DNA from: Leptospiraceae bacterium
Lineage (GTDB): Bacteria; Spirochaetota; Leptospiria; Turneriellales; Turneriellaceae
DNA length: 64,000 nucleotides
Assembly: GCA_025055765.1 (NCBI GenBank)
Contig: JANWWS010000028.1
Span: 57,216 to 121,215, forward strand
Direction: 5' to 3'
In this document: positions 1-64,000 of the stretch, in pieces
Numbering within the stretch: the first letter of the stretch is position 1
Layout: each line of letters starts with the position of its first letter
Program-made: the position numbers and the translations under genes
The notes under the pieces: generated by a model
Told to the model about the DNA's origin: nothing
Database searches by the model: none
What the model saw: the letters and a program-made list of their open reading frames with translations, nothing else

Positions 1-1237
1 AACGCCCCTCTGGTGAGTTTTTTAGGCTTTCCGGGATGGGTAGTCCTGCTTTTTCCATAAGCGCAACTGTTTTTTTAGCCCCTCCCAGAAGATCCACCCA
101 CCCGGAGGGGGGCAGCCAGGCAAAACCATAGCTCATGGCCCGATCTATGCTATGGATAAAATCTTCTTTGCTAGTTACCTCCCCAATCCTGTGGAAGGCA
201 TAGGAAATATAGCCCAAAAGAAAGCGGCGCACAAGTTCTGCTTCTTCCCCCTCCGCTGTGGTCAGGATTTCCATAGCTTTGTGGTATAGCCCGTTGTGGA
301 TATGTTCTTTCGCTTTCTCCACCCATTCTAACCGGTAGCTTGATGTGCCTACATATTTTAGCGTATGGGGATCAAGCTCTAGTAGGTTTTTCTCGCTATC
401 GCGCCTAAAAAAACCCCCCTTGGTTTTTTGCCCCAAGAGGCCCTCGTTGCGCATGGCTATGAGGTAGTCTGGCGGTTTTCTCAGATCAGGGTTCTCATCC
501 TTCGGGGCTTGGGAGATCGTTTCCATCATGGTGATATATGTATCAACCCCAAAGGCATCTATCATAGCAAGAGGGGGTAAGGCTCTTCCTGTGTAGCCTC
601 CTAAAAGATAGTCTATTTTTGCAGCCCCATGTTTTTGTGCCCACTGGGCTGCTCCATTTAAAAGCGGGAAGACAATCCGATACCCCGTAAAGCCGGGTCT
701 ATCATAGCTAACCAATGGTGCGCACAAAAGGTTTTTTTCACAAAAATGCAAGATATATGATCGTTTTTCTTGAGAAAACTTTTCGTGGAAGATAAGTTCT
801 AGAGCCCGAAATCTCGAGGGAGGGTTATAAAAGAGGGTGCCTAAGAAGTGTTGCTGAAAGTTTTCGGGAAATCCTTCGGCGATTTTATGAATGGAGAGAA
901 ATCGGGTGATTGTGGAGACAATACTCTGGCTGTGGCGAAGCTCATTTACCCTATTTAAGTATTCCCTTTTTATGAGAAGATCATCAGGCAAAGCTTCCAA
1001 GATCCAGTCACACTCGGGCAAGATAGCTGCAAGTTCCTCATAGGTCTTGGGGACGAGATGGTTGCGAAGAACCTCACTGCGGGCTTGCGAGATGGCAGCC
1101 TTTATCCCAGCGTTTGCTTTTTCTAGGTCTCTCGCAAAAAAATAGCAGGTAACGCCTGCTTGGGCAAAAAGACCCCCACATAGGGATCCCATCGTCCCAT
1201 TAGCGCCTAAAACGGCTATTTTTCGAATGGAGAGCAT
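1..1237 (-). CDS. 3-hydroxyacyl-CoA dehydrogenase family protein (C-terminus runs off the window start)
   Basis: Not in the supplied ORF track because no stop lies in the window. Reverse-strand frame from ATG at 1237-1235 stays open to nt 1. Hand translation starts MLSIRKIAVLGANGTMGSLCGGLFAQAG (Rossmann GxGxxG) and contains YDRPGFTGYRIVFPLL, resembling the D-x-PGF-x-x-NR motif of 3HCDH enzymes. Confidence 0.6.
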   Translation of the reverse strand, partial: MLSIRKIAVLGANGTMGSLCGGLFAQAGVTCYFFARDLEKANAGIKAAISQARSEVLRNHLVPKTYEELAAILPECDWILEALPDDLLIKREYLNRVNELRHSQSIVSTITRFLSIHKIAEGFPENFQQHFLGTLFYNPPSRFRALELIFHEKFSQEKRSYILHFCEKNLLCAPLVSYDRPGFTGYRIVFPLLNGAAQWAQKHGAAKIDYLLGGYTGRALPPLAMIDAFGVDTYITMMETISQAPKDENPDLRKPPDYLIAMRNEGLLGQKTKGGFFRRDSEKNLLELDPHTLKYVGTSSYRLEWVEKAKEHIHNGLYHKAMEILTTAEGEEAELVRRFLLGYISYAFHRIGEVTSKEDFIHSIDRAMSYGFAWLPPSGWVDLLGGAKKTVALMEKAGLPIPESLKNSPEGR

Positions 1238-1371
1238 AGAGGACTTACGGCAGCAATTCAATTCAAAACAACTTGACAAGCTGAAATGTTAGCGCACTCA
1301 GGGATTTTGCAAGTAACTTCCAGGGGGTTGGCTCGTATAAAAGCTAGGAAAACTCCAAAGAAGGAGGGCGT

Positions 1372-2298
1372 ATGAAAGAATATAGGAAAAAGTGGAGCTT
1401 AATTATAGCGACTATGATTTTGGGCCTTATGGTGCAGTGCAAAAAGGCCCAGGAGCAGGCAGCAGCGTATCATGGGGTCTTTACCTTCATCAAGGGTGAG
1501 GTTTTGCGTAATGGGGTAGGTGCGAAAACCGGAGACAAGGTCATGGCGGCAGACAAAATTGAAGTAAAAGAAAAGTCCGTGGCCGTCTTACAATTTGCCA
1601 CAGATGCGCAAGTGACTTTATCTGCGGGAACCACCATCACCCTAGATCAGTTGAATCGCAAGGGAGAGTCGCCCGAGATACATCTGATGCAAAATTCAGG
1701 TACCAGTTTCAGCAAAGTGTTGGCCAAGGGTTCCGATTACAAAGTAAGCACTCCCACTCTAGTGGCTGGTGTACGTGGAACCTCCTTTGCTCTTACCGTT
1801 GATCGGGCCAACCCAAAGAAGATTACGCTAAGGCTTCTTGAGGGTAAGCTGCAAGCCAGTCATACTCAAGATCCAGGTCAGGTGGTTATGCTAGAGGCAG
1901 GGCAGAAAATAGAGGCTGAAGGTACCCTTGGTTCAGCACAATCCCTGTCGGAAGAAGAAAAAAACACGCTGGAGCAGTTGAACCAAATAGCTATGCTTGA
2001 TGAAGCTGCTCTTCAAAAGGTAGGGGAAAGCACACCTGCTGTCCCGCCAGAAAAAGTGGAAGCCATAGAGAAAATTGCCGGTGAAACACCACAGGCAGAG
2101 GCTCAAAAACCGGTAAAGCTTACCTTAGAAGATCTAAAGAAAAAGTATGGCCGTTTGTCTCGGATAACCACGAAGGATGGAAAGGAATACATTGGAGCCT
2201 TTAAGCAACAAGAGAAGTTTATTATCATCAACACAGTAGATGGTATTGTGAAGCTTCCCGTAGAAAAAGTAGCCAAAATCTCACCTTTCCAAGGCTAG
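1372..2298 (+). CDS. FecR-domain lipoprotein
   Basis: Signal peptide with lipobox-like LGLMVQC. Central VAGVRGTSFAL segment is typical of FecR/PF04773-type domains. Good SD (AAGGAGGG) 3-4 nt upstream of the ATG. Confidence 0.55.
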   Translation: MKEYRKKWSLIIATMILGLMVQCKKAQEQAAAYHGVFTFIKGEVLRNGVGAKTGDKVMAADKIEVKEKSVAVLQFATDAQVTLSAGTTITLDQLNRKGESPEIHLMQNSGTSFSKVLAKGSDYKVSTPTLVAGVRGTSFALTVDRANPKKITLRLLEGKLQASHTQDPGQVVMLEAGQKIEAEGTLGSAQSLSEEEKNTLEQLNQIAMLDEAALQKVGESTPAVPPEKVEAIEKIAGETPQAEAQKPVKLTLEDLKKKYGRLSRITTKDGKEYIGAFKQQEKFIIINTVDGIVKLPVEKVAKISPFQG

Positions 2299-2299
2299 A

Positions 2300-2572
2300 A
2301 TGGATGAAGTAGCAGCGTTCCTAGGCTATCTGGCGGGAACGCTGACTACTATTTCTTTTTTTCCCCAGCTTCTTAAGGTTATCAAATTAAAGTCAGCGAA
2401 GGATATATCCTATCGGATGTTTGTGCTCTTTATCTTGGGCGTGCTTTTGTGGTTTATTTATGGTATACTTACAAATGCCTGGCCTGTCATTTTGACCAAC
2501 CTCATTACTTTTATTGTGGCAAGCTCTATCCTTGTATTAAAAATCCGCTACGACAGAGAAGATAGCAAGTAA
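2300..2572 (+). CDS. SemiSWEET / PQ-loop sugar transporter half-unit
   Basis: 90 aa with three predicted TM helices and the FPQ (PQ-loop) motif in TM1 (TISFFPQLLKVIK). Start lies 1 nt after the FecR stop. Confidence 0.75.
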   Translation: MDEVAAFLGYLAGTLTTISFFPQLLKVIKLKSAKDISYRMFVLFILGVLLWFIYGILTNAWPVILTNLITFIVASSILVLKIRYDREDSK

Positions 2573-2592
2573 AGCCCCCGTCTAAAGCAAGA

Positions 2593-3912
2593 TTAGTTTT
2601 GAGGCCTTTTTCTTGCGACGGGCAAGAGAAGGACAACGGCAGCAAGTACAGAAAGAGCGACTACACTTAGGGCTATCTTCCAGCCATAATGAGAGGAAAG
2701 GTATGCTAAGGCTGTGGCTTGGGCAGCTTTGCCCAAGTAGCCCCAAAGGCCAATAAATCCAGCGGCTGCTCCTACCGCCTTGGCGGAGCTAAAATCTAAG
2801 GCCGCTACTCCCAAAAGCATAACCGGGGGATAGATGAATAACCCAACGGTGCCAAAAAGTAAAATCTGTCCCCAAAGTTCCTTAGGGGGGGTGTATACAA
2901 GAATTAAGAAAGCGATTAATATCGGTAGAAGAGACAAAATACTAACAAGTCCTCGGCGGCCTCCAAGTTTATCTGAAGCAAACCCAATGAAAATTGTGCT
3001 TGGTATGGCAGCTATTTCGTAAAAAAAAGTAGTCCACCCCCCACGCGATAGAGTGGCACCGTGTTCCTGTACAAGATACGTAGGCCCCCAATCAAGCAAA
3101 CTATAGCGTATGACATAAACAAAAAAATTAGCAAGAGAAATAAGCCATACATATGGGTTTAGTAAAACCCGGTTTAAGAAGATTTCCCGAAAAGACAATT
3201 CCTCATGGGGAACTTGTTTTTCTGGATAGTCGTGGCGGTATTCCTCAATAGGTGGAAGGCCTAGGGATTCGGGTTTGTCTTTGAGTCGCGTAAATAGATA
3301 AAAGGCACTTATAGTGGCAAGTAAAGCGGGGATGTAAAAAGCAGAGCGAAAACCCAAGTGTTCCGCGCTATAGCCAGCTATGAGGCCAGCAAGTCCGCCA
3401 CCTACGTTATGAGCGATGTTCCAAATACCAAAAATTTTACCACGCTCACTCACACTAAACCAATGACCGAGGGTTCTTCCGCACGGGCCCCAACCTACTC
3501 CCTGTACAAACCCATTGAGGGTCCACAAAAAAAGATGTATGCCAAAGTGATTGGCTGTGCCAAAGAGAATATTAAGGACAGCAGTTAAAAGAAGTCCTGT
3601 AGGCATAAGCATGCCCGGGTTAGCACGGTCGGATAACCCCCCAAGTAGGAACTTACCTATACCATAAGCGAGCCCCGTGGCACTTAAAATAAGGCCCATC
3701 TCTTGTTGCGAATAGCCAAGAGTTTTCTGCATGGCAGGTACTGCGTTCGGTAGGTTCGTTCGTACAAGATAGTAGGCCGCATAGCCTACAAAAGTGGCCT
3801 CTAGCATTTGGAGGCGCAGCTTAGGGTAAATGCGGTCTATCTCTTCTTGACTGAGTCGTCGGGCCCTAGGTTTGCTTTGGTAGATTTGCTTTATTTTTTG
3901 CCAAAGCTGCAT
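2593..3912 (-). CDS. MFS organophosphate:Pi antiporter (GlpT/UhpC family)
   Basis: LSDRANP, PCGRTLGHWFSVSERGKIFGIWNIAHNVGGG and overall 12-TM layout closely resemble E. coli GlpT/UhpC signature regions. Start abuts the gyrB stop. Confidence 0.85.
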   Translation of the reverse strand: MQLWQKIKQIYQSKPRARRLSQEEIDRIYPKLRLQMLEATFVGYAAYYLVRTNLPNAVPAMQKTLGYSQQEMGLILSATGLAYGIGKFLLGGLSDRANPGMLMPTGLLLTAVLNILFGTANHFGIHLFLWTLNGFVQGVGWGPCGRTLGHWFSVSERGKIFGIWNIAHNVGGGLAGLIAGYSAEHLGFRSAFYIPALLATISAFYLFTRLKDKPESLGLPPIEEYRHDYPEKQVPHEELSFREIFLNRVLLNPYVWLISLANFFVYVIRYSLLDWGPTYLVQEHGATLSRGGWTTFFYEIAAIPSTIFIGFASDKLGGRRGLVSILSLLPILIAFLILVYTPPKELWGQILLFGTVGLFIYPPVMLLGVAALDFSSAKAVGAAAGFIGLWGYLGKAAQATALAYLSSHYGWKIALSVVALSVLAAVVLLLPVARKRPQN

Positions 3913-6315
<2,403 letters not shown>

Positions 6316-6323
<8 letters not shown>

Positions 6324-7242
6324 GCGGTTCAAAACGAGTATGCTCGAAGATGCGGTGGCAGCGCATTTGCACCTTTTGACGAGTAAGATTGTCAAGTCCT
6401 TTTGTACCGAAGTCCTCTACGCAAAAGCTAGCAACCGCAGCTCCCCAAATGACAGCTTGACGGATAATCTCCTCAGAGGGATCGCTGATTTTAGGTCCCA
6501 ACCTTGAAAAGAGGTAAGACACCACCCCACCAGCAAAACTGTCTCCCGCCCCCGTGGGGTCTTTGACATCTTCGGTAGGATAGGCTGCGGCTACAAAAGT
6601 AAATTTTCGAGAAATACAGACCACGCCATGCTCCCCTTTCTTAATTAAAACCATTTTTGGGCCTAGTTTTTGGATATGCCGACCGGCCTTTATGAGGGAA
6701 GCTTCTCCCGCAAGCTGCCTTACCTCCGCATCGTTTAAAAAAAGAGCATCTACACGGCGAATAACCTTTAGAAGTTCTTTTTTCTTTTGCTCTATCCAAA
6801 AATTCATGGAGTCAAGACCAACAAAAAGAGGCGACTCCATTTGTTTTAAAACTTTTAGCTGTATTTCAGGGTCAATGTTCCCTAAAAAAAGCACGGGGGC
6901 CTTTCTTTCTGCCAATGATAGTTCAGGGTTAAAAGTAGCAAAAACACCCAAACGTGTTTCATCCGTAAAAGCAGTGTTCATGTCAAACTCATAATGACCA
7001 CGCCAGCGAAAGGTTTCTCCCGTGGTTAACCTTATTCCTGCTATGTCTACTCCCCTTTTTTTCAAGTGGTCTAAGTATCTACGGGGAAAGTCTTGCCCCA
7101 CAACGGCTACAATGCGAACAAGAGATAATAAAGAAGCCGCAAGCGAAAAATGGCTGGCCGAACCTCCTAGAGCACCCAACCTCTTGCCAAAAGGAGTTTG
7201 GATGTCGTCTAAGGCCACCGAGCCCACTACCAAGATTTGCAT
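6316..7242 (-). CDS. PfkB-family carbohydrate/nucleoside kinase
   Basis: N-terminal GGSASHF region and C-terminal DPTGAGDSFAGG ribokinase-family signature. Confidence 0.8.
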
Positions 7243-7263
7243 AGCCCAGTGCCATAGGCCGAC

Positions 7264-7908
7264 TCACTCTGTCGATCTTTTGTCCCAAGCCAAAAGTTTG
7301 CGTAATTCTGCCTCCGGGTCATCTAATTTTTCAACCAAGATAACTGGTTCAAAACTAGTGGAGGTAAGAGAACTGATGGCTTGATAGTTTTGTTCTACCC
7401 ATGTATCGGGATGAAAATTCTGGTTGCGCTTTTGGATTTCCCTTAGACAGCCAAGGATATCAGCTCGGCTTACAAGTCTGCCGTATATTTGGGCAGGCAG
7501 TGGTTTTTGAAATATCTGGGGAAGAGCTCGTTCTTTAGAAAGGCAGTTGTAGCCTTGGCAAATGCTTTCTCCATAAAAAGAAAAATTTTGCGGGTTCGTG
7601 TACAAAGATATCTGGGGATGCGGGCTCCCCGTAGGATGCAAAAGACAGCCTGTTTTTTCTTCGGCAACAAAGCCTACAAAGGGGCAAACATAGATGTCTT
7701 TTCTTATGACATACTTTTGCAAAAAAGACTCTCCTTTTTCCCGAAAAGATACAATATTTTCTGGTTTTGAAATATCAAGCGATAGAAAGTTTTTTGTATT
7801 ATTTTCCAAATATTGATGAAGTTCCTGTGCCGAAAAAGCGAGGTTATAGATCCCGCAGCAGGCACTGCAGCTATGCGTTTCGTCGAAGCATACGTTAGTA
7901 GTGGTCAT
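7264..7908 (-). CDS. YkgJ-like cysteine-cluster (putative Zn/Fe-chelating) protein
   Basis: CSACCGIYN near the N-terminus, then YVCPFVGF...GCLLHP and CQGYNC, resembling the CxxCxxCC family (PF03692). Start shares one nucleotide with the upstream stop (TAATG). Confidence 0.45.
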   Translation of the reverse strand: MTTTNVCFDETHSCSACCGIYNLAFSAQELHQYLENNTKNFLSLDISKPENIVSFREKGESFLQKYVIRKDIYVCPFVGFVAEEKTGCLLHPTGSPHPQISLYTNPQNFSFYGESICQGYNCLSKERALPQIFQKPLPAQIYGRLVSRADILGCLREIQKRNQNFHPDTWVEQNYQAISSLTSTSFEPVILVEKLDDPEAELRKLLAWDKRSTE

Positions 7909-9557
7909 TATGGCAACCTAACCAAAAGTGGCTCCGAAGGGGGTGATTCATGGTCCAGGTAGAGACTTTCTTCTTGAAAGGCGTTGTCACACGCGGTTAC
8001 CCAAAAAAAGTAGGGGGTATTTCTCTGCAGGAGAGGGTAGTCATGGCTGAGATGTGGTCTTCGGCGGGCATAGAGCAAGTTTTGCATAATAATATCATTA
8101 TTTATGCGAAAGACAATACGGTTGGGACTTTTCTCGGAGCGATGATCTCGGTCGTTAATGGTTTTTGTATGCACACCGTAATCAGAGACCTCTACGTATG
8201 CATAACGTATAACACCCAAGGGTTCATACGGTCTTAGGCCATAGTAGATATGGTAACGGCCCCCATGCATGACATCTATCTCTTGATTGCGCCAAAAGCT
8301 TAAAACGACAAAGTTCTCCCCCACATCTTCTGCCATGAGTCCTCTGGGTCTTTCGGGAGGGGGATTAGGGTTGGCCACCACCTCTACTGCTTCTAAAGTG
8401 GGGCTAAGCCTTCCCATGGCATCAGGATAAAAATCTACGCGATATTGAAAGTAACGACCCCTGTAGGTAGTTTTATCCGACACCTTAACAAAAGGCAGGA
8501 TTTCTTCACTGAGCTGGGGATCAAATGGGGCATCGCTTGTCCGTAAGTACAAGTAAAGTTGGGTACCAGCTGGGCGTGTTGCTTGGTATCTTAACTCTCG
8601 TATTTCACTGGCCGAAAAGCCGATGTCATAAACTTTGCTTAGAAATTCTCCTCCTTTTTCTTGGGGAAAATGAGGTGATTTTATGGTGCCAGCGTAAAGC
8701 TGAGGCGAAAAATCAGGGGACAGCAGGTTTTTTGTAAAAATAAGCTCATCGATAGCCCCGCTAAAACCCTGGGCCAAAACCAGCTCACTTCTCTCAGCTT
8801 CGTGGTTTTTCATGTAGAGGGGGGAACCAGACATGGCGAGGCTTTGGGTCGTATAGACAATATCTTGTTCTTTGCCGTTGAGATAAAGAGCTAGACTTTT
8901 TGTAGCCTCATTATAAAGCAAAAGGATGGCATTAAACTCATAAATAGAGAGAGGGTCCTTACCTTTTAGCTCAAAAGAATAGCTTATGCCTTGGGAGCTA
9001 TGGAAAAGATTCCAGAGATAAGCCTTTACTAATTCCTTTTCTGCGTATACCCCCAGCCCATACTTCTGGCCGCCCAAATAACTCACCTTTTCCACGAGGG
9101 GAACTTTGGTGCGTAAGGTATTTGGCTTAACCAAAAAGAATAGGGAAAAGCCACCAACACTTGTTTTATCATAGAGAAAAAAAGATGGTGGAAGTTTCAT
9201 GCTTAGTTTATGGTGGCCAAAGCGGAAGACAGCGGCATATCCTACGGCGCCAGGTAATTTTTCCCGTTCAAAAAGAGCGTGGACAAAAAGTTCTTTCCTC
9301 GAGTACGATTCAGGTGCTTCTTCAAAAGATAGGTATATTTCATCTGCAAGGGGATATTGAGGTTGACTTTGGTATCCCAGAGGCTTTAACTGAAGAACCT
9401 GTCTTTTTTTTTGCCCAGTAATTATTTCTACTTGGTGTAGGCGATGAGCATCAAAGGGGGTTCTGCCGCCCCATTGGAATTTTTGTATGGCGGAAAGAGA
9501 TGGTAAAATAAACAGTTTAAGGAGAAATAATGTCCAGCTTTTGTATCCTTTTTTCAT
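7908..9557 (-). CDS. secreted LamG-like + fibronectin-III-like domain protein
   Basis: Signal peptide from MKKGYKSWTLFLLKLFILPSLSA; the track ORF begins 5 codons earlier at 9572. ALYLNGKE...FSGAIDELIFTKNLL is a Laminin_G_3-type hallmark. The C-terminal PPERPRGL...VVLSFWRN...YHIYYG...FFWVTACDN is FN3-like. The 5' end overlaps the rpiB 3' end. Confidence 0.5.
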   Translation of the reverse strand: MKKGYKSWTLFLLKLFILPSLSAIQKFQWGGRTPFDAHRLHQVEIITGQKKRQVLQLKPLGYQSQPQYPLADEIYLSFEEAPESYSRKELFVHALFEREKLPGAVGYAAVFRFGHHKLSMKLPPSFFLYDKTSVGGFSLFFLVKPNTLRTKVPLVEKVSYLGGQKYGLGVYAEKELVKAYLWNLFHSSQGISYSFELKGKDPLSIYEFNAILLLYNEATKSLALYLNGKEQDIVYTTQSLAMSGSPLYMKNHEAERSELVLAQGFSGAIDELIFTKNLLSPDFSPQLYAGTIKSPHFPQEKGGEFLSKVYDIGFSASEIRELRYQATRPAGTQLYLYLRTSDAPFDPQLSEEILPFVKVSDKTTYRGRYFQYRVDFYPDAMGRLSPTLEAVEVVANPNPPPERPRGLMAEDVGENFVVLSFWRNQEIDVMHGGRYHIYYGLRPYEPLGVIRYAYVEVSDYGVHTKTINDRDHRSEKSPNRIVFRINNDIIMQNLLYARRRPHLSHDYPLLQRNTPYFFWVTACDNAFQEESLYLDHESPPSEPLLVRLP

Positions 9558-9954
9558 GTCTACCCCCGTCAAAGGGTGTTTTTAAAAAAATATCGATTAG
9601 CAAAAAGGCCTTCTCAACAGGTGTGGTTCTTCCCCCGAGAGCTAAGATGTTTGCGTTATTGTGGCGGCGGGCCATTTCTGCCGTGTGGGCGTCGTAGCAG
9701 AGAGCGGCCCGAATACCACGGAAGCGGTTACAGGCTATGGAAATCCCTATGCCTGTGCCACAGATGGCGATCCCCCGTTCAAAGTTGCCCGCAAGCAGGC
9801 TTTGGCATAGACTCTGGGCAATGTCAGGGTAATCCACCGAATCCGTACTATGTGTACCTAAATCTACCCATGTGATATTACCAAAATGTGCTTTTATAGC
9901 CTCCTTTAATTCAAAGCCACCATGATCTGAGGCAATCCCGACTTTTAATTCCAA
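9517..9954 (-). CDS. rpiB: ribose-5-phosphate isomerase B
   Basis: IASDHGGFELK, CGTGIGISIACNR and HNNANILALGGR are typical RpiB/LacAB family motifs. Confidence 0.9.
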   Translation of the reverse strand: MELKVGIASDHGGFELKEAIKAHFGNITWVDLGTHSTDSVDYPDIAQSLCQSLLAGNFERGIAICGTGIGISIACNRFRGIRAALCYDAHTAEMARRHNNANILALGGRTTPVEKAFLLIDIFLKTPFDGGRHEKRIQKLDIISP

Positions 9955-10064
9955 GAAAATCCCCCTGTATTGGCTTATCGTTAAATGCAGATAGAGCTAT
10001 AGATAACTTCGCAAAAAATCTGCTTGCAGAAAAGCAAAAATCTTTTGAATTAAGCCGGTTTTGC

Positions 10065-11519
10065 ATGTGGCGACACTGGCGCTTTTTCTATGTGGTTGAG
10101 CTAAGTTTCATGCCTCTCTGGGCCGAGAGCAGTGACGAATTAAACCGGGCAGGTATAAAGCTTTCTGGGCAGGGACGATTTCAAGAAGCCGCCGAGCGCT
10201 TTAAGGAAGCGATTGCCCTTGATGAAAAAAAAAGTGGCCTCAGTTGGCATAACCTTGGCTATACATACGAACTCATGGGCAAAAAAGAAGAAGCCAAGAA
10301 ATGCTATGAGGCGGCCATTGAGCGTAATCCCTCTATTTTAGAAAGTCGGGTAAACCTAGGTCGGCTTGCCTACGAAATGGGACTTTATGCGGAGGCTGTG
10401 CGCCATGGAGAGGCCGCTCTTCAGCTTGATCCCAATAATGCAGAGGTCCAGCGTTATCTGCCGCTTGCTCGAGAGCAGCTTAAAAAGCAGGGCGAAAAAG
10501 CTCCTGTCATTGTGGAAGACAAGGTTCTGCCAGGAGAGGAAGTTTTCTACGAAGTAGGCAGCTCAGCCCTCTTTGCCTTTAGTTACAACAAAGAAAACGA
10601 TGCTTTTGCCCTCTACCGGCAGGCTGGCTTTGCCACCATTCCCTATGACCTTCATGCGGAGCTAAGAGTGAGGCGTCGTTTCGGTTTTTCCTTAGAAATA
10701 AAAAATCCCTACCTTGGCATCCTCACACCAGGATTTTTGGCAGGACAACAGAATTTGGAATATTACTATATCTTTGGCAATTTTTATGCAGGGGTCGGAG
10801 CTCTCTTTACCCAACTTGACTTGGCCAAAGATTCAGGCTATGGGGTGCCATCTTTTATTGCGAACCGAGAATATCGCCATGTGGTGGATGGCAAGTTTGG
10901 CCTAGTTTTAGGTTGGCTTGGTGAGCAAGATAAAAGTCTTTTGTTGCGGGTCTATCCTCGCTATCTTTTCCGGGATCCCCAAGTAAATCCCAAAATAAAT
11001 GAATTTGACTTTGTGCGCATGGAACTTTTGTTGCGTAAGAGATTTCATCTTTTCTCTTCCGATAGTGCTGCCATTGCTACAAGAGGGCAGGATTTTTTCT
11101 TAAATGCTCGCTTAGATGAGATCTATATAACAGAATACCGATATAATAATGCAGGCCAACTGCAAGGTCACTATTTTGGCAGTTATCTGCTCGAAGCAGG
11201 TATGGAATTTACCACTGCCTCACCGATTCACCGCTGGGGTGTGAGCTTTGGCGAGCGGCTTTACTTTTGGGACCTCGCCGATGGCTCCCCTTTTGCTTTT
11301 GGCAATGGTCAGGGCTACTTTGGCTTTGACACAGAACTAGCCTTACAGGGAAACGCCTTTCCCGGTTTTCGGGGCAATTCCCATGTTGTGCAGATCTTTT
11401 TTCGCCAATTTTTAGGGGCTCGTATACGCCTTAAAGAAATCCTTGGTGTGGAAATCACTAACCCTGCGCAAAGCGTGCATTCTTTCTTTGTGCAGCTAGG
11501 CCTCAGCTCTCGGCTGTAA
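10065..11519 (+). CDS. TPR-repeat protein with aromatic-rich, possibly beta-barrel C-terminal half
   Basis: The N-terminal ~130 aa holds TPR repeats (AAERFKEAIALDE, AKKCYEAAIERNP, AVRHGEAALQLDPNN). The rest is rich in alternating aromatic/Gly residues. Confidence 0.5.
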   Translation: MWRHWRFFYVVELSFMPLWAESSDELNRAGIKLSGQGRFQEAAERFKEAIALDEKKSGLSWHNLGYTYELMGKKEEAKKCYEAAIERNPSILESRVNLGRLAYEMGLYAEAVRHGEAALQLDPNNAEVQRYLPLAREQLKKQGEKAPVIVEDKVLPGEEVFYEVGSSALFAFSYNKENDAFALYRQAGFATIPYDLHAELRVRRRFGFSLEIKNPYLGILTPGFLAGQQNLEYYYIFGNFYAGVGALFTQLDLAKDSGYGVPSFIANREYRHVVDGKFGLVLGWLGEQDKSLLLRVYPRYLFRDPQVNPKINEFDFVRMELLLRKRFHLFSSDSAAIATRGQDFFLNARLDEIYITEYRYNNAGQLQGHYFGSYLLEAGMEFTTASPIHRWGVSFGERLYFWDLADGSPFAFGNGQGYFGFDTELALQGNAFPGFRGNSHVVQIFFRQFLGARIRLKEILGVEITNPAQSVHSFFVQLGLSSRL

Positions 11520-12404
11520 ATGGCTCGCCTAGTTCTCTTTTGCTTTTTCCATCTGACCATTTTAGCGCAAGAGCGCATCTATGACTACCACTGGGAATCC
11601 TTCATGGCACAGGGCGAAGAGCATTTTGCCGCTCAGCGCTATGAAAATGCCTTTTATTACTTTGAGAAAGCTATCCGTTGGCTCTCAGCGGAGCGCAATT
11701 TGCAAAACCCTCGTTTAGCAGAACTTTACTATTTGGCCGGTGAAAGCCTGAGGCAATTAAAGCGTGATTACGATGCCCTTCCTTACTATGAGCAAAGCCT
11801 GAGGATAAAAAGAGATCAGCCGCCCATTTTGCTTATTCTTGGTAACTACCACTATCGTCTCAAAGATTTCTCAGAGGCAGCGAGCTACTTAAAAGAATAT
11901 TTAAAGCTCGTCCCTCACGACCGGGAAATTTCACTTAAATACAGCTATGCTCTGGCGCGTACGGAAAGAGTTGGTGAGGCACGTTTATACTTGAAGTCAC
12001 TTTCTTCCGGAGAGCAAAAAAATTGCGAAAATTTGGAGGATGTCTTTGAGGAGAAAAAATGTCTAGAAGACAATCTTTTGGCCAATCCAGCTCAAGCTGA
12101 AAATTTTCTACGTCTTATTCATTTTTATGAAGAGCAAAGAAACGACGCATTGCAGCTTGAGCTCTCTGACATGCTTTTTTACCTTTATGGTGATAAAAAG
12201 GAGTATGCTTTACCCCTTGTCTTTACCCTTTATCGCCAGGGTAAGGTTAAGAAGGCGCTTGAGTATTTAGAGTTGCTCTACGAGAGATTCCCTAAGGACA
12301 GAGATATCCTGATCCTGTTAGCAGATTTTCATGAAGAAATCATGCAAAAAGACAAGGCTCTCGACTACCGCCAAAAGGCTTCACTAGCTGAACATCGAAA
12401 ATAG
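11520..12404 (+). CDS. TPR-repeat protein
   Basis: Starts 1 nt after the upstream stop. Has a signal-like N-terminus and repeated TPR-like helices (ALPYYEQSLRIKRDQ, AASYLKEYLKLVPHD). Confidence 0.5.
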   Translation: MARLVLFCFFHLTILAQERIYDYHWESFMAQGEEHFAAQRYENAFYYFEKAIRWLSAERNLQNPRLAELYYLAGESLRQLKRDYDALPYYEQSLRIKRDQPPILLILGNYHYRLKDFSEAASYLKEYLKLVPHDREISLKYSYALARTERVGEARLYLKSLSSGEQKNCENLEDVFEEKKCLEDNLLANPAQAENFLRLIHFYEEQRNDALQLELSDMLFYLYGDKKEYALPLVFTLYRQGKVKKALEYLELLYERFPKDRDILILLADFHEEIMQKDKALDYRQKASLAEHRK

Positions 12405-12700
12405 CGACTGTCACTTTCAGGAAAAGTTAGGAGGTGGATAGCATAGGGTTCAATAATTAAGATTTCCCCACACTCAAGATCGACGATTTCTTCTTCCACC
12501 ACAGCCCGCAGCTTACCCGAAAGCAAAATAAGAACTTCATGCTCTTTGTGGGCATGGTAAGGTATGAGGTCACCAGCTAAGTTCTTATATTCAGCAAATT
12601 CCATTTTTAATTTCACTTTTTGGGCAAGAAATTGCCTAAAATCACTGGCATTTGGGAAGAGACAGGAAAGATGGCTTTTAAGATAGGGACTTTTGGCCAT
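12365..12700 (-). CDS. cupin-domain protein
   Basis: HAHKEHEVLILLSGKLRAVVEEEIVDLECGEILIIEPYAIH matches the cupin_2 two-motif pattern. Confidence 0.5.
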   Translation of the reverse strand: MAKSPYLKSHLSCLFPNASDFRQFLAQKVKLKMEFAEYKNLAGDLIPYHAHKEHEVLILLSGKLRAVVEEEIVDLECGEILIIEPYAIHLLTFPESDSRYFRCSASEAFWR

Positions 12701-12702
12701 GT

Positions 12703-13254
12703 TTAGCGGTAGTGAGCCGGCAGGGAGGCGATGTATGTTATTTTACTCGGGGGTTCGCTCACGAATTTTTTTAGCGCATACTCGACAGCCGCAAAGGCAA
12801 TCTTATCCCAGGGGATTTCGCTTGCGCCAAAGAAACGCACCTCGGAGCTCTCTGGCGTTGGGTGTACTCCTTCGGGATTAGCCACCTGGGCAAGGAAAAT
12901 AAGATACACCTGGTGTATTTGCGGCAGGGAATAGATAGTGTGGAGGTATTCAATTTTCACATGAGCCCCCGATTCTTCATGGCATTCTCTTATAGCGCCC
13001 TCTTCTGCCGATTCGCCGTTTTCCATGAAACCAGAAGGGATGGTCCAATAGCCAAAGCGGGGCTCGATGTTGCGCTTGCATAAGAGGATCTTATTGTCAT
13101 TTACGGCAAGGCAGCCCACCACGATTTTGGGGTTTTGATAATGTATTTTGCCACAATTAGTACAGACGAGCCGCTGGCGGTCATCACCAGGGGGGATCTG
13201 CATCTGCAGCTGGCCTGAGCCGCAACGGCTGCAATAACGGGGCATTTCTTCCAT
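12703..13254 (-). CDS. NUDIX hydrolase with N-terminal zinc ribbon
   Basis: CSRCG...CTNCG zinc ribbon followed by the Nudix box GFMENGESAEEGAIRECHEESG. Confidence 0.8.
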   Translation of the reverse strand: MEEMPRYCSRCGSGQLQMQIPPGDDRQRLVCTNCGKIHYQNPKIVVGCLAVNDNKILLCKRNIEPRFGYWTIPSGFMENGESAEEGAIRECHEESGAHVKIEYLHTIYSLPQIHQVYLIFLAQVANPEGVHPTPESSEVRFFGASEIPWDKIAFAAVEYALKKFVSEPPSKITYIASLPAHYR

Positions 13255-13359
13255 AGAAATCTTTAGGGAATCTCCTAAAACATAGGGAAAAATGGCTTTT
13301 TCAACAACTTTTTTGCCGAAGCAAGCTTGGCAGTTTGTTGCCTTCTTTTAAATTGACGC

Positions 13360-14850
13360 ATGCGGGTAATGTATGTGGCTGCCGAAGCAGTCCCCTATGC
13401 GAAGACAGGGGGTTTAGGGGATGTAGCGGGTAGTTTGCCACGAGCTCTTGCAGAAGAAGGGTTGGAAATTATCCTCGTGATGCCCCGGTATTATGTGGTG
13501 GATAGGGCCCGCTATGGGCTAAAAGCTCTGCCGCTTGTGCTCTCCGTCCCCATGGGCTCTTTGGGAGTGCTTTCCTGTGGGGTTTATGAAGGTACTCTCC
13601 CCAAAAGCGAGGTTAAGGTTTATTTTATTGAACATGAACACTTTTACGGTCGAGAATCGCTTTATTTAAATGAATGGGGGCAAGGTTATCTTGACAATGA
13701 TGTGCGTTATGTTTTTCTCTCACGTGCTGCTCTTGAACTCTGTAAAGCAATAGGCTTTGTACCAGATGTGGTTCATGCCAACGATTGGCATACGGGGGCT
13801 ATTCCTCTCTTTTTAAATACCCATTATTATCACGATCCGCATTTCCAGAATACGGCTTCTGTTTTTACTATCCACAACATGCAGTATCAAGGGAATTTCT
13901 ACCCAGGCCTTATAGAAATCCTAGGAGTAGGATGGCACCATTTCCATATGCATGACCTCATGCATGAGGAACAGGTGAATTTGCTGAAGGCAGGGCTCGT
14001 GCATGCCCATGCCTTAAATACGGTAAGTCGAGGTTATGCGCGGGAAATTATGCTGCCCCATTATGGTTATGGGCTTGATGGGGTGCTAAGAGAGCGTTTT
14101 CGGGATTTTTTTGGCATTTTAAATGGCATTGACCACGAGGAATGGAATCCAGAGAGAGATCCCTATCTACCGGCGACTTTTAGTGCACAGGATCTTTCTG
14201 GCAAAGCGGTTTGTAAGAGGTTTTTGCAAAAAAAAATGAATCTTCCGCAAAGAGATGTTCCCTTAATTGGTGTTATTGCCCGTCTTGTGGACCAGAAAGG
14301 GGTGGATGTAATTGCCGAAGCTCTTTTTCGCTTGCTTGATTTCGACATTCAAATGGTGCTACTAGGCACGGGCGAGAGTTGGGCTGAGACATTTTTTACG
14401 CAGGTTTCTTTAAGCCGCCCCCATCGCTTTCAGGCTAGGATTGGCTATAGCGAAGAGTTGGCCCATCAAATTGAGGCAGGATGTGATTTTTTTCTCATGC
14501 CAAGCCGCTTTGAACCTTGTGGTCTAAACCAACTTTATTCGCTGCGCTATGGTACCTTGCCTATTGTGAGAGGTACTGGTGGTTTAAAAGACACTGTAGA
14601 GAACTGCCAAGAGGAAAAGGGAACAGGTACGGGCTTTGTGTTTTATGACCTAACGGCAGATGCCTTAATAAATACCGTGGCCTGGGCATTGCGCATTTAC
14701 CGAGAAAAGCCAGAGCTATACCAAGCTATGCAAAAACGCGCCATGCAGCAAGATTACAGTTGGCGGCGCTCCGCAAAAAAGTATATTAAGCTATACCGAT
14801 ATGCTTTGCGCAAAAAGGGCGTTAAACTATCTCGTCAAGGCCGAAAATAA
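13360..14850 (+). CDS. glgA: glycogen synthase (ADP-glucose type)
   Basis: N-terminal EAVPYAKTGGLGDV motif, GT5/GT1 layout, and C-terminal PSRFEPCGLNQLY and TGGLKDTV. Confidence 0.92.
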   Translation: MRVMYVAAEAVPYAKTGGLGDVAGSLPRALAEEGLEIILVMPRYYVVDRARYGLKALPLVLSVPMGSLGVLSCGVYEGTLPKSEVKVYFIEHEHFYGRESLYLNEWGQGYLDNDVRYVFLSRAALELCKAIGFVPDVVHANDWHTGAIPLFLNTHYYHDPHFQNTASVFTIHNMQYQGNFYPGLIEILGVGWHHFHMHDLMHEEQVNLLKAGLVHAHALNTVSRGYAREIMLPHYGYGLDGVLRERFRDFFGILNGIDHEEWNPERDPYLPATFSAQDLSGKAVCKRFLQKKMNLPQRDVPLIGVIARLVDQKGVDVIAEALFRLLDFDIQMVLLGTGESWAETFFTQVSLSRPHRFQARIGYSEELAHQIEAGCDFFLMPSRFEPCGLNQLYSLRYGTLPIVRGTGGLKDTVENCQEEKGTGTGFVFYDLTADALINTVAWALRIYREKPELYQAMQKRAMQQDYSWRRSAKKYIKLYRYALRKKGVKLSRQGRK

Positions 14851-14856
14851 ATAGGC

Positions 14857-15819
14857 ATGAATTATGAACACAAAGAAAAGCAAATCCAGTCCCTCTACCG
14901 CGACCATGACTTAAATTCCCCCGAAGGACTTGAGGAATTCTTGAAAAAGTTTTTTGAGCTAGTAAGTGATGAGATTTATCAGTTTCCCATAAAAATCTAT
15001 AATTTTGATGAAGATGAAGCAGGGGATTTCTACCTCTATGCCTTTGAGCAGCTTAAAACTGGGCGAAAATTGCTGCAGTATGAGGGCAAATCGCGCTTTT
15101 TTACTTGGTTTTTTACCGTATTGCGTAATCTCACTATTGATTTTATGCGCACTCGCGGGGAAAGACCTCGGCATGTTTTTTTGTCCCATATCAGTAGAGA
15201 TCTTTATCTTGAAGATGAGTCCCAGGCAGAAGGTCATAGGGACATCGCCCAACGTGATGTATATCAGAAGTTTGAAAACACCCTGCAAGAGCTTAAACTT
15301 GAACAACGTGTAATCTTTAAGCTTATCTATGTTAATTTTTTTGAATTTTCTGTAGAAGAAGTGAACTATCTCTGCCAAGTGCGCCAGGAAGAGCCAGAAC
15401 AGGTTATGAGGGGGATCTTCCAGTTAAAAGAAGAAGGTTGGCGCCGCTACAGCCGATTGCGTCACCTTGAGGAAAAACTAACGGCAAATTTCCAGCAAAT
15501 ACGCCAACTCGAAGCAAAAATTGAGGCTTTTTTTCAAGATAACCCCCACATAAAGACCGATAAGGCTGCCTGGAATGAATATTATGTCCATCCGGATATT
15601 CCTGTTGATATACTTGAGCTCATACAGCAGCTCATGCGCCGTCGAAAAAGGCAGAGCCAACTGTTAAAAGAACAGCAAAAAAAGCTATTTGCGACAAAAT
15701 TACCTATAAAGAAAATAGCTCATTTTTTAGGTGTGGATGCTTCACCCCTGGCTGTCCAACTAGGTCGCATTCAAGATAAACTTGCCCAAATTCTCAATCC
15801 CCACCTAAAGAAAGACTAA
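14857..15819 (+). CDS. sigma-70 family (ECF-like) sigma factor, atypically long
   Basis: Region-2-like FFTWFFTVLRNLTIDFMRTR. Region-4-like segments at LQELKLEQRVIFKLIY... and at the extreme C-terminus (LPIKKIAHFLGVDASPLAVQLGRIQDKL). Confidence 0.5.
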   Translation: MNYEHKEKQIQSLYRDHDLNSPEGLEEFLKKFFELVSDEIYQFPIKIYNFDEDEAGDFYLYAFEQLKTGRKLLQYEGKSRFFTWFFTVLRNLTIDFMRTRGERPRHVFLSHISRDLYLEDESQAEGHRDIAQRDVYQKFENTLQELKLEQRVIFKLIYVNFFEFSVEEVNYLCQVRQEEPEQVMRGIFQLKEEGWRRYSRLRHLEEKLTANFQQIRQLEAKIEAFFQDNPHIKTDKAAWNEYYVHPDIPVDILELIQQLMRRRKRQSQLLKEQQKKLFATKLPIKKIAHFLGVDASPLAVQLGRIQDKLAQILNPHLKKD

Positions 15820-15925
15820 CGAACGTTTAGTAAGATACAATTTTCAAAGATTATGGGAAAAAGGCATAAATTAAAATTAAAAAAATTGTTGTAATTTTAG
15901 CTCTTGGAGCGTCTTAAAAAACGAG

Positions 15926-16765
15926 GTGAATATGAAAGAACCATGTCATTATCCTTTATTTGAGCAGCTTATTGGGAACTCGCAGAAAGATGAGGTTATA
16001 GCGCATACCCAGAGCTGTCGAACCTGCCAGGAAAGACTTATTTTGTGGGAACTCCTTTTGCCCTATCTTGCCCGCGAGCAAGATTGGCAAAGCATAAGCC
16101 AGCTTGAGGGAGAGGAACTTGATGAGATTTTTGGCCTTGTCGATGCTTATCAGAAAAAGTCTTTCTCTGCATTGGAGGAGAAAAAAGAATTGTTTAGAAA
16201 AATTATGGCACAGGAGAGGGCATTTCTCCTTTTCCAAAAACTTGTAGGAATGTACCAGGCCATAGAGCAAAGGAGAATAAATAGGCTACCTCTAGCTTTA
16301 AAGAAGCACGTGTTGCGTTCTCTAGAGACGCAGGATGAAGTCAATACGGGCCGTATTTTCCTTGTTTTGGGAGAAAAATTAAGACTCATGGGGAGTATGG
16401 ATCTTGGGCTGAAAATCCATCCTGTCCATGCTATAGCTCTGCGCTCCCTGCCTTACTTAGCAAAACCTGAGGAGCCACATCTGTCGTTTTCCATGCCTTA
16501 CGGGAAGGGGCTCATGGGTGAGCTATTCTATCAGGTGGTGAAGGACGGCAACGAGAGTTTGCTCTTAACGGTGGGAATACATCACTGTGAGCCACAACCC
16601 CGCATTGTCAACCTAAAGCGAGACGGTCGTCTTTTGCACTCCTACCCTGTCAGAGAAAAGTGGCTTTATTTTCCACATTTAACCGTGGGTCATTATGAGC
16701 TTGAATTTAAGGATAGCGAGGGGCGACTTCAGAATAAGGTAGACCTAGAGCTCGTGCGCATGTAG
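15926..16765 (+). CDS. putative anti-sigma factor (zf-HC2-like N-terminus)
   Basis: N-terminal H-x3-C-x2-C (HTQSCRTCQERL), as in zf-HC2 anti-sigma factors. Lies immediately downstream of the sigma gene. The rest is unknown. Confidence 0.35.
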   Translation: MNMKEPCHYPLFEQLIGNSQKDEVIAHTQSCRTCQERLILWELLLPYLAREQDWQSISQLEGEELDEIFGLVDAYQKKSFSALEEKKELFRKIMAQERAFLLFQKLVGMYQAIEQRRINRLPLALKKHVLRSLETQDEVNTGRIFLVLGEKLRLMGSMDLGLKIHPVHAIALRSLPYLAKPEEPHLSFSMPYGKGLMGELFYQVVKDGNESLLLTVGIHHCEPQPRIVNLKRDGRLLHSYPVREKWLYFPHLTVGHYELEFKDSEGRLQNKVDLELVRM

Positions 16766-16775
16766 CTCTTTTTTT
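16747..16775 (+). terminator. weak candidate intrinsic terminator after the anti-sigma-like gene
   Basis: AGAGCT (16747-16752) / AGCTCT (16764-16769) 6-bp stem with an 11-nt loop, followed by a run of six T (16770-16775). It overlaps the stop codon. Confidence 0.3.
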
Positions 16776-16923
16776 GCGTCCCCAAGCCTAGAGCTCTGGC
16801 ATATTCATCGAAAATCCCTGAAGATGAGGGCAAGTTGGCTGTAAAAGCCAACTGTTGCTTGACACACTGTGCATGCTTTGAAGCAAGCTAAAAAAAGAAC
16901 GGTGTCGTTTTTTTTTATAATTT

Positions 16924-19900
16924 GTGCTTATGGACAAGGATAAAAAGACAGTATGCGCCAAAGAGTTCTTGGGAACGGGTCTATATCATCCTTCTCTAGA
17001 ACATGATGCCTGTGGTGTTGGCTTTGTTGTCGACATTAAGGGAAGAAAATCACGCGATATTATTGATAAGGCCCTTGAGGTCTTGGTAAATCTAGAACAC
17101 CGGGGTGCCGTGGGAGCCGATCCCGAGACAGGGGATGGTGCGGGTATTTTAATCCAGATGCCCGATGAATTTTTCCGTAAAGTCAGCATTGACTGTGGGA
17201 TTAAGTTACCTGAGCCAGGCCGCTATGCTGTGGGGTTTCATTTTTTGCCGCAAGATAGTGTGGTACGTAAAAGTGTGGAGAATATCATTGAAAAAATTGT
17301 CTTAGATGAGGGACAGGAATTCCTGGGGTGGAGGGATGTTCCTGTCGACCCCCAGGTGCCGGGGCGAGGAGCGCGGGCTACCATGCCCTACATGAAGCAA
17401 AGCTTTATTGCGGCCTCACCCGAGATGAAGACCCAGGAAGATTTTGAGAGAAAGCTCTTTCTCATCCGACGGGTTATTGACCATCGCATTCGGGCTGAAT
17501 TAAAGTTAGATCGCAGGGAATATTATGTCCCATCTTTTTCTAGTCGGATAATAATATACAAGGGAATGCTTTTGGCAAAGCAGTTACCCGCCTTCTATGC
17601 AGACCTTCGTGACCAGGACATGAAGTCAGCCCTGGCGATGATCCATATGCGTTTTTCTACCAACACCTTTCCCACATGGGATCTGGCGCATCCCTTTCGG
17701 ATGATTGCCCATAATGGAGAAATCAATACCTTGCGGGGAAATGTAAACTGGATGAAAACCCGCGAAGCCGTCATGGAGTCTCCTTACTATGGCAAGGATC
17801 TCAAGCGCATGCTACCTATAATTATGGAGGGACAAAGTGATTCGGCGACTTTTGACTCGGTCCTAGAGCTTCTTGTGATGTGTGGTCGCTCCCTCCCGCA
17901 TGCCATCATGATGATGATCCCAGAGGCCTGGTCAAAAAACCCCCTCATGGACGAGGACCGCCGGGGGTTTTATGAATTCCATGCAACCATGATGGAACCC
18001 TGGGATGGTCCTGCTGCTGTAGCCTTTACCGATGGTAACCTCATTGGGGCGACCCTGGACCGTAATGGGCTTAGGCCAGCTCGTTATGTAATTACCAAAG
18101 ATCATCTGTGCGTCATGGCATCGGAAATGGGGGTTTTGGATATACCGCCCGAGCAAATAGAGGTGAGCGGTAAGCTTGAGCCAGGGAAGATGTTCCTCAT
18201 TGACCTTAGCCAGCAAAGAGTTATTGATGATGAAGAAATAAAAAGGCAAATCACCACCCAACGCCCCTATCGGCAATGGGTTCAGGAAAACATGGTTCAC
18301 TTAGAAGACTTGCCGGAGCCTAAATTTGTTCATGAAGTTAACCATGACACTGTTTTTGAGCGTCAGCGTATCTTTGGCTATACTACGGAGGATTTGCAAA
18401 TTGTCATGCGTCCCATGGCACTTACCGGAGAAGAAGCCGTGGGCTCCATGGGTACCGATGCCTCTTTAGCGATCCTTTCTCGAAAACCCCAGCTCCTTTT
18501 CCGCTATTTTAAACAACTCTTTGCTCAAGTTACCAACCCTCCTATTGATGCTATTCGAGAAGAGCTTGTCATGGAACTTACCACCTACATTGGGCCCGAG
18601 CAAAATCTTTTAGATGAAAGTCCCCTCCATGCGAGGCGCATTGAATTGCCCCATCCGATCCTAAAAAACAAGGATCTCGAGAAAATACGCAACATTAATT
18701 ATCACGGCTTCAAGGCCAAGACTTTTTCCATTCTTTTTGATCCCAGTGATAAGCATAACATGCGCATTCGTCTTGAGGAATTGCGTAATCAGGTAGCTGA
18801 CGCCGTAAGATCAGGAATAAATCTCGTGATCTTGTCTGATAGAGGCGCCGATCAAAAAAATTGCCCCATCCCAAGCTTGCTTGCGGTCTCAGGGATACAT
18901 CATTTTCTTATTCGCTGTGGTTTGCGTACGAAAACAGGGCTCATTATTGAAAGTGGGGAACCAAGAGAAGTTCACCATTTTGCTCTTCTTTTAGGTTATG
19001 GAGCCAATGCAATCAATCCCTACCTAGCCTACGAGACTCTAGCTGATATGCACCGGCAGGGCTTTTTGGGTGATAACATTGATTTAGAAACTGTTGAAAA
19101 AAACTACCTTAAGGCCATTTCAAAGGGTTTATTTAAAATTTTCTCCAAAATGGGTATAAGCACGCTGCAGTCCTACTGTGGGGCGCAAATCTTCGAGGTG
19201 GTGGGACTTGACAGTGAAATTGTGGATAACTACTTTACCGGGACCCATACACGCATTGAAGGTATTAGTTTAGAGATGTTGGCTGAGGAGACGGTTGAGC
19301 GTCATCGCCTTGCCTATACCGAGCGAAACCATTTGCGACCGGGAGGTCTTTACCACTATCGGGTTGGGGGCGAGGCTCATCTTTGGAATCCTCTTTCGAT
19401 AGCTAAGCTGCAAATTAGTACTCGCAATGCCGATTACCAGACCTTCAAGGAGTACACCCGCCTTATTGATGACCAAAGCAAAGAACGCGTCACCTTACGC
19501 TCTCTTTTTGAGTTAAATTTCTTGGAAAGACCTATACCTCTTGAGGAGGTGGAACCAGCCAAGGAAATTGTAAAGCGGTTTGCGACAGGGGCTATGAGTT
19601 TTGGATCTATTAGTTGGGAAGCCCACACCTCGCTTGCTATAGCCATGAACCGAATAGGAGGTAAGTCCAACACAGGGGAGGGAGGAGAGTCATCGGATCG
19701 TTATATCCCGCTTCCCAACGGAGATAGCCTGCGTTCTGCTATTAAGCAGGTTGCTTCAGGACGCTTTGGCGTTACTGCTACCTATCTTGTCAATGCAGAT
19801 GAACTTCAAATTAAAATAGCTCAGGGGGCCAAACCAGGGGAAGGGGGGCAGCTGCCGGGTTATAAAGTAGACAAGATTATTGCAAAGGTGCGGCATTCCA

Positions 19901-21474
19901 CACCAGGGGTGACTTTAATAAGTCCGCCGCCTCACCATGACATATATTCTATAGAAGACTTAAAACAACTTATCTTTGATTTAAAGAATATCAATCCCCA
20001 GGCTCGTATAAGTGTTAAGCTTGTCTCAGAAGTAGGTGTTGGAACAGTGGCGGCGGGGGTGGCGAAAGCCCATGCGGACCATATTCTCATAAGCGGCCAC
20101 GATGGGGGTACAGGTGCCTCCCCGATAAGTTCTATCCAGTATGCGGGTACCCCCTGGGAGCTAGGCTTATCAGAAACCCACCAGACCCTCGTGCTAAATG
20201 GCTTGAGAGACAGGGTCTATCTGCAAGTAGACGGGCAAATGAAAACAGGTAGAGATGTGGTTATTGGCGCGCTCTTGGGAGCGGAGGAGTTTGGCTTTTC
20301 TACGGCTCCTCTTGTGACACTTGGTTGCATTATGATGCGCAAATGTCACCTAAACACTTGCCCTGTAGGAGTGGCAACTCAAGATCCTGAGCTGCGAAAA
20401 AAATTTTCGGGTAAGCCAGAATATGTGGTGAACTTTATGTTCTTTATTGCGGAAGAGGTGAGAGAGTACATGGCCAAACTTGGCTTTAGGCGTTTTGAAG
20501 AAATGATTGGCCAGGTAGACCGCATAACGCCCATCAAACCTAAAGACCACAAGAAAGCACGCTCCGTAGTCTTAGATAAAATCTTAGTCAAGCCTACCCC
20601 CCTTTACGATACAGGTCTCTACCGTCAAAGGGAGCAAGACCATGGTCTTGAGAAACAGCTCGATTTAAAACTAATAGAGCTGTCTCGCCCAGCACTTGAG
20701 CGCAAAGAAAGCGTACTTATTCGGATGGGGATTAAAAATACGGATCGCAGTGTCGGGGCCATGCTCTCAGGTGAAATAGCCAAACGCTATGGCGATGAAG
20801 GACTTCCGGAAGGAACGATCCGCATTGAATTAACTGGTGTAGCAGGGCAAAGTTTTGGGGTCTTTTTAGCCAAAGGCATTGATTTACGCCTAACAGGCTG
20901 GGCAAATGACTACGTGGGCAAAGGCCTATCAGGTGGCCGGCTCGTGATACGCCTGCCCGAGTCCGTGACTTTTGATCCCACAAAGAATATCATTATTGGT
21001 AATACCTGTCTTTATGGAGCAACCTCTGGCGAAGCTTATTTTCAAGGTGTTGCGGGAGAGCGCTTTGCCGTGCGCAATAGCGGTGCTCATGCTGTGGTAG
21101 AGGGAGTAGGTGATCATGGCTGCGAGTATATGACGGGTGGCCGAGTGGTTGTTTTGGGGAAAACGGGACGAAATTTTGCTGCAGGTATGTCAGGGGGGAT
21201 TGCCTATGTATGGGACCCGGAAAAGAAATTCCCGCCCATGGTGAATATGGAAATGGTTGATCTCGAGGAATTGCACAGCACACAGGAGATATTTGAACTT
21301 CAAGAGATGATCCGCCGCCATTATGAATACACCAACTCTCAGCGTGCTCTTTATATTTTAGAAAACTGGAGAACCGAGCTAAAGAATTTTGTAAAAGTCA
21401 TTCCAGGTGAGTACAAACAAGCTTTAGCTAAATTAGCCGAGGAAGCCGCCGCACAGCTCGCTACGGCAAGTTAG
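16924..21474 (+). CDS. gltB: glutamate synthase large subunit
   Basis: 1516 aa. Has the Ntn amidotransferase CGVGF N-terminus, an FMN/Fe-S central domain and a GXGXG C-terminal domain. The track start is GTG at 16924; an ATG two codons later (16930) is equally plausible. Confidence 0.97.
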
Positions 21475-21479
21475 GAAAA

Positions 21480-22928
21480 ATGGGCAAGCCAACAGGTTTT
21501 AAGGAATTCAAACGGGAGAATTTAGCCGTACAATCTGTTGAAGAGAGGATACGTCATTACCGCGAGTTTGAGTACACCTATTCCGACGAGGTAGCAAAAA
21601 TTCAGGCAGCGCGGTGCATGGACTGTGGTATCCCTTTCTGTCATGGGGATACTGGTTGCCCGGTAGATAATCTTATCCCTGAGTTTAATGATCTCGTATG
21701 GAGGGGGCATTTACGAGAGGCTTTAGAAAATCTGCATTCGACAAATAATTTTCCAGAATTTACTGGCAGACTATGCCCAGCTCCTTGTGAAAGTGCCTGT
21801 GTTCTTGGTATAAATGAGCCCCCTGTTTCCATAAAGGGAGTAGAGCGCTATATAATTGATAAAGGTTTTGAGATGGGGTGGGTGCGTCCTCGTCCCCCCA
21901 GGGAGTTATCCGGAAAAACAGTGGCCATTGTAGGCTCAGGACCTGCGGGATTGGCCTGCGCCCAGCAGCTAGCTCGGCTTGGGCACAAAGTTACGGTTTA
22001 CGAAAAAAATGACCGCATTGGCGGACTTTTGCGCTATGGCATACCGGATTTCAAATTAGAAAAGTGGATTATCGACCGACGCTTAGAACAAATGAAGGCA
22101 GAAGGAGTGGTTTTTCATGTAGGGGTGCATGTGGGGAAAACTGTATCCGTTGAAGAACTTTTAGCGAAATTCGATGCTATTGTTCTGGCAGGGGGTGCGG
22201 AAGAACCCAGAGATCTACCCATACCTGGGAGAAATCTTAAGAATATCCACTTTGCTATGGAGTTTTTAGTCCGCACAAATAAAAAAGTGGCGGGAGATCC
22301 TGTTCCCGACTTTATCTCAGCTAAGGATAAACATGTGGTTGTCATTGGTGGGGGAGACACCGGTTCAGACTGTGTGGGTACCGCCAACCGCCATGGGGCA
22401 AAATCCGTTACCCAATTAGAGATATTTCCCATGCCCCCTAAGGAAAGATCTCCCCTAACGCCATGGCCATTCTGGCCTATGAAACTAAGAACCTCGACTA
22501 GTCACGAAGAGGGTTGCGAACGTATGTGGTCTGTTAATACTATTGCCTTTAAGGATAATGGCAAGGGAGAGGTCGGTGCCTTACAATGTGTGAGGGTAGA
22601 ACTCCAAGATGGTCGGTTTGTAAATATACCCGGCAGTGAGTTTGAAATTAAAGCAGATTTGGTGCTTTTGGCTATGGGTTTCTTACATCCTACGAAAGAA
22701 GGTTTGTTAACTCAGCTCGCTGAGATGGGTCTTGAGTTTGATGCACGCGGAAATGTGAAGGCGCAATACGGGGATGAACCTCATTGTCACCGCACTAATC
22801 TTGAAAAAATCTTTGTAGCTGGTGACATGCGTCGGGGACAATCTCTCATTGTGTGGGCCATTGCAGAGGGTCGCAAAGCTGCTCAGTCGGTGCATCATTA
22901 CCTTAGTCAAAAAGTAAAAACATGGTGA
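21480..22928 (+). CDS. gltD: glutamate synthase small subunit (NADPH)
   Basis: Fe-S cysteine clusters (CMDCGIPFC, CPAPCESAC) and the GSGPAGLACA dinucleotide-binding motif. Confidence 0.95.
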   Translation: MGKPTGFKEFKRENLAVQSVEERIRHYREFEYTYSDEVAKIQAARCMDCGIPFCHGDTGCPVDNLIPEFNDLVWRGHLREALENLHSTNNFPEFTGRLCPAPCESACVLGINEPPVSIKGVERYIIDKGFEMGWVRPRPPRELSGKTVAIVGSGPAGLACAQQLARLGHKVTVYEKNDRIGGLLRYGIPDFKLEKWIIDRRLEQMKAEGVVFHVGVHVGKTVSVEELLAKFDAIVLAGGAEEPRDLPIPGRNLKNIHFAMEFLVRTNKKVAGDPVPDFISAKDKHVVVIGGGDTGSDCVGTANRHGAKSVTQLEIFPMPPKERSPLTPWPFWPMKLRTSTSHEEGCERMWSVNTIAFKDNGKGEVGALQCVRVELQDGRFVNIPGSEFEIKADLVLLAMGFLHPTKEGLLTQLAEMGLEFDARGNVKAQYGDEPHCHRTNLEKIFVAGDMRRGQSLIVWAIAEGRKAAQSVHHYLSQKVKTW

Positions 22929-23377
22929 AGGAAATAACCCAAAACTGGGAAGTTGCACCCATCTACGAGAAAGAAATTCCCTCAACTCGTAAGGCAAGAG
23001 ATGAGGTTTTAGATCTCTTATTAAAAAAAATTCACCAGCTTGCGGGCAAGGTGGCTTTGGATAAATTTGAACTGAGGCTTGTCTTAGATGAGGCGCTTAC
23101 AAATGCCCTAGAACATGGAAATATGTGGGATGAGCGTAAATTTGTACGCATTCGCCTGTACCCACCTATGGATGGGTTCGTACAGGTAAGTATTAAAGAT
23201 GAGGGCTTCGGATTTAATCATGAGATATTACGCGAGCAGGGAAGTCTTGAACCCAATAATAGACCCAGCTACCGCGGGAGGGGTATCTTTATCATCAGAC
23301 AATTTTGTAAAGTTTGCTGGAATTCCATAGGTAACGAAATTATCTTAAGCATTCCTTTAGCAAGAAAGGAAGGGTAA
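22922..23377 (+). CDS. anti-sigma-factor serine kinase (RsbW/SpoIIAB-like HATPase)
   Basis: N-box LDEALTNALEHGN, G1 KDEGFGF and G2 GRGIFII. The ATG overlaps the gltD TGA (ATGGTGA). Confidence 0.7.
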   Translation: MVKEITQNWEVAPIYEKEIPSTRKARDEVLDLLLKKIHQLAGKVALDKFELRLVLDEALTNALEHGNMWDERKFVRIRLYPPMDGFVQVSIKDEGFGFNHEILREQGSLEPNNRPSYRGRGIFIIRQFCKVCWNSIGNEIILSIPLARKEG

Positions 23378-23691
23378 TGTCGCTTTCCATCGATAATTTA
23401 GACAAAAAAGTCCTTATCTCTATACAGACGCCACGCCTTACTGGGGAAAGTCGTCTTGTAGAGCAGGTACTACAAGCAAGCTTGGGAGAAGACATCGAAG
23501 AATTTGTTTTCGATTTTTCACGGGTCGAATATATAAATTCGCTGGGTATGGCCGAACTTGTAGCTCTTTACCATAACCTGAGCCGAATTTACAAAAAGCC
23601 ATTTCGATGGCGATTTACTCATCTCAACCCATCTATTGCGCGGATCTTACGCATGGTGGATCTCGGTAAGATTGCTCATATAGAGGATTAG
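23377..23691 (+). CDS. STAS-domain anti-sigma-factor antagonist (RsbV/SpoIIAA-like)
   Basis: 104 aa with YINSLGMAEL, matching the phosphorylatable Ser loop of SpoIIAA-type STAS domains. The start overlaps the kinase stop (TAATG). Confidence 0.7.
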   Translation: MSLSIDNLDKKVLISIQTPRLTGESRLVEQVLQASLGEDIEEFVFDFSRVEYINSLGMAELVALYHNLSRIYKKPFRWRFTHLNPSIARILRMVDLGKIAHIED

Positions 23692-24434
23692 AGACCAATA
23701 GCCATACCCCCATCGACTCGCAGTATAACACCAGTTATAAAATCGGCTTCGCTTGAAGCTAAAAAGCGAACCGCATAGGCAATGTCTTGGGGTGTACCTT
23801 GGCGGGGAAGGGGGATCTGCTTTTTGAGTTCTTCTTGAATTTCCGCTCTTAAGGCCGAGGTCATGTCGGTTTGGATATAACCAGGGCAGACTGCGTTAAC
23901 AGTAATGTTCCTGGGGGCAAGTTCTCTGGCTGCCGTTTTGGTCATAGCTATTACACCTGCTTTTGCCGAAGCATAGTTTGCCTGACCAGGCGAACCCACA
24001 AGTCCAGCTACGGAGGAGATGTTGATGATCTTACCCGACCGGGCTTTTACCATGGGCCGACTAGCAGCTTGCATACCGTTAAATACCCCTTTTAGGTTTA
24101 CACTTACTACCAAATCAAAATCCTCTTCCTTCATGCGTAAGAGCAGGTCATCCCGAATAACTCCTGCATTGTTCACCCAAATATCAAGCGAGCCAAATTG
24201 TTTTAGAGCTTCCTCCGCTAATTTGTGGCATTCTTCTTTTTGGGTGACATTACAGGCAACGGCTATTGCCCTAACCCCGTATTTCTGGGTGATTTCTTTT
24301 GCCGTTATTTGGGCTAAATCTACCTGAATATCTGAGATCACGACATTCGCCTGTTTCTCGGCAAAGGCCTCTGCAATGGCTCTGCCAATACCTCGAGCCG
24401 ATCCAGTTATGACTACCGTTTTATTTAAAAACAT
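23688..24434 (-). CDS. fabG: 3-oxoacyl-ACP reductase (SDR)
   Basis: TGSARGIG, NNAG and YxxxK (YASAKAG) motifs; 248 aa with a FabG-like end (RVDGGMAIG). Confidence 0.85.
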   Translation of the reverse strand: MFLNKTVVITGSARGIGRAIAEAFAEKQANVVISDIQVDLAQITAKEITQKYGVRAIAVACNVTQKEECHKLAEEALKQFGSLDIWVNNAGVIRDDLLLRMKEEDFDLVVSVNLKGVFNGMQAASRPMVKARSGKIINISSVAGLVGSPGQANYASAKAGVIAMTKTAARELAPRNITVNAVCPGYIQTDMTSALRAEIQEELKKQIPLPRQGTPQDIAYAVRFLASSEADFITGVILRVDGGMAIGL

Positions 24435-24557
24435 GATACAATGTTCACTTTTTTCCCCAGCCTGGCAATGAAAATTTTGGGATCTTGCTATTATTAACCT
24501 CGCGCAAGCTTACCTGGTTCTAAATCATGTTTTACAAAATGACTTAAAAAGAAAGCT

Positions 24558-26543
24558 TTGCCCGCCCACATGCTACAAGAAGAGCTTTCGAAGCTTGACA
24601 AGGAGTTTTTGGGCCGTATAGCTGAGATTTGGGGGGTTCCTAAACCTCCGAGTGAGAAACGAGCGCTAATCAATCTCCTCGTCAAAATCGCCACCGATGA
24701 ATATTACCTCAAAGGCGTTTTAGAAAAACTCACACCCATTCAGGTAAAAATTTATTCTCTCTTGGTTAGCTCGCGTACTACCCTTACTCTTGGTGAAATT
24801 TCACGAAAGATCAATTTGCAGCCTATCAATGCAGAAAAGGAACTTGCTGTCTTGGTGACGTTGATGCTTGTTTACCAGCGGAAAAATCGGGAGCGTATTA
24901 CCAATACAACGGATCGATATTATCCATTTGAGGAAATAAGGTCCCTAGTTTCTATTGATAGCAATCACAGAGGTGAAAAGTTTTTGGTAAGCATTAAAAA
25001 GGAAATAGAACTTCATGGGCCTGAAAAGTTCGACCCCAAATACATAGCTCTTTTGGGTCACAAAACAGGTCGTCGGGAGTTAGCGGAGTCTGCTGTAAAG
25101 CCAGAGACTCTTGCTAAAGTCTTGAAGACTTTGTCTGAAGCTGAGATGGTTCTCGTGGATGAGGCTTTTACCAATGGGGGCATAATAGAGATAAATTCAG
25201 CGCGGGTGCTCATGGATGAGAAAAAGCTACCCGTTGAAAAAACCATCCGACGCTTACACGCTTATAATATTTTAAGGGACGTCTATTTCATTGATGAGCG
25301 CTATGTGCGCGTGCTTGTTATACCTGTTGAGCTTTTCGAGTATTTAAAAAAGCAGCCTCTGTTTCCCAAAGCTGTTGGTATTAAGGAGCTTACACAGCGC
25401 AAGGTCTCAAATGAACTTGATTTTGTGTTAAACATGAAAAAGCTCCTCTTGTTTATTTCAAACAAAGGTCTAACTCTTTCTCAGGGTGAAAAATTAAAGC
25501 AGGCTGACATGAAGAAAAGTGAAAGTGCCCTGCTGAAGATGGACACAAACCTCTTTCCAGAAAAAAGCCAGATTCACCTCATTGAAATCCTTCTGCCATT
25601 TTTAAAGATGTTTGATCTAGTTGATATTCGTGGAGAGAACATTATCTTAAAAGAGAATTATGAAGAATTTTTAAGGCGAGAGCCTCTAGGTTTAATTAAA
25701 GATCTCATTGCAGAAACGGCACATGCTGCAGAAAAGCGTATGGTGGGCAACCCTGTCTTCTTGCCTCTCGAGATGCCTTTTTATCGCCGAACAATATTAG
25801 AGCGCTGTGTGCAGCTTATCAGTGAGGCGGGGGGACTTTATGTAAAGGTTTTAGTGGCTGAGCTCCTTAGGGAATGGGTTATTTTATCACCCGGCTTTCG
25901 CGTAAGAGATTTTAAGAACCTATACATTGAGCATCGCAGTGCCATTGTCTCAGCACTCTACTACATGCATATGTTTGGTCTTTTAGATGTAGAATATCCC
26001 AAAAGATTTATCCGCATTTCAGAACTGGGACGGCACTACTTCTTTAATGAGCCCTTAAGGGAAGATAATGCCCCCAATGCTGTAATTATTAATCCTGATG
26101 CTACTTTAATTGCAATTCCAGAAAAACTGTCTATTTTTGGAACCCACCTCTTAAAATCTTTTGCCGAATTAAAAGATTTTGATAAAGTCTATCATTTTCA
26201 AATCACCAAAGAAACGTTACAAGATGGTTTGCTTTTGGGCAATAAGATTGATACTTTTATTGAATTCTTAAATTCTGTTTCGAAAACTAAAATCCCGCAA
26301 AACCTGCTGTATTTAATTTATGAATGGACAGAACAGTTACCAATAGTTACCATTGAGGAAGGAGTAGTGCTTCTAGAGACTTCGGATCCGAAACTTACCG
26401 ATTTACTATTAGGACAGCTAAGGGGAAAGAAAATTATACGTAAAGAGCTTTCTCCTACAGCCATGGTTATTGAAAAAAAGAAACTAAAGGAGGTCATGGA
26501 AATTGCAGAGAAACTAGAAATGATTGTAAAATTAATTCGATGA
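24558..26543 (+). CDS. conserved hypothetical protein; C-terminal region resembles the Helicase_C_3 / XPB-N-terminal-type domain
   Basis: 661 aa. Residues ~508-660 (INPDATLIAIPEKL...VYHFQITKETLQDGLLLGNKIDTFIEFLNSVSKTKIPQNLLYLIYEW...VVLLETSDPKLTDLLLG) follow the pattern I associate with PF13625. This is a by-eye call only. Confidence 0.45.
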   Translation: MPAHMLQEELSKLDKEFLGRIAEIWGVPKPPSEKRALINLLVKIATDEYYLKGVLEKLTPIQVKIYSLLVSSRTTLTLGEISRKINLQPINAEKELAVLVTLMLVYQRKNRERITNTTDRYYPFEEIRSLVSIDSNHRGEKFLVSIKKEIELHGPEKFDPKYIALLGHKTGRRELAESAVKPETLAKVLKTLSEAEMVLVDEAFTNGGIIEINSARVLMDEKKLPVEKTIRRLHAYNILRDVYFIDERYVRVLVIPVELFEYLKKQPLFPKAVGIKELTQRKVSNELDFVLNMKKLLLFISNKGLTLSQGEKLKQADMKKSESALLKMDTNLFPEKSQIHLIEILLPFLKMFDLVDIRGENIILKENYEEFLRREPLGLIKDLIAETAHAAEKRMVGNPVFLPLEMPFYRRTILERCVQLISEAGGLYVKVLVAELLREWVILSPGFRVRDFKNLYIEHRSAIVSALYYMHMFGLLDVEYPKRFIRISELGRHYFFNEPLREDNAPNAVIINPDATLIAIPEKLSIFGTHLLKSFAELKDFDKVYHFQITKETLQDGLLLGNKIDTFIEFLNSVSKTKIPQNLLYLIYEWTEQLPIVTIEEGVVLLETSDPKLTDLLLGQLRGKKIIRKELSPTAMVIEKKKLKEVMEIAEKLEMIVKLIR

Positions 26544-27142
26544 GGTTTGTTTTAAAAATCGTCTTTTGCAATCTTTGTTTTTGGCAGTCTTGCCAAGCTG
26601 TTATGAAAAGGCAAATGCTGGAGTCTTCTGAGGTTTATTTGGAAATTCCCAAGCTCAGCTTAGCTGAGCATGAGGTAGGTTATATTCTTTTTGATGGCGG
26701 CGATCAAGTAGGTTTATTTCCTGTGCCTGGGGAGAGTATTGCCTATAACGAGTATTATGATCAGCAAGTATATCTTGAGCCTTTTGAAACCGAAGACGAG
26801 ACGGGTAGGGCTGGCAATTGGGGGGCAATCCGTATTCGCTGGGATAGGGAAAAGGTATTAAAGAAAAGCTATTACTACAAGCGGCTTATTGAGAGAGTAT
26901 GCGGTGATGAATTTAAGCTTTATTATTTTAGTTTAAGGAAATGGCGAGACGGGCCTCAGGTAATAGAATCAAAAAGCAAAGAACATTTACATGATAACTG
27001 TCCTCAGAATTTAAATCCTGAGATACCTATCACCTATGCGCAACGGGCGGTGCAAGAAAAAGTCTATGCAAGGCCTCTGCCTTATGAGAAAAAATGGCTT
27101 GATGGCAAATGGCATGTCTTGGTTTACTTTGATGGTCCTTGA
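26540..27142 (+). CDS. hypothetical protein
   Basis: 200 aa. The ATG overlaps the upstream TGA (ATGA). No recognisable motif; N-terminus is hydrophobic and Cys-rich. Confidence 0.55.
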   Translation: MRFVLKIVFCNLCFWQSCQAVMKRQMLESSEVYLEIPKLSLAEHEVGYILFDGGDQVGLFPVPGESIAYNEYYDQQVYLEPFETEDETGRAGNWGAIRIRWDREKVLKKSYYYKRLIERVCGDEFKLYYFSLRKWRDGPQVIESKSKEHLHDNCPQNLNPEIPITYAQRAVQEKVYARPLPYEKKWLDGKWHVLVYFDGP

Positions 27143-28443
27143 AAGTTGAGACAAAAAATTACTTTGAATTTTACTTTTGCGAAAATGATGTTTTTTACCT
27201 ACAAAGTGAAAGGCACCCTCTTTGGCGAGTAGAAAATGAAGATATAGACAAACTTTGCAACTGCTGGCACGCCGAGGATTTTGCCCTTCCTTTGTTTTTG
27301 CGTACTATGGGCAAAAAAGCCGGTAAAGTAAACTATCCCCCCCTTGCCCGTGTGGAACTTTTACCAGATAGGGTTAAGCTTATACCCCTTGAATCATTTC
27401 TTCTGCCTCATAGCGAGCTTATCTTTTATCAATATCCCAATAAGCAAGATGTAACGCCCCTTAATCAAAGAGGGGAGCAGACAATTAAAAAACCCGCCTT
27501 TTCTGTTCAAGAAATTTGGCTTAAGCAAGAAAACAATTACTGGTTACTTGCGCGTCAGGAAGTCCTCATCCCCGATGATTATAAAGACATTTACAACTAT
27601 CAAAATGAACCTATATTGTCGGTTAAGTCATTACTTGACCCAAATGGTGGCTTGGAGAGGCTAATGAGAGATATTCAAGACAACAAGTGGCCTCTGCCAC
27701 GTAAGGGAGAGATGTTGAGCTTGCTTAAGATATTGCAGGCAGCCTCTCCTCGTGATGAGATCAATATTTTAGCTAATATTCGCAAGGATGATCCAACTTT
27801 TTACGAGTTAGTAGAAAAGCGTCTCATAACACCCCTTCTTGTACCCTACATGAGCCGAAACGAGGTGAGTAAAGTTTTGCAAAATTTAGACGAGAAATCT
27901 CTGCAGCATGCTCTACAAGACAAAGAACAACGAGAGCTCTTTCGTCCTTTTTTTTCGCGCAATCGTTTTCACGACCTTATGCGCCCCTTGGTTTCCTATG
28001 AAAAAATTGACTTATGGGAATTTGTTTTGGAGAGTTACCGCACTAAGTTTTCCTTTGCTAAGGCGGAGAAAAAAACACGATATTTTTATGCGGAACTTAC
28101 TCCCCCGCGTAATGTCGCGGTAAAGCCTGTCGAGTTTTTAAATAGCAGCCGTGACATGGGCGTCGCAGGCTACCGATCCCCAAAACTTTATATTGTTGTA
28201 GAAAAATATTTCCAAAATTTGTGGATTTACCCACAAATTAAAAAAGATAGCTATCGTTACTTGCATTTTAAGGATATTGGCCCTGGTATTCTTATTCTAG
28301 ACGATATCCCTCAACGGCCAGGCTATGTTTTGTTTGCCGGCATTTTAGCAAAGGAAGGCTATGAGGCTATTTCTGTAGATATAATGCGCTTTTGTTCCAC
28401 AAAGGAGCCTAATTTTTTTCATGGTCAAAGCTCAAGGATCTAG
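27139..28443 (+). CDS. hypothetical protein with FliG_C/MgtE_N-like helical segment
   Basis: 434 aa. TTG start overlaps the upstream TGA (cTTGAaa). Residues ~190-285 (DDPTFYELVEKRLITPLLVPYMSRNEVSKVLQNLDEKSLQHALQDKEQRELFRPFFSRNRFHDL) resemble the FliG C-terminal repeat. Confidence 0.45.
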   Translation: MKVETKNYFEFYFCENDVFYLQSERHPLWRVENEDIDKLCNCWHAEDFALPLFLRTMGKKAGKVNYPPLARVELLPDRVKLIPLESFLLPHSELIFYQYPNKQDVTPLNQRGEQTIKKPAFSVQEIWLKQENNYWLLARQEVLIPDDYKDIYNYQNEPILSVKSLLDPNGGLERLMRDIQDNKWPLPRKGEMLSLLKILQAASPRDEINILANIRKDDPTFYELVEKRLITPLLVPYMSRNEVSKVLQNLDEKSLQHALQDKEQRELFRPFFSRNRFHDLMRPLVSYEKIDLWEFVLESYRTKFSFAKAEKKTRYFYAELTPPRNVAVKPVEFLNSSRDMGVAGYRSPKLYIVVEKYFQNLWIYPQIKKDSYRYLHFKDIGPGILILDDIPQRPGYVLFAGILAKEGYEAISVDIMRFCSTKEPNFFHGQSSRI

Positions 28444-28455
28444 GTAATTTATTCT

Positions 28456-29061
28456 ATGACGGTTTGGGAAACGCATCCCGTAAACCCACAAAAGCGTAAC
28501 CTAGATCAAGTAGCCTATGCGCTAAACCGGGGAGAGGTCATTATTCTTCCTACGGATACGGTTTATGCTTTAACTGCTAAGGCGAACTGCCATGAAGCTG
28601 TCTTACGTATTTATAGGCTAAAAAATCTTCCTGAAAATAAGCCATTGGCCCTCTATTGTGTTAATTTCGGGCAGGCTGCTCAATTTATCCGCATGGATAA
28701 CAACCAGGTCTACCGTTATGTAAAAAGGATTATCCCGGGGCCCTATACGTTAGTTTTTACTGCCTCAAAAAATCTCCCTGCCTATACCCTTACTAAACAA
28801 AAGACAGTAGGTATCCGCATTGTGGATCATCCTGTGGTAAAGGGACTTTTAGAAAGACTAGATTTTCCCTTAATAGGCACAAGTGTTGTCTTGGAAGACC
28901 CCTACCTGGCCTATCCTGAAGAAATTGAAGATAAATATGGTAAACTCGTGGATGGCTTTGTCAATTGCGGCCCCATACCCTTGGAGTACTCGACCATTCT
29001 TGACTGTCGTGCATACCCGCCCGTTCTTCTTCGGCAAGGCAAGGGTGTTTTCGTGGGATAA
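28456..29061 (+). CDS. tsaC: L-threonylcarbamoyladenylate synthase (TsaC/YrdC)
   Basis: ILPTDTVYAL, KPLAL and SVGIRI-like YrdC-domain motifs; 201 aa. Confidence 0.85.
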   Translation: MTVWETHPVNPQKRNLDQVAYALNRGEVIILPTDTVYALTAKANCHEAVLRIYRLKNLPENKPLALYCVNFGQAAQFIRMDNNQVYRYVKRIIPGPYTLVFTASKNLPAYTLTKQKTVGIRIVDHPVVKGLLERLDFPLIGTSVVLEDPYLAYPEEIEDKYGKLVDGFVNCGPIPLEYSTILDCRAYPPVLLRQGKGVFVG

Positions 29062-32000
29062 TTAGGGGAGAGCCGTGTCTTCCTCGGCAAAAGGTGGGAT
29101 AAAGTCCATGATGACGGGATAAAGTTCCTTTTCTTCAAGTCCTTTTCTCTTAAAAGCAAGTTTTATATTAAGCTGGGCCGTTTCGTTTTCTTCTTCTATT
29201 CGCTTACTGTAGTTTAGGGAGCTATAGTAATGGAGCAAGGCTTCTTTTTCTAGATTTTTCATTTCATAAATGGCCCCCAGGTTGTTTTCGATCATGGAAA
29301 GGTAGGTAAAAATACGATTGTGCATGGTGTTAGCACGAGAGGGCTTTTTGATGCTCTCGGCTAGGCGGGCATACTTTTCTTTAAGAAATAAAAGATGACC
29401 CATGGCCATATTTAGGTAGGTGTCTCTGCTTTGAGGATCTAGGAGCGCGGCACGGTAGAGACCATGGGATTTTGCTAAATCAATACTGGGGAAGCGTTTT
29501 TGCATATCTGTGGGGATCTCTTCCCAATATGCGAGAGCTTTTGGGTAGTTCCCGCGAGCGTAGGCAGACCAACCGGAGTAGTACAAGAGCTCTGCCCGTT
29601 TAGCTTTATTAAAAACACCACGCTCTTTAGCCTCATTAAAGTAGACGTCAATCTGATCTAATTGGCTTAAAAAGGCCAGTCTGCCATATTCATCTTGGCC
29701 TTGGTAGCGATCAATTTCGGCCATGCGCTGGAAGCGCTCGGTTTGGCCTAAGCCTTGCACAAGAGCTAAGTACATTGCCTTACCTAAATTAAAAGGTATA
29801 ATGCCTAAATCAGCTTCAAGCAAAGTTTCATCTTCAAGTTCATCCCCAATAAGTTCTAGCTCGGCGGGCGAGATTTTTTCGTAGGCGAGTTTAAGAAGAT
29901 CCATGGCAGCAGCGTAGTCCTTAATTTCCATAAGCATTTCCGCATGTTCGTTGAGAGCCAGAAAATGGCGGGGATTGTACTTATAGGCGTATTCCATTTG
30001 TTTCATTGCCATACGCAGCTGCTTTCGGCTGTAGCGGTAAAATCGCCCTCTCTGGTAGTAGCCCTCGGCAAAGGTATCCCCCCTTTTTACATTGCCATAA
30101 ATGTCTTTTTCTTGCGTGGTAAACAGGGTGATGAGGAGGGCTTCTGCCCGATCTTTGAGATCCTCGCCTGTAACGGAATCGGTGGGGGAGAGATTGAACC
30201 GGATTCTCATGTCATCGCTTGGAGGTAAGTCAATATAAAAAGCGGCCAGGCGTGCGAGCAAAAACATAGGGAGTTTTTCTTCTAATTTTAGTTCATGTTT
30301 AATAATGCTGTGCTGTTGGATGACGAGCCGAGGGTCCTGGGTTGTTTGGTATAGCTTAAGCAAACATTGCATTACTCCTGTCTGTCCTGGGACGCTATAG
30401 GGATCCTCTCGGGTGATTTTCTCAAAATACTCTAGGGCGCGGTAATAGTCTTTCTGGTAGTAGTAGACATTGCCTATGCCGGAGATGGCATAGGTTAGGT
30501 ATTTTTCTTTTTCAAATAAAGGGGTTTCTACCTTAAAGGTGAGTAGTCTCTTAAAGTAATCAATAGCTAAAAGATTATTGTGGTAAGGGCTTTGGCGAAA
30601 CTTTTTAGCAGGATTGGAATGGAATTGACCTAAGGCTAAGAGTACTTGGGCGTTTTCTTTTTTGCGAATAAGTTGGCTGATAAGAAAGGCCCCATACTTT
30701 TTGAGCGTAAGCTTGAGTCCATTTAAGGATATAACTTCTTCGTTTTTGTTGGCATATTCAACAAAGGGTACTTTTTCCAAAATCCCCCAGATTTCCTCCA
30801 CCGAGTTGATTTCCCGATTAGCGAGTTTTTGTCGCTGCCTATTTTCTACGAGTTCAAGCTTACCAAATAATTTTTCAAAGGCCTGAGGATACTTGCCCGC
30901 CTTTTTATACGCATCGGCAAATTGGAGATAGGCATAATAATCATGAGGGTAATAGGTGAGAGCCTTTTCAAAAAGCTCTTCTGCTTTTGTGAAGCTCTCT
31001 GGCTTTTCTTTTTCGTATAAGATCAAGTTTCTGCCTTGAGAGATAAGTTTACGGTAAAGATAGGGCTTTAAGATACCAAACCATCCGCCAAAGGCAATTA
31101 GAATAATAAGTAGCGCAGCAATAGTGAGATTTCTCGAGAGCCTAAGCAGTTTTGCTTGGCGCTCCATGCCAGCTGCCGTATAGGCTGGCCGGCTTGCTAC
31201 GGTGCGCACTTTCTTGGGTTTTTCTTTTTCTTCAACTTTTATGCCGCTTTTTGCCTGTAGGAGCTCGGCTACTTCCCTAGCCTCTTTTTCTGCTAATATG
31301 GCATCGACAATTTCCCGGGTATCTTGTGGGGTGAGCTTATCCTCGAGAACTGCTTCTATAAAGGCTGCTCGTATACCAGAAGGGTAGGTTTTTAAGATGC
31401 GGCGAAGATCGCGTAGTTCTGTAGGAGAGAACGTAACAATCTCGCGCGCTTCTTGAGCGAGAGAGCTTAGTTCTTGCGAAAGATCTGTGAGAGGGCCCTG
31501 GCTTTGGGATAAAACGACCTCTGGCTGCAGCTCCTCAAGAGAAGGTGGCTCGGGATATTCGGGAATGGGTTGGCTAAAATCTTCGCTTGGGGGAGGGGAT
31601 GGAACTTCAAGAGAAAGTTCGGGTACAGAAAGGGTGGGCTCTTTTTCGAAAATATCCTCCGCAGGTAGGGAAAGCTCCTGAGAAACACCCTCGGCAAAGG
31701 GTGGAGCTTGTTCTTCCCCAAGAGAAAATTCGCTAGGCTCAAAAGCAACAGGCTCTGGGAGAGTCTCCGCCATAGATGGTATTTCAGGCTCTGGGGGAGC
31801 TGGCGGTTGCTCAATGCTGGGCACCTCGAGAGGTGGTGTTAAAGCTTCTTCTGAGATAGGTGGGGGCGGAGGCTCTGCTTCGCCTAGACCTAGTTCTGGG
31901 ATTTCTTCTTCAATAGGGGTAAATTTTCCTAGGTCAATACGGGGAGGTCTCGGCTCTTCTTCTATTATTTCCTGTGGAGTTTCGGGGAGTTCTTCACCCT

Positions 32001-32145
32001 CTTCCTGCGGTATGAACTCGCCTTCGGTTGGGGGGAGATCTACTTGCCCCGGTGCACGGTTAAAAAAGGAAGTTAGCTCGCGGATCTGGGCGAGTTCTTC
32101 CTCGGTGTACTCTACAGGTTCGGAAGGTTTTTTTTCTTGCTCCAT
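29062..32145 (-). CDS. large membrane protein: Pro/Glu-rich disordered N-terminus, one TM helix, long TPR-like C-terminal region
   Basis: 1027 aa. The first ~230 aa are Pro/Glu-rich low complexity. TM helix LTIAALLIILIAFGGWFGIL is followed by ~650 aa of TPR-like helical repeats. Confidence 0.6.
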   Translation of the reverse strand: MEQEKKPSEPVEYTEEELAQIRELTSFFNRAPGQVDLPPTEGEFIPQEEGEELPETPQEIIEEEPRPPRIDLGKFTPIEEEIPELGLGEAEPPPPPISEEALTPPLEVPSIEQPPAPPEPEIPSMAETLPEPVAFEPSEFSLGEEQAPPFAEGVSQELSLPAEDIFEKEPTLSVPELSLEVPSPPPSEDFSQPIPEYPEPPSLEELQPEVVLSQSQGPLTDLSQELSSLAQEAREIVTFSPTELRDLRRILKTYPSGIRAAFIEAVLEDKLTPQDTREIVDAILAEKEAREVAELLQAKSGIKVEEKEKPKKVRTVASRPAYTAAGMERQAKLLRLSRNLTIAALLIILIAFGGWFGILKPYLYRKLISQGRNLILYEKEKPESFTKAEELFEKALTYYPHDYYAYLQFADAYKKAGKYPQAFEKLFGKLELVENRQRQKLANREINSVEEIWGILEKVPFVEYANKNEEVISLNGLKLTLKKYGAFLISQLIRKKENAQVLLALGQFHSNPAKKFRQSPYHNNLLAIDYFKRLLTFKVETPLFEKEKYLTYAISGIGNVYYYQKDYYRALEYFEKITREDPYSVPGQTGVMQCLLKLYQTTQDPRLVIQQHSIIKHELKLEEKLPMFLLARLAAFYIDLPPSDDMRIRFNLSPTDSVTGEDLKDRAEALLITLFTTQEKDIYGNVKRGDTFAEGYYQRGRFYRYSRKQLRMAMKQMEYAYKYNPRHFLALNEHAEMLMEIKDYAAAMDLLKLAYEKISPAELELIGDELEDETLLEADLGIIPFNLGKAMYLALVQGLGQTERFQRMAEIDRYQGQDEYGRLAFLSQLDQIDVYFNEAKERGVFNKAKRAELLYYSGWSAYARGNYPKALAYWEEIPTDMQKRFPSIDLAKSHGLYRAALLDPQSRDTYLNMAMGHLLFLKEKYARLAESIKKPSRANTMHNRIFTYLSMIENNLGAIYEMKNLEKEALLHYYSSLNYSKRIEEENETAQLNIKLAFKRKGLEEKELYPVIMDFIPPFAEEDTALP

Positions 32146-32229
32146 CTCTTACATAGGAAAATTTACTCGAAGGCCAAAGAAATTTTCCCGATTTTTATAT
32201 CGACCCAAACAAAAATTTCTTCAAGAACT

Positions 32230-33024
32230 ATGGTCTTTTTTCGGCTATGTCAAGTGTTTTTTTATCTCGCCTGGCCTTTCTATTTCTTATGGGCTGAGAA
32301 GTCCCCTGTCTACCGAGGAGGGGAGGAGAGCATAAGGACCTATAGCTGGCATGAGATCCACCATCTACGTCAAGCAGTGAAACCTCGGCCTATCTATTTA
32401 TTTGATGCAGGACTTTATGCAGAAAAGAACAAATATGCTTTGCGAGGCATTCTCTTTACGGTGGAAGCATTTGATGCCAGGCAGGTTTTCTTTGTAAGTG
32501 ATGCGCTGCATTTTCAAAAAGCACCCATGAGGCGGGGCAAGAGGGGGGTATGGTACTACTTGTATGTCCCACAGCCATTTGAGGAGGGAGAGATTGTGCG
32601 TAAAATCCGCTATAAATACCAAATTGATGGTTTTTTTACGCCCGACAAAACCCATGATGAGCGCGAAAGTGATGGGGGTGCTGGCACTGTCTCCGTTTAT
32701 TACCTTACCGAAGAAGACATTCCCTTTAAATCAGGTGTGATAGTGGGGAAAAAGAAAGGGCATGGAAGAGAAATTGTCTTTCGGCTTAAGGCTTTTGGGG
32801 CAAGGGAAGTTTCTCTTTTAGCTAGCTTTAACGGTTGGCATGGGGAGCTAGACCGCCTTGAGGAAGAAAGAGAGGGGATATTTAAATTGCGCAAACATCT
32901 CCCCTATGGGGAACATTATTATTTATATCGTGTGGATGGTAAGACCCAAATGGATCCTGAGGCAAAGGAAGTACGTTACCACCCTGTGTTTGGGCGGGTC
33001 AATGTGCTAAGGGTAAGCCCATAG
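32230..33024 (+). CDS. secreted protein with two CBM48/AMPK-beta-type glycogen-binding modules
   Basis: I start it at ATG 32230 (MVFFRLCQVFFYLAWPFYFLWA, signal-like); the track start 32137 would overlap the divergent gene. The C-terminal REIVFRLKAFGAREVSLLASFNGWHGELDRL...LPYGEHYYLYRVDGKTQMDP closely follows the CBM48 pattern. A weaker copy lies upstream. Confidence 0.55.
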   Translation: MVFFRLCQVFFYLAWPFYFLWAEKSPVYRGGEESIRTYSWHEIHHLRQAVKPRPIYLFDAGLYAEKNKYALRGILFTVEAFDARQVFFVSDALHFQKAPMRRGKRGVWYYLYVPQPFEEGEIVRKIRYKYQIDGFFTPDKTHDERESDGGAGTVSVYYLTEEDIPFKSGVIVGKKKGHGREIVFRLKAFGAREVSLLASFNGWHGELDRLEEEREGIFKLRKHLPYGEHYYLYRVDGKTQMDPEAKEVRYHPVFGRVNVLRVSP

Positions 33025-35280
33025 TTTTTGTTGGTGTTCACAGGAAAAAAAGGGTTCGCAGAGTTCACAGAAAGTGCGGTGCAAGATTTCTAAATACTTT
33101 TCTCTACTTACATGTACCTCTTCCTTGAGCGCTATTTTTTCTTCAGCAAGGTAAAGGGTCTTTTTCCCACGGTGGGAAACTAGGTAGCGGATCTTCTCGC
33201 CAGGTTTTACCGAGAAGCCTTCTTCGCGCAGCTGTTCTAGTACCTGACGGCTTTCACCCCATACGGAATACTGGGAAAGTTCTTTCCCTACGCTGCGGCG
33301 GAAAAGCAGTTTTTGCCAGCTCAGCTGCCCTGATTTTAACTCCTCCCTTGCCTCTTCGTATATGAGCCAAAAGTCTTTTTCTCTTTGTCGTACTTCAGTT
33401 ATGGTAGGGCATTGTTGCATAAGGAAAAGGATTTTTTCTTGAAATTCGGCAAAGAAGGCAGGAGTGTCTTTGCGGCGTAGAGCAATACCGCGATACTTCA
33501 TTTCGCCATTCATAAGTCGGCCAAAATAGCGGGTAGGTACCTTTAAGGCTGGGTTTTGTTTTGATGGGGGAAAGCAAAGCCAGCTATAATAGGCTTCTGC
33601 CGCAAGGGTTATTCCTGTTGCCTTTTCTACTTCTTGGCAGAGAAGTGGGGTGAGATTTTTTAAGGCTTCTTCGTCATTTAAAAATAAAAAGAGACAATCG
33701 GTCATGGCATGGAGAACCTGAAAACCCATTTGTTCGGCAATTTCTTTTGCTTTTAGTAACTTATCCCTGCCAAAGGCGGTTACAGCCTCGTGGGATTCTA
33801 ATTTACCAAACTTAGCATTGCGGTAACCTAAATAGCCAAAGGAGGTAACGAGCATCCATTTAAGGCTACTTTGCCTTTTGTCATAGATTTCTCGGTTTTG
33901 GCCAAGGGAGGCAGCTTTGGCCTTTAAGTAAGAGCGCCTTTCAAGTACCTTTTTTAAGGCACTGGCCACCACCCCCTCTCTTTGGCGGCATATGTGGTAA
34001 CTAGTGTAGGGTATCTTGGTCCCCCCTTGACGGCAACAGGAACAATTTACGGTTTCTGGAGAAATATTATGTTTTACCATAATGGTGGGGTACATTTGAG
34101 CAAAGTCTAATTGTACAGCGGGGGAAATAAGGGTTTGGTGAGGGGGCATGAAGGTGAGCCCTCCCTTGTCATGGCGTAGTAGCTCAAGAAGGGTTTTGGG
34201 GTTTTCTGCTTCACTTTTCTGCCAAGGAACAGCATAGTTCATCTTTAGGGCTGTTTCTATTTCAAGGCAGGTAAGGGCAAGTCCTGTAGAAGCCCTGGCC
34301 ATTCTCTGCACCGGCAGATGACTTAGACGGGAAAGTTCTATAATACCAACTAGGTCCGCTTCTTTATACAGGAAGCTGTTAGCAGAGTCAATATGCCATC
34401 TTCCATAAAGAGGCCAGGCAAGAGCTCTAAAGACAATATTGCCATAGCTATTGAAACTTTTCCCTCCTCGGCGATGGTGGCGCACGATCTTTAAAAGAGA
34501 GGGCCTATCGAAAAATAAATTTATACCACTTTTTTTTGCTAGGGCAAAAATCTCAGGTAAAAGAAAGAGATCACCCTGGGTAGTTAAAATAATGTCGGGA
34601 TCCCATTCTTGTAAAATAACATTGAGTTTTTTTAGAGCCGATGGACCTTCCCACAAAAGCCTTTCTTCACGAGATGGCATTTTTTCGGCTAAATTGTCTT
34701 TTTCTTGGCCAAAAGTGTCGAAGCTATAGACAAGGGGGTTTTTTGTACCAAGCGGTATGCGAGCTGCTTTTTCTTTTTTAAGCCGCAGTACTTTAAGAGG
34801 GGGGATTTCATATTCCAACTCATCTATGTTGTCATGGTTTTTAAGAGAAAAGAGGCGGCGGTTTTTTTCGTCAAAGATGGCGGTTACCCGGCAAAGGGGA
34901 AAGATGCCTTTTTGTAAGGCATAGGCAAAGGGAACCTCAAAATCAGCATGGTGGATTTCTGTTGTTCCATAGAAAGCAAAGAGTTTTTGCCGAATTTCTC
35001 TTAAGACATCAGAGCCGTTTAAGGTAAGCTTAAAAAAGGGCAAAAGGATGTTGCGGTAAAAATCTTTTTTATAGCAGATTTCTATTTTTTTAGCAAGAGC
35101 ATTTTTCTCAACTAACTGTTGCAAAAAAGCAGTGGTAGCTCTTTTCTTGCCTCTAACATAAATTTCATGGTAAAATTTGTCATAAAGATCAATTGTTTTA
35201 CCATTCTTTGTTTTAAGCCAAAGCTGTATGTCTTCACCAAAAGAATGTAGGTCAAAGACAAAGCCCTCAATCGCTGCCAT
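33007..35280 (-). CDS. family-B DNA polymerase (PolB), atypical
   Basis: Motif A LDFAQMYPTI (aa 391-400), motif B KWMLVTSFGYLGY (474-486), motif C region VLHAMTDCLF (522-531), then PTRYFG and RGIALRRKD in the thumb. See findings for the substituted exonuclease and motif C residues. Confidence 0.8.
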   Translation of the reverse strand: MAAIEGFVFDLHSFGEDIQLWLKTKNGKTIDLYDKFYHEIYVRGKKRATTAFLQQLVEKNALAKKIEICYKKDFYRNILLPFFKLTLNGSDVLREIRQKLFAFYGTTEIHHADFEVPFAYALQKGIFPLCRVTAIFDEKNRRLFSLKNHDNIDELEYEIPPLKVLRLKKEKAARIPLGTKNPLVYSFDTFGQEKDNLAEKMPSREERLLWEGPSALKKLNVILQEWDPDIILTTQGDLFLLPEIFALAKKSGINLFFDRPSLLKIVRHHRRGGKSFNSYGNIVFRALAWPLYGRWHIDSANSFLYKEADLVGIIELSRLSHLPVQRMARASTGLALTCLEIETALKMNYAVPWQKSEAENPKTLLELLRHDKGGLTFMPPHQTLISPAVQLDFAQMYPTIMVKHNISPETVNCSCCRQGGTKIPYTSYHICRQREGVVASALKKVLERRSYLKAKAASLGQNREIYDKRQSSLKWMLVTSFGYLGYRNAKFGKLESHEAVTAFGRDKLLKAKEIAEQMGFQVLHAMTDCLFLFLNDEEALKNLTPLLCQEVEKATGITLAAEAYYSWLCFPPSKQNPALKVPTRYFGRLMNGEMKYRGIALRRKDTPAFFAEFQEKILFLMQQCPTITEVRQREKDFWLIYEEAREELKSGQLSWQKLLFRRSVGKELSQYSVWGESRQVLEQLREEGFSVKPGEKIRYLVSHRGKKTLYLAEEKIALKEEVHVSREKYLEILHRTFCELCEPFFSCEHQQKLWAYP

Positions 35281-35548
35281 GGTTTTTTTGTAGTTTTTCT
35301 TGAAGTTTCGCTAGCTCAATTTCTAGCTTTCTTTGGCGTTGCTGGAGTTCTATAAGGGCAGAAAGCAGTACCGCATCCATGGGGTTGGGGAAAGCTGCTA
35401 AGGCCCCACTTTGGAGTTGCCTTAAGGCACTATTAAAGATTTCATCAAAGAGCAGCTGCTCTTCTTTTCTAAGTCCTCGACGGTAGAGGAAGAGACGTTC
35501 CTTTAGGTAGTCTACCTGAAGGCTAAAGGGTAAGATAGTACGGCCCAT
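35267..35548 (-). CDS. hypothetical helical protein (93 aa) coupled to polB
   Basis: Overlaps the polB start by 14 nt. C-terminal coiled-coil-like QQRQRKLEIELAKLQEKLQK. No recognisable family. Confidence 0.5.
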   Translation of the reverse strand: MGRTILPFSLQVDYLKERLFLYRRGLRKEEQLLFDEIFNSALRQLQSGALAAFPNPMDAVLLSALIELQQRQRKLEIELAKLQEKLQKNHGSD

Positions 35549-35556
35549 ACATCCCC

Positions 35557-36072
35557 CTAAAAAATACGTATTTTTTGTAAAGTATTTTTAGATGGGCCAA
35601 GCCGGTACGACTCTTTGGCTATCTTAAGTAGTTGGGGAAAATGTGAGCGAAAGACAGGGTGCTCATAGCTTTCTTTTTCTACCACAAGCAGGTGCTGTTT
35701 TTGAGCAAGGGAAGACCAGATTTGGTAAAGCTTTCCTAATAAAAACATGCTTTCCTTAAAACCTACATCGCCGTCAAAAAACTGTTTATGGGGAGCTAAA
35801 AAAACAGGGAGGATTTCGGGAGTTAGTTCTTGGGTTACCGTGAGAATCTGGTAGGGGGTAAAGAGTCTTTGGATGGTAATATGAGAGAGAATAACATCAG
35901 GGTTTAAAAAATGCCGCTGGCTTTCTTCCACTATGGCAAAAAGGTTTAGTCGGATAGCACAATCTAAAATATGTACCCTAAAGTTCTGCTTAACGAGAGA
36001 GATGAAAAGTTGTTGTACCCTGGCAAACACATACTCGCTTTTCCCATAAAAAAGTATTAGTCCCCGATGCAT
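35557..36072 (-). CDS. hypothetical protein, possible degenerate RecA/SulA/ImuA-like fold
   Basis: The track start is TTG at 36078; an ATG two codons later (36072) gives MHRGLILFYGKSEY.... The beta-strand/GKS/helix/RVHILD/...VFLAP...FFDGD arrangement suggests a RecA-superfamily core with an imperfect Walker A. By eye only. Confidence 0.35.
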   Translation of the reverse strand: MHRGLILFYGKSEYVFARVQQLFISLVKQNFRVHILDCAIRLNLFAIVEESQRHFLNPDVILSHITIQRLFTPYQILTVTQELTPEILPVFLAPHKQFFDGDVGFKESMFLLGKLYQIWSSLAQKQHLLVVEKESYEHPVFRSHFPQLLKIAKESYRLGPSKNTLQKIRIF

Positions 36073-36111
36073 AGGCAAAGGGGAGTATATACTTATTATT
36101 TGTAAAGTATT

Positions 36112-37350
36112 TTAGGGGAGGGGCTGCTCTCGTAAGGCTTCTTCTTTATCGGCTCCCTCGTAAAAGCGGTCGGAAAATTGGGACAGACGGTAACTTAGGG
36201 TTTCATAGTCCCCCACCACACCCCCTATAGCGGAATGGGGGGGAACTTTGGTTGTATCTGCCCGTGTGGGGTTTTGGGCAATTTGAGCAAGTTCCTCTGG
36301 GCTAAAATTGATATTGTTGCGGTAGCCCCGTAAGTGTTTTAGTACAAAAACACCTTCCCTTCCCTTTTCGTGAAAAATGCGGCCAAAAAAGAGAAGACTT
36401 ACTCTTCTTATGCCACTTTTTAGCTCCCCGTTGAAGTAGGCCCAGTGCATAGGTTCATCTGTTTCTTTATGGAAAAGATTGGCTTCAATAATATAGTGGC
36501 CTCCCTGATGTACCATAAGCTCTACATCAAGGTAAAGAGAGCCATCTTGTAGGTATTCATAGATGCGTCCTGTAAATTCCGCTGGTGCCCGTGGGGTTGA
36601 GAGAAAAACCTGCGATTCAACAAAAGTCTCCTCGCCCACTCTAAAGACGACTTCCAGAGTAAGCTCCCCCCAGTAAAGGCGTGTAGTCTCTGCTGGCTGC
36701 CATTCAAAAGTATAAATGAGATCCGCTGCGACATCGGGGGGATCCCCACGATCGTTAAAACGAGGTGGGTTCAATACCTGCTGCCCGGTTTTGACGTCAG
36801 AGAGTACGCGGGCTCTTTCTATTTTTATGGGCATTCTTTGTTTGGTCTTGCTCTCTAATACTTCGAGGTATAAAATAAACTTTTCTTTGCCTGTCACACT
36901 GTGCCGGGGACCCCAAAAATGAACTTCGTACTCCGCTGGGCCTAAGTCTTGGGGATTGAGCTGGCCCAGGCGCAGCTTTTCTTTTATCTTCGGTGAATAA
37001 AGCGGCAAGGGATTATTTTCAAGCCGTATTGGTTCCATGAGATCTTGCATATGCCGCTCTAAAGGCCTAGAATTAGGGGGGTAGCGGTAATAAAGTTCTA
37101 GGATGGCTCTCTCGGCCTGTGGGGTTGGGGCTGCTTCGCGTGCGATTTGCTGTAAGAGAGCTGTGTTGCTCAGAGTTGCCCAAGACTTTTCCCAAGGCAA
37201 GGCTGAGCTTCTTTTTTCGTATAGCTCTCGCTCAAGCTGTTGGATTTTGCGCTGGACCTCTTCTTCTCGTTGTTCGTTGTAGAGCAACCAAAATAAAGCT
37301 ACCGCAGTTAAGACAAACAAAAGAGCTGCCCACCGGTTCTTGTGAGGCAC
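36112..37350 (-). CDS. membrane-anchored hypothetical protein
   Basis: 412 aa. N-terminal TM anchor (WAALLFVLTAVALFWLL), then a coiled-coil and a beta-rich region. No recognisable family. Confidence 0.55.
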   Translation of the reverse strand: MPHKNRWAALLFVLTAVALFWLLYNEQREEEVQRKIQQLERELYEKRSSALPWEKSWATLSNTALLQQIAREAAPTPQAERAILELYYRYPPNSRPLERHMQDLMEPIRLENNPLPLYSPKIKEKLRLGQLNPQDLGPAEYEVHFWGPRHSVTGKEKFILYLEVLESKTKQRMPIKIERARVLSDVKTGQQVLNPPRFNDRGDPPDVAADLIYTFEWQPAETTRLYWGELTLEVVFRVGEETFVESQVFLSTPRAPAEFTGRIYEYLQDGSLYLDVELMVHQGGHYIIEANLFHKETDEPMHWAYFNGELKSGIRRVSLLFFGRIFHEKGREGVFVLKHLRGYRNNINFSPEELAQIAQNPTRADTTKVPPHSAIGGVVGDYETLSYRLSQFSDRFYEGADKEEALREQPLP

Positions 37351-37397
37351 ACCCCATAAAAGATAAGCGCATCTAAGCCGTCAATCCCTTGGTAAAC

Positions 37398-38168
37398 TTA
37401 GAAAAGTAGGCGCGCCATGCGCTTGCGGTATTCGGCTACTTGTGGATGCTGGGGTCCCATGGCATTAAAAAGATCCACCAATTTTTGCCTGATCTTTTCC
37501 TTTTCTTCACTACTGGAAGCGTTCTCTAATTCTTGCAAGAGTTTTTGGGCTAAAACATCAGGATTTTCAGAGAAAAGCTTTTTAATTTCGTGAAATTCAC
37601 CAGCTTTTAGCTGTTCTAAGAGACGATGTTTGCGATCTGAATATGGACTACCATAAGCAGAGATGAGCTCAAGCGCCTCCCTAAATTCTTCTTCCTTTAA
37701 GGTGCTGCCAAAGGCTTCTAACCATTGCCAAATCACCTCATCTCTCTTGGTTGAAGAAAATGCTTTCTTGATCTCAGAAAAAGCCGCTTCTTTTTTTTTC
37801 TCTTCGATAAATTTACGGGCACTTTGCAAATGGGGGTTCGGTAGATGTTCGGCTAAAAAGGCTTTTACGGCACTTTCTGGCAAAGCACCGACAAACTCAC
37901 CAATAACTCGTCCCTGGTAGAAGAGCTTTACGGCCGGGATGCCCTGAATCCGGTATTCCATAGCCAGCCGGGGGCAAAGTTCTGTATTTACCTTCACCAG
38001 TTGAAAGAATCCCTGGAATTCCTGAGCCACTTTCTCCAAAATAGGACCTAGAATACGGCATGGGCCGCACCATTCGGCCCAAAAGTCAACGAGCACGGGT
38101 ATTTTGTAGCTAGCCTCTAAGACCTCTTGGTGGAAATCTTCTTCTTGGATATCCTTTACGGCAACCAT
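37398..38168 (-). CDS. thioredoxin-domain protein with TPR-like C-terminal domain (YbbN/CnoX-like)
   Basis: WAEWCGPCR active site in the N-terminal Trx fold, plus a ~150-aa helical C-terminal extension, as in YbbN-type co-chaperones. Confidence 0.75.
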
Positions 38169-38207
38169 GGCATCAATATAATATACCCTCCAAGGTATGT
38201 CTCTTTT

Positions 38208-38654
38208 TCATGATAGGAGTTCTCGTGCAATTTGAGAAGCAAGCTTACCATCAAATAGACCCTCGTGATTCTCTTTTAGGTATTTCATAGCATCCCCAAT
38301 GGTCTTTGCTCCTGAGTTTTTAATAATTTCTCTTAACTCCTCAGCGGTTAACTGGCGGGGGAGGAAAGACTCTAAAATGGCCTTTTCTCTTTCCATTTGT
38401 AGTTTTTGCTCGGCGGTGAGCTTTCCTTCTCGTGCGTACTCTAGATTTTCTTCAACTGACTTTAAAAACTGGCGCACTACCTTATAGACATCCTGGTCGC
38501 TAACAGCTCTATGGCCTTCATTAATGGCGATATTTTTTACCTGGGAGATGACGGTTGTTAAGAGATTAGCTTTTTGACTGTCTTTTTCTTTGCGCGCTTT
38601 CAAGGCCTCTTTTTGCAGTTGTTCCCAGACCACAAGGCAAAACACACTAGGCAC
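38208..38654 (-). CDS. GatB/YqeY-domain protein
   Basis: LKEALKARKEKD...LLTTVISQVKN...LTAEELREIIK...GKLASQIAREL match the YqeY family pattern. The true start may lie a few codons downstream. Confidence 0.8.
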   Translation of the reverse strand: MPSVFCLVVWEQLQKEALKARKEKDSQKANLLTTVISQVKNIAINEGHRAVSDQDVYKVVRQFLKSVEENLEYAREGKLTAEQKLQMEREKAILESFLPRQLTAEELREIIKNSGAKTIGDAMKYLKENHEGLFDGKLASQIARELLS

Positions 38655-38721
38655 TCAGCCCGTCAAGGAATTAGCCGAGCCAAGTCCTTATGGAAAAGTC
38701 CTAAAATCCTTGAGAAAAGAC

Positions 38722-38750
38722 TTGACCCCTCGGGCTATTTTGTTTAAACT
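38722..38750 (+). promoter_or_regulatory. candidate sigma-70-type promoter
   Basis: TTGACC (38722-38727), a 17-nt spacer, then TAAACT (38745-38750). The ATG at 38757 sits 7 nt after the -10 element, which is the geometry of a leaderless transcript. Confidence 0.4.
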
Positions 38751-38927
38751 TAAATTATGCACGTAGAACAAATTAGCCAGGCTCCTCCTCCCATGGAAAC
38801 CCAGGCCTTGCGTCAACAGCCGGAGCAAAAGCCCCCAGAGGCTGTGGATACGGGCGCGGCTGGCACGCAAAACCCGCCTCCACGAGAGCGGCTTGTGGAT
38901 GTCTATGCCTAATGCCGATACTATAAT

Positions 38928-39743
38928 ATGCCGGTTGACGCAGAGACGAAGAAAAAGTACAACGATCTCATAGCGGGCCAAAAAAAGGAGATTGCGGACT
39001 TAGAAAAAGAAATATCTCTCTTAAGACGGCAGATTAACGTAAATAAAAAACTAGAACCTTTTTATCGGTTAAAAATCATATCCCTTTATTTAAAGCAGGC
39101 TAATCTCTACCTCGAAATGAGCAATCTCTCGGAATCCATGATGAACATCAAAAATCACTCCTATTTAGATAACGGTGCACGAAAGCTTGTCTATAAAATT
39201 CTCTCTGAGGGGGAAAGCATTGTCACGGCAGAAATCGACGAACCCCTTGACCATAACCGGGAGCAATTAGATAAGTTAAAGCCCTTTAATCCACGCCAGA
39301 GACTTAATCTCTATAAACACATTAAGCGACTCATTGAGCGGCTCATCCAGGCATATGGTCCCAACACGAAGTGGCAGTGGTCTTTTCCCGAGTTATGGAG
39401 CAAATCAGCAGTGTTATTGAAAAACCTCATTGACTTTCGCGAGGTGCAGGCCATAAGGGATCCTCGTGAGGAGTTCTATTATGACCGGCAAGAAATGCTT
39501 GAATTAGTCAAAGAGGATCTCTTTCAAGCTTCAAACCATTATCGAGACAAGTTTGAACTTTCTACAAAGTCGCCCAATGATATATTGCACGCCATAAAGC
39601 TACTTGAGGCACTTAAACGAATTGCCAGTCTCATGGGCGATACAGAACTTGTGAAGCGCTGCAAGTCGGGAATAGAGGCCTATCGTTCCCGCATTGAAGC
39701 CGACGAAAAAGAAAAAGAGAAGAAAAAAGCAAAATCAAAGTAA
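38928..39743 (+). CDS. hypothetical helical protein
   Basis: 271 aa, coiled-coil-rich with a Lys-rich tail. No recognisable family. Confidence 0.55.
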   Translation: MPVDAETKKKYNDLIAGQKKEIADLEKEISLLRRQINVNKKLEPFYRLKIISLYLKQANLYLEMSNLSESMMNIKNHSYLDNGARKLVYKILSEGESIVTAEIDEPLDHNREQLDKLKPFNPRQRLNLYKHIKRLIERLIQAYGPNTKWQWSFPELWSKSAVLLKNLIDFREVQAIRDPREEFYYDRQEMLELVKEDLFQASNHYRDKFELSTKSPNDILHAIKLLEALKRIASLMGDTELVKRCKSGIEAYRSRIEADEKEKEKKKAKSK

Positions 39744-39783
39744 AAAAATTGGCTCTTTTGCTATAGCACAGTATATTAGCCCT

Positions 39784-40041
39784 GTGAAAGATTTGGTACT
39801 CTATTATTATGAGGAATGTCCCTATTGCCAGAGGGTTCTACGTTATCTTGAAGAGAAAAACATTAAGCTTAAAATGAAAAATACGCGACGTGATAATGCG
39901 GCACGAGAAGAGCTTTTGCGTCTTGGAGGCAAAACACAGGTGCCCTGTCTTATGATAGATGGCAAGCCGCTCTATGAATCCCTCGATATCATTGACTGGT
40001 TAGAAAAAAACATAGTTTATGTTCCGCGAGCTTTACGATAA
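39784..40041 (+). CDS. glutaredoxin-like protein (CPYC)
   Basis: The track ORF starts at 39694, inside the previous gene. I prefer the in-frame GTG at 39784 (VKDLVLYYYEECPYCQRV...). Has a CPYC active site and TQVPCLMIDGKPL. Confidence 0.7.
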   Translation: MKDLVLYYYEECPYCQRVLRYLEEKNIKLKMKNTRRDNAAREELLRLGGKTQVPCLMIDGKPLYESLDIIDWLEKNIVYVPRALR

Positions 40042-40294
40042 AGTTAAAGAAAAAATCAAATTAAAAATACCTCATGCGGAAGTATATATTCGGGACCCAC
40101 TGAAAGATGGGGCCCATCTCGAAGCTCTTGTCATTGCCCCCGAGTTTCAGGGACTTTCCCTGCTTGCCCAGCACCGGCTGGTAAAAGAAGCTCTAGGGGA
40201 TCTTTTGGGCAACGAGTTGCATGCCCTAGCCCTGAAGACCTTCACCCCGGAAAAATGGGAAAAAGAAAAAGAGTTCTATATATTAAAGGAGTAG
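40019..40294 (+). CDS. BolA-family protein
   Basis: GAHLEALVIAPEFQGLSLLAQHRLV...LHALALKTFTPEKW is a typical BolA core. Confidence 0.8.
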   Translation: MFRELYDKVKEKIKLKIPHAEVYIRDPLKDGAHLEALVIAPEFQGLSLLAQHRLVKEALGDLLGNELHALALKTFTPEKWEKEKEFYILKE

Positions 40295-40298
40295 TGTT

Positions 40299-40616
40299 AT
40301 GATGGACTTAACGGAGGTAAAAAAACAAATTGAGCAGGACATTCGGCAAAATCGAATTATCCTCTACATGAAAGGGGAGCGCCATATGCCTCGCTGTGGC
40401 TTTTCAGCACGTGTGGTTGAGATCCTAGAACAATACGGAGTGGATTTCGCCACAAGGGATGTACTAAAAAGCGAGGCACTACGCCAGGCAATTAAGGAAT
40501 ATTCCAACTGGCCCACCTTGCCGCAGCTTTATGTCAACGGTGAATTTATTGGCGGCTGCGATATTGTCACAGAACTCCATGAAAGCGGGGAGCTGAAAAA
40601 GATTTTAGGTGTTTAG
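40299..40616 (+). CDS. grxD: monothiol glutaredoxin (Grx4 family)
   Basis: CGFS active site (PRCGFSARVVEIL), WPTLPQLYVNGEFIGGCDI. Confidence 0.9.
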   Translation: MMDLTEVKKQIEQDIRQNRIILYMKGERHMPRCGFSARVVEILEQYGVDFATRDVLKSEALRQAIKEYSNWPTLPQLYVNGEFIGGCDIVTELHESGELKKILGV

Positions 40617-41855
40617 ATGTTTCTTGCGGAAAGACTGCGTTTACTTGATTTTGCCCGGGCCGAGGCTTGGCTTTTATCCCAGGAGCTGGAAACAAACCTC
40701 CCCTTCTATCTCTCGGTGGATATCCGAGATTCGGGAACCAAAGCTCTGCCTGTAGATGCCAATCTTTATCCCGCTGGTTTTAACAATCTGCATCCAGATG
40801 ATAGTTACTATGTTCGGGAGGCCATACGAGAAGCTGTCGAAAAAAGAGCTGCGGGCGCACAAAAAATCCTTATTTTAATGGAGGAACACACGCGTAACCT
40901 CTGGTATCTCGAAAACGTATGGACTTTAAAGCAATTCCTAGAAAGCGCTGGCTATGTTACAGAGGTAAGTACCCCTCGGGATTTGGAGGGGGTAGTATAC
41001 CAAAATGGGCTCGTCTATTTAAAAACAGCTACAGGAAATATACTTCCGGTATGGCATTTTTCCCAATGTCTTAAAAGAAAATACGACCTTGCTATTTTAA
41101 ATCATGATTTGTCTTATGGTGTCCCAGCGGAGCTTGAGCAGCTAGGTTGTCCTATTTGCCCAAGCCCTCTTTTGGGCTGGCACCGAAGACGTAAGTCTCA
41201 TTTTTTTGCCGAGTACGACCTAGTTGTGGAAGAATTGGCAAAGCACTTAAGGGTGGAGAGCTTCTTCCTAAGAGCTAAGTATCTGCGGATAGATAACATA
41301 GATATCTTTTCTGAGAAAGATCGCTATTTTTTGGCGCAAAAGGCAACCCAACTTCTCGATGAGCTAAAAAGGGATTACCAAGAGCATGATATTTCGGAAA
41401 ATCCCTACCTTGTATTAAAATCAGACCATGGTACTTATGGCATGGGTGTTGTGACCATAGAACAAGGTGAGGAACTACTTTCTCTAAATCGTCGTGAGAA
41501 AAATCGTCTCTCGCACGGCAAAGGTGGCAAAGCCACTGAAGGTTTCGTACTGCAGGAAGGGATAGCGACCTCTCTTGCCTACGAAGGGTATCCAGCGGAA
41601 ATGGTGGTATACCAAATAGACCGCCAGGTAGTGGGTCAGTTTTTGCGCTACAATACCGAAAAAGATGTACGCCACAATCTCAATAGCACAGGTATGCGCT
41701 TTTTTTCTTTTAGCAAGCATGGTTCTTTTTTACCGCAGGGGGTGTTGCGTTTTTATGCCATTCTTTCCCGCTCCGCGATGCTTGCAGCAGCGCGAGAAGC
41801 CATGCGGGCTCAGGTCCTAGCTTGCGGGGGATATGAAATTTCTTTTTCTCATTGA
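40617..41855 (+). CDS. gshA: glutamate--cysteine ligase, ATP-grasp-like GshA type (T. ferrooxidans-type family)
   Basis: N-terminal FYLSVDIRDSGTKALPVDANLYPAGFNNL resembles my recollection of the PF08886/TIGR02049 family. The ATP-grasp-like core is LVLKSDHGTYGMGV. The gene overlaps gshB by 23 nt. Confidence 0.6.
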   Translation: MFLAERLRLLDFARAEAWLLSQELETNLPFYLSVDIRDSGTKALPVDANLYPAGFNNLHPDDSYYVREAIREAVEKRAAGAQKILILMEEHTRNLWYLENVWTLKQFLESAGYVTEVSTPRDLEGVVYQNGLVYLKTATGNILPVWHFSQCLKRKYDLAILNHDLSYGVPAELEQLGCPICPSPLLGWHRRRKSHFFAEYDLVVEELAKHLRVESFFLRAKYLRIDNIDIFSEKDRYFLAQKATQLLDELKRDYQEHDISENPYLVLKSDHGTYGMGVVTIEQGEELLSLNRREKNRLSHGKGGKATEGFVLQEGIATSLAYEGYPAEMVVYQIDRQVVGQFLRYNTEKDVRHNLNSTGMRFFSFSKHGSFLPQGVLRFYAILSRSAMLAAAREAMRAQVLACGGYEISFSH

Positions 41856-42792
41856 TCCCCCCTCCTCCCTTCATCCGGAAAAAGATACCTCCCTTGCTCT
41901 TATGGCAGCAGCAAAAGAAAGGGGTGAAGTCTACTACACCACATGGGGAGGCTTTCACTTAGAAAATAGCGAGATATATTTTGCAGCCCAGAAAATCACA
42001 GTTAATCTTGATGGAAAAAAGGCAGTTTTTGTTTTAGGTGAAAAAGAGCTTTTATGCGCTCAAGAGCTCGATGTTTTCTTTATTCGCACGGATCCTCCTT
42101 TTGATTTAAACTATCTTGTGCATTGTTGGCTCTTAGACTACCTTCCTCCTCATGTAGCAGTAATTAACGAACCAAGAGCTCTAAGTCTTTTCAATGAAAA
42201 AATCTTTGCGCTGCGCTTTCGCTCGCTTATCCCCGATACGGTTATCACCAAAGACAAAAAGATCTTTCAAAATTTTTTGGATAAACACAAAACCATAGTG
42301 GCTAAGAGCATCCACGGCTTTGGTGGAAGTCAGGTTTTTCTCGTACATCACCGTGACCTAAACCGCCATGTAATTTTTGAAACCCTTGCTCAAAAGGGAG
42401 AGTATGTTCTATTACAAGAGTATATCCCACAAGCAAGTGAAGGAGATAAGCGTATTCTGATACTGGGTCAAAGAATCTTAGGCTGTATCTTGCGTGTACA
42501 TGCCGAAGGGGATCACCGCAATAATTTTGCAGCTGGGGGCAAGGCTTTTCCCTGTGAATTAACGAAACGAGATCAGGAAATCGTAGATCAGGTAAGTCAG
42601 GTTATTTTCCCCATGGGAATTCATTTTGCAGGTCTTGATATCCTAGGTAGCTACTTAACAGAAATTAATGTTACCTCACCAACCTGTCTTAGGGAAATGA
42701 ACTTACTTTACGGTGTAAGTCTCGAAAAGGAGGTGATAGACTATGCGATAAAGCTCTCGCAGGACAGGAAAAGGCAGTATGGCCCATTATAA
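41833..42792 (+). CDS. gshB: glutathione synthetase (prokaryotic ATP-grasp type)
   Basis: Collinear with E. coli GshB: MKF..IDP......KDTSLALM, RTDPPFD, and an ATP-grasp C-terminal half. Confidence 0.9.
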   Translation: MKFLFLIDPPSSLHPEKDTSLALMAAAKERGEVYYTTWGGFHLENSEIYFAAQKITVNLDGKKAVFVLGEKELLCAQELDVFFIRTDPPFDLNYLVHCWLLDYLPPHVAVINEPRALSLFNEKIFALRFRSLIPDTVITKDKKIFQNFLDKHKTIVAKSIHGFGGSQVFLVHHRDLNRHVIFETLAQKGEYVLLQEYIPQASEGDKRILILGQRILGCILRVHAEGDHRNNFAAGGKAFPCELTKRDQEIVDQVSQVIFPMGIHFAGLDILGSYLTEINVTSPTCLREMNLLYGVSLEKEVIDYAIKLSQDRKRQYGPL

Positions 42793-43429
42793 ATTAGTAA
42801 GTTTTAAACTCTGTCCCTTCGTGCAGCGATCTGTAATAGTCTTAAAAATGAAAAAAGTCCCTTTTGACGTTATTTATATAGATCTCGAAAATAAGCCTGA
42901 TTGGTTCTTAAAGCTTTCCCCAACAGGGAAGGTGCCTCTCTTGCAAGTCAATGGTGAGGTCCTTTTTGAGTCGGCCATCATTAATGAATATCTAGATGAG
43001 ACAAATCCCCCCTCTCTTCATCCAAGCGATCCCCTCGAGCGAGCAAAAAACAGAGCCTGGATTGAGTTTTTCTCTCAGTTGTTTTCCAAATTTTACCAAA
43101 TGTGCCATGCCAAGGAAAAAAGCGATTATGAGACATATCTGGGAGAGCTGCGACAAGCACTCTTGCGCATTCAAAAAGAACTTAAGCTACCTTACTTTAA
43201 TGGACCCAGTTTTTCGCTCGCCGATGCAGCTATTGCTCCTCTTTTTAGTCGTTTATCGCTTTTAGAGCACATACTTCCGGGTTTTTGGGACAGTCTAGAC
43301 GAGGTAAAGTCCTACAGCGCTAACCTCCTGAGTCTTCGGGAAGTAAAGGAAAGTGTTCTGCCCGATTTTGGCGAGGAATTTTGCCGCAATCTTCAAAATA
43401 AAGGAAGCTTCCTTGGCCTGTGCTTATGA
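42779..43429 (+). CDS. glutathione S-transferase (Cys-type N-terminal active site)
   Basis: CPFVQR in a thioredoxin-like N-domain, GKVPLL, ESAIINEYLDE, and a helical C-domain. Confidence 0.8.
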   Translation: MAHYKLVSFKLCPFVQRSVIVLKMKKVPFDVIYIDLENKPDWFLKLSPTGKVPLLQVNGEVLFESAIINEYLDETNPPSLHPSDPLERAKNRAWIEFFSQLFSKFYQMCHAKEKSDYETYLGELRQALLRIQKELKLPYFNGPSFSLADAAIAPLFSRLSLLEHILPGFWDSLDEVKSYSANLLSLREVKESVLPDFGEEFCRNLQNKGSFLGLCL

Positions 43430-44355
43430 GTTCTTGGGCTCTTGAAGTTAGAAATTTAAGAAAGGTATATGAAAATGGTCGAGAGGCGCTTAAGGGTATT
43501 AACCTCACAATACCCATAGGTGATTTTTTTGGTCTTTTAGGACCCAATGGAGCTGGAAAATCGACTTTAATTTCCATTTTGGTATCGCTCACCCGCAAGA
43601 CCGAGGGTAAAGTGAGGATTTTTGGAGTGGATATTGACGAGGATTTTCCCCTGGCACGCAAAAAAATCGGGATCGTGCCCCAAGAGTTTAATTTTAACAT
43701 TTTTGAAAAGGTTTTGCAGATTGTAGCCAACCAAGCTGGTTATTATGGCCTTTCCTATAGGCAAGCAAAAGAAAGAGCAGAGTATGTCTTGCAGGAGTTG
43801 CAACTCTATGAAAAACGCCACGAGCAGGCCCGAGTTCTCTCAGGGGGGATGAAGCGCAGGCTTATGATTGCTCGAGCCCTAGTGCACGATCCTGCATTTC
43901 TTATATTAGATGAACCAACGGCTGGTGTCGATTTGGAATTACGAAGACAACTTTGGCACTATCTCGAAAAACTAAATGCTCAAGGAAAGACAATCTTACT
44001 TACCACTCATTACTTAGAAGAAGCAGAAAGCCTCTGCCGGCACATTGCCATAATTCGCGACGGGGAAGTCGTTGCATGTAAAGATAAAAAATCGCTATTG
44101 GCTATGCTTGATACGACAACTTTAGTTCTTGAGTTAGAAAGACCTTTAAAGCGCCAAATTTCTCTACCTGGTGTATCGGTAAACCAAATAGATGCAGAAA
44201 CGATTGAGCTTACCTTTCCCTCCAGGGTGCCTATGAGCAAAATCATGAAGCTGCTTGAAAGAAAACAAATTAGCTTCTGTTCCGTGAAAAACAAAACAAA
44301 TCGCCTAGAAGAGCTTTTTCTTATGCTTACTCAAAAAGAGGAAAGCCATGGATAG
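43420..44355 (+). CDS. ABC transporter ATP-binding protein (ABC-2 exporter type)
   Basis: Walker A GPNGAGKST, signature LSGGMKRRL, Walker B ILDEPTAGVD. Confidence 0.85.
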   Translation: MLMSSWALEVRNLRKVYENGREALKGINLTIPIGDFFGLLGPNGAGKSTLISILVSLTRKTEGKVRIFGVDIDEDFPLARKKIGIVPQEFNFNIFEKVLQIVANQAGYYGLSYRQAKERAEYVLQELQLYEKRHEQARVLSGGMKRRLMIARALVHDPAFLILDEPTAGVDLELRRQLWHYLEKLNAQGKTILLTTHYLEEAESLCRHIAIIRDGEVVACKDKKSLLAMLDTTTLVLELERPLKRQISLPGVSVNQIDAETIELTFPSRVPMSKIMKLLERKQISFCSVKNKTNRLEELFLMLTQKEESHG

Positions 44356-45121
44356 GGGGGAACGTACAGCCTATGTTACTATTGTCCGCAAAGAAGTAGT
44401 ACGCATATTTCGGATCTGGTCCCAAACCTTGCTGCCTAGTGTCATCACTACCTCGCTTTATCTTCTTGTTTTCGGAAAACTAATAGGCTCTCGCCTTCCT
44501 CTTGAGCAAAAGGTAAACTATCTGCAGTTTATCTCACCTGGACTCATCTTAATGGCTGTCATCACGAACTCCTATGGAAATACGAGTGCCTCTTTTTTTG
44601 GAGCCAAGTTTTCCCGTAGTATCGAGGAACTTTTGGTTTCCCCTATGAGTAGTCATACTCTAATTTTAGGCTATCTCACAGGTGGTGTTTTACGGGGAGT
44701 TTTTGTGGCAACCCTAGTGAGTCTTGTTACTTATTTTATTGGTGGAAACCTAGAACTGCGCCATCCCTTCTGGGCCCTTGTGATTCTTCTCGAAGTCTCT
44801 CTTTTTTTTGCGCTGCTTGGCTTTTTAAATGGGCTTTTAGCTAAAGATTTTGATGATATTAATTTTATCCCAACTTTTTTTCTCACACCCTTGACCTATC
44901 TTGGTGGGATTTTCTATTCTATGGATATGCTGCCGCCCTGGTGGCAGCTTCTATCGCATTTTAATCCCGTTTATTACATGATTTCGTCTTTTCGCTATGC
45001 GTTAATTGAAGCGGGGGAGGATACGATTATGCTTACCTTTATTTTTTTGCCTTTACTGTTAACCCTGCTTTATTTTGCCAGCTACTACCTTGTGCAAAAA
45101 AGTAGCGCCTTACGCCACTAA
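44348..45121 (+). CDS. ABC-2 family transporter permease
   Basis: 257 aa with six predicted TM helices. Overlaps the ATPase gene by 8 nt. Confidence 0.8.
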   Translation: MDRGERTAYVTIVRKEVVRIFRIWSQTLLPSVITTSLYLLVFGKLIGSRLPLEQKVNYLQFISPGLILMAVITNSYGNTSASFFGAKFSRSIEELLVSPMSSHTLILGYLTGGVLRGVFVATLVSLVTYFIGGNLELRHPFWALVILLEVSLFFALLGFLNGLLAKDFDDINFIPTFFLTPLTYLGGIFYSMDMLPPWWQLLSHFNPVYYMISSFRYALIEAGEDTIMLTFIFLPLLLTLLYFASYYLVQKSSALRH

Positions 45122-45142
45122 ATAGAATAGCGACGAAACACA

Positions 45143-46297
45143 ATGGGCAAGACAAAAAGGTCATTTACAGCCAGTGGTGCCCGGCTTGGCATTTTAGGGG
45201 GTGGCCAACTTGGCAGGATGCTCATTCGCTATGCCATGGATCTTAATATCCATCCCCTGGTGCTCGATCCTGATCCAAGCTGTGCTGCCCATCGCTTTGC
45301 CTATGAGTTCACCACGGGTTCTCTCCTTGATTTTGAAACTGTTTGCCGCTTTGGGCGCACATGTGATGTGCTTACATTCGAAATAGAAAATGTGAATAGC
45401 CAGGCTCTGGCAGAACTTGTAGATGAGGGAATTGCTGTATATCCCCAACCCAACATCTTAGAAATAATCCAAGACAAAGGCACTCAAAAGCTTTTTCTTA
45501 AAAAACATCATATCCCCACCGCTCCCTTTTTTTTAGTAAAAGACCGACAGGAAGCTATAGAAAAGATAAAGGATTTGCCAAAGGTGGTCAAGTTGCGCCG
45601 CTCAGGTTATGATGGCCGCGGTGTCCTCAAGATCCGTGATGAGAAGGAGCTTACGCAAATTTTCGATGCTCCCTGTGTAGTTGAAGATTTTGTTCCTGTT
45701 TTTAGGGAAATAGCGGTTCTTTTGGCGCGCAACAGGAGGGGGGAATGTGCCATTTACCCACCTGTGGAACAGGTATTTCACCCAACAAAAAATATACTGC
45801 AGTATTTGCGTTCGCCGGCACAGTTACCCCAAGCCTGGCAGCAAAGGGCATTGGCTTTGGCTCAAAAAATAGCGGAGAAATTAAAATTAGTGGGACTTTT
45901 AGCTGTCGAAATGTTTGTAACACAAAATGGCGACATCTATGTAAATGAGCTTTCTCCCCGTCCTCATAACAGTGGGCACCATACAATAGAAGCCAATGAA
46001 ACCTCTCAATACGAACAACTCTTGCGCTGTCTTTTCCACCTTCCCTTAGGGGATACATCCCCCAAAAGCGCAGCTGTCATGGTCAATCTCTTAGGAGAGC
46101 CTGGTTATGAGGGCAAGCCGCGTTATCTAGGTTTAGAAAAAGCTCTTGCCCTTAAGGGTGTACATGTGCATCTTTATGGCAAGGCCCATACTCGCCCCTT
46201 TCGTAAAATGGGTCATGTGACGGTAACAGCCCCTACTCTAGAAGAAGCTGAGGATATTGCACAAAAAATTCTAAAAAAAGTTAAGGTGGTGGCATGA
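45143..46297 (+). CDS. purK: N5-carboxyaminoimidazole ribonucleotide synthase
   Basis: [12 protein letters not shown]-terminus, ATP-grasp core, SPRPHNSGH motif. Confidence 0.9.
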
Positions 46298-46794
46298 AAA
46301 CCGAGGTGTCTATTATCATGGGAAGTCTCTCGGATTTTAAGACAATGGAAGAGGCGGTCCATGTTTTAGAGGAATTTGGTGTTCATTACGAAGTTAAAAT
46401 TGTCTCTGCTCACCGTACCCCCGAGCTCATGATGGATTTTGCGAGGAAAGCCAGAGATAGAGGGGTAGAAGTCATTATAGCGGGAGCTGGGGGAGCGGCC
46501 CATCTACCCGGTATGGTGGCTTCACTTACCACCCTTCCTGTAATTGGGGTACCTGTTGTCTCGTCGCAGTCGCTATTGGGCATAGATAGTTTGCTCTCTA
46601 TAGTGCAAATGCCTGCTGGGGTACCTGTGGGCACTGTTGGCATTGGCAATGCCCGCAATGCAGCTCTTTTAGCTATACGTATCTTGGCTTTGACGAGACC
46701 AGATTTGACGCAAAAACTTGCGGATTTTGCTAAGAAGCAAGAGCAAAAGGTGGTCCATGACAACCAAGAACTCAACAAAAATAAAGACAATTGA
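46294..46794 (+). CDS. purE: N5-carboxyaminoimidazole ribonucleotide mutase
   Basis: IMGSLSD, SAHRTP and [11 protein letters not shown] motifs. Overlaps the purK stop (ATGA). Confidence 0.95.
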
Positions 46795-47410
46795 TCCTCA
46801 CGAGCTCTACCGCTTGCTAAAAAAACACTATGGAATTCCCAAACCTCCGTTAAAATTCCGCAATCCTGAAGAGTTGGCCATAGCTGTCATTCTCTCAGCT
46901 CAATGCACCGATGAACGAGTCAATGCTGTCACTCCAGAGCTTTTTCGGCGGTTTCCTGATATGAAGGCGCTAGCTCAAGCCTCCATTGAAGAAGTGGAGC
47001 AGCTCATATACTCCACAGGTTTTTACCGAAATAAAGCCAGGAATATTGTACGCCTGGCCCAAATTGTTGTGGAAAATTATAACGGCCATATACCTCCTGA
47101 CTTCGAGGTCTTGCAAAAGCTACCTGGTATTGGGCGCAAGAGTGCCAATGTCATCATGAACATGGCTTTTCAAAAAGCTCCCGGTATTGTGGTTGACACT
47201 CATGTGCTGCGCTTAAGCCGCCGGTTTGGTTATAGTGAAGGCAAAAACCCCCGAAAGACAGAGCGAGAGCTTATGCAAATTATTCCCAAAAGATATTGGC
47301 TTAATTTTTCTCTGTATCTTATTTATCACGGCCGAAAATATTGCCGTGCTCGCAAGCCACTTTGTAGCGAATGTTTTTTAAATAAAATTTGCCCTGCAGC
47401 TATGAGGTGA
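46757..47410 (+). CDS. nth: endonuclease III
   Basis: HhH-GPD ([11 protein letters not shown]) and the C-terminal 4Fe-4S cysteine cluster C-x6-C-x2-C-x5-C. I place the start at ATG 46757 rather than the track's 46718. Confidence 0.9.
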
Positions 47411-47681
47411 GGATGTCCTCTTTTTCAAAGTTTTTTTCCACAAGCTCCACGAGGGCATTTACGGCTTCATCTTCTTTTTCTCCCTCTGCCGTAATGATGA
47501 TGGTACTACCACGAGTAAGGGCTAACATCATTAATCCCATAATGCTTTTGCCGTTAATTTTGACCCCCTCTCTTTCGACATAAATGTCGCAGGGGAAGCG
47601 GTTGGCTAGTTTTACAAACATGGCAGCAGGTCTTGCATGTACACCTGTTTCTGTGCGGATAGTTACCGATCGGGAAACCAT
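47400..47681 (-). CDS. ptsH: phosphocarrier protein HPr
   Basis: His-15 region TGVHARPA and Ser-46 region INGKSIMGLM. Confidence 0.9.
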   Translation of the reverse strand: MVSRSVTIRTETGVHARPAAMFVKLANRFPCDIYVEREGVKINGKSIMGLMMLALTRGSTIIITAEGEKEDEAVNALVELVEKNFEKEDILTS

Positions 47682-47682
47682 G

Positions 47683-48624
47683 TTATTCTTTTCGGCTGCG
47701 CTCGTGTAATATTTTAAGTAGCCGCTCGTTAAATTCTCTGGCTGGATGGTGCCCCATCATTTTTAAGCGATAGTTTTTGGCTGCTGTTTCAATAAGAATA
47801 GGGAGGTTTCTGCCAGGCCTAACTGGGATCGTGAGACTTGCCACAGGTACACCCAGAATTTCTTCGTAGGTGTCTTCGAGACCCAGTCGGTCATATTCTT
47901 TGCTCGCATCCCAATCCTCAAGATGAATGAGCAGGTCAATTCTTTTTCCACGCCGCACCGAGCCTGCACCAAAAAGATCTTTAATGTTTATAATACCAAG
48001 ACCTCGGATTTCCATATGATGTTCGATAGTCTCCGAGACAAAACCATAAAGGCGGCTTTCGTCACGACATATTATGTACACAACGTCGTCTGCGACAAGT
48101 CGGTGGCCTCTTTCAACAAGCTCGAGAGCTGTTTCACTCTTACCCACTCCACTTTTGCCTTGGATGAGTACGCCTACTCCAAAGACTTCAACAAGAACGC
48201 CGTGGATGGTAGTAGATGGTGCTAGTTTTTCATCTAGAAAGTCCGAGATTTTTACAATAAATTTATGGGTGGTAAGCGGCGTTTTAAAAATAGCTACTTT
48301 TTTTTCCCGGGCCATTTTGAGAAAAAAATCAGGGGGCTCATGAGCATGTGTAAAAACACAACTTACTAAATCATAGGAAAAAAAAATCTTAAGGGGCTCC
48401 TCTAATTCCTTAGGTGAGGCACTCATAATATACGACCATTCACCCTGGCCAAAGAGTTGGATGCGCTCGTGAGCAAAAAAGTGGAAAAAGCCCGTTAAAG
48501 CAAGGCCAGGTCTATTTACTTCAGCATCTTTAATTTCCGCATCCAGATTGGCGTCCTCATTGAGCAACTCAATTTTAAAAAGATCTCGGTGTTTTAATAA
48601 ATCGCGAACAAATACTCGGCCCAT
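47683..48624 (-). CDS. hprK: HPr kinase/phosphorylase
   Basis: Walker A GKSGVGKSE, LVADD, HHMEIRGLGIINI signature. Confidence 0.92.
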   Translation of the reverse strand: MGRVFVRDLLKHRDLFKIELLNEDANLDAEIKDAEVNRPGLALTGFFHFFAHERIQLFGQGEWSYIMSASPKELEEPLKIFFSYDLVSCVFTHAHEPPDFFLKMAREKKVAIFKTPLTTHKFIVKISDFLDEKLAPSTTIHGVLVEVFGVGVLIQGKSGVGKSETALELVERGHRLVADDVVYIICRDESRLYGFVSETIEHHMEIRGLGIINIKDLFGAGSVRRGKRIDLLIHLEDWDASKEYDRLGLEDTYEEILGVPVASLTIPVRPGRNLPILIETAAKNYRLKMMGHHPAREFNERLLKILHERSRKE

Positions 48625-49367
48625 TATTGTGCTGGCCTTTGGATAATAAGCGAGCCTCGCTTGTCGCGAAATAATATGTTCATTTTTTTGCTGTCCTCAT
48701 TGACAAAAATCAAGAACTCAAGATGATTCTCAAGAAGTTTATCAACAGCTTCTGCCACGCTAAGTTGTGCCATGGGATAAAGAGAGATACTTACTTTTTC
48801 TAAGTCATTCCCTTTCAGGCGTACCACCGTTTCTTGGTAATTACCGGGCTCCCCTAGGGGAGAGATGATAGAGTATTTGCCATCTGGTCTCACCACAGCT
48901 GCGCTATAGCGTTCTTGGGTAGATTTGTGGTACATAAAAAAGCGGTAGCGATTTGCTTTGAGTTGTAATATGGCTTCTACATCATCCATGGGTTTTGCTG
49001 GAGCATCATAGACCATAATCTCTTCAGGGTTTATCTCAACACTTTCCACCTTTGGGATAACATCTTCGGGCAGCGGGGCAGATTTCTCATCAATTTTCTT
49101 GTGATAGCGATCTATCTGCTTGTTTAAGGCAGCAATGGCGTTATCAATAGCGGCATAAAGATCCTTGTCAATTTTCTTTAAGTGAAAAACCCTCGCATCG
49201 GCATGTATAGTTACCTCAAAAATTTGATTTTGCCTTTCCAAAGCAAAGCGTACATCTATGCCCTCAATGTGATGGAGCCTAGACTTTACTTTTTCTAGTT
49301 TTTCCTGAGCATAACTTTTCAAAGCATCGGTGGCTTCTAGGTTCTTAAAGTAATAAGTTACATTCAT
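48624..49367 (-). CDS. hpf: ribosome hibernation promoting factor, long form with apparently duplicated C-terminal domain
   Basis: S30AE N-domain (MNVTYYFKNLEATDALKSYAQEKL...). Two consecutive segments match the long-HPF C-terminal domain pattern (see finding). Start taken at ATG 49367; the track ORF begins at 49391. Confidence 0.85.
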   Translation of the reverse strand: MNVTYYFKNLEATDALKSYAQEKLEKVKSRLHHIEGIDVRFALERQNQIFEVTIHADARVFHLKKIDKDLYAAIDNAIAALNKQIDRYHKKIDEKSAPLPEDVIPKVESVEINPEEIMVYDAPAKPMDDVEAILQLKANRYRFFMYHKSTQERYSAAVVRPDGKYSIISPLGEPGNYQETVVRLKGNDLEKVSISLYPMAQLSVAEAVDKLLENHLEFLIFVNEDSKKMNILFRDKRGSLIIQRPAQ

Positions 49368-49407
49368 AGAGGCGCACAAGCATGCTCGCAACAGCTGTCA
49401 AGGATTT

Positions 49408-50595
49408 TTGCGAAAAAAGACAAATTGTTATTTGACAGGAAAACGCCATCCAAGATTATGTCGCCTAACCTTGGGGGGGTTTTTGGCGAGGCAGTTTTCT
49501 TACGACGAGGCTTATGAATTCCTAGATATCAGTCGTTTTTTGCCATATGCAGTTTTGGCGCTTTTCCTGTTGCTAGGCTTTTTCACTTTTCTTATTTACA
49601 GCGGTTATATCATGGCCTTTTTTCTCGCCTTAATTTTTTATCTTCTTTTTCGTAAGGTACATCGCCAGATACTTAAGTGGACAGGGGTAAGGCGTACTCT
49701 AGCTGCTCTTCTTTCAACTCTAATTGTACTGATTGCGGTGATGATACCGTCAATTTTAGCTACCCTGGAACTTGCAGAACAGGCCTATGCGGTTTACCTA
49801 GAGCTACGTGATTTTGTGCTCTCAAGTCGCATACTAGAAATCATAGGCAGTAACGAAAAGCTCAGCCAATATATTCCCATGGGGCCTGAGCAGCTCATGA
49901 GATTGCAGGAATTCTTTGCTCAACTTACGCAAAAACTTGGTATAGAAACCCTTAAGAGAGGTGGCGATATCCTTTTAGCGGTGGGCCGTATTTTGTTAAA
50001 TTTTGTTTTTTCTATTTTTATTTTGTTTTTTCTTTTCCGGGGGGGTGACCGAATAGGTCCTATTCTTTACCGGAGCCTCCCCTTTCCCGATGCTATGGAG
50101 AGGGCGCTTGGAGAAAGAATGCTTGCGATCTTAGATGCCGTCTTGCAAGGAAGTCTTCTTATTTCTCTGGCTCATGCTACTACGATTACACTTTATTTCT
50201 GGATATTTGGTATTAAGAATCCCTTACTATATGGTTTTTTGGCAGGTATTTTTTCTTTAGTTCCGGTGATTGGCACGGCGATTATATGGCTACCTGCTGC
50301 CATTTATCTTTATGTCCATAATGAGACCTCCGCCGCTATTGCTCTGGGGGTTCTGTCCCTGAGTACCTTTATTTTGCTAGAAAATCTCGTGCGCCCACTT
50401 TTGCTCGACAAAAAGTTAAACCTACACCCCCTATTCCTCTTCTTAGCTATCTTAGGGGGTCTTCAGCAATTTGGGATAAAAGGCCTTATTTTGGGGCCTT
50501 TTCTGGTGACCCTTTTCCTTAGTTTTTGGGAAATGATTTCCTTTTGGAATGAAAACTACCAACGCATGAAGAAAAAAAATGCAAATGCATCTTAA
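49408..50595 (+). CDS. AI-2E family transporter (PerM/YhhT-like)
   Basis: Multi-TM protein with the GDRIGP..., VPVIGTAIIWLPAAIYL and GGLQQFGIKGLILGP patterns typical of PF01594. Start codon is uncertain; the track start is TTG. Confidence 0.75.
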   Translation: MRKKTNCYLTGKRHPRLCRLTLGGFLARQFSYDEAYEFLDISRFLPYAVLALFLLLGFFTFLIYSGYIMAFFLALIFYLLFRKVHRQILKWTGVRRTLAALLSTLIVLIAVMIPSILATLELAEQAYAVYLELRDFVLSSRILEIIGSNEKLSQYIPMGPEQLMRLQEFFAQLTQKLGIETLKRGGDILLAVGRILLNFVFSIFILFFLFRGGDRIGPILYRSLPFPDAMERALGERMLAILDAVLQGSLLISLAHATTITLYFWIFGIKNPLLYGFLAGIFSLVPVIGTAIIWLPAAIYLYVHNETSAAIALGVLSLSTFILLENLVRPLLLDKKLNLHPLFLFLAILGGLQQFGIKGLILGPFLVTLFLSFWEMISFWNENYQRMKKKNANAS

Positions 50596-51346
50596 GAAGC
50601 TACTAGTTGGTGCAGGTATTGTCTCTTCTTTACTGGGGATAGCCCTTGGTCTCTACGTGCTTTTGGCGGATAAGTCAACAAACATTAGGGCTGTTATTAT
50701 TCGGGGTAACCATAGAATATCTCAAGATGAGATTCTTTTTGTCATAAAAGATGTGGTGCAGCAAGAGAAATGGAATAAGGCTACTATTGAGGAGATGCTC
50801 TTGATGAATCCTCGCATTCGCGATGTACAGCTCGAGATCAAAAGTGGTGGAAAATTGGTTGTAGATATCCAAGAGAAGGAGACACTTTACTTGGAACAAA
50901 CAGCAGAAGGTATACGCGAGATTGGCCCAGAGGGGGAGATTTTACAGGAAGAGGCAGAAAAAAGCCATATGGCAGCGCCAGAGAGCGAGCTGCCCATTTT
51001 GTATTTGACGAAGGCAAAAGACGAGCTAACTATGGCAGCCGCGCTGAAAAGAGACATAATCAACCTTTGGCAAAAAACAAAGAAAAGCTATGCCTTTATA
51101 TGGGGTAGGCTGTCTGAGTTTGAGATAGCACCGACGGACTCTGGTAGCCCGGGGCTTGAGATAAGATGCTATCCGGTCTCAATGCAGGCGCGGATTGTTT
51201 TGAAGTCGGCTTTAGATGAAAGCCTCTTAAGGCGGCTATGGGCTATTTTATACTATATGGAAAAATACCATGCGCGCTCGAAAGTGGTTGTGGAGCTTTA
51301 TGATCAAAACGCTGTGCTGAGGGAGCTTGCGGCGGAGGCGGGCTAA
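50579..51346 (+). CDS. ftsQ: cell division protein FtsQ-like (POTRA)
   Basis: Single N-terminal TM helix, POTRA-like IRAVIIRGNHRISQDEIL, and a position immediately upstream of ftsA. Confidence 0.6.
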   Translation: MQMHLKKLLVGAGIVSSLLGIALGLYVLLADKSTNIRAVIIRGNHRISQDEILFVIKDVVQQEKWNKATIEEMLLMNPRIRDVQLEIKSGGKLVVDIQEKETLYLEQTAEGIREIGPEGEILQEEAEKSHMAAPESELPILYLTKAKDELTMAAALKRDIINLWQKTKKSYAFIWGRLSEFEIAPTDSGSPGLEIRCYPVSMQARIVLKSALDESLLRRLWAILYYMEKYHARSKVVVELYDQNAVLRELAAEAG

Positions 51347-52572
51347 TGGCGCAAGAAGAAAGTGTCATAGCATCTCTGGATCTAGGCTCATCCAAGGTGG
51401 TTGCCCTAGTGGCACGTGTCCATCGTCCCGAGGAAATTGAACTCATTGGCCTAGGCATAGCTCCGTCACATGGTATCAAAACAGGTGCCGTGACGAATAT
51501 TGAGCTTACTTCCCGTAGCATACGGGAGGCAATTGAAGAGGCAGAACTTATGTCTGCCACGCAAATTGAATCTGTGGTGATCAATGTAACAGGTAAACAT
51601 GTACGAGGAGACAACTCAACAGGGGTTATTGCTATAACAAACCGGGAGAGAGTGGTTACCAGTAACGATATTTATCGAGTTATCGATGCAGCTCAAGCAA
51701 TCCGCATTCCCGCAGATCAAGAAATCTTGCATGTGCTTTCTCGGGAGTTTAAAGTGGATGACCAAAATGGGATAAAAGATCCTCTTGGGATGGTAGGAGT
51801 GCGTCTTGAGGCAGATGTGCACATTGTGACAGGCGGAACGACCCAGTTACAGAACCTCGACAAGGCTGTGGAACAGGCAGGACTCTATGTGCGGGATCGT
51901 GTCTTAAGCTCTCTCGCGTCTTCCCATGCGATTTTAAGCGATGGTGAAAAAGAACTGGGTGTTGCGGTTGCCGATATTGGGGCCGGTGTGATTGATATTA
52001 TTGTCTATACGGAAGGGGGCGTAGCTTATACAACCACGATATGTCTAGGAGCGCATCACATTACACAGGATATCAGCATTGGACTTAAGACCCCACTTGA
52101 GGCTGCCGAGATGTTAAAGAAACGATACGGCAGTGTGCTACCCCAGGATATCGATCCGTCGGAGATGATTGAAGTTCCCTCTGTGGGTGACAGACCTCCC
52201 CGTCTTAAACCCAGAAGAGAGTTAGCCGAGATTATGGAAGCGCGTATGCGGGAGATGCTCGAGATGATTGATCATGAACTTTTAAAATCTGGCAAGAAAA
52301 ATCTTTTGGCCGGAGGAATTATTTTTACGGGCGGAGGTTCGCTCGTGGAAGGACTTATTCCTTTGGCGGAAGAGATTATTGGACTCGGGGCATCGCTTGG
52401 GGCACCAAAGGGACTATTGGGCATAGCTGACAGAATCTCCTCGCCTGTGTTTAGTACTGCAGTGGGGCTTATCTTACATGAGTTGCGAGCCAATGAAGAT
52501 GGGATTAAGAAAACTGCAGGCAGGATGAATTTTGTCAGAAAAATAAAAAGCTGGCTACAAAATAACCTTTAA
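51346..52572 (+). CDS. ftsA: cell division protein FtsA
   Basis: Actin-fold motifs (LDLGSSKV, DIGAGVIDI, GGGS) and a C-terminal amphipathic tail. Confidence 0.95.
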   Translation: MAQEESVIASLDLGSSKVVALVARVHRPEEIELIGLGIAPSHGIKTGAVTNIELTSRSIREAIEEAELMSATQIESVVINVTGKHVRGDNSTGVIAITNRERVVTSNDIYRVIDAAQAIRIPADQEILHVLSREFKVDDQNGIKDPLGMVGVRLEADVHIVTGGTTQLQNLDKAVEQAGLYVRDRVLSSLASSHAILSDGEKELGVAVADIGAGVIDIIVYTEGGVAYTTTICLGAHHITQDISIGLKTPLEAAEMLKKRYGSVLPQDIDPSEMIEVPSVGDRPPRLKPRRELAEIMEARMREMLEMIDHELLKSGKKNLLAGGIIFTGGGSLVEGLIPLAEEIIGLGASLGAPKGLLGIADRISSPVFSTAVGLILHELRANEDGIKKTAGRMNFVRKIKSWLQNNL

Positions 52573-52589
52573 GAATTCAGGAGGAGGCT

Positions 52590-53747
52590 ATGCTCAATTT
52601 TGCAGAGGAAGAAAAGTCACCGGCTATTATTAAAGTTGTAGGGGTAGGTGGTGCTGGAATGAATGCTGTAGAACGAATGTGCCACCTACGTTTGCAGGGT
52701 GTAGAACTTATTGCCATGAATACCGATGAACAGGTGCTGCGCCGCTCAAGTGCTCACCAAAAGGTGCACTTGGGCACAAAGCTCACCCGAGGTATGGGTG
52801 CGGGCGCAAAACCTGAAATAGGAGCTCAAGCTGCTATGGAAGACCGCGAAAAGATCATGAATGTGCTTAAAGGAGCCGACATGGTCTTCATTACAGCTGG
52901 CATGGGGGGCGGTACAGGTACAGGCGCTGCCCCTATTGTGGCCGATGTGGCTCGGGAGCTCAAAGCCCTTACCGTAGGCGTTATCACTCTTCCCTTTAAA
53001 GCGGAGGGGCAAAAAAAAATGGAAATTGCCCGTGCTGGTCAGGCCAACATGCGGGAAAAGGTAGATACTTTAATTACTATCCCGAATGATGCTATTTTTA
53101 AAATTATCGATAAGACAACACCTGTCAAAGTTGCCTTTAAGCACATCGACGACATCTTAGCCCGTGCTGTCATGGGCATAAGCGATATTATCAACTCTAC
53201 GGGGGTAGTAAACGTTGATTTTGCGGATGTCAAAACAGTAATGAGCAATAACGGAGATGCTGTCATTGGTTTGGGCGAGGGATCTGGGGAAAATCGGGTT
53301 CAGGAGGCCATACAAAATGCCATCCACCATCCTCTCTTAGATGGACGCAGTATCGATGGCGCAAGTGCCGTGCTCATTAATGTCGTCGCGAGTGAGGATA
53401 TATCTATGTACGAATACTACGAGATTCAAGAGAAGATACATGAAATGGTAAGCCCTGATGCCACGATTATTGTTGGCTTTACAGAAGACAGCTCTAAGGT
53501 AGATAAGCTTGCGGTGACGGTCATAGCCACAGGTTTTCGCAAAATACAAAATGCAAAATCTAACGCGCCAGAAAAAGAGAAAAAAGAAGAAGACTCGAAA
53601 GTAGTGCATAACATTACCCCTCTGCGGCGTAATGGTACCGAAAATACACCCATGTTTCCAGGGATGCAGCAGGGTTTAAAGTTTCCTAATATTGAGCCGA
53701 GTATAGAAAGTCTCGACATTCCCACATTTTTGCGCCGTAAAAAATAA
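52590..53747 (+). CDS. ftsZ: cell division protein FtsZ
   Basis: GVGGAGMNAV, GGGTGTGAAP tubulin signature, C-terminal DIPTFLRRK peptide. Confidence 0.97.
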   Translation: MLNFAEEEKSPAIIKVVGVGGAGMNAVERMCHLRLQGVELIAMNTDEQVLRRSSAHQKVHLGTKLTRGMGAGAKPEIGAQAAMEDREKIMNVLKGADMVFITAGMGGGTGTGAAPIVADVARELKALTVGVITLPFKAEGQKKMEIARAGQANMREKVDTLITIPNDAIFKIIDKTTPVKVAFKHIDDILARAVMGISDIINSTGVVNVDFADVKTVMSNNGDAVIGLGEGSGENRVQEAIQNAIHHPLLDGRSIDGASAVLINVVASEDISMYEYYEIQEKIHEMVSPDATIIVGFTEDSSKVDKLAVTVIATGFRKIQNAKSNAPEKEKKEEDSKVVHNITPLRRNGTENTPMFPGMQQGLKFPNIEPSIESLDIPTFLRRKK

Positions 53748-53750
53748 GAG

Positions 53751-53774
53751 AGGCCCGCCTCAGCGGGCCTTTTT
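53751..53774 (+). terminator. intrinsic terminator after ftsZ
   Basis: Perfect 8-bp GC-rich stem AGGCCCGC (53751-53758) / GCGGGCCT (53763-53770) with loop CTCA, followed by TTTT. The T-tract abuts the comEC ATG. Confidence 0.7.
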
Positions 53775-55658
53775 ATGCTGGCCTACTATACTTTTTATAC
53801 TTTTGTAGCCTTCTACGTCTCTCTTCGCCTAAGAAATATATTTGTCTTTTTATTTTTTCTCTCTTTGTTTCTTTTGGTTGAGTTTTATTTTCATATACCA
53901 TTTCTGCGACTTGAAAAAAAGCGCTATGCAGCCATTGTTTCCATAGGTCTTTTTTTGGGCTTAAGCCTAGCTATATTCAGGTTTTCTCATATCCAAGATA
54001 TAAAAGTTCACGAAACGGTAATAAAGGCAAGAGGCGTCGTAGAGCAGGTGGGCCGGCGCTCTCTTTTGGTAGGCCTTAAAGATGGCGTTCGCTTGCGGTT
54101 AATTCAAGTTAGAACCGAGGAGATCCATAAAGGAGATGAAATAGAATTTAGCTGCAAAACTCTTGATGGGTCTTATGGATTATTAGACAAATTGCAGACT
54201 ATTTCTTCTCTTTGCCGAGCTCAGGGTGAGCTAAAAATTTTCCCTAAACAAAGCACATTCCAGAACCTCATGAGAAACTTGCGTGAGATTTTTGAAGAAA
54301 GGCTTAAGCAAAATCTGGGAGGGGAGAGCTTAGCCAAGGGCTTTGCTCTATCAGAGACACATGACATGGATTACTACGAACTCGAGCTTTACCGGCAAAT
54401 GGGCATTGCCCACCTTTTTGCAGCTTCAGGTCTACATCTTGGCCTATTATTTGGTCTAGTCTATCTTCCCTTGCGCTACTTGCGCCAAGAAAAACTAGGA
54501 TATATTGTGGGAGCTTTTTTTTGTTTTCTATTCATGCTCTTACTCGAGATACCTGTTTCTCTTTTAAGGGCCTTCGTATTTCTTTTGTTTTATGTTATAA
54601 AAAAGCTGAGCGATGAGAGATTTGAGAAAAAAACCACTTTATTTTGCGCAGCTCTCATAAGCGAGCTTCTTATTCCATACTCGACTTTTACAGTAGCCTT
54701 TGTTTTGTCATTTGGGGTTACCGCAGCTATATTACTTTTTTTTGAGCCAGTGGAAGCCCTTTTAAAGAGCTTTCTCCGCAATTCTTATGTACGAGCTCAC
54801 TTATCGCTTACCCTTTCCACCTTTGCGGCTGCTAATGTACTTTCCTTGCTTTTGTTTGAAAAAATGAACGGTATGTCCCTACTATATAACTTTTTTGCAG
54901 TACCGCCTGCAGCTTTTTACCTCGCAAGTCTTATTTTGGGTCTATTTTATGATGGGTTTTTCTTTGTAACAAACCTCTTAGATAACTTCTACCGCTTTCT
55001 GGCTCAAATTCACTTTTGGCTTTACCAAAGCCAGTTTTATCCCATCAAACTCTCCCTGCAATATATCTGGTCCGTGGCATTTATCCTCTACCTTCTCTAT
55101 CTTTTTTTGTTGAATTACAACAAGAAGATTATTGCTGCCAGAAAAAGTTTTCCTTACTTTATTGTCATCATGAGCTTCGCCTATGGTGGGTTTTTATGGT
55201 ATTCCCAAAACCCTGTATTCCAGCACAAAGCCCTACCCCAACTCATTATCCAATACTTTGACAAGGAACTTTATGTTGTGGGAAAACTAGCTCACTTTCT
55301 TGAGGGACAAAAAGAAAGAGAACTTGAACTACTGCGACTTCCTCTCAAGAAACTTAAGGTACCAGCTGAGCTTCACCATGATCTTCCCTTTTACTTAAAG
55401 CCTATATCAGAAATACACCCAACCATAGAGCCCAAGAACGGCCTTTTGAAAAGCAAAAAGGGTTGTTATGTCTTTTTTTCTTCTATGAAGCCTGAGCTTT
55501 GGCAAGCTCAGATCCTTGCCGATTGTGCCTATCTTTTTGTGGTGATGAATAAAAAGGATATCCAAGAAAACTACAAATTACATAGACTTTGGCCTTTATT
55601 TGGGTATCAGGGTGAAGCAAAAACGTTGCCTTTTTTTAAATGGCAAGATTTTCCTTAA
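53775..55658 (+). CDS. comEC: ComEC/Rec2-family competence membrane protein (no metallo-beta-lactamase domain seen)
   Basis: N-terminal TM helices plus an OB-like DUF4131 region, and a Competence domain (MGIAHLFAASGLHLGLLFG). The C-terminal ~150 aa lacks an HxHxDH motif. Confidence 0.75.
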   Translation: MLAYYTFYTFVAFYVSLRLRNIFVFLFFLSLFLLVEFYFHIPFLRLEKKRYAAIVSIGLFLGLSLAIFRFSHIQDIKVHETVIKARGVVEQVGRRSLLVGLKDGVRLRLIQVRTEEIHKGDEIEFSCKTLDGSYGLLDKLQTISSLCRAQGELKIFPKQSTFQNLMRNLREIFEERLKQNLGGESLAKGFALSETHDMDYYELELYRQMGIAHLFAASGLHLGLLFGLVYLPLRYLRQEKLGYIVGAFFCFLFMLLLEIPVSLLRAFVFLLFYVIKKLSDERFEKKTTLFCAALISELLIPYSTFTVAFVLSFGVTAAILLFFEPVEALLKSFLRNSYVRAHLSLTLSTFAAANVLSLLLFEKMNGMSLLYNFFAVPPAAFYLASLILGLFYDGFFFVTNLLDNFYRFLAQIHFWLYQSQFYPIKLSLQYIWSVAFILYLLYLFLLNYNKKIIAARKSFPYFIVIMSFAYGGFLWYSQNPVFQHKALPQLIIQYFDKELYVVGKLAHFLEGQKERELELLRLPLKKLKVPAELHHDLPFYLKPISEIHPTIEPKNGLLKSKKGCYVFFSSMKPELWQAQILADCAYLFVVMNKKDIQENYKLHRLWPLFGYQGEAKTLPFFKWQDFP

Positions 55659-56860
55659 AAAAAGTGCTGATAACCAATGCGGAAAAGAAGTTTTTCCTTT
55701 TCTGAAAGAGTAAGCACATAATGCGAATAGAAAAAAAAGCCCAAAAACTCTGATGAGAGAACTAACCCTTTGAGACTTCTTTTTGAATATAAAGGTAACT
55801 CCGTGCGCATATTATCAACATCATGAAATAGGGGCCAAAAGAGTGCTGCGACGGGGATAAGCTCGTTGGAGTAACCCCACACATAGCCAAAGCGAAGGTA
55901 TTTCTCTATATGCATACCCAAGAGCACTTGGTTGGCTCGTCCTCTTATGGCTGTATATGCCTGTAAGAGTGGACCAACCTCCCTTGGTTTTTCATAGCCA
56001 AGGCCGACAAGCGAGGTTTTTTTGTTCATTCGATAGTAAAAGGAAAGCTCAGAAAAAGAAAAAACAGATTGCGAAAAGAAAATGCGATGAGAATACACGG
56101 TTTGGTGGCGGAAATGCCAAGAGTGGTATAAGAGAAAAAAACCATGGGGGGTATGGTATATTTGGGATTGGAAGGCGTCTGGAAAATGATTAGCAAAGTA
56201 AGAAAGCTTTAAAGTACCACCTTTTACATGGCCTTCGAGAAATAGCTGGTGAAGCTCCTTTTGTAAGCCTAAGAAAGAGAGGTGGAATTCTTGGCCAAAA
56301 GCAATGAGAATTTCGGGAAAAATTCGCAGATTATTGGACTTTCGCCTTCGCAGGTGGTTTTTCACGACAAGAAAAGGATGCCAGCGATAGCTTATGGTGC
56401 TGAGATAGAGCTCATCATTTGTCTTGGCGGCAGCATACCAAGCTTGGGCAATTGAGATTTCGTGCCAAGAGAAGGAAAGAGCTGCCCCGAGGGGTCTTTC
56501 TGTAGCTAGGCTGGGGAAAAAAGGGAAAAAACCACCCTGGGAAAGCAAAAGCCCTGTTTCATAAGCTCTATGTCTGTGGCCAACTTGCAAGGCGAAATTT
56601 TGATCTTGGTAAAGAGCCTCTCCGAATATGAGCTTTGTATCACGGTCATAATAAATCCCAGCGTGGGCAATTTCTTGAGCGACAAAACCCTGGTAGAAAT
56701 ACTCTTCTTTATTGCCTAAAAAACGGCTTCCTGTAACACCCTGGATTTGTAGAGCAAGGCTTGTGCCTACGCCAACGAGGAAGGTAGGGCAAACTACTCT
56801 TCGAGGCACCGCCATCCCCTTGCTGCCAAAAGCAAAAGTGTGTCCTTTTTTGCACCGCAC
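55655..56860 (-). CDS. hypothetical protein, outer-membrane beta-barrel-like
   Basis: Aromatic-rich alternating pattern ending in ...FRIGYQHFF; a terminal Phe is typical of OMP C-termini. The start is uncertain; an internal Met is at 56815. Confidence 0.45.
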   Translation of the reverse strand: MRCKKGHTFAFGSKGMAVPRRVVCPTFLVGVGTSLALQIQGVTGSRFLGNKEEYFYQGFVAQEIAHAGIYYDRDTKLIFGEALYQDQNFALQVGHRHRAYETGLLLSQGGFFPFFPSLATERPLGAALSFSWHEISIAQAWYAAAKTNDELYLSTISYRWHPFLVVKNHLRRRKSNNLRIFPEILIAFGQEFHLSFLGLQKELHQLFLEGHVKGGTLKLSYFANHFPDAFQSQIYHTPHGFFLLYHSWHFRHQTVYSHRIFFSQSVFSFSELSFYYRMNKKTSLVGLGYEKPREVGPLLQAYTAIRGRANQVLLGMHIEKYLRFGYVWGYSNELIPVAALFWPLFHDVDNMRTELPLYSKRSLKGLVLSSEFLGFFFYSHYVLTLSEKEKLLFRIGYQHFF

Positions 56861-57741
56861 AAGTTGCCGCTGCGACTTATCGCAAGAGCTTCTTCGGCGG
56901 GTACTCCAAGCCGTATGAGCTCAGTAAAAGAAGGTGGCCTAATTTTAGGCAGAGAAGGTTTCTGCTCATTTGGGAACTCATATGTCTGGTTTTCTCTAGG
57001 GGTTTTCTTATACGAATTCTCTTGCTTTGGCCGGGGAAGCTCCTGTGTACCAAAATGGTATTCTAACTTGACAAAATAGGCATTTTGGTTGCGCAGCCCT
57101 GAGGCTAAATAAAAATCAGCTCGTAATAATAAAAAAGAGGTTGGTCTAAGATAGGCGCAAAATTGTAGACTTGCCGACTTTATCTCATAGCCCGCCCCCA
57201 CACCTGCTTCGGGCAGAAGATAGAGAAGGGCCGAAAATGTGATGCCATCAAAAAAACCCTGGTCTTGTATAAGCTGTAGGTTCCATTCGATAGGTATGAA
57301 AATTTCTTTCAAAAGAGCTATCTCCGCCCAGTAAAAGGAGGGATGGGCATAGCGCAGTTTCAAAAGATAGACCTCTTGAACGTAAGAAAAATAGAAAACC
57401 ACCATCCTTTCCCTCTGCAAGTAGTTTAGCTCATCTATGGCGATTTCTTGTCCCAGATAACCCAGACCAAAGGCAAAGCTCCCCAAGTGATAGCTTGGGA
57501 CTACCGTAAAGCGGCTCTCCCGGTAGAGGTCCTGCCAATGGCGTTTTTCGAGGCTCAGAGAAAGCGCCAAATTTGGTAGAGGATGCCAATCGGCAGCAAG
57601 GTTTTCCCGGGCGAGCATCTTCTGACCCAAGGCAGGCAAGAGAAAGTTTACGCCAAGTTTCCCATGGGGGGAAAAATTCTCGGCATAGAGCTTTATGCTA
57701 AAGCCAAGCGCAAAAAGAAAGCGCCTCACTATGGCCTCCAT
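56794..57741 (-). CDS. hypothetical protein, beta-barrel-like with charged C-terminal extension
   Basis: ~235 aa of aromatic-rich alternating strands ending FVKLEYHF, followed by a ~75-aa Pro/Lys-rich linker and a helical tail. Confidence 0.4.
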   Translation of the reverse strand: MEAIVRRFLFALGFSIKLYAENFSPHGKLGVNFLLPALGQKMLARENLAADWHPLPNLALSLSLEKRHWQDLYRESRFTVVPSYHLGSFAFGLGYLGQEIAIDELNYLQRERMVVFYFSYVQEVYLLKLRYAHPSFYWAEIALLKEIFIPIEWNLQLIQDQGFFDGITFSALLYLLPEAGVGAGYEIKSASLQFCAYLRPTSFLLLRADFYLASGLRNQNAYFVKLEYHFGTQELPRPKQENSYKKTPRENQTYEFPNEQKPSLPKIRPPSFTELIRLGVPAEEALAISRSGNLCGAKKDTLLLLAARGWRCLEE

Positions 57742-58319
57742 ATGAGCTTAAGGTTTTTATTCTTGAGCTCCACAAAATAGAGGCCTCGATCTAGCTCTTG
57801 GGGATTTCTAGTGGACAAAAGCACACCCGAGCTGTTGTATATGGCAGCAATTTGGGAGAAAGCTATTTCATGATAATGCAAAATTTGGCGCTCTTTTGAG
57901 GGACGAGACCCATTTTCGGAGAGGGGGATTAACTGAGCATAATAGCAATAGGCACTTTTAGGATAAACCCCATAGCATTGAGGTCTTAGCTTTAAGACAT
58001 CCGAAGAGCTAAGAGCACCAAGGCAGGGGCCACTCCAGAGTCTTTGCTCGAGGGCTTTGTCATAAAGCCGTCTTGCTGAGGGGTATAACTCTCCATAACA
58101 TAAAAAGCCCACGAGTTTGCCCTGGCGGTAGTAGGCAAGCTGATTTTTGTTTTCACAAAAAAAATGTACTTCTCTACCCCCATAGGGGAAGCTCTCTTTT
58201 TCTGTTTCAAGCCAGTCTACGTCCTCACTAAAATGAGCCTTACAGTGGACAGGGTAAAATTCGAGCAACTCTTGCGACCATCCTACCAAAAAAGGAAAGA
58301 GAAAAAGAAATATCCACAT
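57729..58319 (-). CDS. secreted Cys-containing hypothetical protein
   Basis: Signal peptide MWIFLFLFPFLVGWS, strong SD (GGAGG) upstream, several cysteines, no known family. Confidence 0.5.
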   Translation of the reverse strand: MWIFLFLFPFLVGWSQELLEFYPVHCKAHFSEDVDWLETEKESFPYGGREVHFFCENKNQLAYYRQGKLVGFLCYGELYPSARRLYDKALEQRLWSGPCLGALSSSDVLKLRPQCYGVYPKSAYCYYAQLIPLSENGSRPSKERQILHYHEIAFSQIAAIYNSSGVLLSTRNPQELDRGLYFVELKNKNLKLIWRP

Positions 58320-58411
58320 GTAGCCTCCTGCCTATATAAAACCGAAGGAGGCGAAAAAATTTGCCAAATTGAGACAAAAAATATGATAAAATTTAATCTG
58401 GGGCCGAAAAT

Positions 58412-58981
58412 TTAGACTTCAAAGGGTCCAAAGCGACAAATTTCGTCTAAATTCAATCTTCCCTTGGGGAATTCTCTTTCCTGAAGGTGGGGGGGTAGAA
58501 GCTCTCTGTCTGCCTGATAGCCTACCGCGAAAAAACAAATCGGCTTATATTCCTTGGGGATACGCAGAGATTGAAGGGTTTTTTCATGGTGAAAGCCTGC
58601 CATAGGGTGGGTGATAAGACCTCTTAGGTGGGCCTCTAACATAAGTGACATAGCGGAAAGACCACAGTCAAAAAGGGCCGTGGGGTTCTCCTTTTGTGAT
58701 TTGGAAAAATAAGGGCGATATAAGAGCAAGATAAGACAGGGAGCTTTTTTGGCCCACAGTTGGTTTTCAGGAACCAAGCAATCCAAGAAAAGCTCTTTAT
58801 CCTTGCCTAAGCCAATAAGGTAATACCAGGGTTGCTCATTCATAGAAGAAGGGGCCCAGCGAGCCGCCTCCAACAAAGACAAAAGAACTTCTTTTTCTAT
58901 TTCAGAGCTAGCAAAAGAGCGGGGGGACCACCGTTCGTAAAAAAAAGGAGAAATGGGATAATCAGGCTTTCTTTGCTGCAC
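58412..58981 (-). CDS. nitroreductase-family protein
   Basis: ERWSPRSF, LLEAARWAPSSMNEQPW and a C-terminal region typical of the NADH-oxidase/nitroreductase fold. Confidence 0.8.
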   Translation of the reverse strand: MQQRKPDYPISPFFYERWSPRSFASSEIEKEVLLSLLEAARWAPSSMNEQPWYYLIGLGKDKELFLDCLVPENQLWAKKAPCLILLLYRPYFSKSQKENPTALFDCGLSAMSLMLEAHLRGLITHPMAGFHHEKTLQSLRIPKEYKPICFFAVGYQADRELLPPHLQEREFPKGRLNLDEICRFGPFEV

Positions 58982-58987
58982 AGGGGA

Positions 58988-59809
58988 TTATCCCTTTACA
59001 CTACCCGAGGTAAGTCCGCCCACCAAGTGCCTTTGGAGTAAAAAGAAAAGAACCACTACAGGTATACTCACTAAAATAGAACCAGCTGCAAAGTACCCCC
59101 ATTCCACGGAAAATTGCCCCACGAGTTGCTGGAGTCCCACGGGTAAAGTGTAAGAGAGCTCATTGTTCATAAAAGTAGCTGCTAAAATAAACTCATTCCA
59201 GGCGGTCATGAAAGAAAAAAGACCAGTAATGGCAATGGCTGGTCTCGAAAGTGGCAAAATAAGCTTCCAAAAAATTAAAGAGCGGCTTGCCCCGTCAATT
59301 AGGGCCGCCTCCTCTAGATCACGAGGAATGGTGTCAAAATACCCCTTTAGCATCCATACGGAAAAGGGGATGGATGTAGTGGAATACACAAGAATAAGCC
59401 CCGCCATGGTGTCTACGAGATTCAGCTTATCTAATATGATATAGAGGGGGATCATCATCATGGTTCCCGGAAACATTTGGGTCACAAGAAAGGCCATTAG
59501 TCCCGTTTTTTTCCCAGGGAATTGAAAGCGACTAAAGGCATAGCCCGCTGTAGCAGCTAAGAATATACCTACAAGGGTAGTCGATAGAGAAATCACCACC
59601 GAGTTTAAAAGCCAATGGAAAAAGGGTTTGTCAAAAAGAAGGTGGCGAAAATTCTTTAGCGTAATTTCTTCAGGGATAAGTCGAAATTCAGCAGGCAGCT
59701 CATTGCCCGGAGAAAAGGCAATTTGCACCACCCAACAGACAGGGAAAACTGTAAGAAAGGTAAAGAAAATGAGAAAAAGGTGAAGATGCCAGGTTCTTTT
59801 CTTAGCCAT
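58988..59809 (-). CDS. sugar ABC transporter permease (MalG-like)
   Basis: Six TM helices and an EAA loop (DLEEAALIDGASRSLIFWKLILPLSRP). Confidence 0.85.
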   Translation of the reverse strand: MAKKRTWHLHLFLIFFTFLTVFPVCWVVQIAFSPGNELPAEFRLIPEEITLKNFRHLLFDKPFFHWLLNSVVISLSTTLVGIFLAATAGYAFSRFQFPGKKTGLMAFLVTQMFPGTMMMIPLYIILDKLNLVDTMAGLILVYSTTSIPFSVWMLKGYFDTIPRDLEEAALIDGASRSLIFWKLILPLSRPAIAITGLFSFMTAWNEFILAATFMNNELSYTLPVGLQQLVGQFSVEWGYFAAGSILVSIPVVVLFFLLQRHLVGGLTSGSVKG

Positions 59810-61686
59810 TAGTAAACCCCCTCCGTTGCTCTGCTAATGCGGTTTGTCACGTAACTATATCCTAATAAAATAAAAAAGATGATCATGGAATAAGCCGAGG
59901 CATAGGCATAGAGGTCTTTTTCAAAGGCGGCACGATAAGCTTCTACAACAAGAATGTCTGTCGAATTGTTGGGCGCTCCGTTGGATACAAGATAGATGAC
60001 ATTAAACATGTTGAAAGTCCATATGGTACCCAGAATAATGGCAGGGAACATAGCTGGTTTTAAGAGAGGCAGGGTTATTTGGCGAAACTTTTGCCAACGA
60101 GTAGCCCCATCAATATCGGCAGCCTCATAAAGATCACGGGGTATGGATTGCAAAGCACCAAGGGCAATGACCATCATGAAGGGAAAGCCAAGCCAGGTAT
60201 TAGTGGCTAAGTTTGCAAAAAGAGCGGTCCAAAAAGACGAAAACCAACTCACGGGTTCAAAGCCTAAGGATTTGAGGGTCTGATTTATAATGCCAAATTC
60301 CTTGTGGAACATCCCCTTCCAAATCAAAGCCGTGATGTAATTGGGTACCGCCCAAGGTAAAATAAGTAAAGCTCTATAGACCCCCTTAAAACGCAAAGCA
60401 GGTTCTTTTAAGATTAAAGCAAGGCCTAAGCCAATACTGACATGCAAGATAATGTTTAAAAAGGTCCAAAGCACGGTAACAGCTAAGGTATAGTAAAAAG
60501 AACGGGGTTGCCAGGCAAAGTCCAGTAGTATTTTAAAGTAATTATAAAGCCCAGCAAAATAGTAGTGATTGTAGAGATTGCGAAAAAAACTTAAGCCCAC
60601 ACTGTAGGCGAAGGGTATGAAAATAATTAAAATAGTTGCCGCAACCGCGGGAAAAATGTACAGATAAGCTAATCGGTGCTTTTGCCAAGTTTCTTGCACA
60701 CGTCTCGTGAGAAAACCCCTGAGCCCAAAAATAAAGAGAATAGCTAAAAGTAAGCCAAATATGGCAACAAATCCTGCCATTTTGGCAAAAAACTTGTCAC
60801 TGTAGTTAGCCGCTATATTGCCGGAGGCAGTTAGTACCTCAAGGGGTAAATTATGCTCGTTAAAGGATATCTGCCACCACTCACGAATGAGGTTTTTTCC
60901 CTTAAGAGCCTGAGCTAAAATCTCTAGTTCCTTCATAACCTGTAGGGTAAAACGATCAGCTGCAACAAGAAGAAAAATAGCAGAAAGTAAGACAAAACCA
61001 ACACTGTAGCGAAGAACAGGTGTCCAATCAGTAAGTGCTCTTTCTCCTCTTTCGCGCTCTACCAAGAGTTCAAAAATAAGTAAGACGACAATGGCCAATA
61101 CATAGGTGTAGAAAAAAGAAGAAGGTAGTTTTAAGCGCTCACTTTTTCCTTCAAGAACCGCTACTCCTAAAAAATTACCCTCCATGGTGAGAGGATAGAC
61201 AAGTCTTAAAAAACCCTCTTTCTCTTCAATATCTACCTCTGGCATAGGCTTTTTACGATATTCGCTAACAAAATCAGGCTTATAGCGCAAAATTCGCTCA
61301 TTTGTGTAAAAATATCGCTTTACCTTTATTTGGCGATCATAGAGTTCCTTAAGTTCATAGTCATCCCGAACCATGGCCGTGTTGGGTGCCTTGTCGCGAG
61401 AGAAGACAATGTTAAAATCTCGTAAGACCACTAACCGCCGCTCTGTGTGTTCGCGGGCAAATGACTGCAATACTTTTTGCAGTTTATCCACACTGGAGGA
61501 ACTGGCAAGCCCTCTTTGACGAAAGACATTATCCTCGTACAAAACTGTGGCAGCACCACGAGCCGCAAAAACCATTTCTTGAATGAGCTTTTGCTTTTCC
61601 GCATAGTGGGCTAAAAAACCCTCCGCTAAATAAACAAGCAAAATACCCAAAACGGCAAAACCCACATGATACTTTTTCCCGTTCAT
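59809..61686 (-). CDS. sugar ABC transporter permease (MalF-like) with ~330-aa N-terminal extension
   Basis: The C-terminal ~290 aa is a canonical BPD_transp_1 permease (EAA loop DLYEAADIDGATRWQKFRQITLPLLKP). The N-terminal part adds TM helices and a soluble segment. Confidence 0.8.
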   Translation of the reverse strand: MNGKKYHVGFAVLGILLVYLAEGFLAHYAEKQKLIQEMVFAARGAATVLYEDNVFRQRGLASSSSVDKLQKVLQSFAREHTERRLVVLRDFNIVFSRDKAPNTAMVRDDYELKELYDRQIKVKRYFYTNERILRYKPDFVSEYRKKPMPEVDIEEKEGFLRLVYPLTMEGNFLGVAVLEGKSERLKLPSSFFYTYVLAIVVLLIFELLVERERGERALTDWTPVLRYSVGFVLLSAIFLLVAADRFTLQVMKELEILAQALKGKNLIREWWQISFNEHNLPLEVLTASGNIAANYSDKFFAKMAGFVAIFGLLLAILFIFGLRGFLTRRVQETWQKHRLAYLYIFPAVAATILIIFIPFAYSVGLSFFRNLYNHYYFAGLYNYFKILLDFAWQPRSFYYTLAVTVLWTFLNIILHVSIGLGLALILKEPALRFKGVYRALLILPWAVPNYITALIWKGMFHKEFGIINQTLKSLGFEPVSWFSSFWTALFANLATNTWLGFPFMMVIALGALQSIPRDLYEAADIDGATRWQKFRQITLPLLKPAMFPAIILGTIWTFNMFNVIYLVSNGAPNNSTDILVVEAYRAAFEKDLYAYASAYSMIIFFILLGYSYVTNRISRATEGVY

Positions 61687-62960
61687 TAGTACATCCCCTC
61701 CCGAATAGCTTCCTCAACCTCCTTGTTTACTTTTTGCAGGATTGTATGCGGATTCTCACCAGCATAAATTACCCGAGAAAGAGCATTGTCCATGGGAGTC
61801 CAAATTTTTTTCATGTCAGGTCGATTGGGCATGGGCACCGAATGGGTCTGCTGCTCTTTAAAGACATATAGATCGTTGCGGTTTTTTATGTCGCTTTCTG
61901 TGTACACCTCTTTTAAAGAGGGGATCTGCCCACCCCGACGAGCCAAAATGAGCTGGGATTGCTTCGTCGTAAGATAGCGCATGAAAGCAAAAGCCTCTTT
62001 TTTCTTTTTGCTATACGCGCTCATAATCACTCCTTCCACCGTTAGAAAAGGACGCGCCGGGCTAAGCTTGTTTTCCGATATCTTGGGCAAAACCGCAATG
62101 CCATAATCCAAGCCCTCCCGTATCTCTGCCTTAAACCAGGGCCCATTTATCACAAAAACAGCCCGGTTATCATTAAAGAGAGCTGTAACAAGTGTACTTG
62201 TAATCTCGTCAGGCATAATCTTGTCTTCTTGATAAAGCTTTTTGGCAAAAAGCATGGATCGTGCTGCCCCCTCTGAGTTTAGGACCACATTCCCTGACTC
62301 ATCGAAGATCTCAGCCCCAAAGCCAAAATACCAGGGCGAGTGAAAATATAGCTTGTCATTAGGATACACAAGACCATATACCCCTTTTTTGCGATCCGTA
62401 AAACGCCTAGCTAACTCCCGTAACTCATCTGTAGTCTTGGGGGGATTGAGTACAAACTTCCGATTGTAATAAAGAGCTAAAACCTTAAAATTAAGCGGTA
62501 ATCCATAAATGGAGCCCTCAAAAACAAAGCGAGAAAGACCTTCGTCACGGTAAATAAAACTCTGTAGGGTGGCCTCCAAAAAACGATCCCGAAATTCATC
62601 GGTCATGAGAAACTCCAAAGGCTCAATGAGAAGTTTTTGAGCCCAGTCGCCAATGCGGTCATGAGCAAAAATAAAAATATCAGGACCTTTACCTCGGGGG
62701 ATAGAATTGGTAAGCTTATCCGCAAAAGCATCCGTCGGTATGTAAAGTAACTTTACTTTCAGAAGGGGATCACTTTCATTGTACTTTGCTACTATCTCTT
62801 CAAGAGCTGCCCTCTCTTCCCCTCTGTAGGAATGCCATAAAACAATACGCTTTTCATCCTCCGGACTCTGACAGAAAGATAAGACCAATACCCAGCATGT
62901 AAGGAGGACAAGCTTCCACGATGACGGCAAATTGAAAAAATGTCCAACCCAATTTCTCAT
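61686..62960 (-). CDS. sugar ABC transporter substrate-binding protein (family 1, MalE-like)
   Basis: Signal/lipobox-like N-terminus (VLVLSFC) and the layout of a family-1 extracellular solute-binding protein. Adjacent to the MalFGK-like genes. Confidence 0.8.
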   Translation of the reverse strand: MRNWVGHFFNLPSSWKLVLLTCWVLVLSFCQSPEDEKRIVLWHSYRGEERAALEEIVAKYNESDPLLKVKLLYIPTDAFADKLTNSIPRGKGPDIFIFAHDRIGDWAQKLLIEPLEFLMTDEFRDRFLEATLQSFIYRDEGLSRFVFEGSIYGLPLNFKVLALYYNRKFVLNPPKTTDELRELARRFTDRKKGVYGLVYPNDKLYFHSPWYFGFGAEIFDESGNVVLNSEGAARSMLFAKKLYQEDKIMPDEITSTLVTALFNDNRAVFVINGPWFKAEIREGLDYGIAVLPKISENKLSPARPFLTVEGVIMSAYSKKKKEAFAFMRYLTTKQSQLILARRGGQIPSLKEVYTESDIKNRNDLYVFKEQQTHSVPMPNRPDMKKIWTPMDNALSRVIYAGENPHTILQKVNKEVEEAIREGMY

Positions 62961-62968
62961 AACCCTAC

Positions 62969-64000
62969 CTACAGGCGGTTTATGTTCTGCCCGGTGTCAT
63001 AATCAAAATAGTGAATGTTCTCTAAATTAACGACTAGGCGGATTTTTTCTCCCATAGAAATGCGGCTACGGGAGGAAACTACCGCCGTAAGGGGAAGATC
63101 CCCACACTGTAATTGAACATGAATTTCAGCCCCTAAGTTTTCAGCTACATCCACCACTCCCTCCACGGTATTGTCACTGGAAGCATTTGGACTAAAGAAG
63201 GCATCTTCAAAATCATGGGGCCTTATTCCCGCCCGGATTTTTTTCTTTCGATACTTACTTAAAAAGGGTACACGGCTCTCCCCAACTCTTAGCTCAATAC
63301 CTCCCGAGACAAAATAAGGGACCCCCCCACGCTCCTCAATCTCTCCTTCTAAAAGATTAATGGTGGGGGTGCCAATAAAGCCAGCTACAAAGGTATTGGC
63401 AGGATTGTAATAGACATCAAGTGGCGCTCCAATCTGCTGGATATTCACAGAATGGGGCCCCTCAAGCCGGTTTAAAACAACAATCTTGTCAGCTAAGGTC
63501 ATAGCCTCAATTTGGTCATGCGTGACATAAACCGTGGTGGTATTGAGCCTACGCGTTATTTTCTTAATTTGCACCCGCATTTCCTGACGCAGTTTTGCAT
63601 CTAAATTAGAAAGTGGTTCATCAAACAAAAACGCCGCCGGATTACGTACAATAGCCCGCCCCATGGCTACCCGTTGCCGTTGGCCACCCGAAAGTTGCCG
63701 TGGCTTCTTGTGCAAGTGCTCCGTTAACTGCAATATTTCTGCAGCATGATAAACCCTCTGCTGGATCTCCGTGCTGGGCATGCGGCGCAATTTAAGACCA
63801 AAGGCGATATTGTCAAAAATAGAAAGATGGGGGTAAAGAGCATAACTCTGAAACACAAAAGCTATGTCCCTGTCCTTAGGAGCTACCTGGTTGACTACCC
63901 TTCCCCCAATTTCAATCTCACCCGACGTTATGTCTTCAAGACCCGCTAACATACGCAGGACAGTCGACTTACCACAGCCCGAGGGACCCACAAAAACCAC
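62969..64000 (-). CDS. sugar ABC transporter ATP-binding protein (MalK/UgpC/MsmK type), N-terminus cut by window end
   Basis: Walker A GPSGCGKST lies at the very edge. Also has LSGGQRQRVAMGRA, LFDEPLSNLD and a C-terminal TOBE-like regulatory domain. Confidence 0.9.
   Translation of the reverse strand: MVFVGPSGCGKSTVLRMLAGLEDITSGEIEIGGRVVNQVAPKDRDIAFVFQSYALYPHLSIFDNIAFGLKLRRMPSTEIQQRVYHAAEILQLTEHLHKKPRQLSGGQRQRVAMGRAIVRNPAAFLFDEPLSNLDAKLRQEMRVQIKKITRRLNTTTVYVTHDQIEAMTLADKIVVLNRLEGPHSVNIQQIGAPLDVYYNPANTFVAGFIGTPTINLLEGEIEERGGVPYFVSGGIELRVGESRVPFLSKYRKKKIRAGIRPHDFEDAFFSPNASSDNTVEGVVDVAENLGAEIHVQLQCGDLPLTAVVSSRSRISMGEKIRLVVNLENIHYFDYDTGQNINRL

Follow-up and report, generated by a model that had tools for sequence, protein, structure and literature searches.

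In the window analysed here, a 64,000-nt stretch of a contig from an uncultured Leptospiraceae bacterium, three co-directional and tightly packed genes were identified on the minus strand, on which all the features given below also lie. The first gene (35557..36078, with a TTG start) encodes a protein of 173 aa, the second (35267..35548) one of 93 aa and the third (33007..35280) one of 757 aa. A gap of 8 nt separates the first two genes and the 93-aa ORF overlaps the start of the third by 14 nt, a layout that had been described in a previous sequence-only reading of this DNA and that was returned unchanged by the ORF check. The cassette is composed of an inactive RadA-like protein (iRadA), a small helical partner (PPB2) and a proofreading-deficient family-B DNA polymerase (PolB2). 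With a probability of about 0.88, we regard the locus as a chromosomal iRadA-PPB2-PolB2 operon and as the bacterial version of the PolB2/Dpo2 'mutasome' known from archaea.

The 757-aa protein, already recognized as PolB from its letters, matched Pfam DNA_pol_B (E=4.7e-31), and DNA_pol_B_exo1 gave no match at E<=1 in the same Pfam search. The best NCBIfam models were NF004416 (372 bits) and NF004418 (279 bits), both scores falling below NCBI's curated cut-offs; these two models are also the top ones for Saccharolobus solfataricus Dpo2, L. ferriphilum PolB2 and one haloarchaeal PolB2, and the Pol II models of NCBIfam reached at most 37 bits. The protein shares 38% identity with S. solfataricus Dpo2 over 221 aa of the palm and fingers (E=8e-44), where the HxxxD and DKGG motifs match, and 41-45% identity over about 98% of its length with proteins of Leptospira, a genus whose PolB2 proteins are listed in PMC11791011.

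The register of the motifs was set by aligning the protein residue by residue with archaeal PolBs of solved structure, and the conservation figures for PolB2 residues refer to alignment columns over 81 relatives. Motif A, LDFAQMYPTI (aa 391-400; 34081..34110), contains Asp392 of the catalytic site and Tyr397 of the steric gate, and D392, M396, Y397 and P398 are invariant. Motif B is present in its PolB2 form, KWMLVTSFGYLGY (aa 474-486; 33823..33861), where the Lys is kept and the canonical Asn is replaced by Val; K474, V478, F481, G482, Y483, L484 and G485 are invariant and the counterpart in S. solfataricus Dpo2 is KWILVASFGYLGY. Both motifs, together with PTRYFG and RGIALRRKD, were found as the sequence-only reading had claimed, and R584 and Y585 show little or no variation. 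In motif C, HAMTDCLF (33688..33711), which aligns with YGDTDSLF of the archaeal structures and with HGIIDSLV of Dpo2, Met526 stands at the place of the first Asp of the DxD, and the metal ligand Asp528 remains. At position 526, Ile occurs in 76 relatives, Leu in 3, Met in 2 and Asp in none, and D528 is present in 81/81. Judging from these alignments, the polymerase keeps every residue for nucleotidyl transfer (Asp392, Tyr397, Lys474 and Asp528).

At the degenerate ExoI site, VLRLKKEK (aa 164-171; 34768..34791), the stretch LRLKKEK aligns with FDIEV of PDB 5mdn; the catalytic positions have neither Asp nor Glu and the corresponding columns are hydrophobic or variable across the relatives. At ExoII, TTQGDLFLLP aligns with TYNGDSFDLP and the catalytic Asp is replaced by Leu. 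The exonuclease residues are absent in the 81 relatives, and the exonuclease domain of PolB2 is decayed and inactive. The substitutions in the exonuclease sites and in motif C had been assigned by eye, and all of them, including the Met of motif C and the Leu of ExoII, were upheld by the alignment to the archaeal PolB structures; only the position of ExoI, given as about aa 163-170, had to be moved by one residue. The aligned relatives indicate that they are family-wide features, not peculiar to this gene.

Other features of the polymerase also point to the PolB2 family. The motif D371-K372-G373-G374 (34159..34170) represents the PolB2-specific D(K/R)GG, predicted to be contacted by the N-terminal arm of PPB2; among 81 sequences, D371 and G373 never vary, and residue 372 is Lys 72 times and Arg 9 times. 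It aligns with 'VDKGG' of S. solfataricus, the site of the 253-DK-254 motif of PMC11791011. Between motifs A and B there is a four-Cys cluster, C413-x-C415-C416-x14-C431 (33988..34044), which had been noticed before with a spacing of x15 instead of x14. All four cysteines are invariant in the 81 sequences, C416 and C431 align with a Cys pair of archaeal PolB structures, and in haloarchaeal PolB2 the equivalent region reads C-x-C-H...C; the cluster is probably a metal site or a disulfide region. The C-terminal C-x2-C-x5-C-x-H was found, in an alignment of 18 sequences, only in this protein and in a 64%-identical one (P0002), and the position of C738, the one cysteine of the motif tabulated over the 81 relatives, is occupied there by R, K, E, Q or L, a distribution that marks the motif as lineage-specific rather than family-conserved. 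The tail of the protein, ...CEHQQKLWAYP followed by the stop codon (33007..33039), corresponds, in degenerate form, to the beta-clamp-binding motif of its relatives, of the type Q-hydrophobic-x-hydrophobic-aromatic (e.g. QMKLW and QLQLW), which is present in 40/81 family tails against 6.9 expected. The strict beta-clamp pattern was not found in the protein tails of this cassette, the PolB2 tail having Gln at position 2.

The 93-aa protein is PPB2 (arCOG07300; Pfam DUF8156), the three-helix partner of PolB2. Its AlphaFold model (pLDDT 86) consists of three helices (8-23, 28-47 and 56-90), its hhalign alignment to S. islandicus PPB2 (E=4.8e-4, 67 columns) starts at MGRT, and PF26485/DUF8156 is recorded for proteins identical and related to it. 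The family comprises 212 representative clusters, most of which align from residue 1. The N-terminal MGRT 'arm' (35537..35548), with M1, G2, R3 and T4 invariant in 30 sequences, is named the PPB2 hallmark in PMC11791011, contacting PolB2, iRadA and DNA; it is retained internally in an iRadA-PPB2 fusion protein (P0134).

Regarding the 173-aa protein, a strand/P-loop/helix layout of the RecA superfamily had been suggested by eye, and a Rad51/RadA fold was indeed obtained both by profile and by structure prediction. The iRadA family profile matches P. furiosus RadA (E=2e-5), five members of the family match Pfam Rad51, and the best 50 PDB matches listed by Foldseek for the AlphaFold model (pLDDT 73) are all RadA, Rad51 or Dmc1 (E about 1e-5, TMq about 0.65). 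Between the bacterial iRadA profile and Sulfolobus iRadA there is only a weak match (E=0.078, 14 columns). The supposed Walker A, GLILFYGKSEY, is imperfect as had been noted: it does not fit [AG]x4GK[ST], only G12 is conserved by the family at this site, and the Walker A Lys/Thr are not conserved. The most conserved stretch is RLFTPYQ (aa 71-77; 35848..35868), equivalent to RadA ...V(A)RAFN..., in which, over 37 sequences, R71, F73 and Y76 do not vary and T74, P75 and Q77 reach at least 90% conservation; it aligns with 'YVARAFNS' of RadA and 'IRRAFKA' of S. islandicus iRadA. The protein is N-terminally shorter than most of its relatives (200-245 aa) and has neither the ATPase site nor the N-terminal DNA-binding/oligomerisation domain. 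We conclude from the profiles and the model that it is a catalytically inactive homologue of RadA/Rad51, and its kin are the archaeal RadA/Rad51 proteins, not bacterial ImuA or RecA.

The order iRadA-PPB2-polB2 is kept in 72/80 related genomic loci, the iRadA gene lying directly upstream of the PPB2 gene in 72/80, and therefore the three genes are not a chance assembly. In the remaining 8 loci, the upstream DNA is present and yet the small genes are absent in only 2. The linkage spans the Leptospirales, throughout whose chromosomes the cassette occurs, and a few other bacteria; stop and start codons often overlap and fusions are occasionally found. The sequence-only reading knew of no description of such an arrangement. 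This was wrong, because the operon type is not new and is treated in Makarova et al. 2014 and in Timinskas et al. 2025: the three-gene arrangement was reported in 2013-2014, bacteria included (PMC4104785), and the detailed analysis of 2025 tabulates the Leptospira operons in group '1a (iRadA-PPB2-PolB2)', with ITD/MTD motifs, this being the sole gene order seen across bacteria (PMC11791011). The whole operon is thought to derive from a single transfer from archaea to bacteria.

The cassette is preceded by housekeeping genes on the same strand, with a gap of only 33 nt. In this gap CTTTACAAATAATAAG (36092..36107) was found, a weak copy of a family-conserved element, CTTTACA, which in most related loci precedes the iRadA ATG by 23-38 nt and is absent in the nearest relative (L081). 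The family element may be a -35-like TTTACA or a LexA1-box half-site, and the function of CTTTACAAATAATAAG is uncertain; no correctly spaced -10 was found for it. A LexA-type operator, for which a search had been suggested, was not convincingly recovered: there is no TTTGN5CAAA box near the cassette, and the copy scores only 6/8 against CTnnACnnnnGTnnAG, the LexA1 box of L. interrogans. Recurrent neighbours of the cassette in relatives are lexA (9 loci) and SRAP (6 loci), as is likewise reported in the literature. Neither gene adjoins the cassette of the window, which has no convincing SOS box, and damage-inducible (LexA) control is not evident here.

The suggestion of a proofreading-deficient translesion/mutagenic PolB module with its own accessory subunits, one of them RecA-like, is supported by homology, since the published PolB2 system matches it in the role of Dpo2 and in the predicted complex. 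Dpo2 is an exonuclease-free extender polymerase needed for damage-induced mutagenesis (PMC8764526, PMC7390963), and the complex is predicted to be PolB2-iRadA-(PPB2)3 (PMC11791011). Following the work on homologues, we hypothesize that one PolB2, one iRadA and a PPB2 trimer would assemble, that PolB2 would bind iRadA via a motif resembling that of Rad51 oligomerisation, and that one PPB2 arm would reach in close to the active site and the DNA. Such a complex may confer DNA-damage tolerance by non-proofreading extension of mismatched or lesion-paired primer ends, giving rise to damage-induced mutations, with the beta clamp as the probable platform in relatives that have the clamp-binding tail. 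For bacteria, the stoichiometry and the translesion role are carried over from experiments in Sulfolobus and from AlphaFold models.

The substitution of the first DxD Asp, of the Asn in motif B and of every exonuclease carboxylate could also be read as the mark of a catalytically dead pseudo-enzyme, in a complex that makes no DNA and serves a structural or regulatory purpose, for instance at stalled forks or during replication initiation. From changes of this kind Makarova et al. 2014 deduced inactivation, and PolB2 was viewed in this way in 2008-2014. However, Dpo2 of S. islandicus and S. solfataricus, with the same substitutions (IID), are robust polymerases (PMC8764526), and the (near) invariance of D392, Y397, K474, D528, R584 and Y585 in 81 relatives is the pattern expected from selection on catalysis, which makes a dead enzyme quite improbable. 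An active complex whose main role is recombination-associated or gap-filling synthesis, the Rad51-like subunit targeting recombination intermediates, is unlikely. One subunit is a Rad51/RadA homologue, clear SOS control was not seen for this copy, and replication and repair alternatives were raised by Makarova et al.; but iRadA has neither the ATPase site nor the N-terminal DNA-binding/oligomerisation domain, Sulfolobus genetics links Dpo2 to damage-induced mutagenesis (PMC7390963), and in relatives the cassette co-localises with lexA and SRAP.

We give almost no credence to an origin of the polymerase in a mobile element, virus or anti-phage defence, outside the core DNA metabolism of the cell. 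The presumed acquisition of the operon from archaea would suit it, as would a PADLOC model labelled homing endonuclease that matches the polymerase (E=5.5e-20, profile positions 1390-1602 of 1671), but the residues covered by this match, 480-703, are those of the palm and thumb region of the polymerase itself. Moreover the G+C content of the cassette equals that of its flanks, neither small protein matches any defence family, the spread of the cassette through Leptospirales chromosomes argues against it, and the cassette has housekeeping genes as neighbours (thioredoxin, YqeY, a CBM48 protein, Sua5 and glutathione synthesis), the downstream CBM48 gene being syntenic in the nearest relative.

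Compared with known systems, the cassette is closest to group 1a of the PolB2 mutasomes (PMC4104785, PMC11791011), with the same three protein families in the same order; the prototype in archaea is Dpo2 of Sulfolobus/Saccharolobus, together with arCOG07300 and an inactive RadA. Shared features are the hydrophobic residue in place of the first DxD Asp, the lost exonuclease site, D(K/R)GG, the MGRT arm and three helices of PPB2, and an iRadA devoid of ATPase residues and N-terminal domain, for which the bacterial reference in PMC11791011 is that of L. biflexa. The copy of the window differs in the low identity of its PolB2 to that of Leptospira (only 41-45%), its shorter iRadA (173 aa vs about 200-245 aa), the C-terminal Cys/His motif common only to P0002 among aligned relatives, the absence of adjacent lexA/SRAP and the degenerate clamp-binding tail.

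E. coli DNA polymerase II (PolB) is likewise a bacterial, non-replicative, extender-type enzyme of family-B fold, but it consists of a single subunit, its 3'-5' exonuclease is active and its DTD intact, and its models give <=37 bits on the 757-aa protein against 372 bits for the PolB2-type model. ImuA-ImuB-DnaE2 is also a multi-gene bacterial mutasome with a degenerate RecA-superfamily subunit and a polymerase without proofreading; in contrast, its catalytic subunit is C-family, its adaptor ImuB Y-family, and its ImuA belongs with bacterial RecA/SulA and not with archaeal Rad51/RadA. Homology between the components of the two cassettes is limited to the distant P-loop fold, and the comparison is one of analogy and not of relationship, because iRadA is kin to archaeal RadA/Rad51 and the operon is presumed to have come by archaeal transfer. 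E. coli Pol V (UmuD'2C-RecA-ATP) resembles the PolB2 complex in binding a RecA/Rad51-family protein via a filament-like oligomerisation motif, in the N-terminal arm of a small oligomeric subunit near the active site and in the use of the sliding clamp (PMC11791011), but its catalytic subunit is Y-family, its RecA is the active cellular recombinase and not a dedicated inactive paralogue, and its small subunit is a dimer of another fold. Eukaryotic Pol zeta (Rev3-Rev7(2)-Pol31-Pol32) is, like the predicted PolB2 complex, a family-B, heteropentameric, damage-responsive extender with an inactivated exonuclease, although it is eukaryotic and its accessory subunits are unrelated.

In the window the three genes lie on the minus strand at 33007-36078, in the order iRadA-PPB2-PolB2. 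The iRadA gene (36078-35557, minus, 173 aa, TTG start) is separated by 8 nt from the PPB2 gene (35548-35267, minus, 93 aa), which in turn overlaps by 14 nt the gene encoding the family-B DNA polymerase PolB2 (35280-33007, minus, 757 aa). All three are co-directional and the G+C content of the cassette equals that of its flanks. A word-indexed protein search with the two small proteins found almost nothing (3 matches and 1 match), and for this reason their relatives were recovered from the ORFs adjoining polB in 80 loci that were fetched. In 70 of these, both small proteins have homologues encoded directly upstream of polB, in the same order and on the same strand; profile iteration added two loci, and the iRadA-PPB2-PolB2 order is kept in 72/80. 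The tie between the small ORFs and polB claimed in the sequence-only reading is thereby confirmed. In the other eight loci iRadA, alone or together with PPB2, was not found; six of these loci end at a contig edge. Only two loci (L049 and L054) have upstream DNA and yet lack the small genes there; these PolB2 genes, from a Spirochaetia MAG and a Turneriellaceae MAG, are preceded by several kb without iRadA or PPB2, and their partner proteins may be encoded elsewhere or may have been lost. Because the intergenic gaps among the loci are typically of -8 to +10 nt, translational coupling of the cassette genes is suggested. A natural fusion was also identified in P0134, a metagenomic representative of 265 aa that joins the N-terminal part of iRadA to PPB2 (residues 178-260), keeping an internal ...VIMGRTIMPYS..., and which matches the fused operons described in PMC11791011. 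According to the same paper, iRadA-PPB2-PolB2 is the sole order in bacteria.

The 757-aa product matches Pfam DNA_pol_B (E=4.7e-31) and has no match to DNA_pol_B_exo1, in line with the exonuclease substitutions noticed by eye. Among NCBIfam models it scores highest with NF004416 (372 bits) and NF004418 (279 bits), in both cases below the curated cut-off, and this pair also ranks top for three published PolB2 proteins, whereas the Pol II models score at most 37 bits on the window polymerase. Dpo2, the archaeal PolB2 of S. solfataricus, shares 38% identity with it over 221 aa (E=8e-44), with HAMTD aligned to HGIID and DKGG to DKGG. Full-length relatives number in the hundreds, nearly all from Leptospira and other Leptospirales, and a scan of one genome per species gave 443 stretches matching the polymerase. 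Judged by these matches, the catalytic subunit is assigned to the PolB2 clade and not to Pol II, PolB1 or PolB3.

Residue-level alignment with solved archaeal PolB structures placed HAMTD on YGDTD, LRLKKEK on the ExoI motif FDIEV (D-I-E against L-K-K) and TTQGDLFLLP on the ExoII sequence TYNGDSFDLP, the catalytic Asp being replaced by Leu. The register proposed by eye therefore holds, and the motifs themselves stand; two details are corrected, since VLRLKKEK occupies aa 164-171 and the spacing in the first cysteine group is x14 and not x15. In an alignment of 81 of the polymerases from the genome scan, all sequences keep D392 (motif A), Y397, K474 (motif B), Y585 and, as the second Asp of motif C, D528. 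At the first position of DxD, 76 have Ile, 3 Leu and 2 Met, and none has Asp; no conserved acidic residue was found across the 81 at the equivalents of the exonuclease carboxylates. The exonuclease domain thus appears to be decayed, with its active site absent, and the residue pattern fits an active polymerase without proofreading and not a decaying pseudogene.

In the loop before motif A lies D371-K372-G373-G374, which aligns with VDKGG of Dpo2; D371 is present in 81/81 and position 372 is Lys in 72 and Arg in 9. D258-R259 had been considered as the published D(K/R) motif and was rejected, as the Dpo2 alignment puts the motif at D371-K372. The region preceding it is strongly conserved, with P352, W353, Q354, K355, S356, E359, K362, L367 and D371 invariant in an 18-sequence alignment. 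Between motifs A and B a four-cysteine cluster, C-x-C-C-x14-C (C413, C415, C416 and C431; 33988-34044, minus), is invariant in all 81 bacterial PolB2 sequences. At this site haloarchaeal PolB2 has C-x-C-H...C, and two of the four cysteines align with the Cys pair of the archaeal PolB structures; the arrangement suggests a conserved metal-binding or disulfide region. The second cluster, C-x2-C-x5-C-x-H (33013-33069, minus; aa 738-756), immediately precedes a degenerate QQKLW tail that resembles a clamp motif. It was rejected as a family feature, as in the 18-sequence alignment it is common solely to P0002 (locus L081), a metagenomic relative of 64% identity, and C738 is replaced by R, K, E, Q or L in the 81 relatives.

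The 173-aa product had been described as RecA-like with an imperfect Walker A, and both observations proved sound. A profile of 37 iRadA members matches the ATPase domain of Pyrococcus furiosus RadA (E=2e-5) through ...IDCAIRF...VQRAFTPYQ, and five members of the family match Pfam Rad51 on their own. The structure predictions took as inputs a three-sequence alignment and a single sequence. The AlphaFold model of the window iRadA, with three sequences as input, shows an alternating beta-alpha fold (pLDDT 73, pTM 0.69), and the best 50 Foldseek matches listed from the PDB are RadA, Rad51, Dmc1 or a Rad51-paralogue complex (E ~1e-5, TMq ~0.65). GLILFYGKSEY does not match [AG]x4GK[ST]; in the family the Walker A Lys and Thr are not conserved, G12 being the only invariant residue there, and 173 aa leave no room for an N-terminal domain. 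Since the Walker A residues are not kept and the protein is so short, the window iRadA is predicted to be an inactive member of the Rad51/RadA paralogues that lacks an N-terminal domain. Against Sulfolobus iRadA the family profile gives a weak match (E=0.078), which agrees with the fast evolution reported for these proteins (PMC4104785).

PPB2 starts with MGRT, a sequence invariant in 30 relatives, and is modelled as three helices (8-23, 28-47 and 56-90; pLDDT 86) for which no fold match was found in the PDB. With hhalign its profile aligns end to end with S. islandicus PPB2, from MGRT onwards, with E=4.8e-4 and a low probability of 32%. A scan of 1.84 billion representative proteins with the 93-aa sequence gave 212 clusters, most of them aligned from residue 1; the fusion P0134 is one of these. 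Pfam scans of PPB2 members returned coiled-coil noise and nothing more, and no Y-family match was obtained for the 93-aa protein. In P0145, a metagenomic representative of 4395 aa, six stretches match PPB2 residues 32-87 (E=4e-11); these could reflect an artefact of repeats or coiled coils, or else a helical module of PPB2 type that occurs several times.

The arrangement had been thought undescribed, which is not the case. Makarova et al. (2014; PMC4104785) predicted, for archaea and several bacteria, an operon of an 'inactivated' PolB2, the helical arCOG07300 (~90 aa) and a RadA likewise inactivated; lexA sometimes accompanies it. Timinskas et al. (2025; PMC11791011) renamed the partners PPB2 and iRadA, gave the 'MGRT' arm of PPB2 and the D(K/R) motif of PolB2 as hallmarks, and modelled the products as a PolB2-iRadA-(PPB2)3 pentamer. 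Their models include a Leptospira trio (ranking score ~0.88), L. biflexa iRadA is their bacterial reference, and many Leptospira operons appear in their supplementary table under '1a (iRadA-PPB2-PolB2)', with HAITD/HTMTD motifs. On sequence grounds, the window cassette is accordingly placed within the known PolB2 mutasome operon family, for which Leptospiraceae are already catalogued. Following the published models (PMC11791011), PolB2 would bind iRadA via a motif, located immediately ahead of D(K/R)GG, that resembles the one used in Rad51 oligomerisation, and one PPB2 arm would reach the active-site cleft. Dpo2 polymerises DNA robustly, has no exonuclease activity, is poor at insertion opposite lesions and is efficient in extending mismatched or lesion-paired termini (PMC8764526). 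By analogy with such homologues, the cassette would encode a non-proofreading extender polymerase complex, and we infer a role in DNA-damage tolerance in the host bacterium; the guess of a proofreading-deficient translesion module with its own partners was essentially right.

Other readings of the polymerase have to be weighed against this one. A dead pseudo-polymerase, as the loss of the first DxD Asp might suggest, is unlikely in view of the Dpo2 biochemistry and the invariant catalytic residues. A function outside translesion synthesis, in recombination-linked synthesis, is possible. An origin of the polymerase in a mobile element or a defence system is argued against by the chromosomal housekeeping context, the uniform composition, the lineage-wide conservation and the want of a meaningful PADLOC match. 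A defence system was itself rejected, as the PADLOC match comprises solely the polymerase palm/thumb (residues 480-703) against a model labelled homing endonuclease.

As for regulatory genes, lexA was found in 9 and SRAP in 6 of the fetched loci, and neither gene is adjacent to the window cassette. The old leptospiral SOS box TTTGN5CAAA was not found near it (5 matches in the whole window vs 3.5 expected), and in relatives it occurs in 5/72 upstream regions vs 1.3 expected. In the search for a LexA-type operator, proposed in the sequence-only reading, the LexA1 box CTnnACnnnnGTnnAG known from ChIP in L. interrogans (PMC4756842) is matched in the window at 6/8 at best, at 36092-36107 (minus). 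Among relatives 19/69 loci have a box of at least 7/8 upstream of iRadA vs 2.4 expected, an enrichment inflated by shared ancestry and A+T-rich promoters. Among loci L001-L078 most carry a CTTTACA element (TTTACA resembling a -35 box) 23-38 nt before the iRadA ATG, for example at 5100-5140 in locus L013 and 4934-4972 in locus L017. Within the genus Leptospira, CTTTACA is followed ~17 nt later by TATATA/TATAGT and then by the ATG after ~7-10 nt, and in many cases the spacer reads CTATACATATATATAG, a 7/8 match to the LexA1 box of L. interrogans. The short distance to the ATG suggests a leaderless or nearly leaderless transcript in Leptospira. The window keeps just CTTTACA, without a properly spaced -10, and a sigma-70 scan of the 33 nt that precede iRadA gave no promoter on the minus strand. 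Damage control is thus plausible for the family and not evident for the window copy.

A beta-clamp-type motif ends PolB2 in 40/81 relatives (vs 6.9 expected) and iRadA in 5, with both in one locus, reproducing the published either/or pattern. In the window the tails ...QQKLWAYP (PolB2) and ...QKIRIF (iRadA) fail the strict pattern, yet resemble it. Clamp use is plausible for the family and, as these tails are degenerate, uncertain for the window copy. One could regard the lineage of the window and its 64%-identical relative as having a derived, differently wired PolB2 mutasome with a truncated iRadA, the Cys3-His cluster, a degenerate clamp tail where most relatives are taken to have a canonical one (the 40/81 by pattern) and no LexA control, perhaps with transcription read through from upstream housekeeping genes. 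If this were true, expression of the error-prone extender would be constitutive or would answer to another signal, and a factor other than the beta clamp would recruit it. We consider this improbable; judged by conservation, the short iRadA, the Cys3-His cluster, the degenerate clamp motif and the lack of a visible LexA link are minor peculiarities, and the only ones, of this copy.

The neighbours of the cassette are a 412-aa unknown protein, a thioredoxin-TPR protein and YqeY, with a CBM48 protein encoded downstream on the other strand, whose gene is syntenic in the nearest relative. The 412-aa ORF (36112-37350, minus) ends 33 nt upstream of iRadA and has an N-terminal hydrophobic segment. 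It has no Pfam or NCBIfam family and a single homologue in the 80 loci (L034), not adjoining the cassette; the nearest relative (L081) has at its position a different unknown gene, of 224 aa. Thiol-redox genes cluster on one side of the cassette (37398-43429), encoding a thioredoxin-TPR fusion, YqeY, a glutaredoxin/GST-N protein, a monothiol-glutaredoxin-like small ORF, GshA (glutamate-cysteine ligase), GshB (glutathione synthetase) and a GST-like ORF. In a 1027-aa protein (29062-32145, minus) the N-terminal third is a long low-complexity stretch rich in Pro and Glu; the protein also has many TPR repeats and a predicted membrane segment.

The value of the window case is mainly that of a correction, as its annotation hides a PolB2 mutasome. 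Automated labels call the polymerase 'DNA polymerase' and leave iRadA without family assignment, and the fact that the Pfam family of PPB2 is a DUF (DUF8156) helps to explain why the system is hidden. Since Leptospirales carry the cassette almost universally, including species of pathogenic Leptospira clades, it is a sensible candidate for the principal pathway of damage-induced mutagenesis in these bacteria; this concerns an already described family and nothing new in the window.

When compared with known systems, the window polymerase differs from E. coli-type DNA polymerase II, a stand-alone gene product with intact ExoI-III and DTD. The cassette also differs from ImuA-ImuB-DnaE2, which combines the C-family DnaE2 with a Y-family-like ImuB, the polymerase here being of family B. 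LexA/SOS association, not seen at the window copy, is frequent in PolB2 operons and not a strict defining feature of them. With the PolB2 mutasome operon the window cassette shares the loss of the first Asp of DxD and of the exonuclease active site, D(K/R)GG, MGRT, the three helices, the RadA fold and the gene order.
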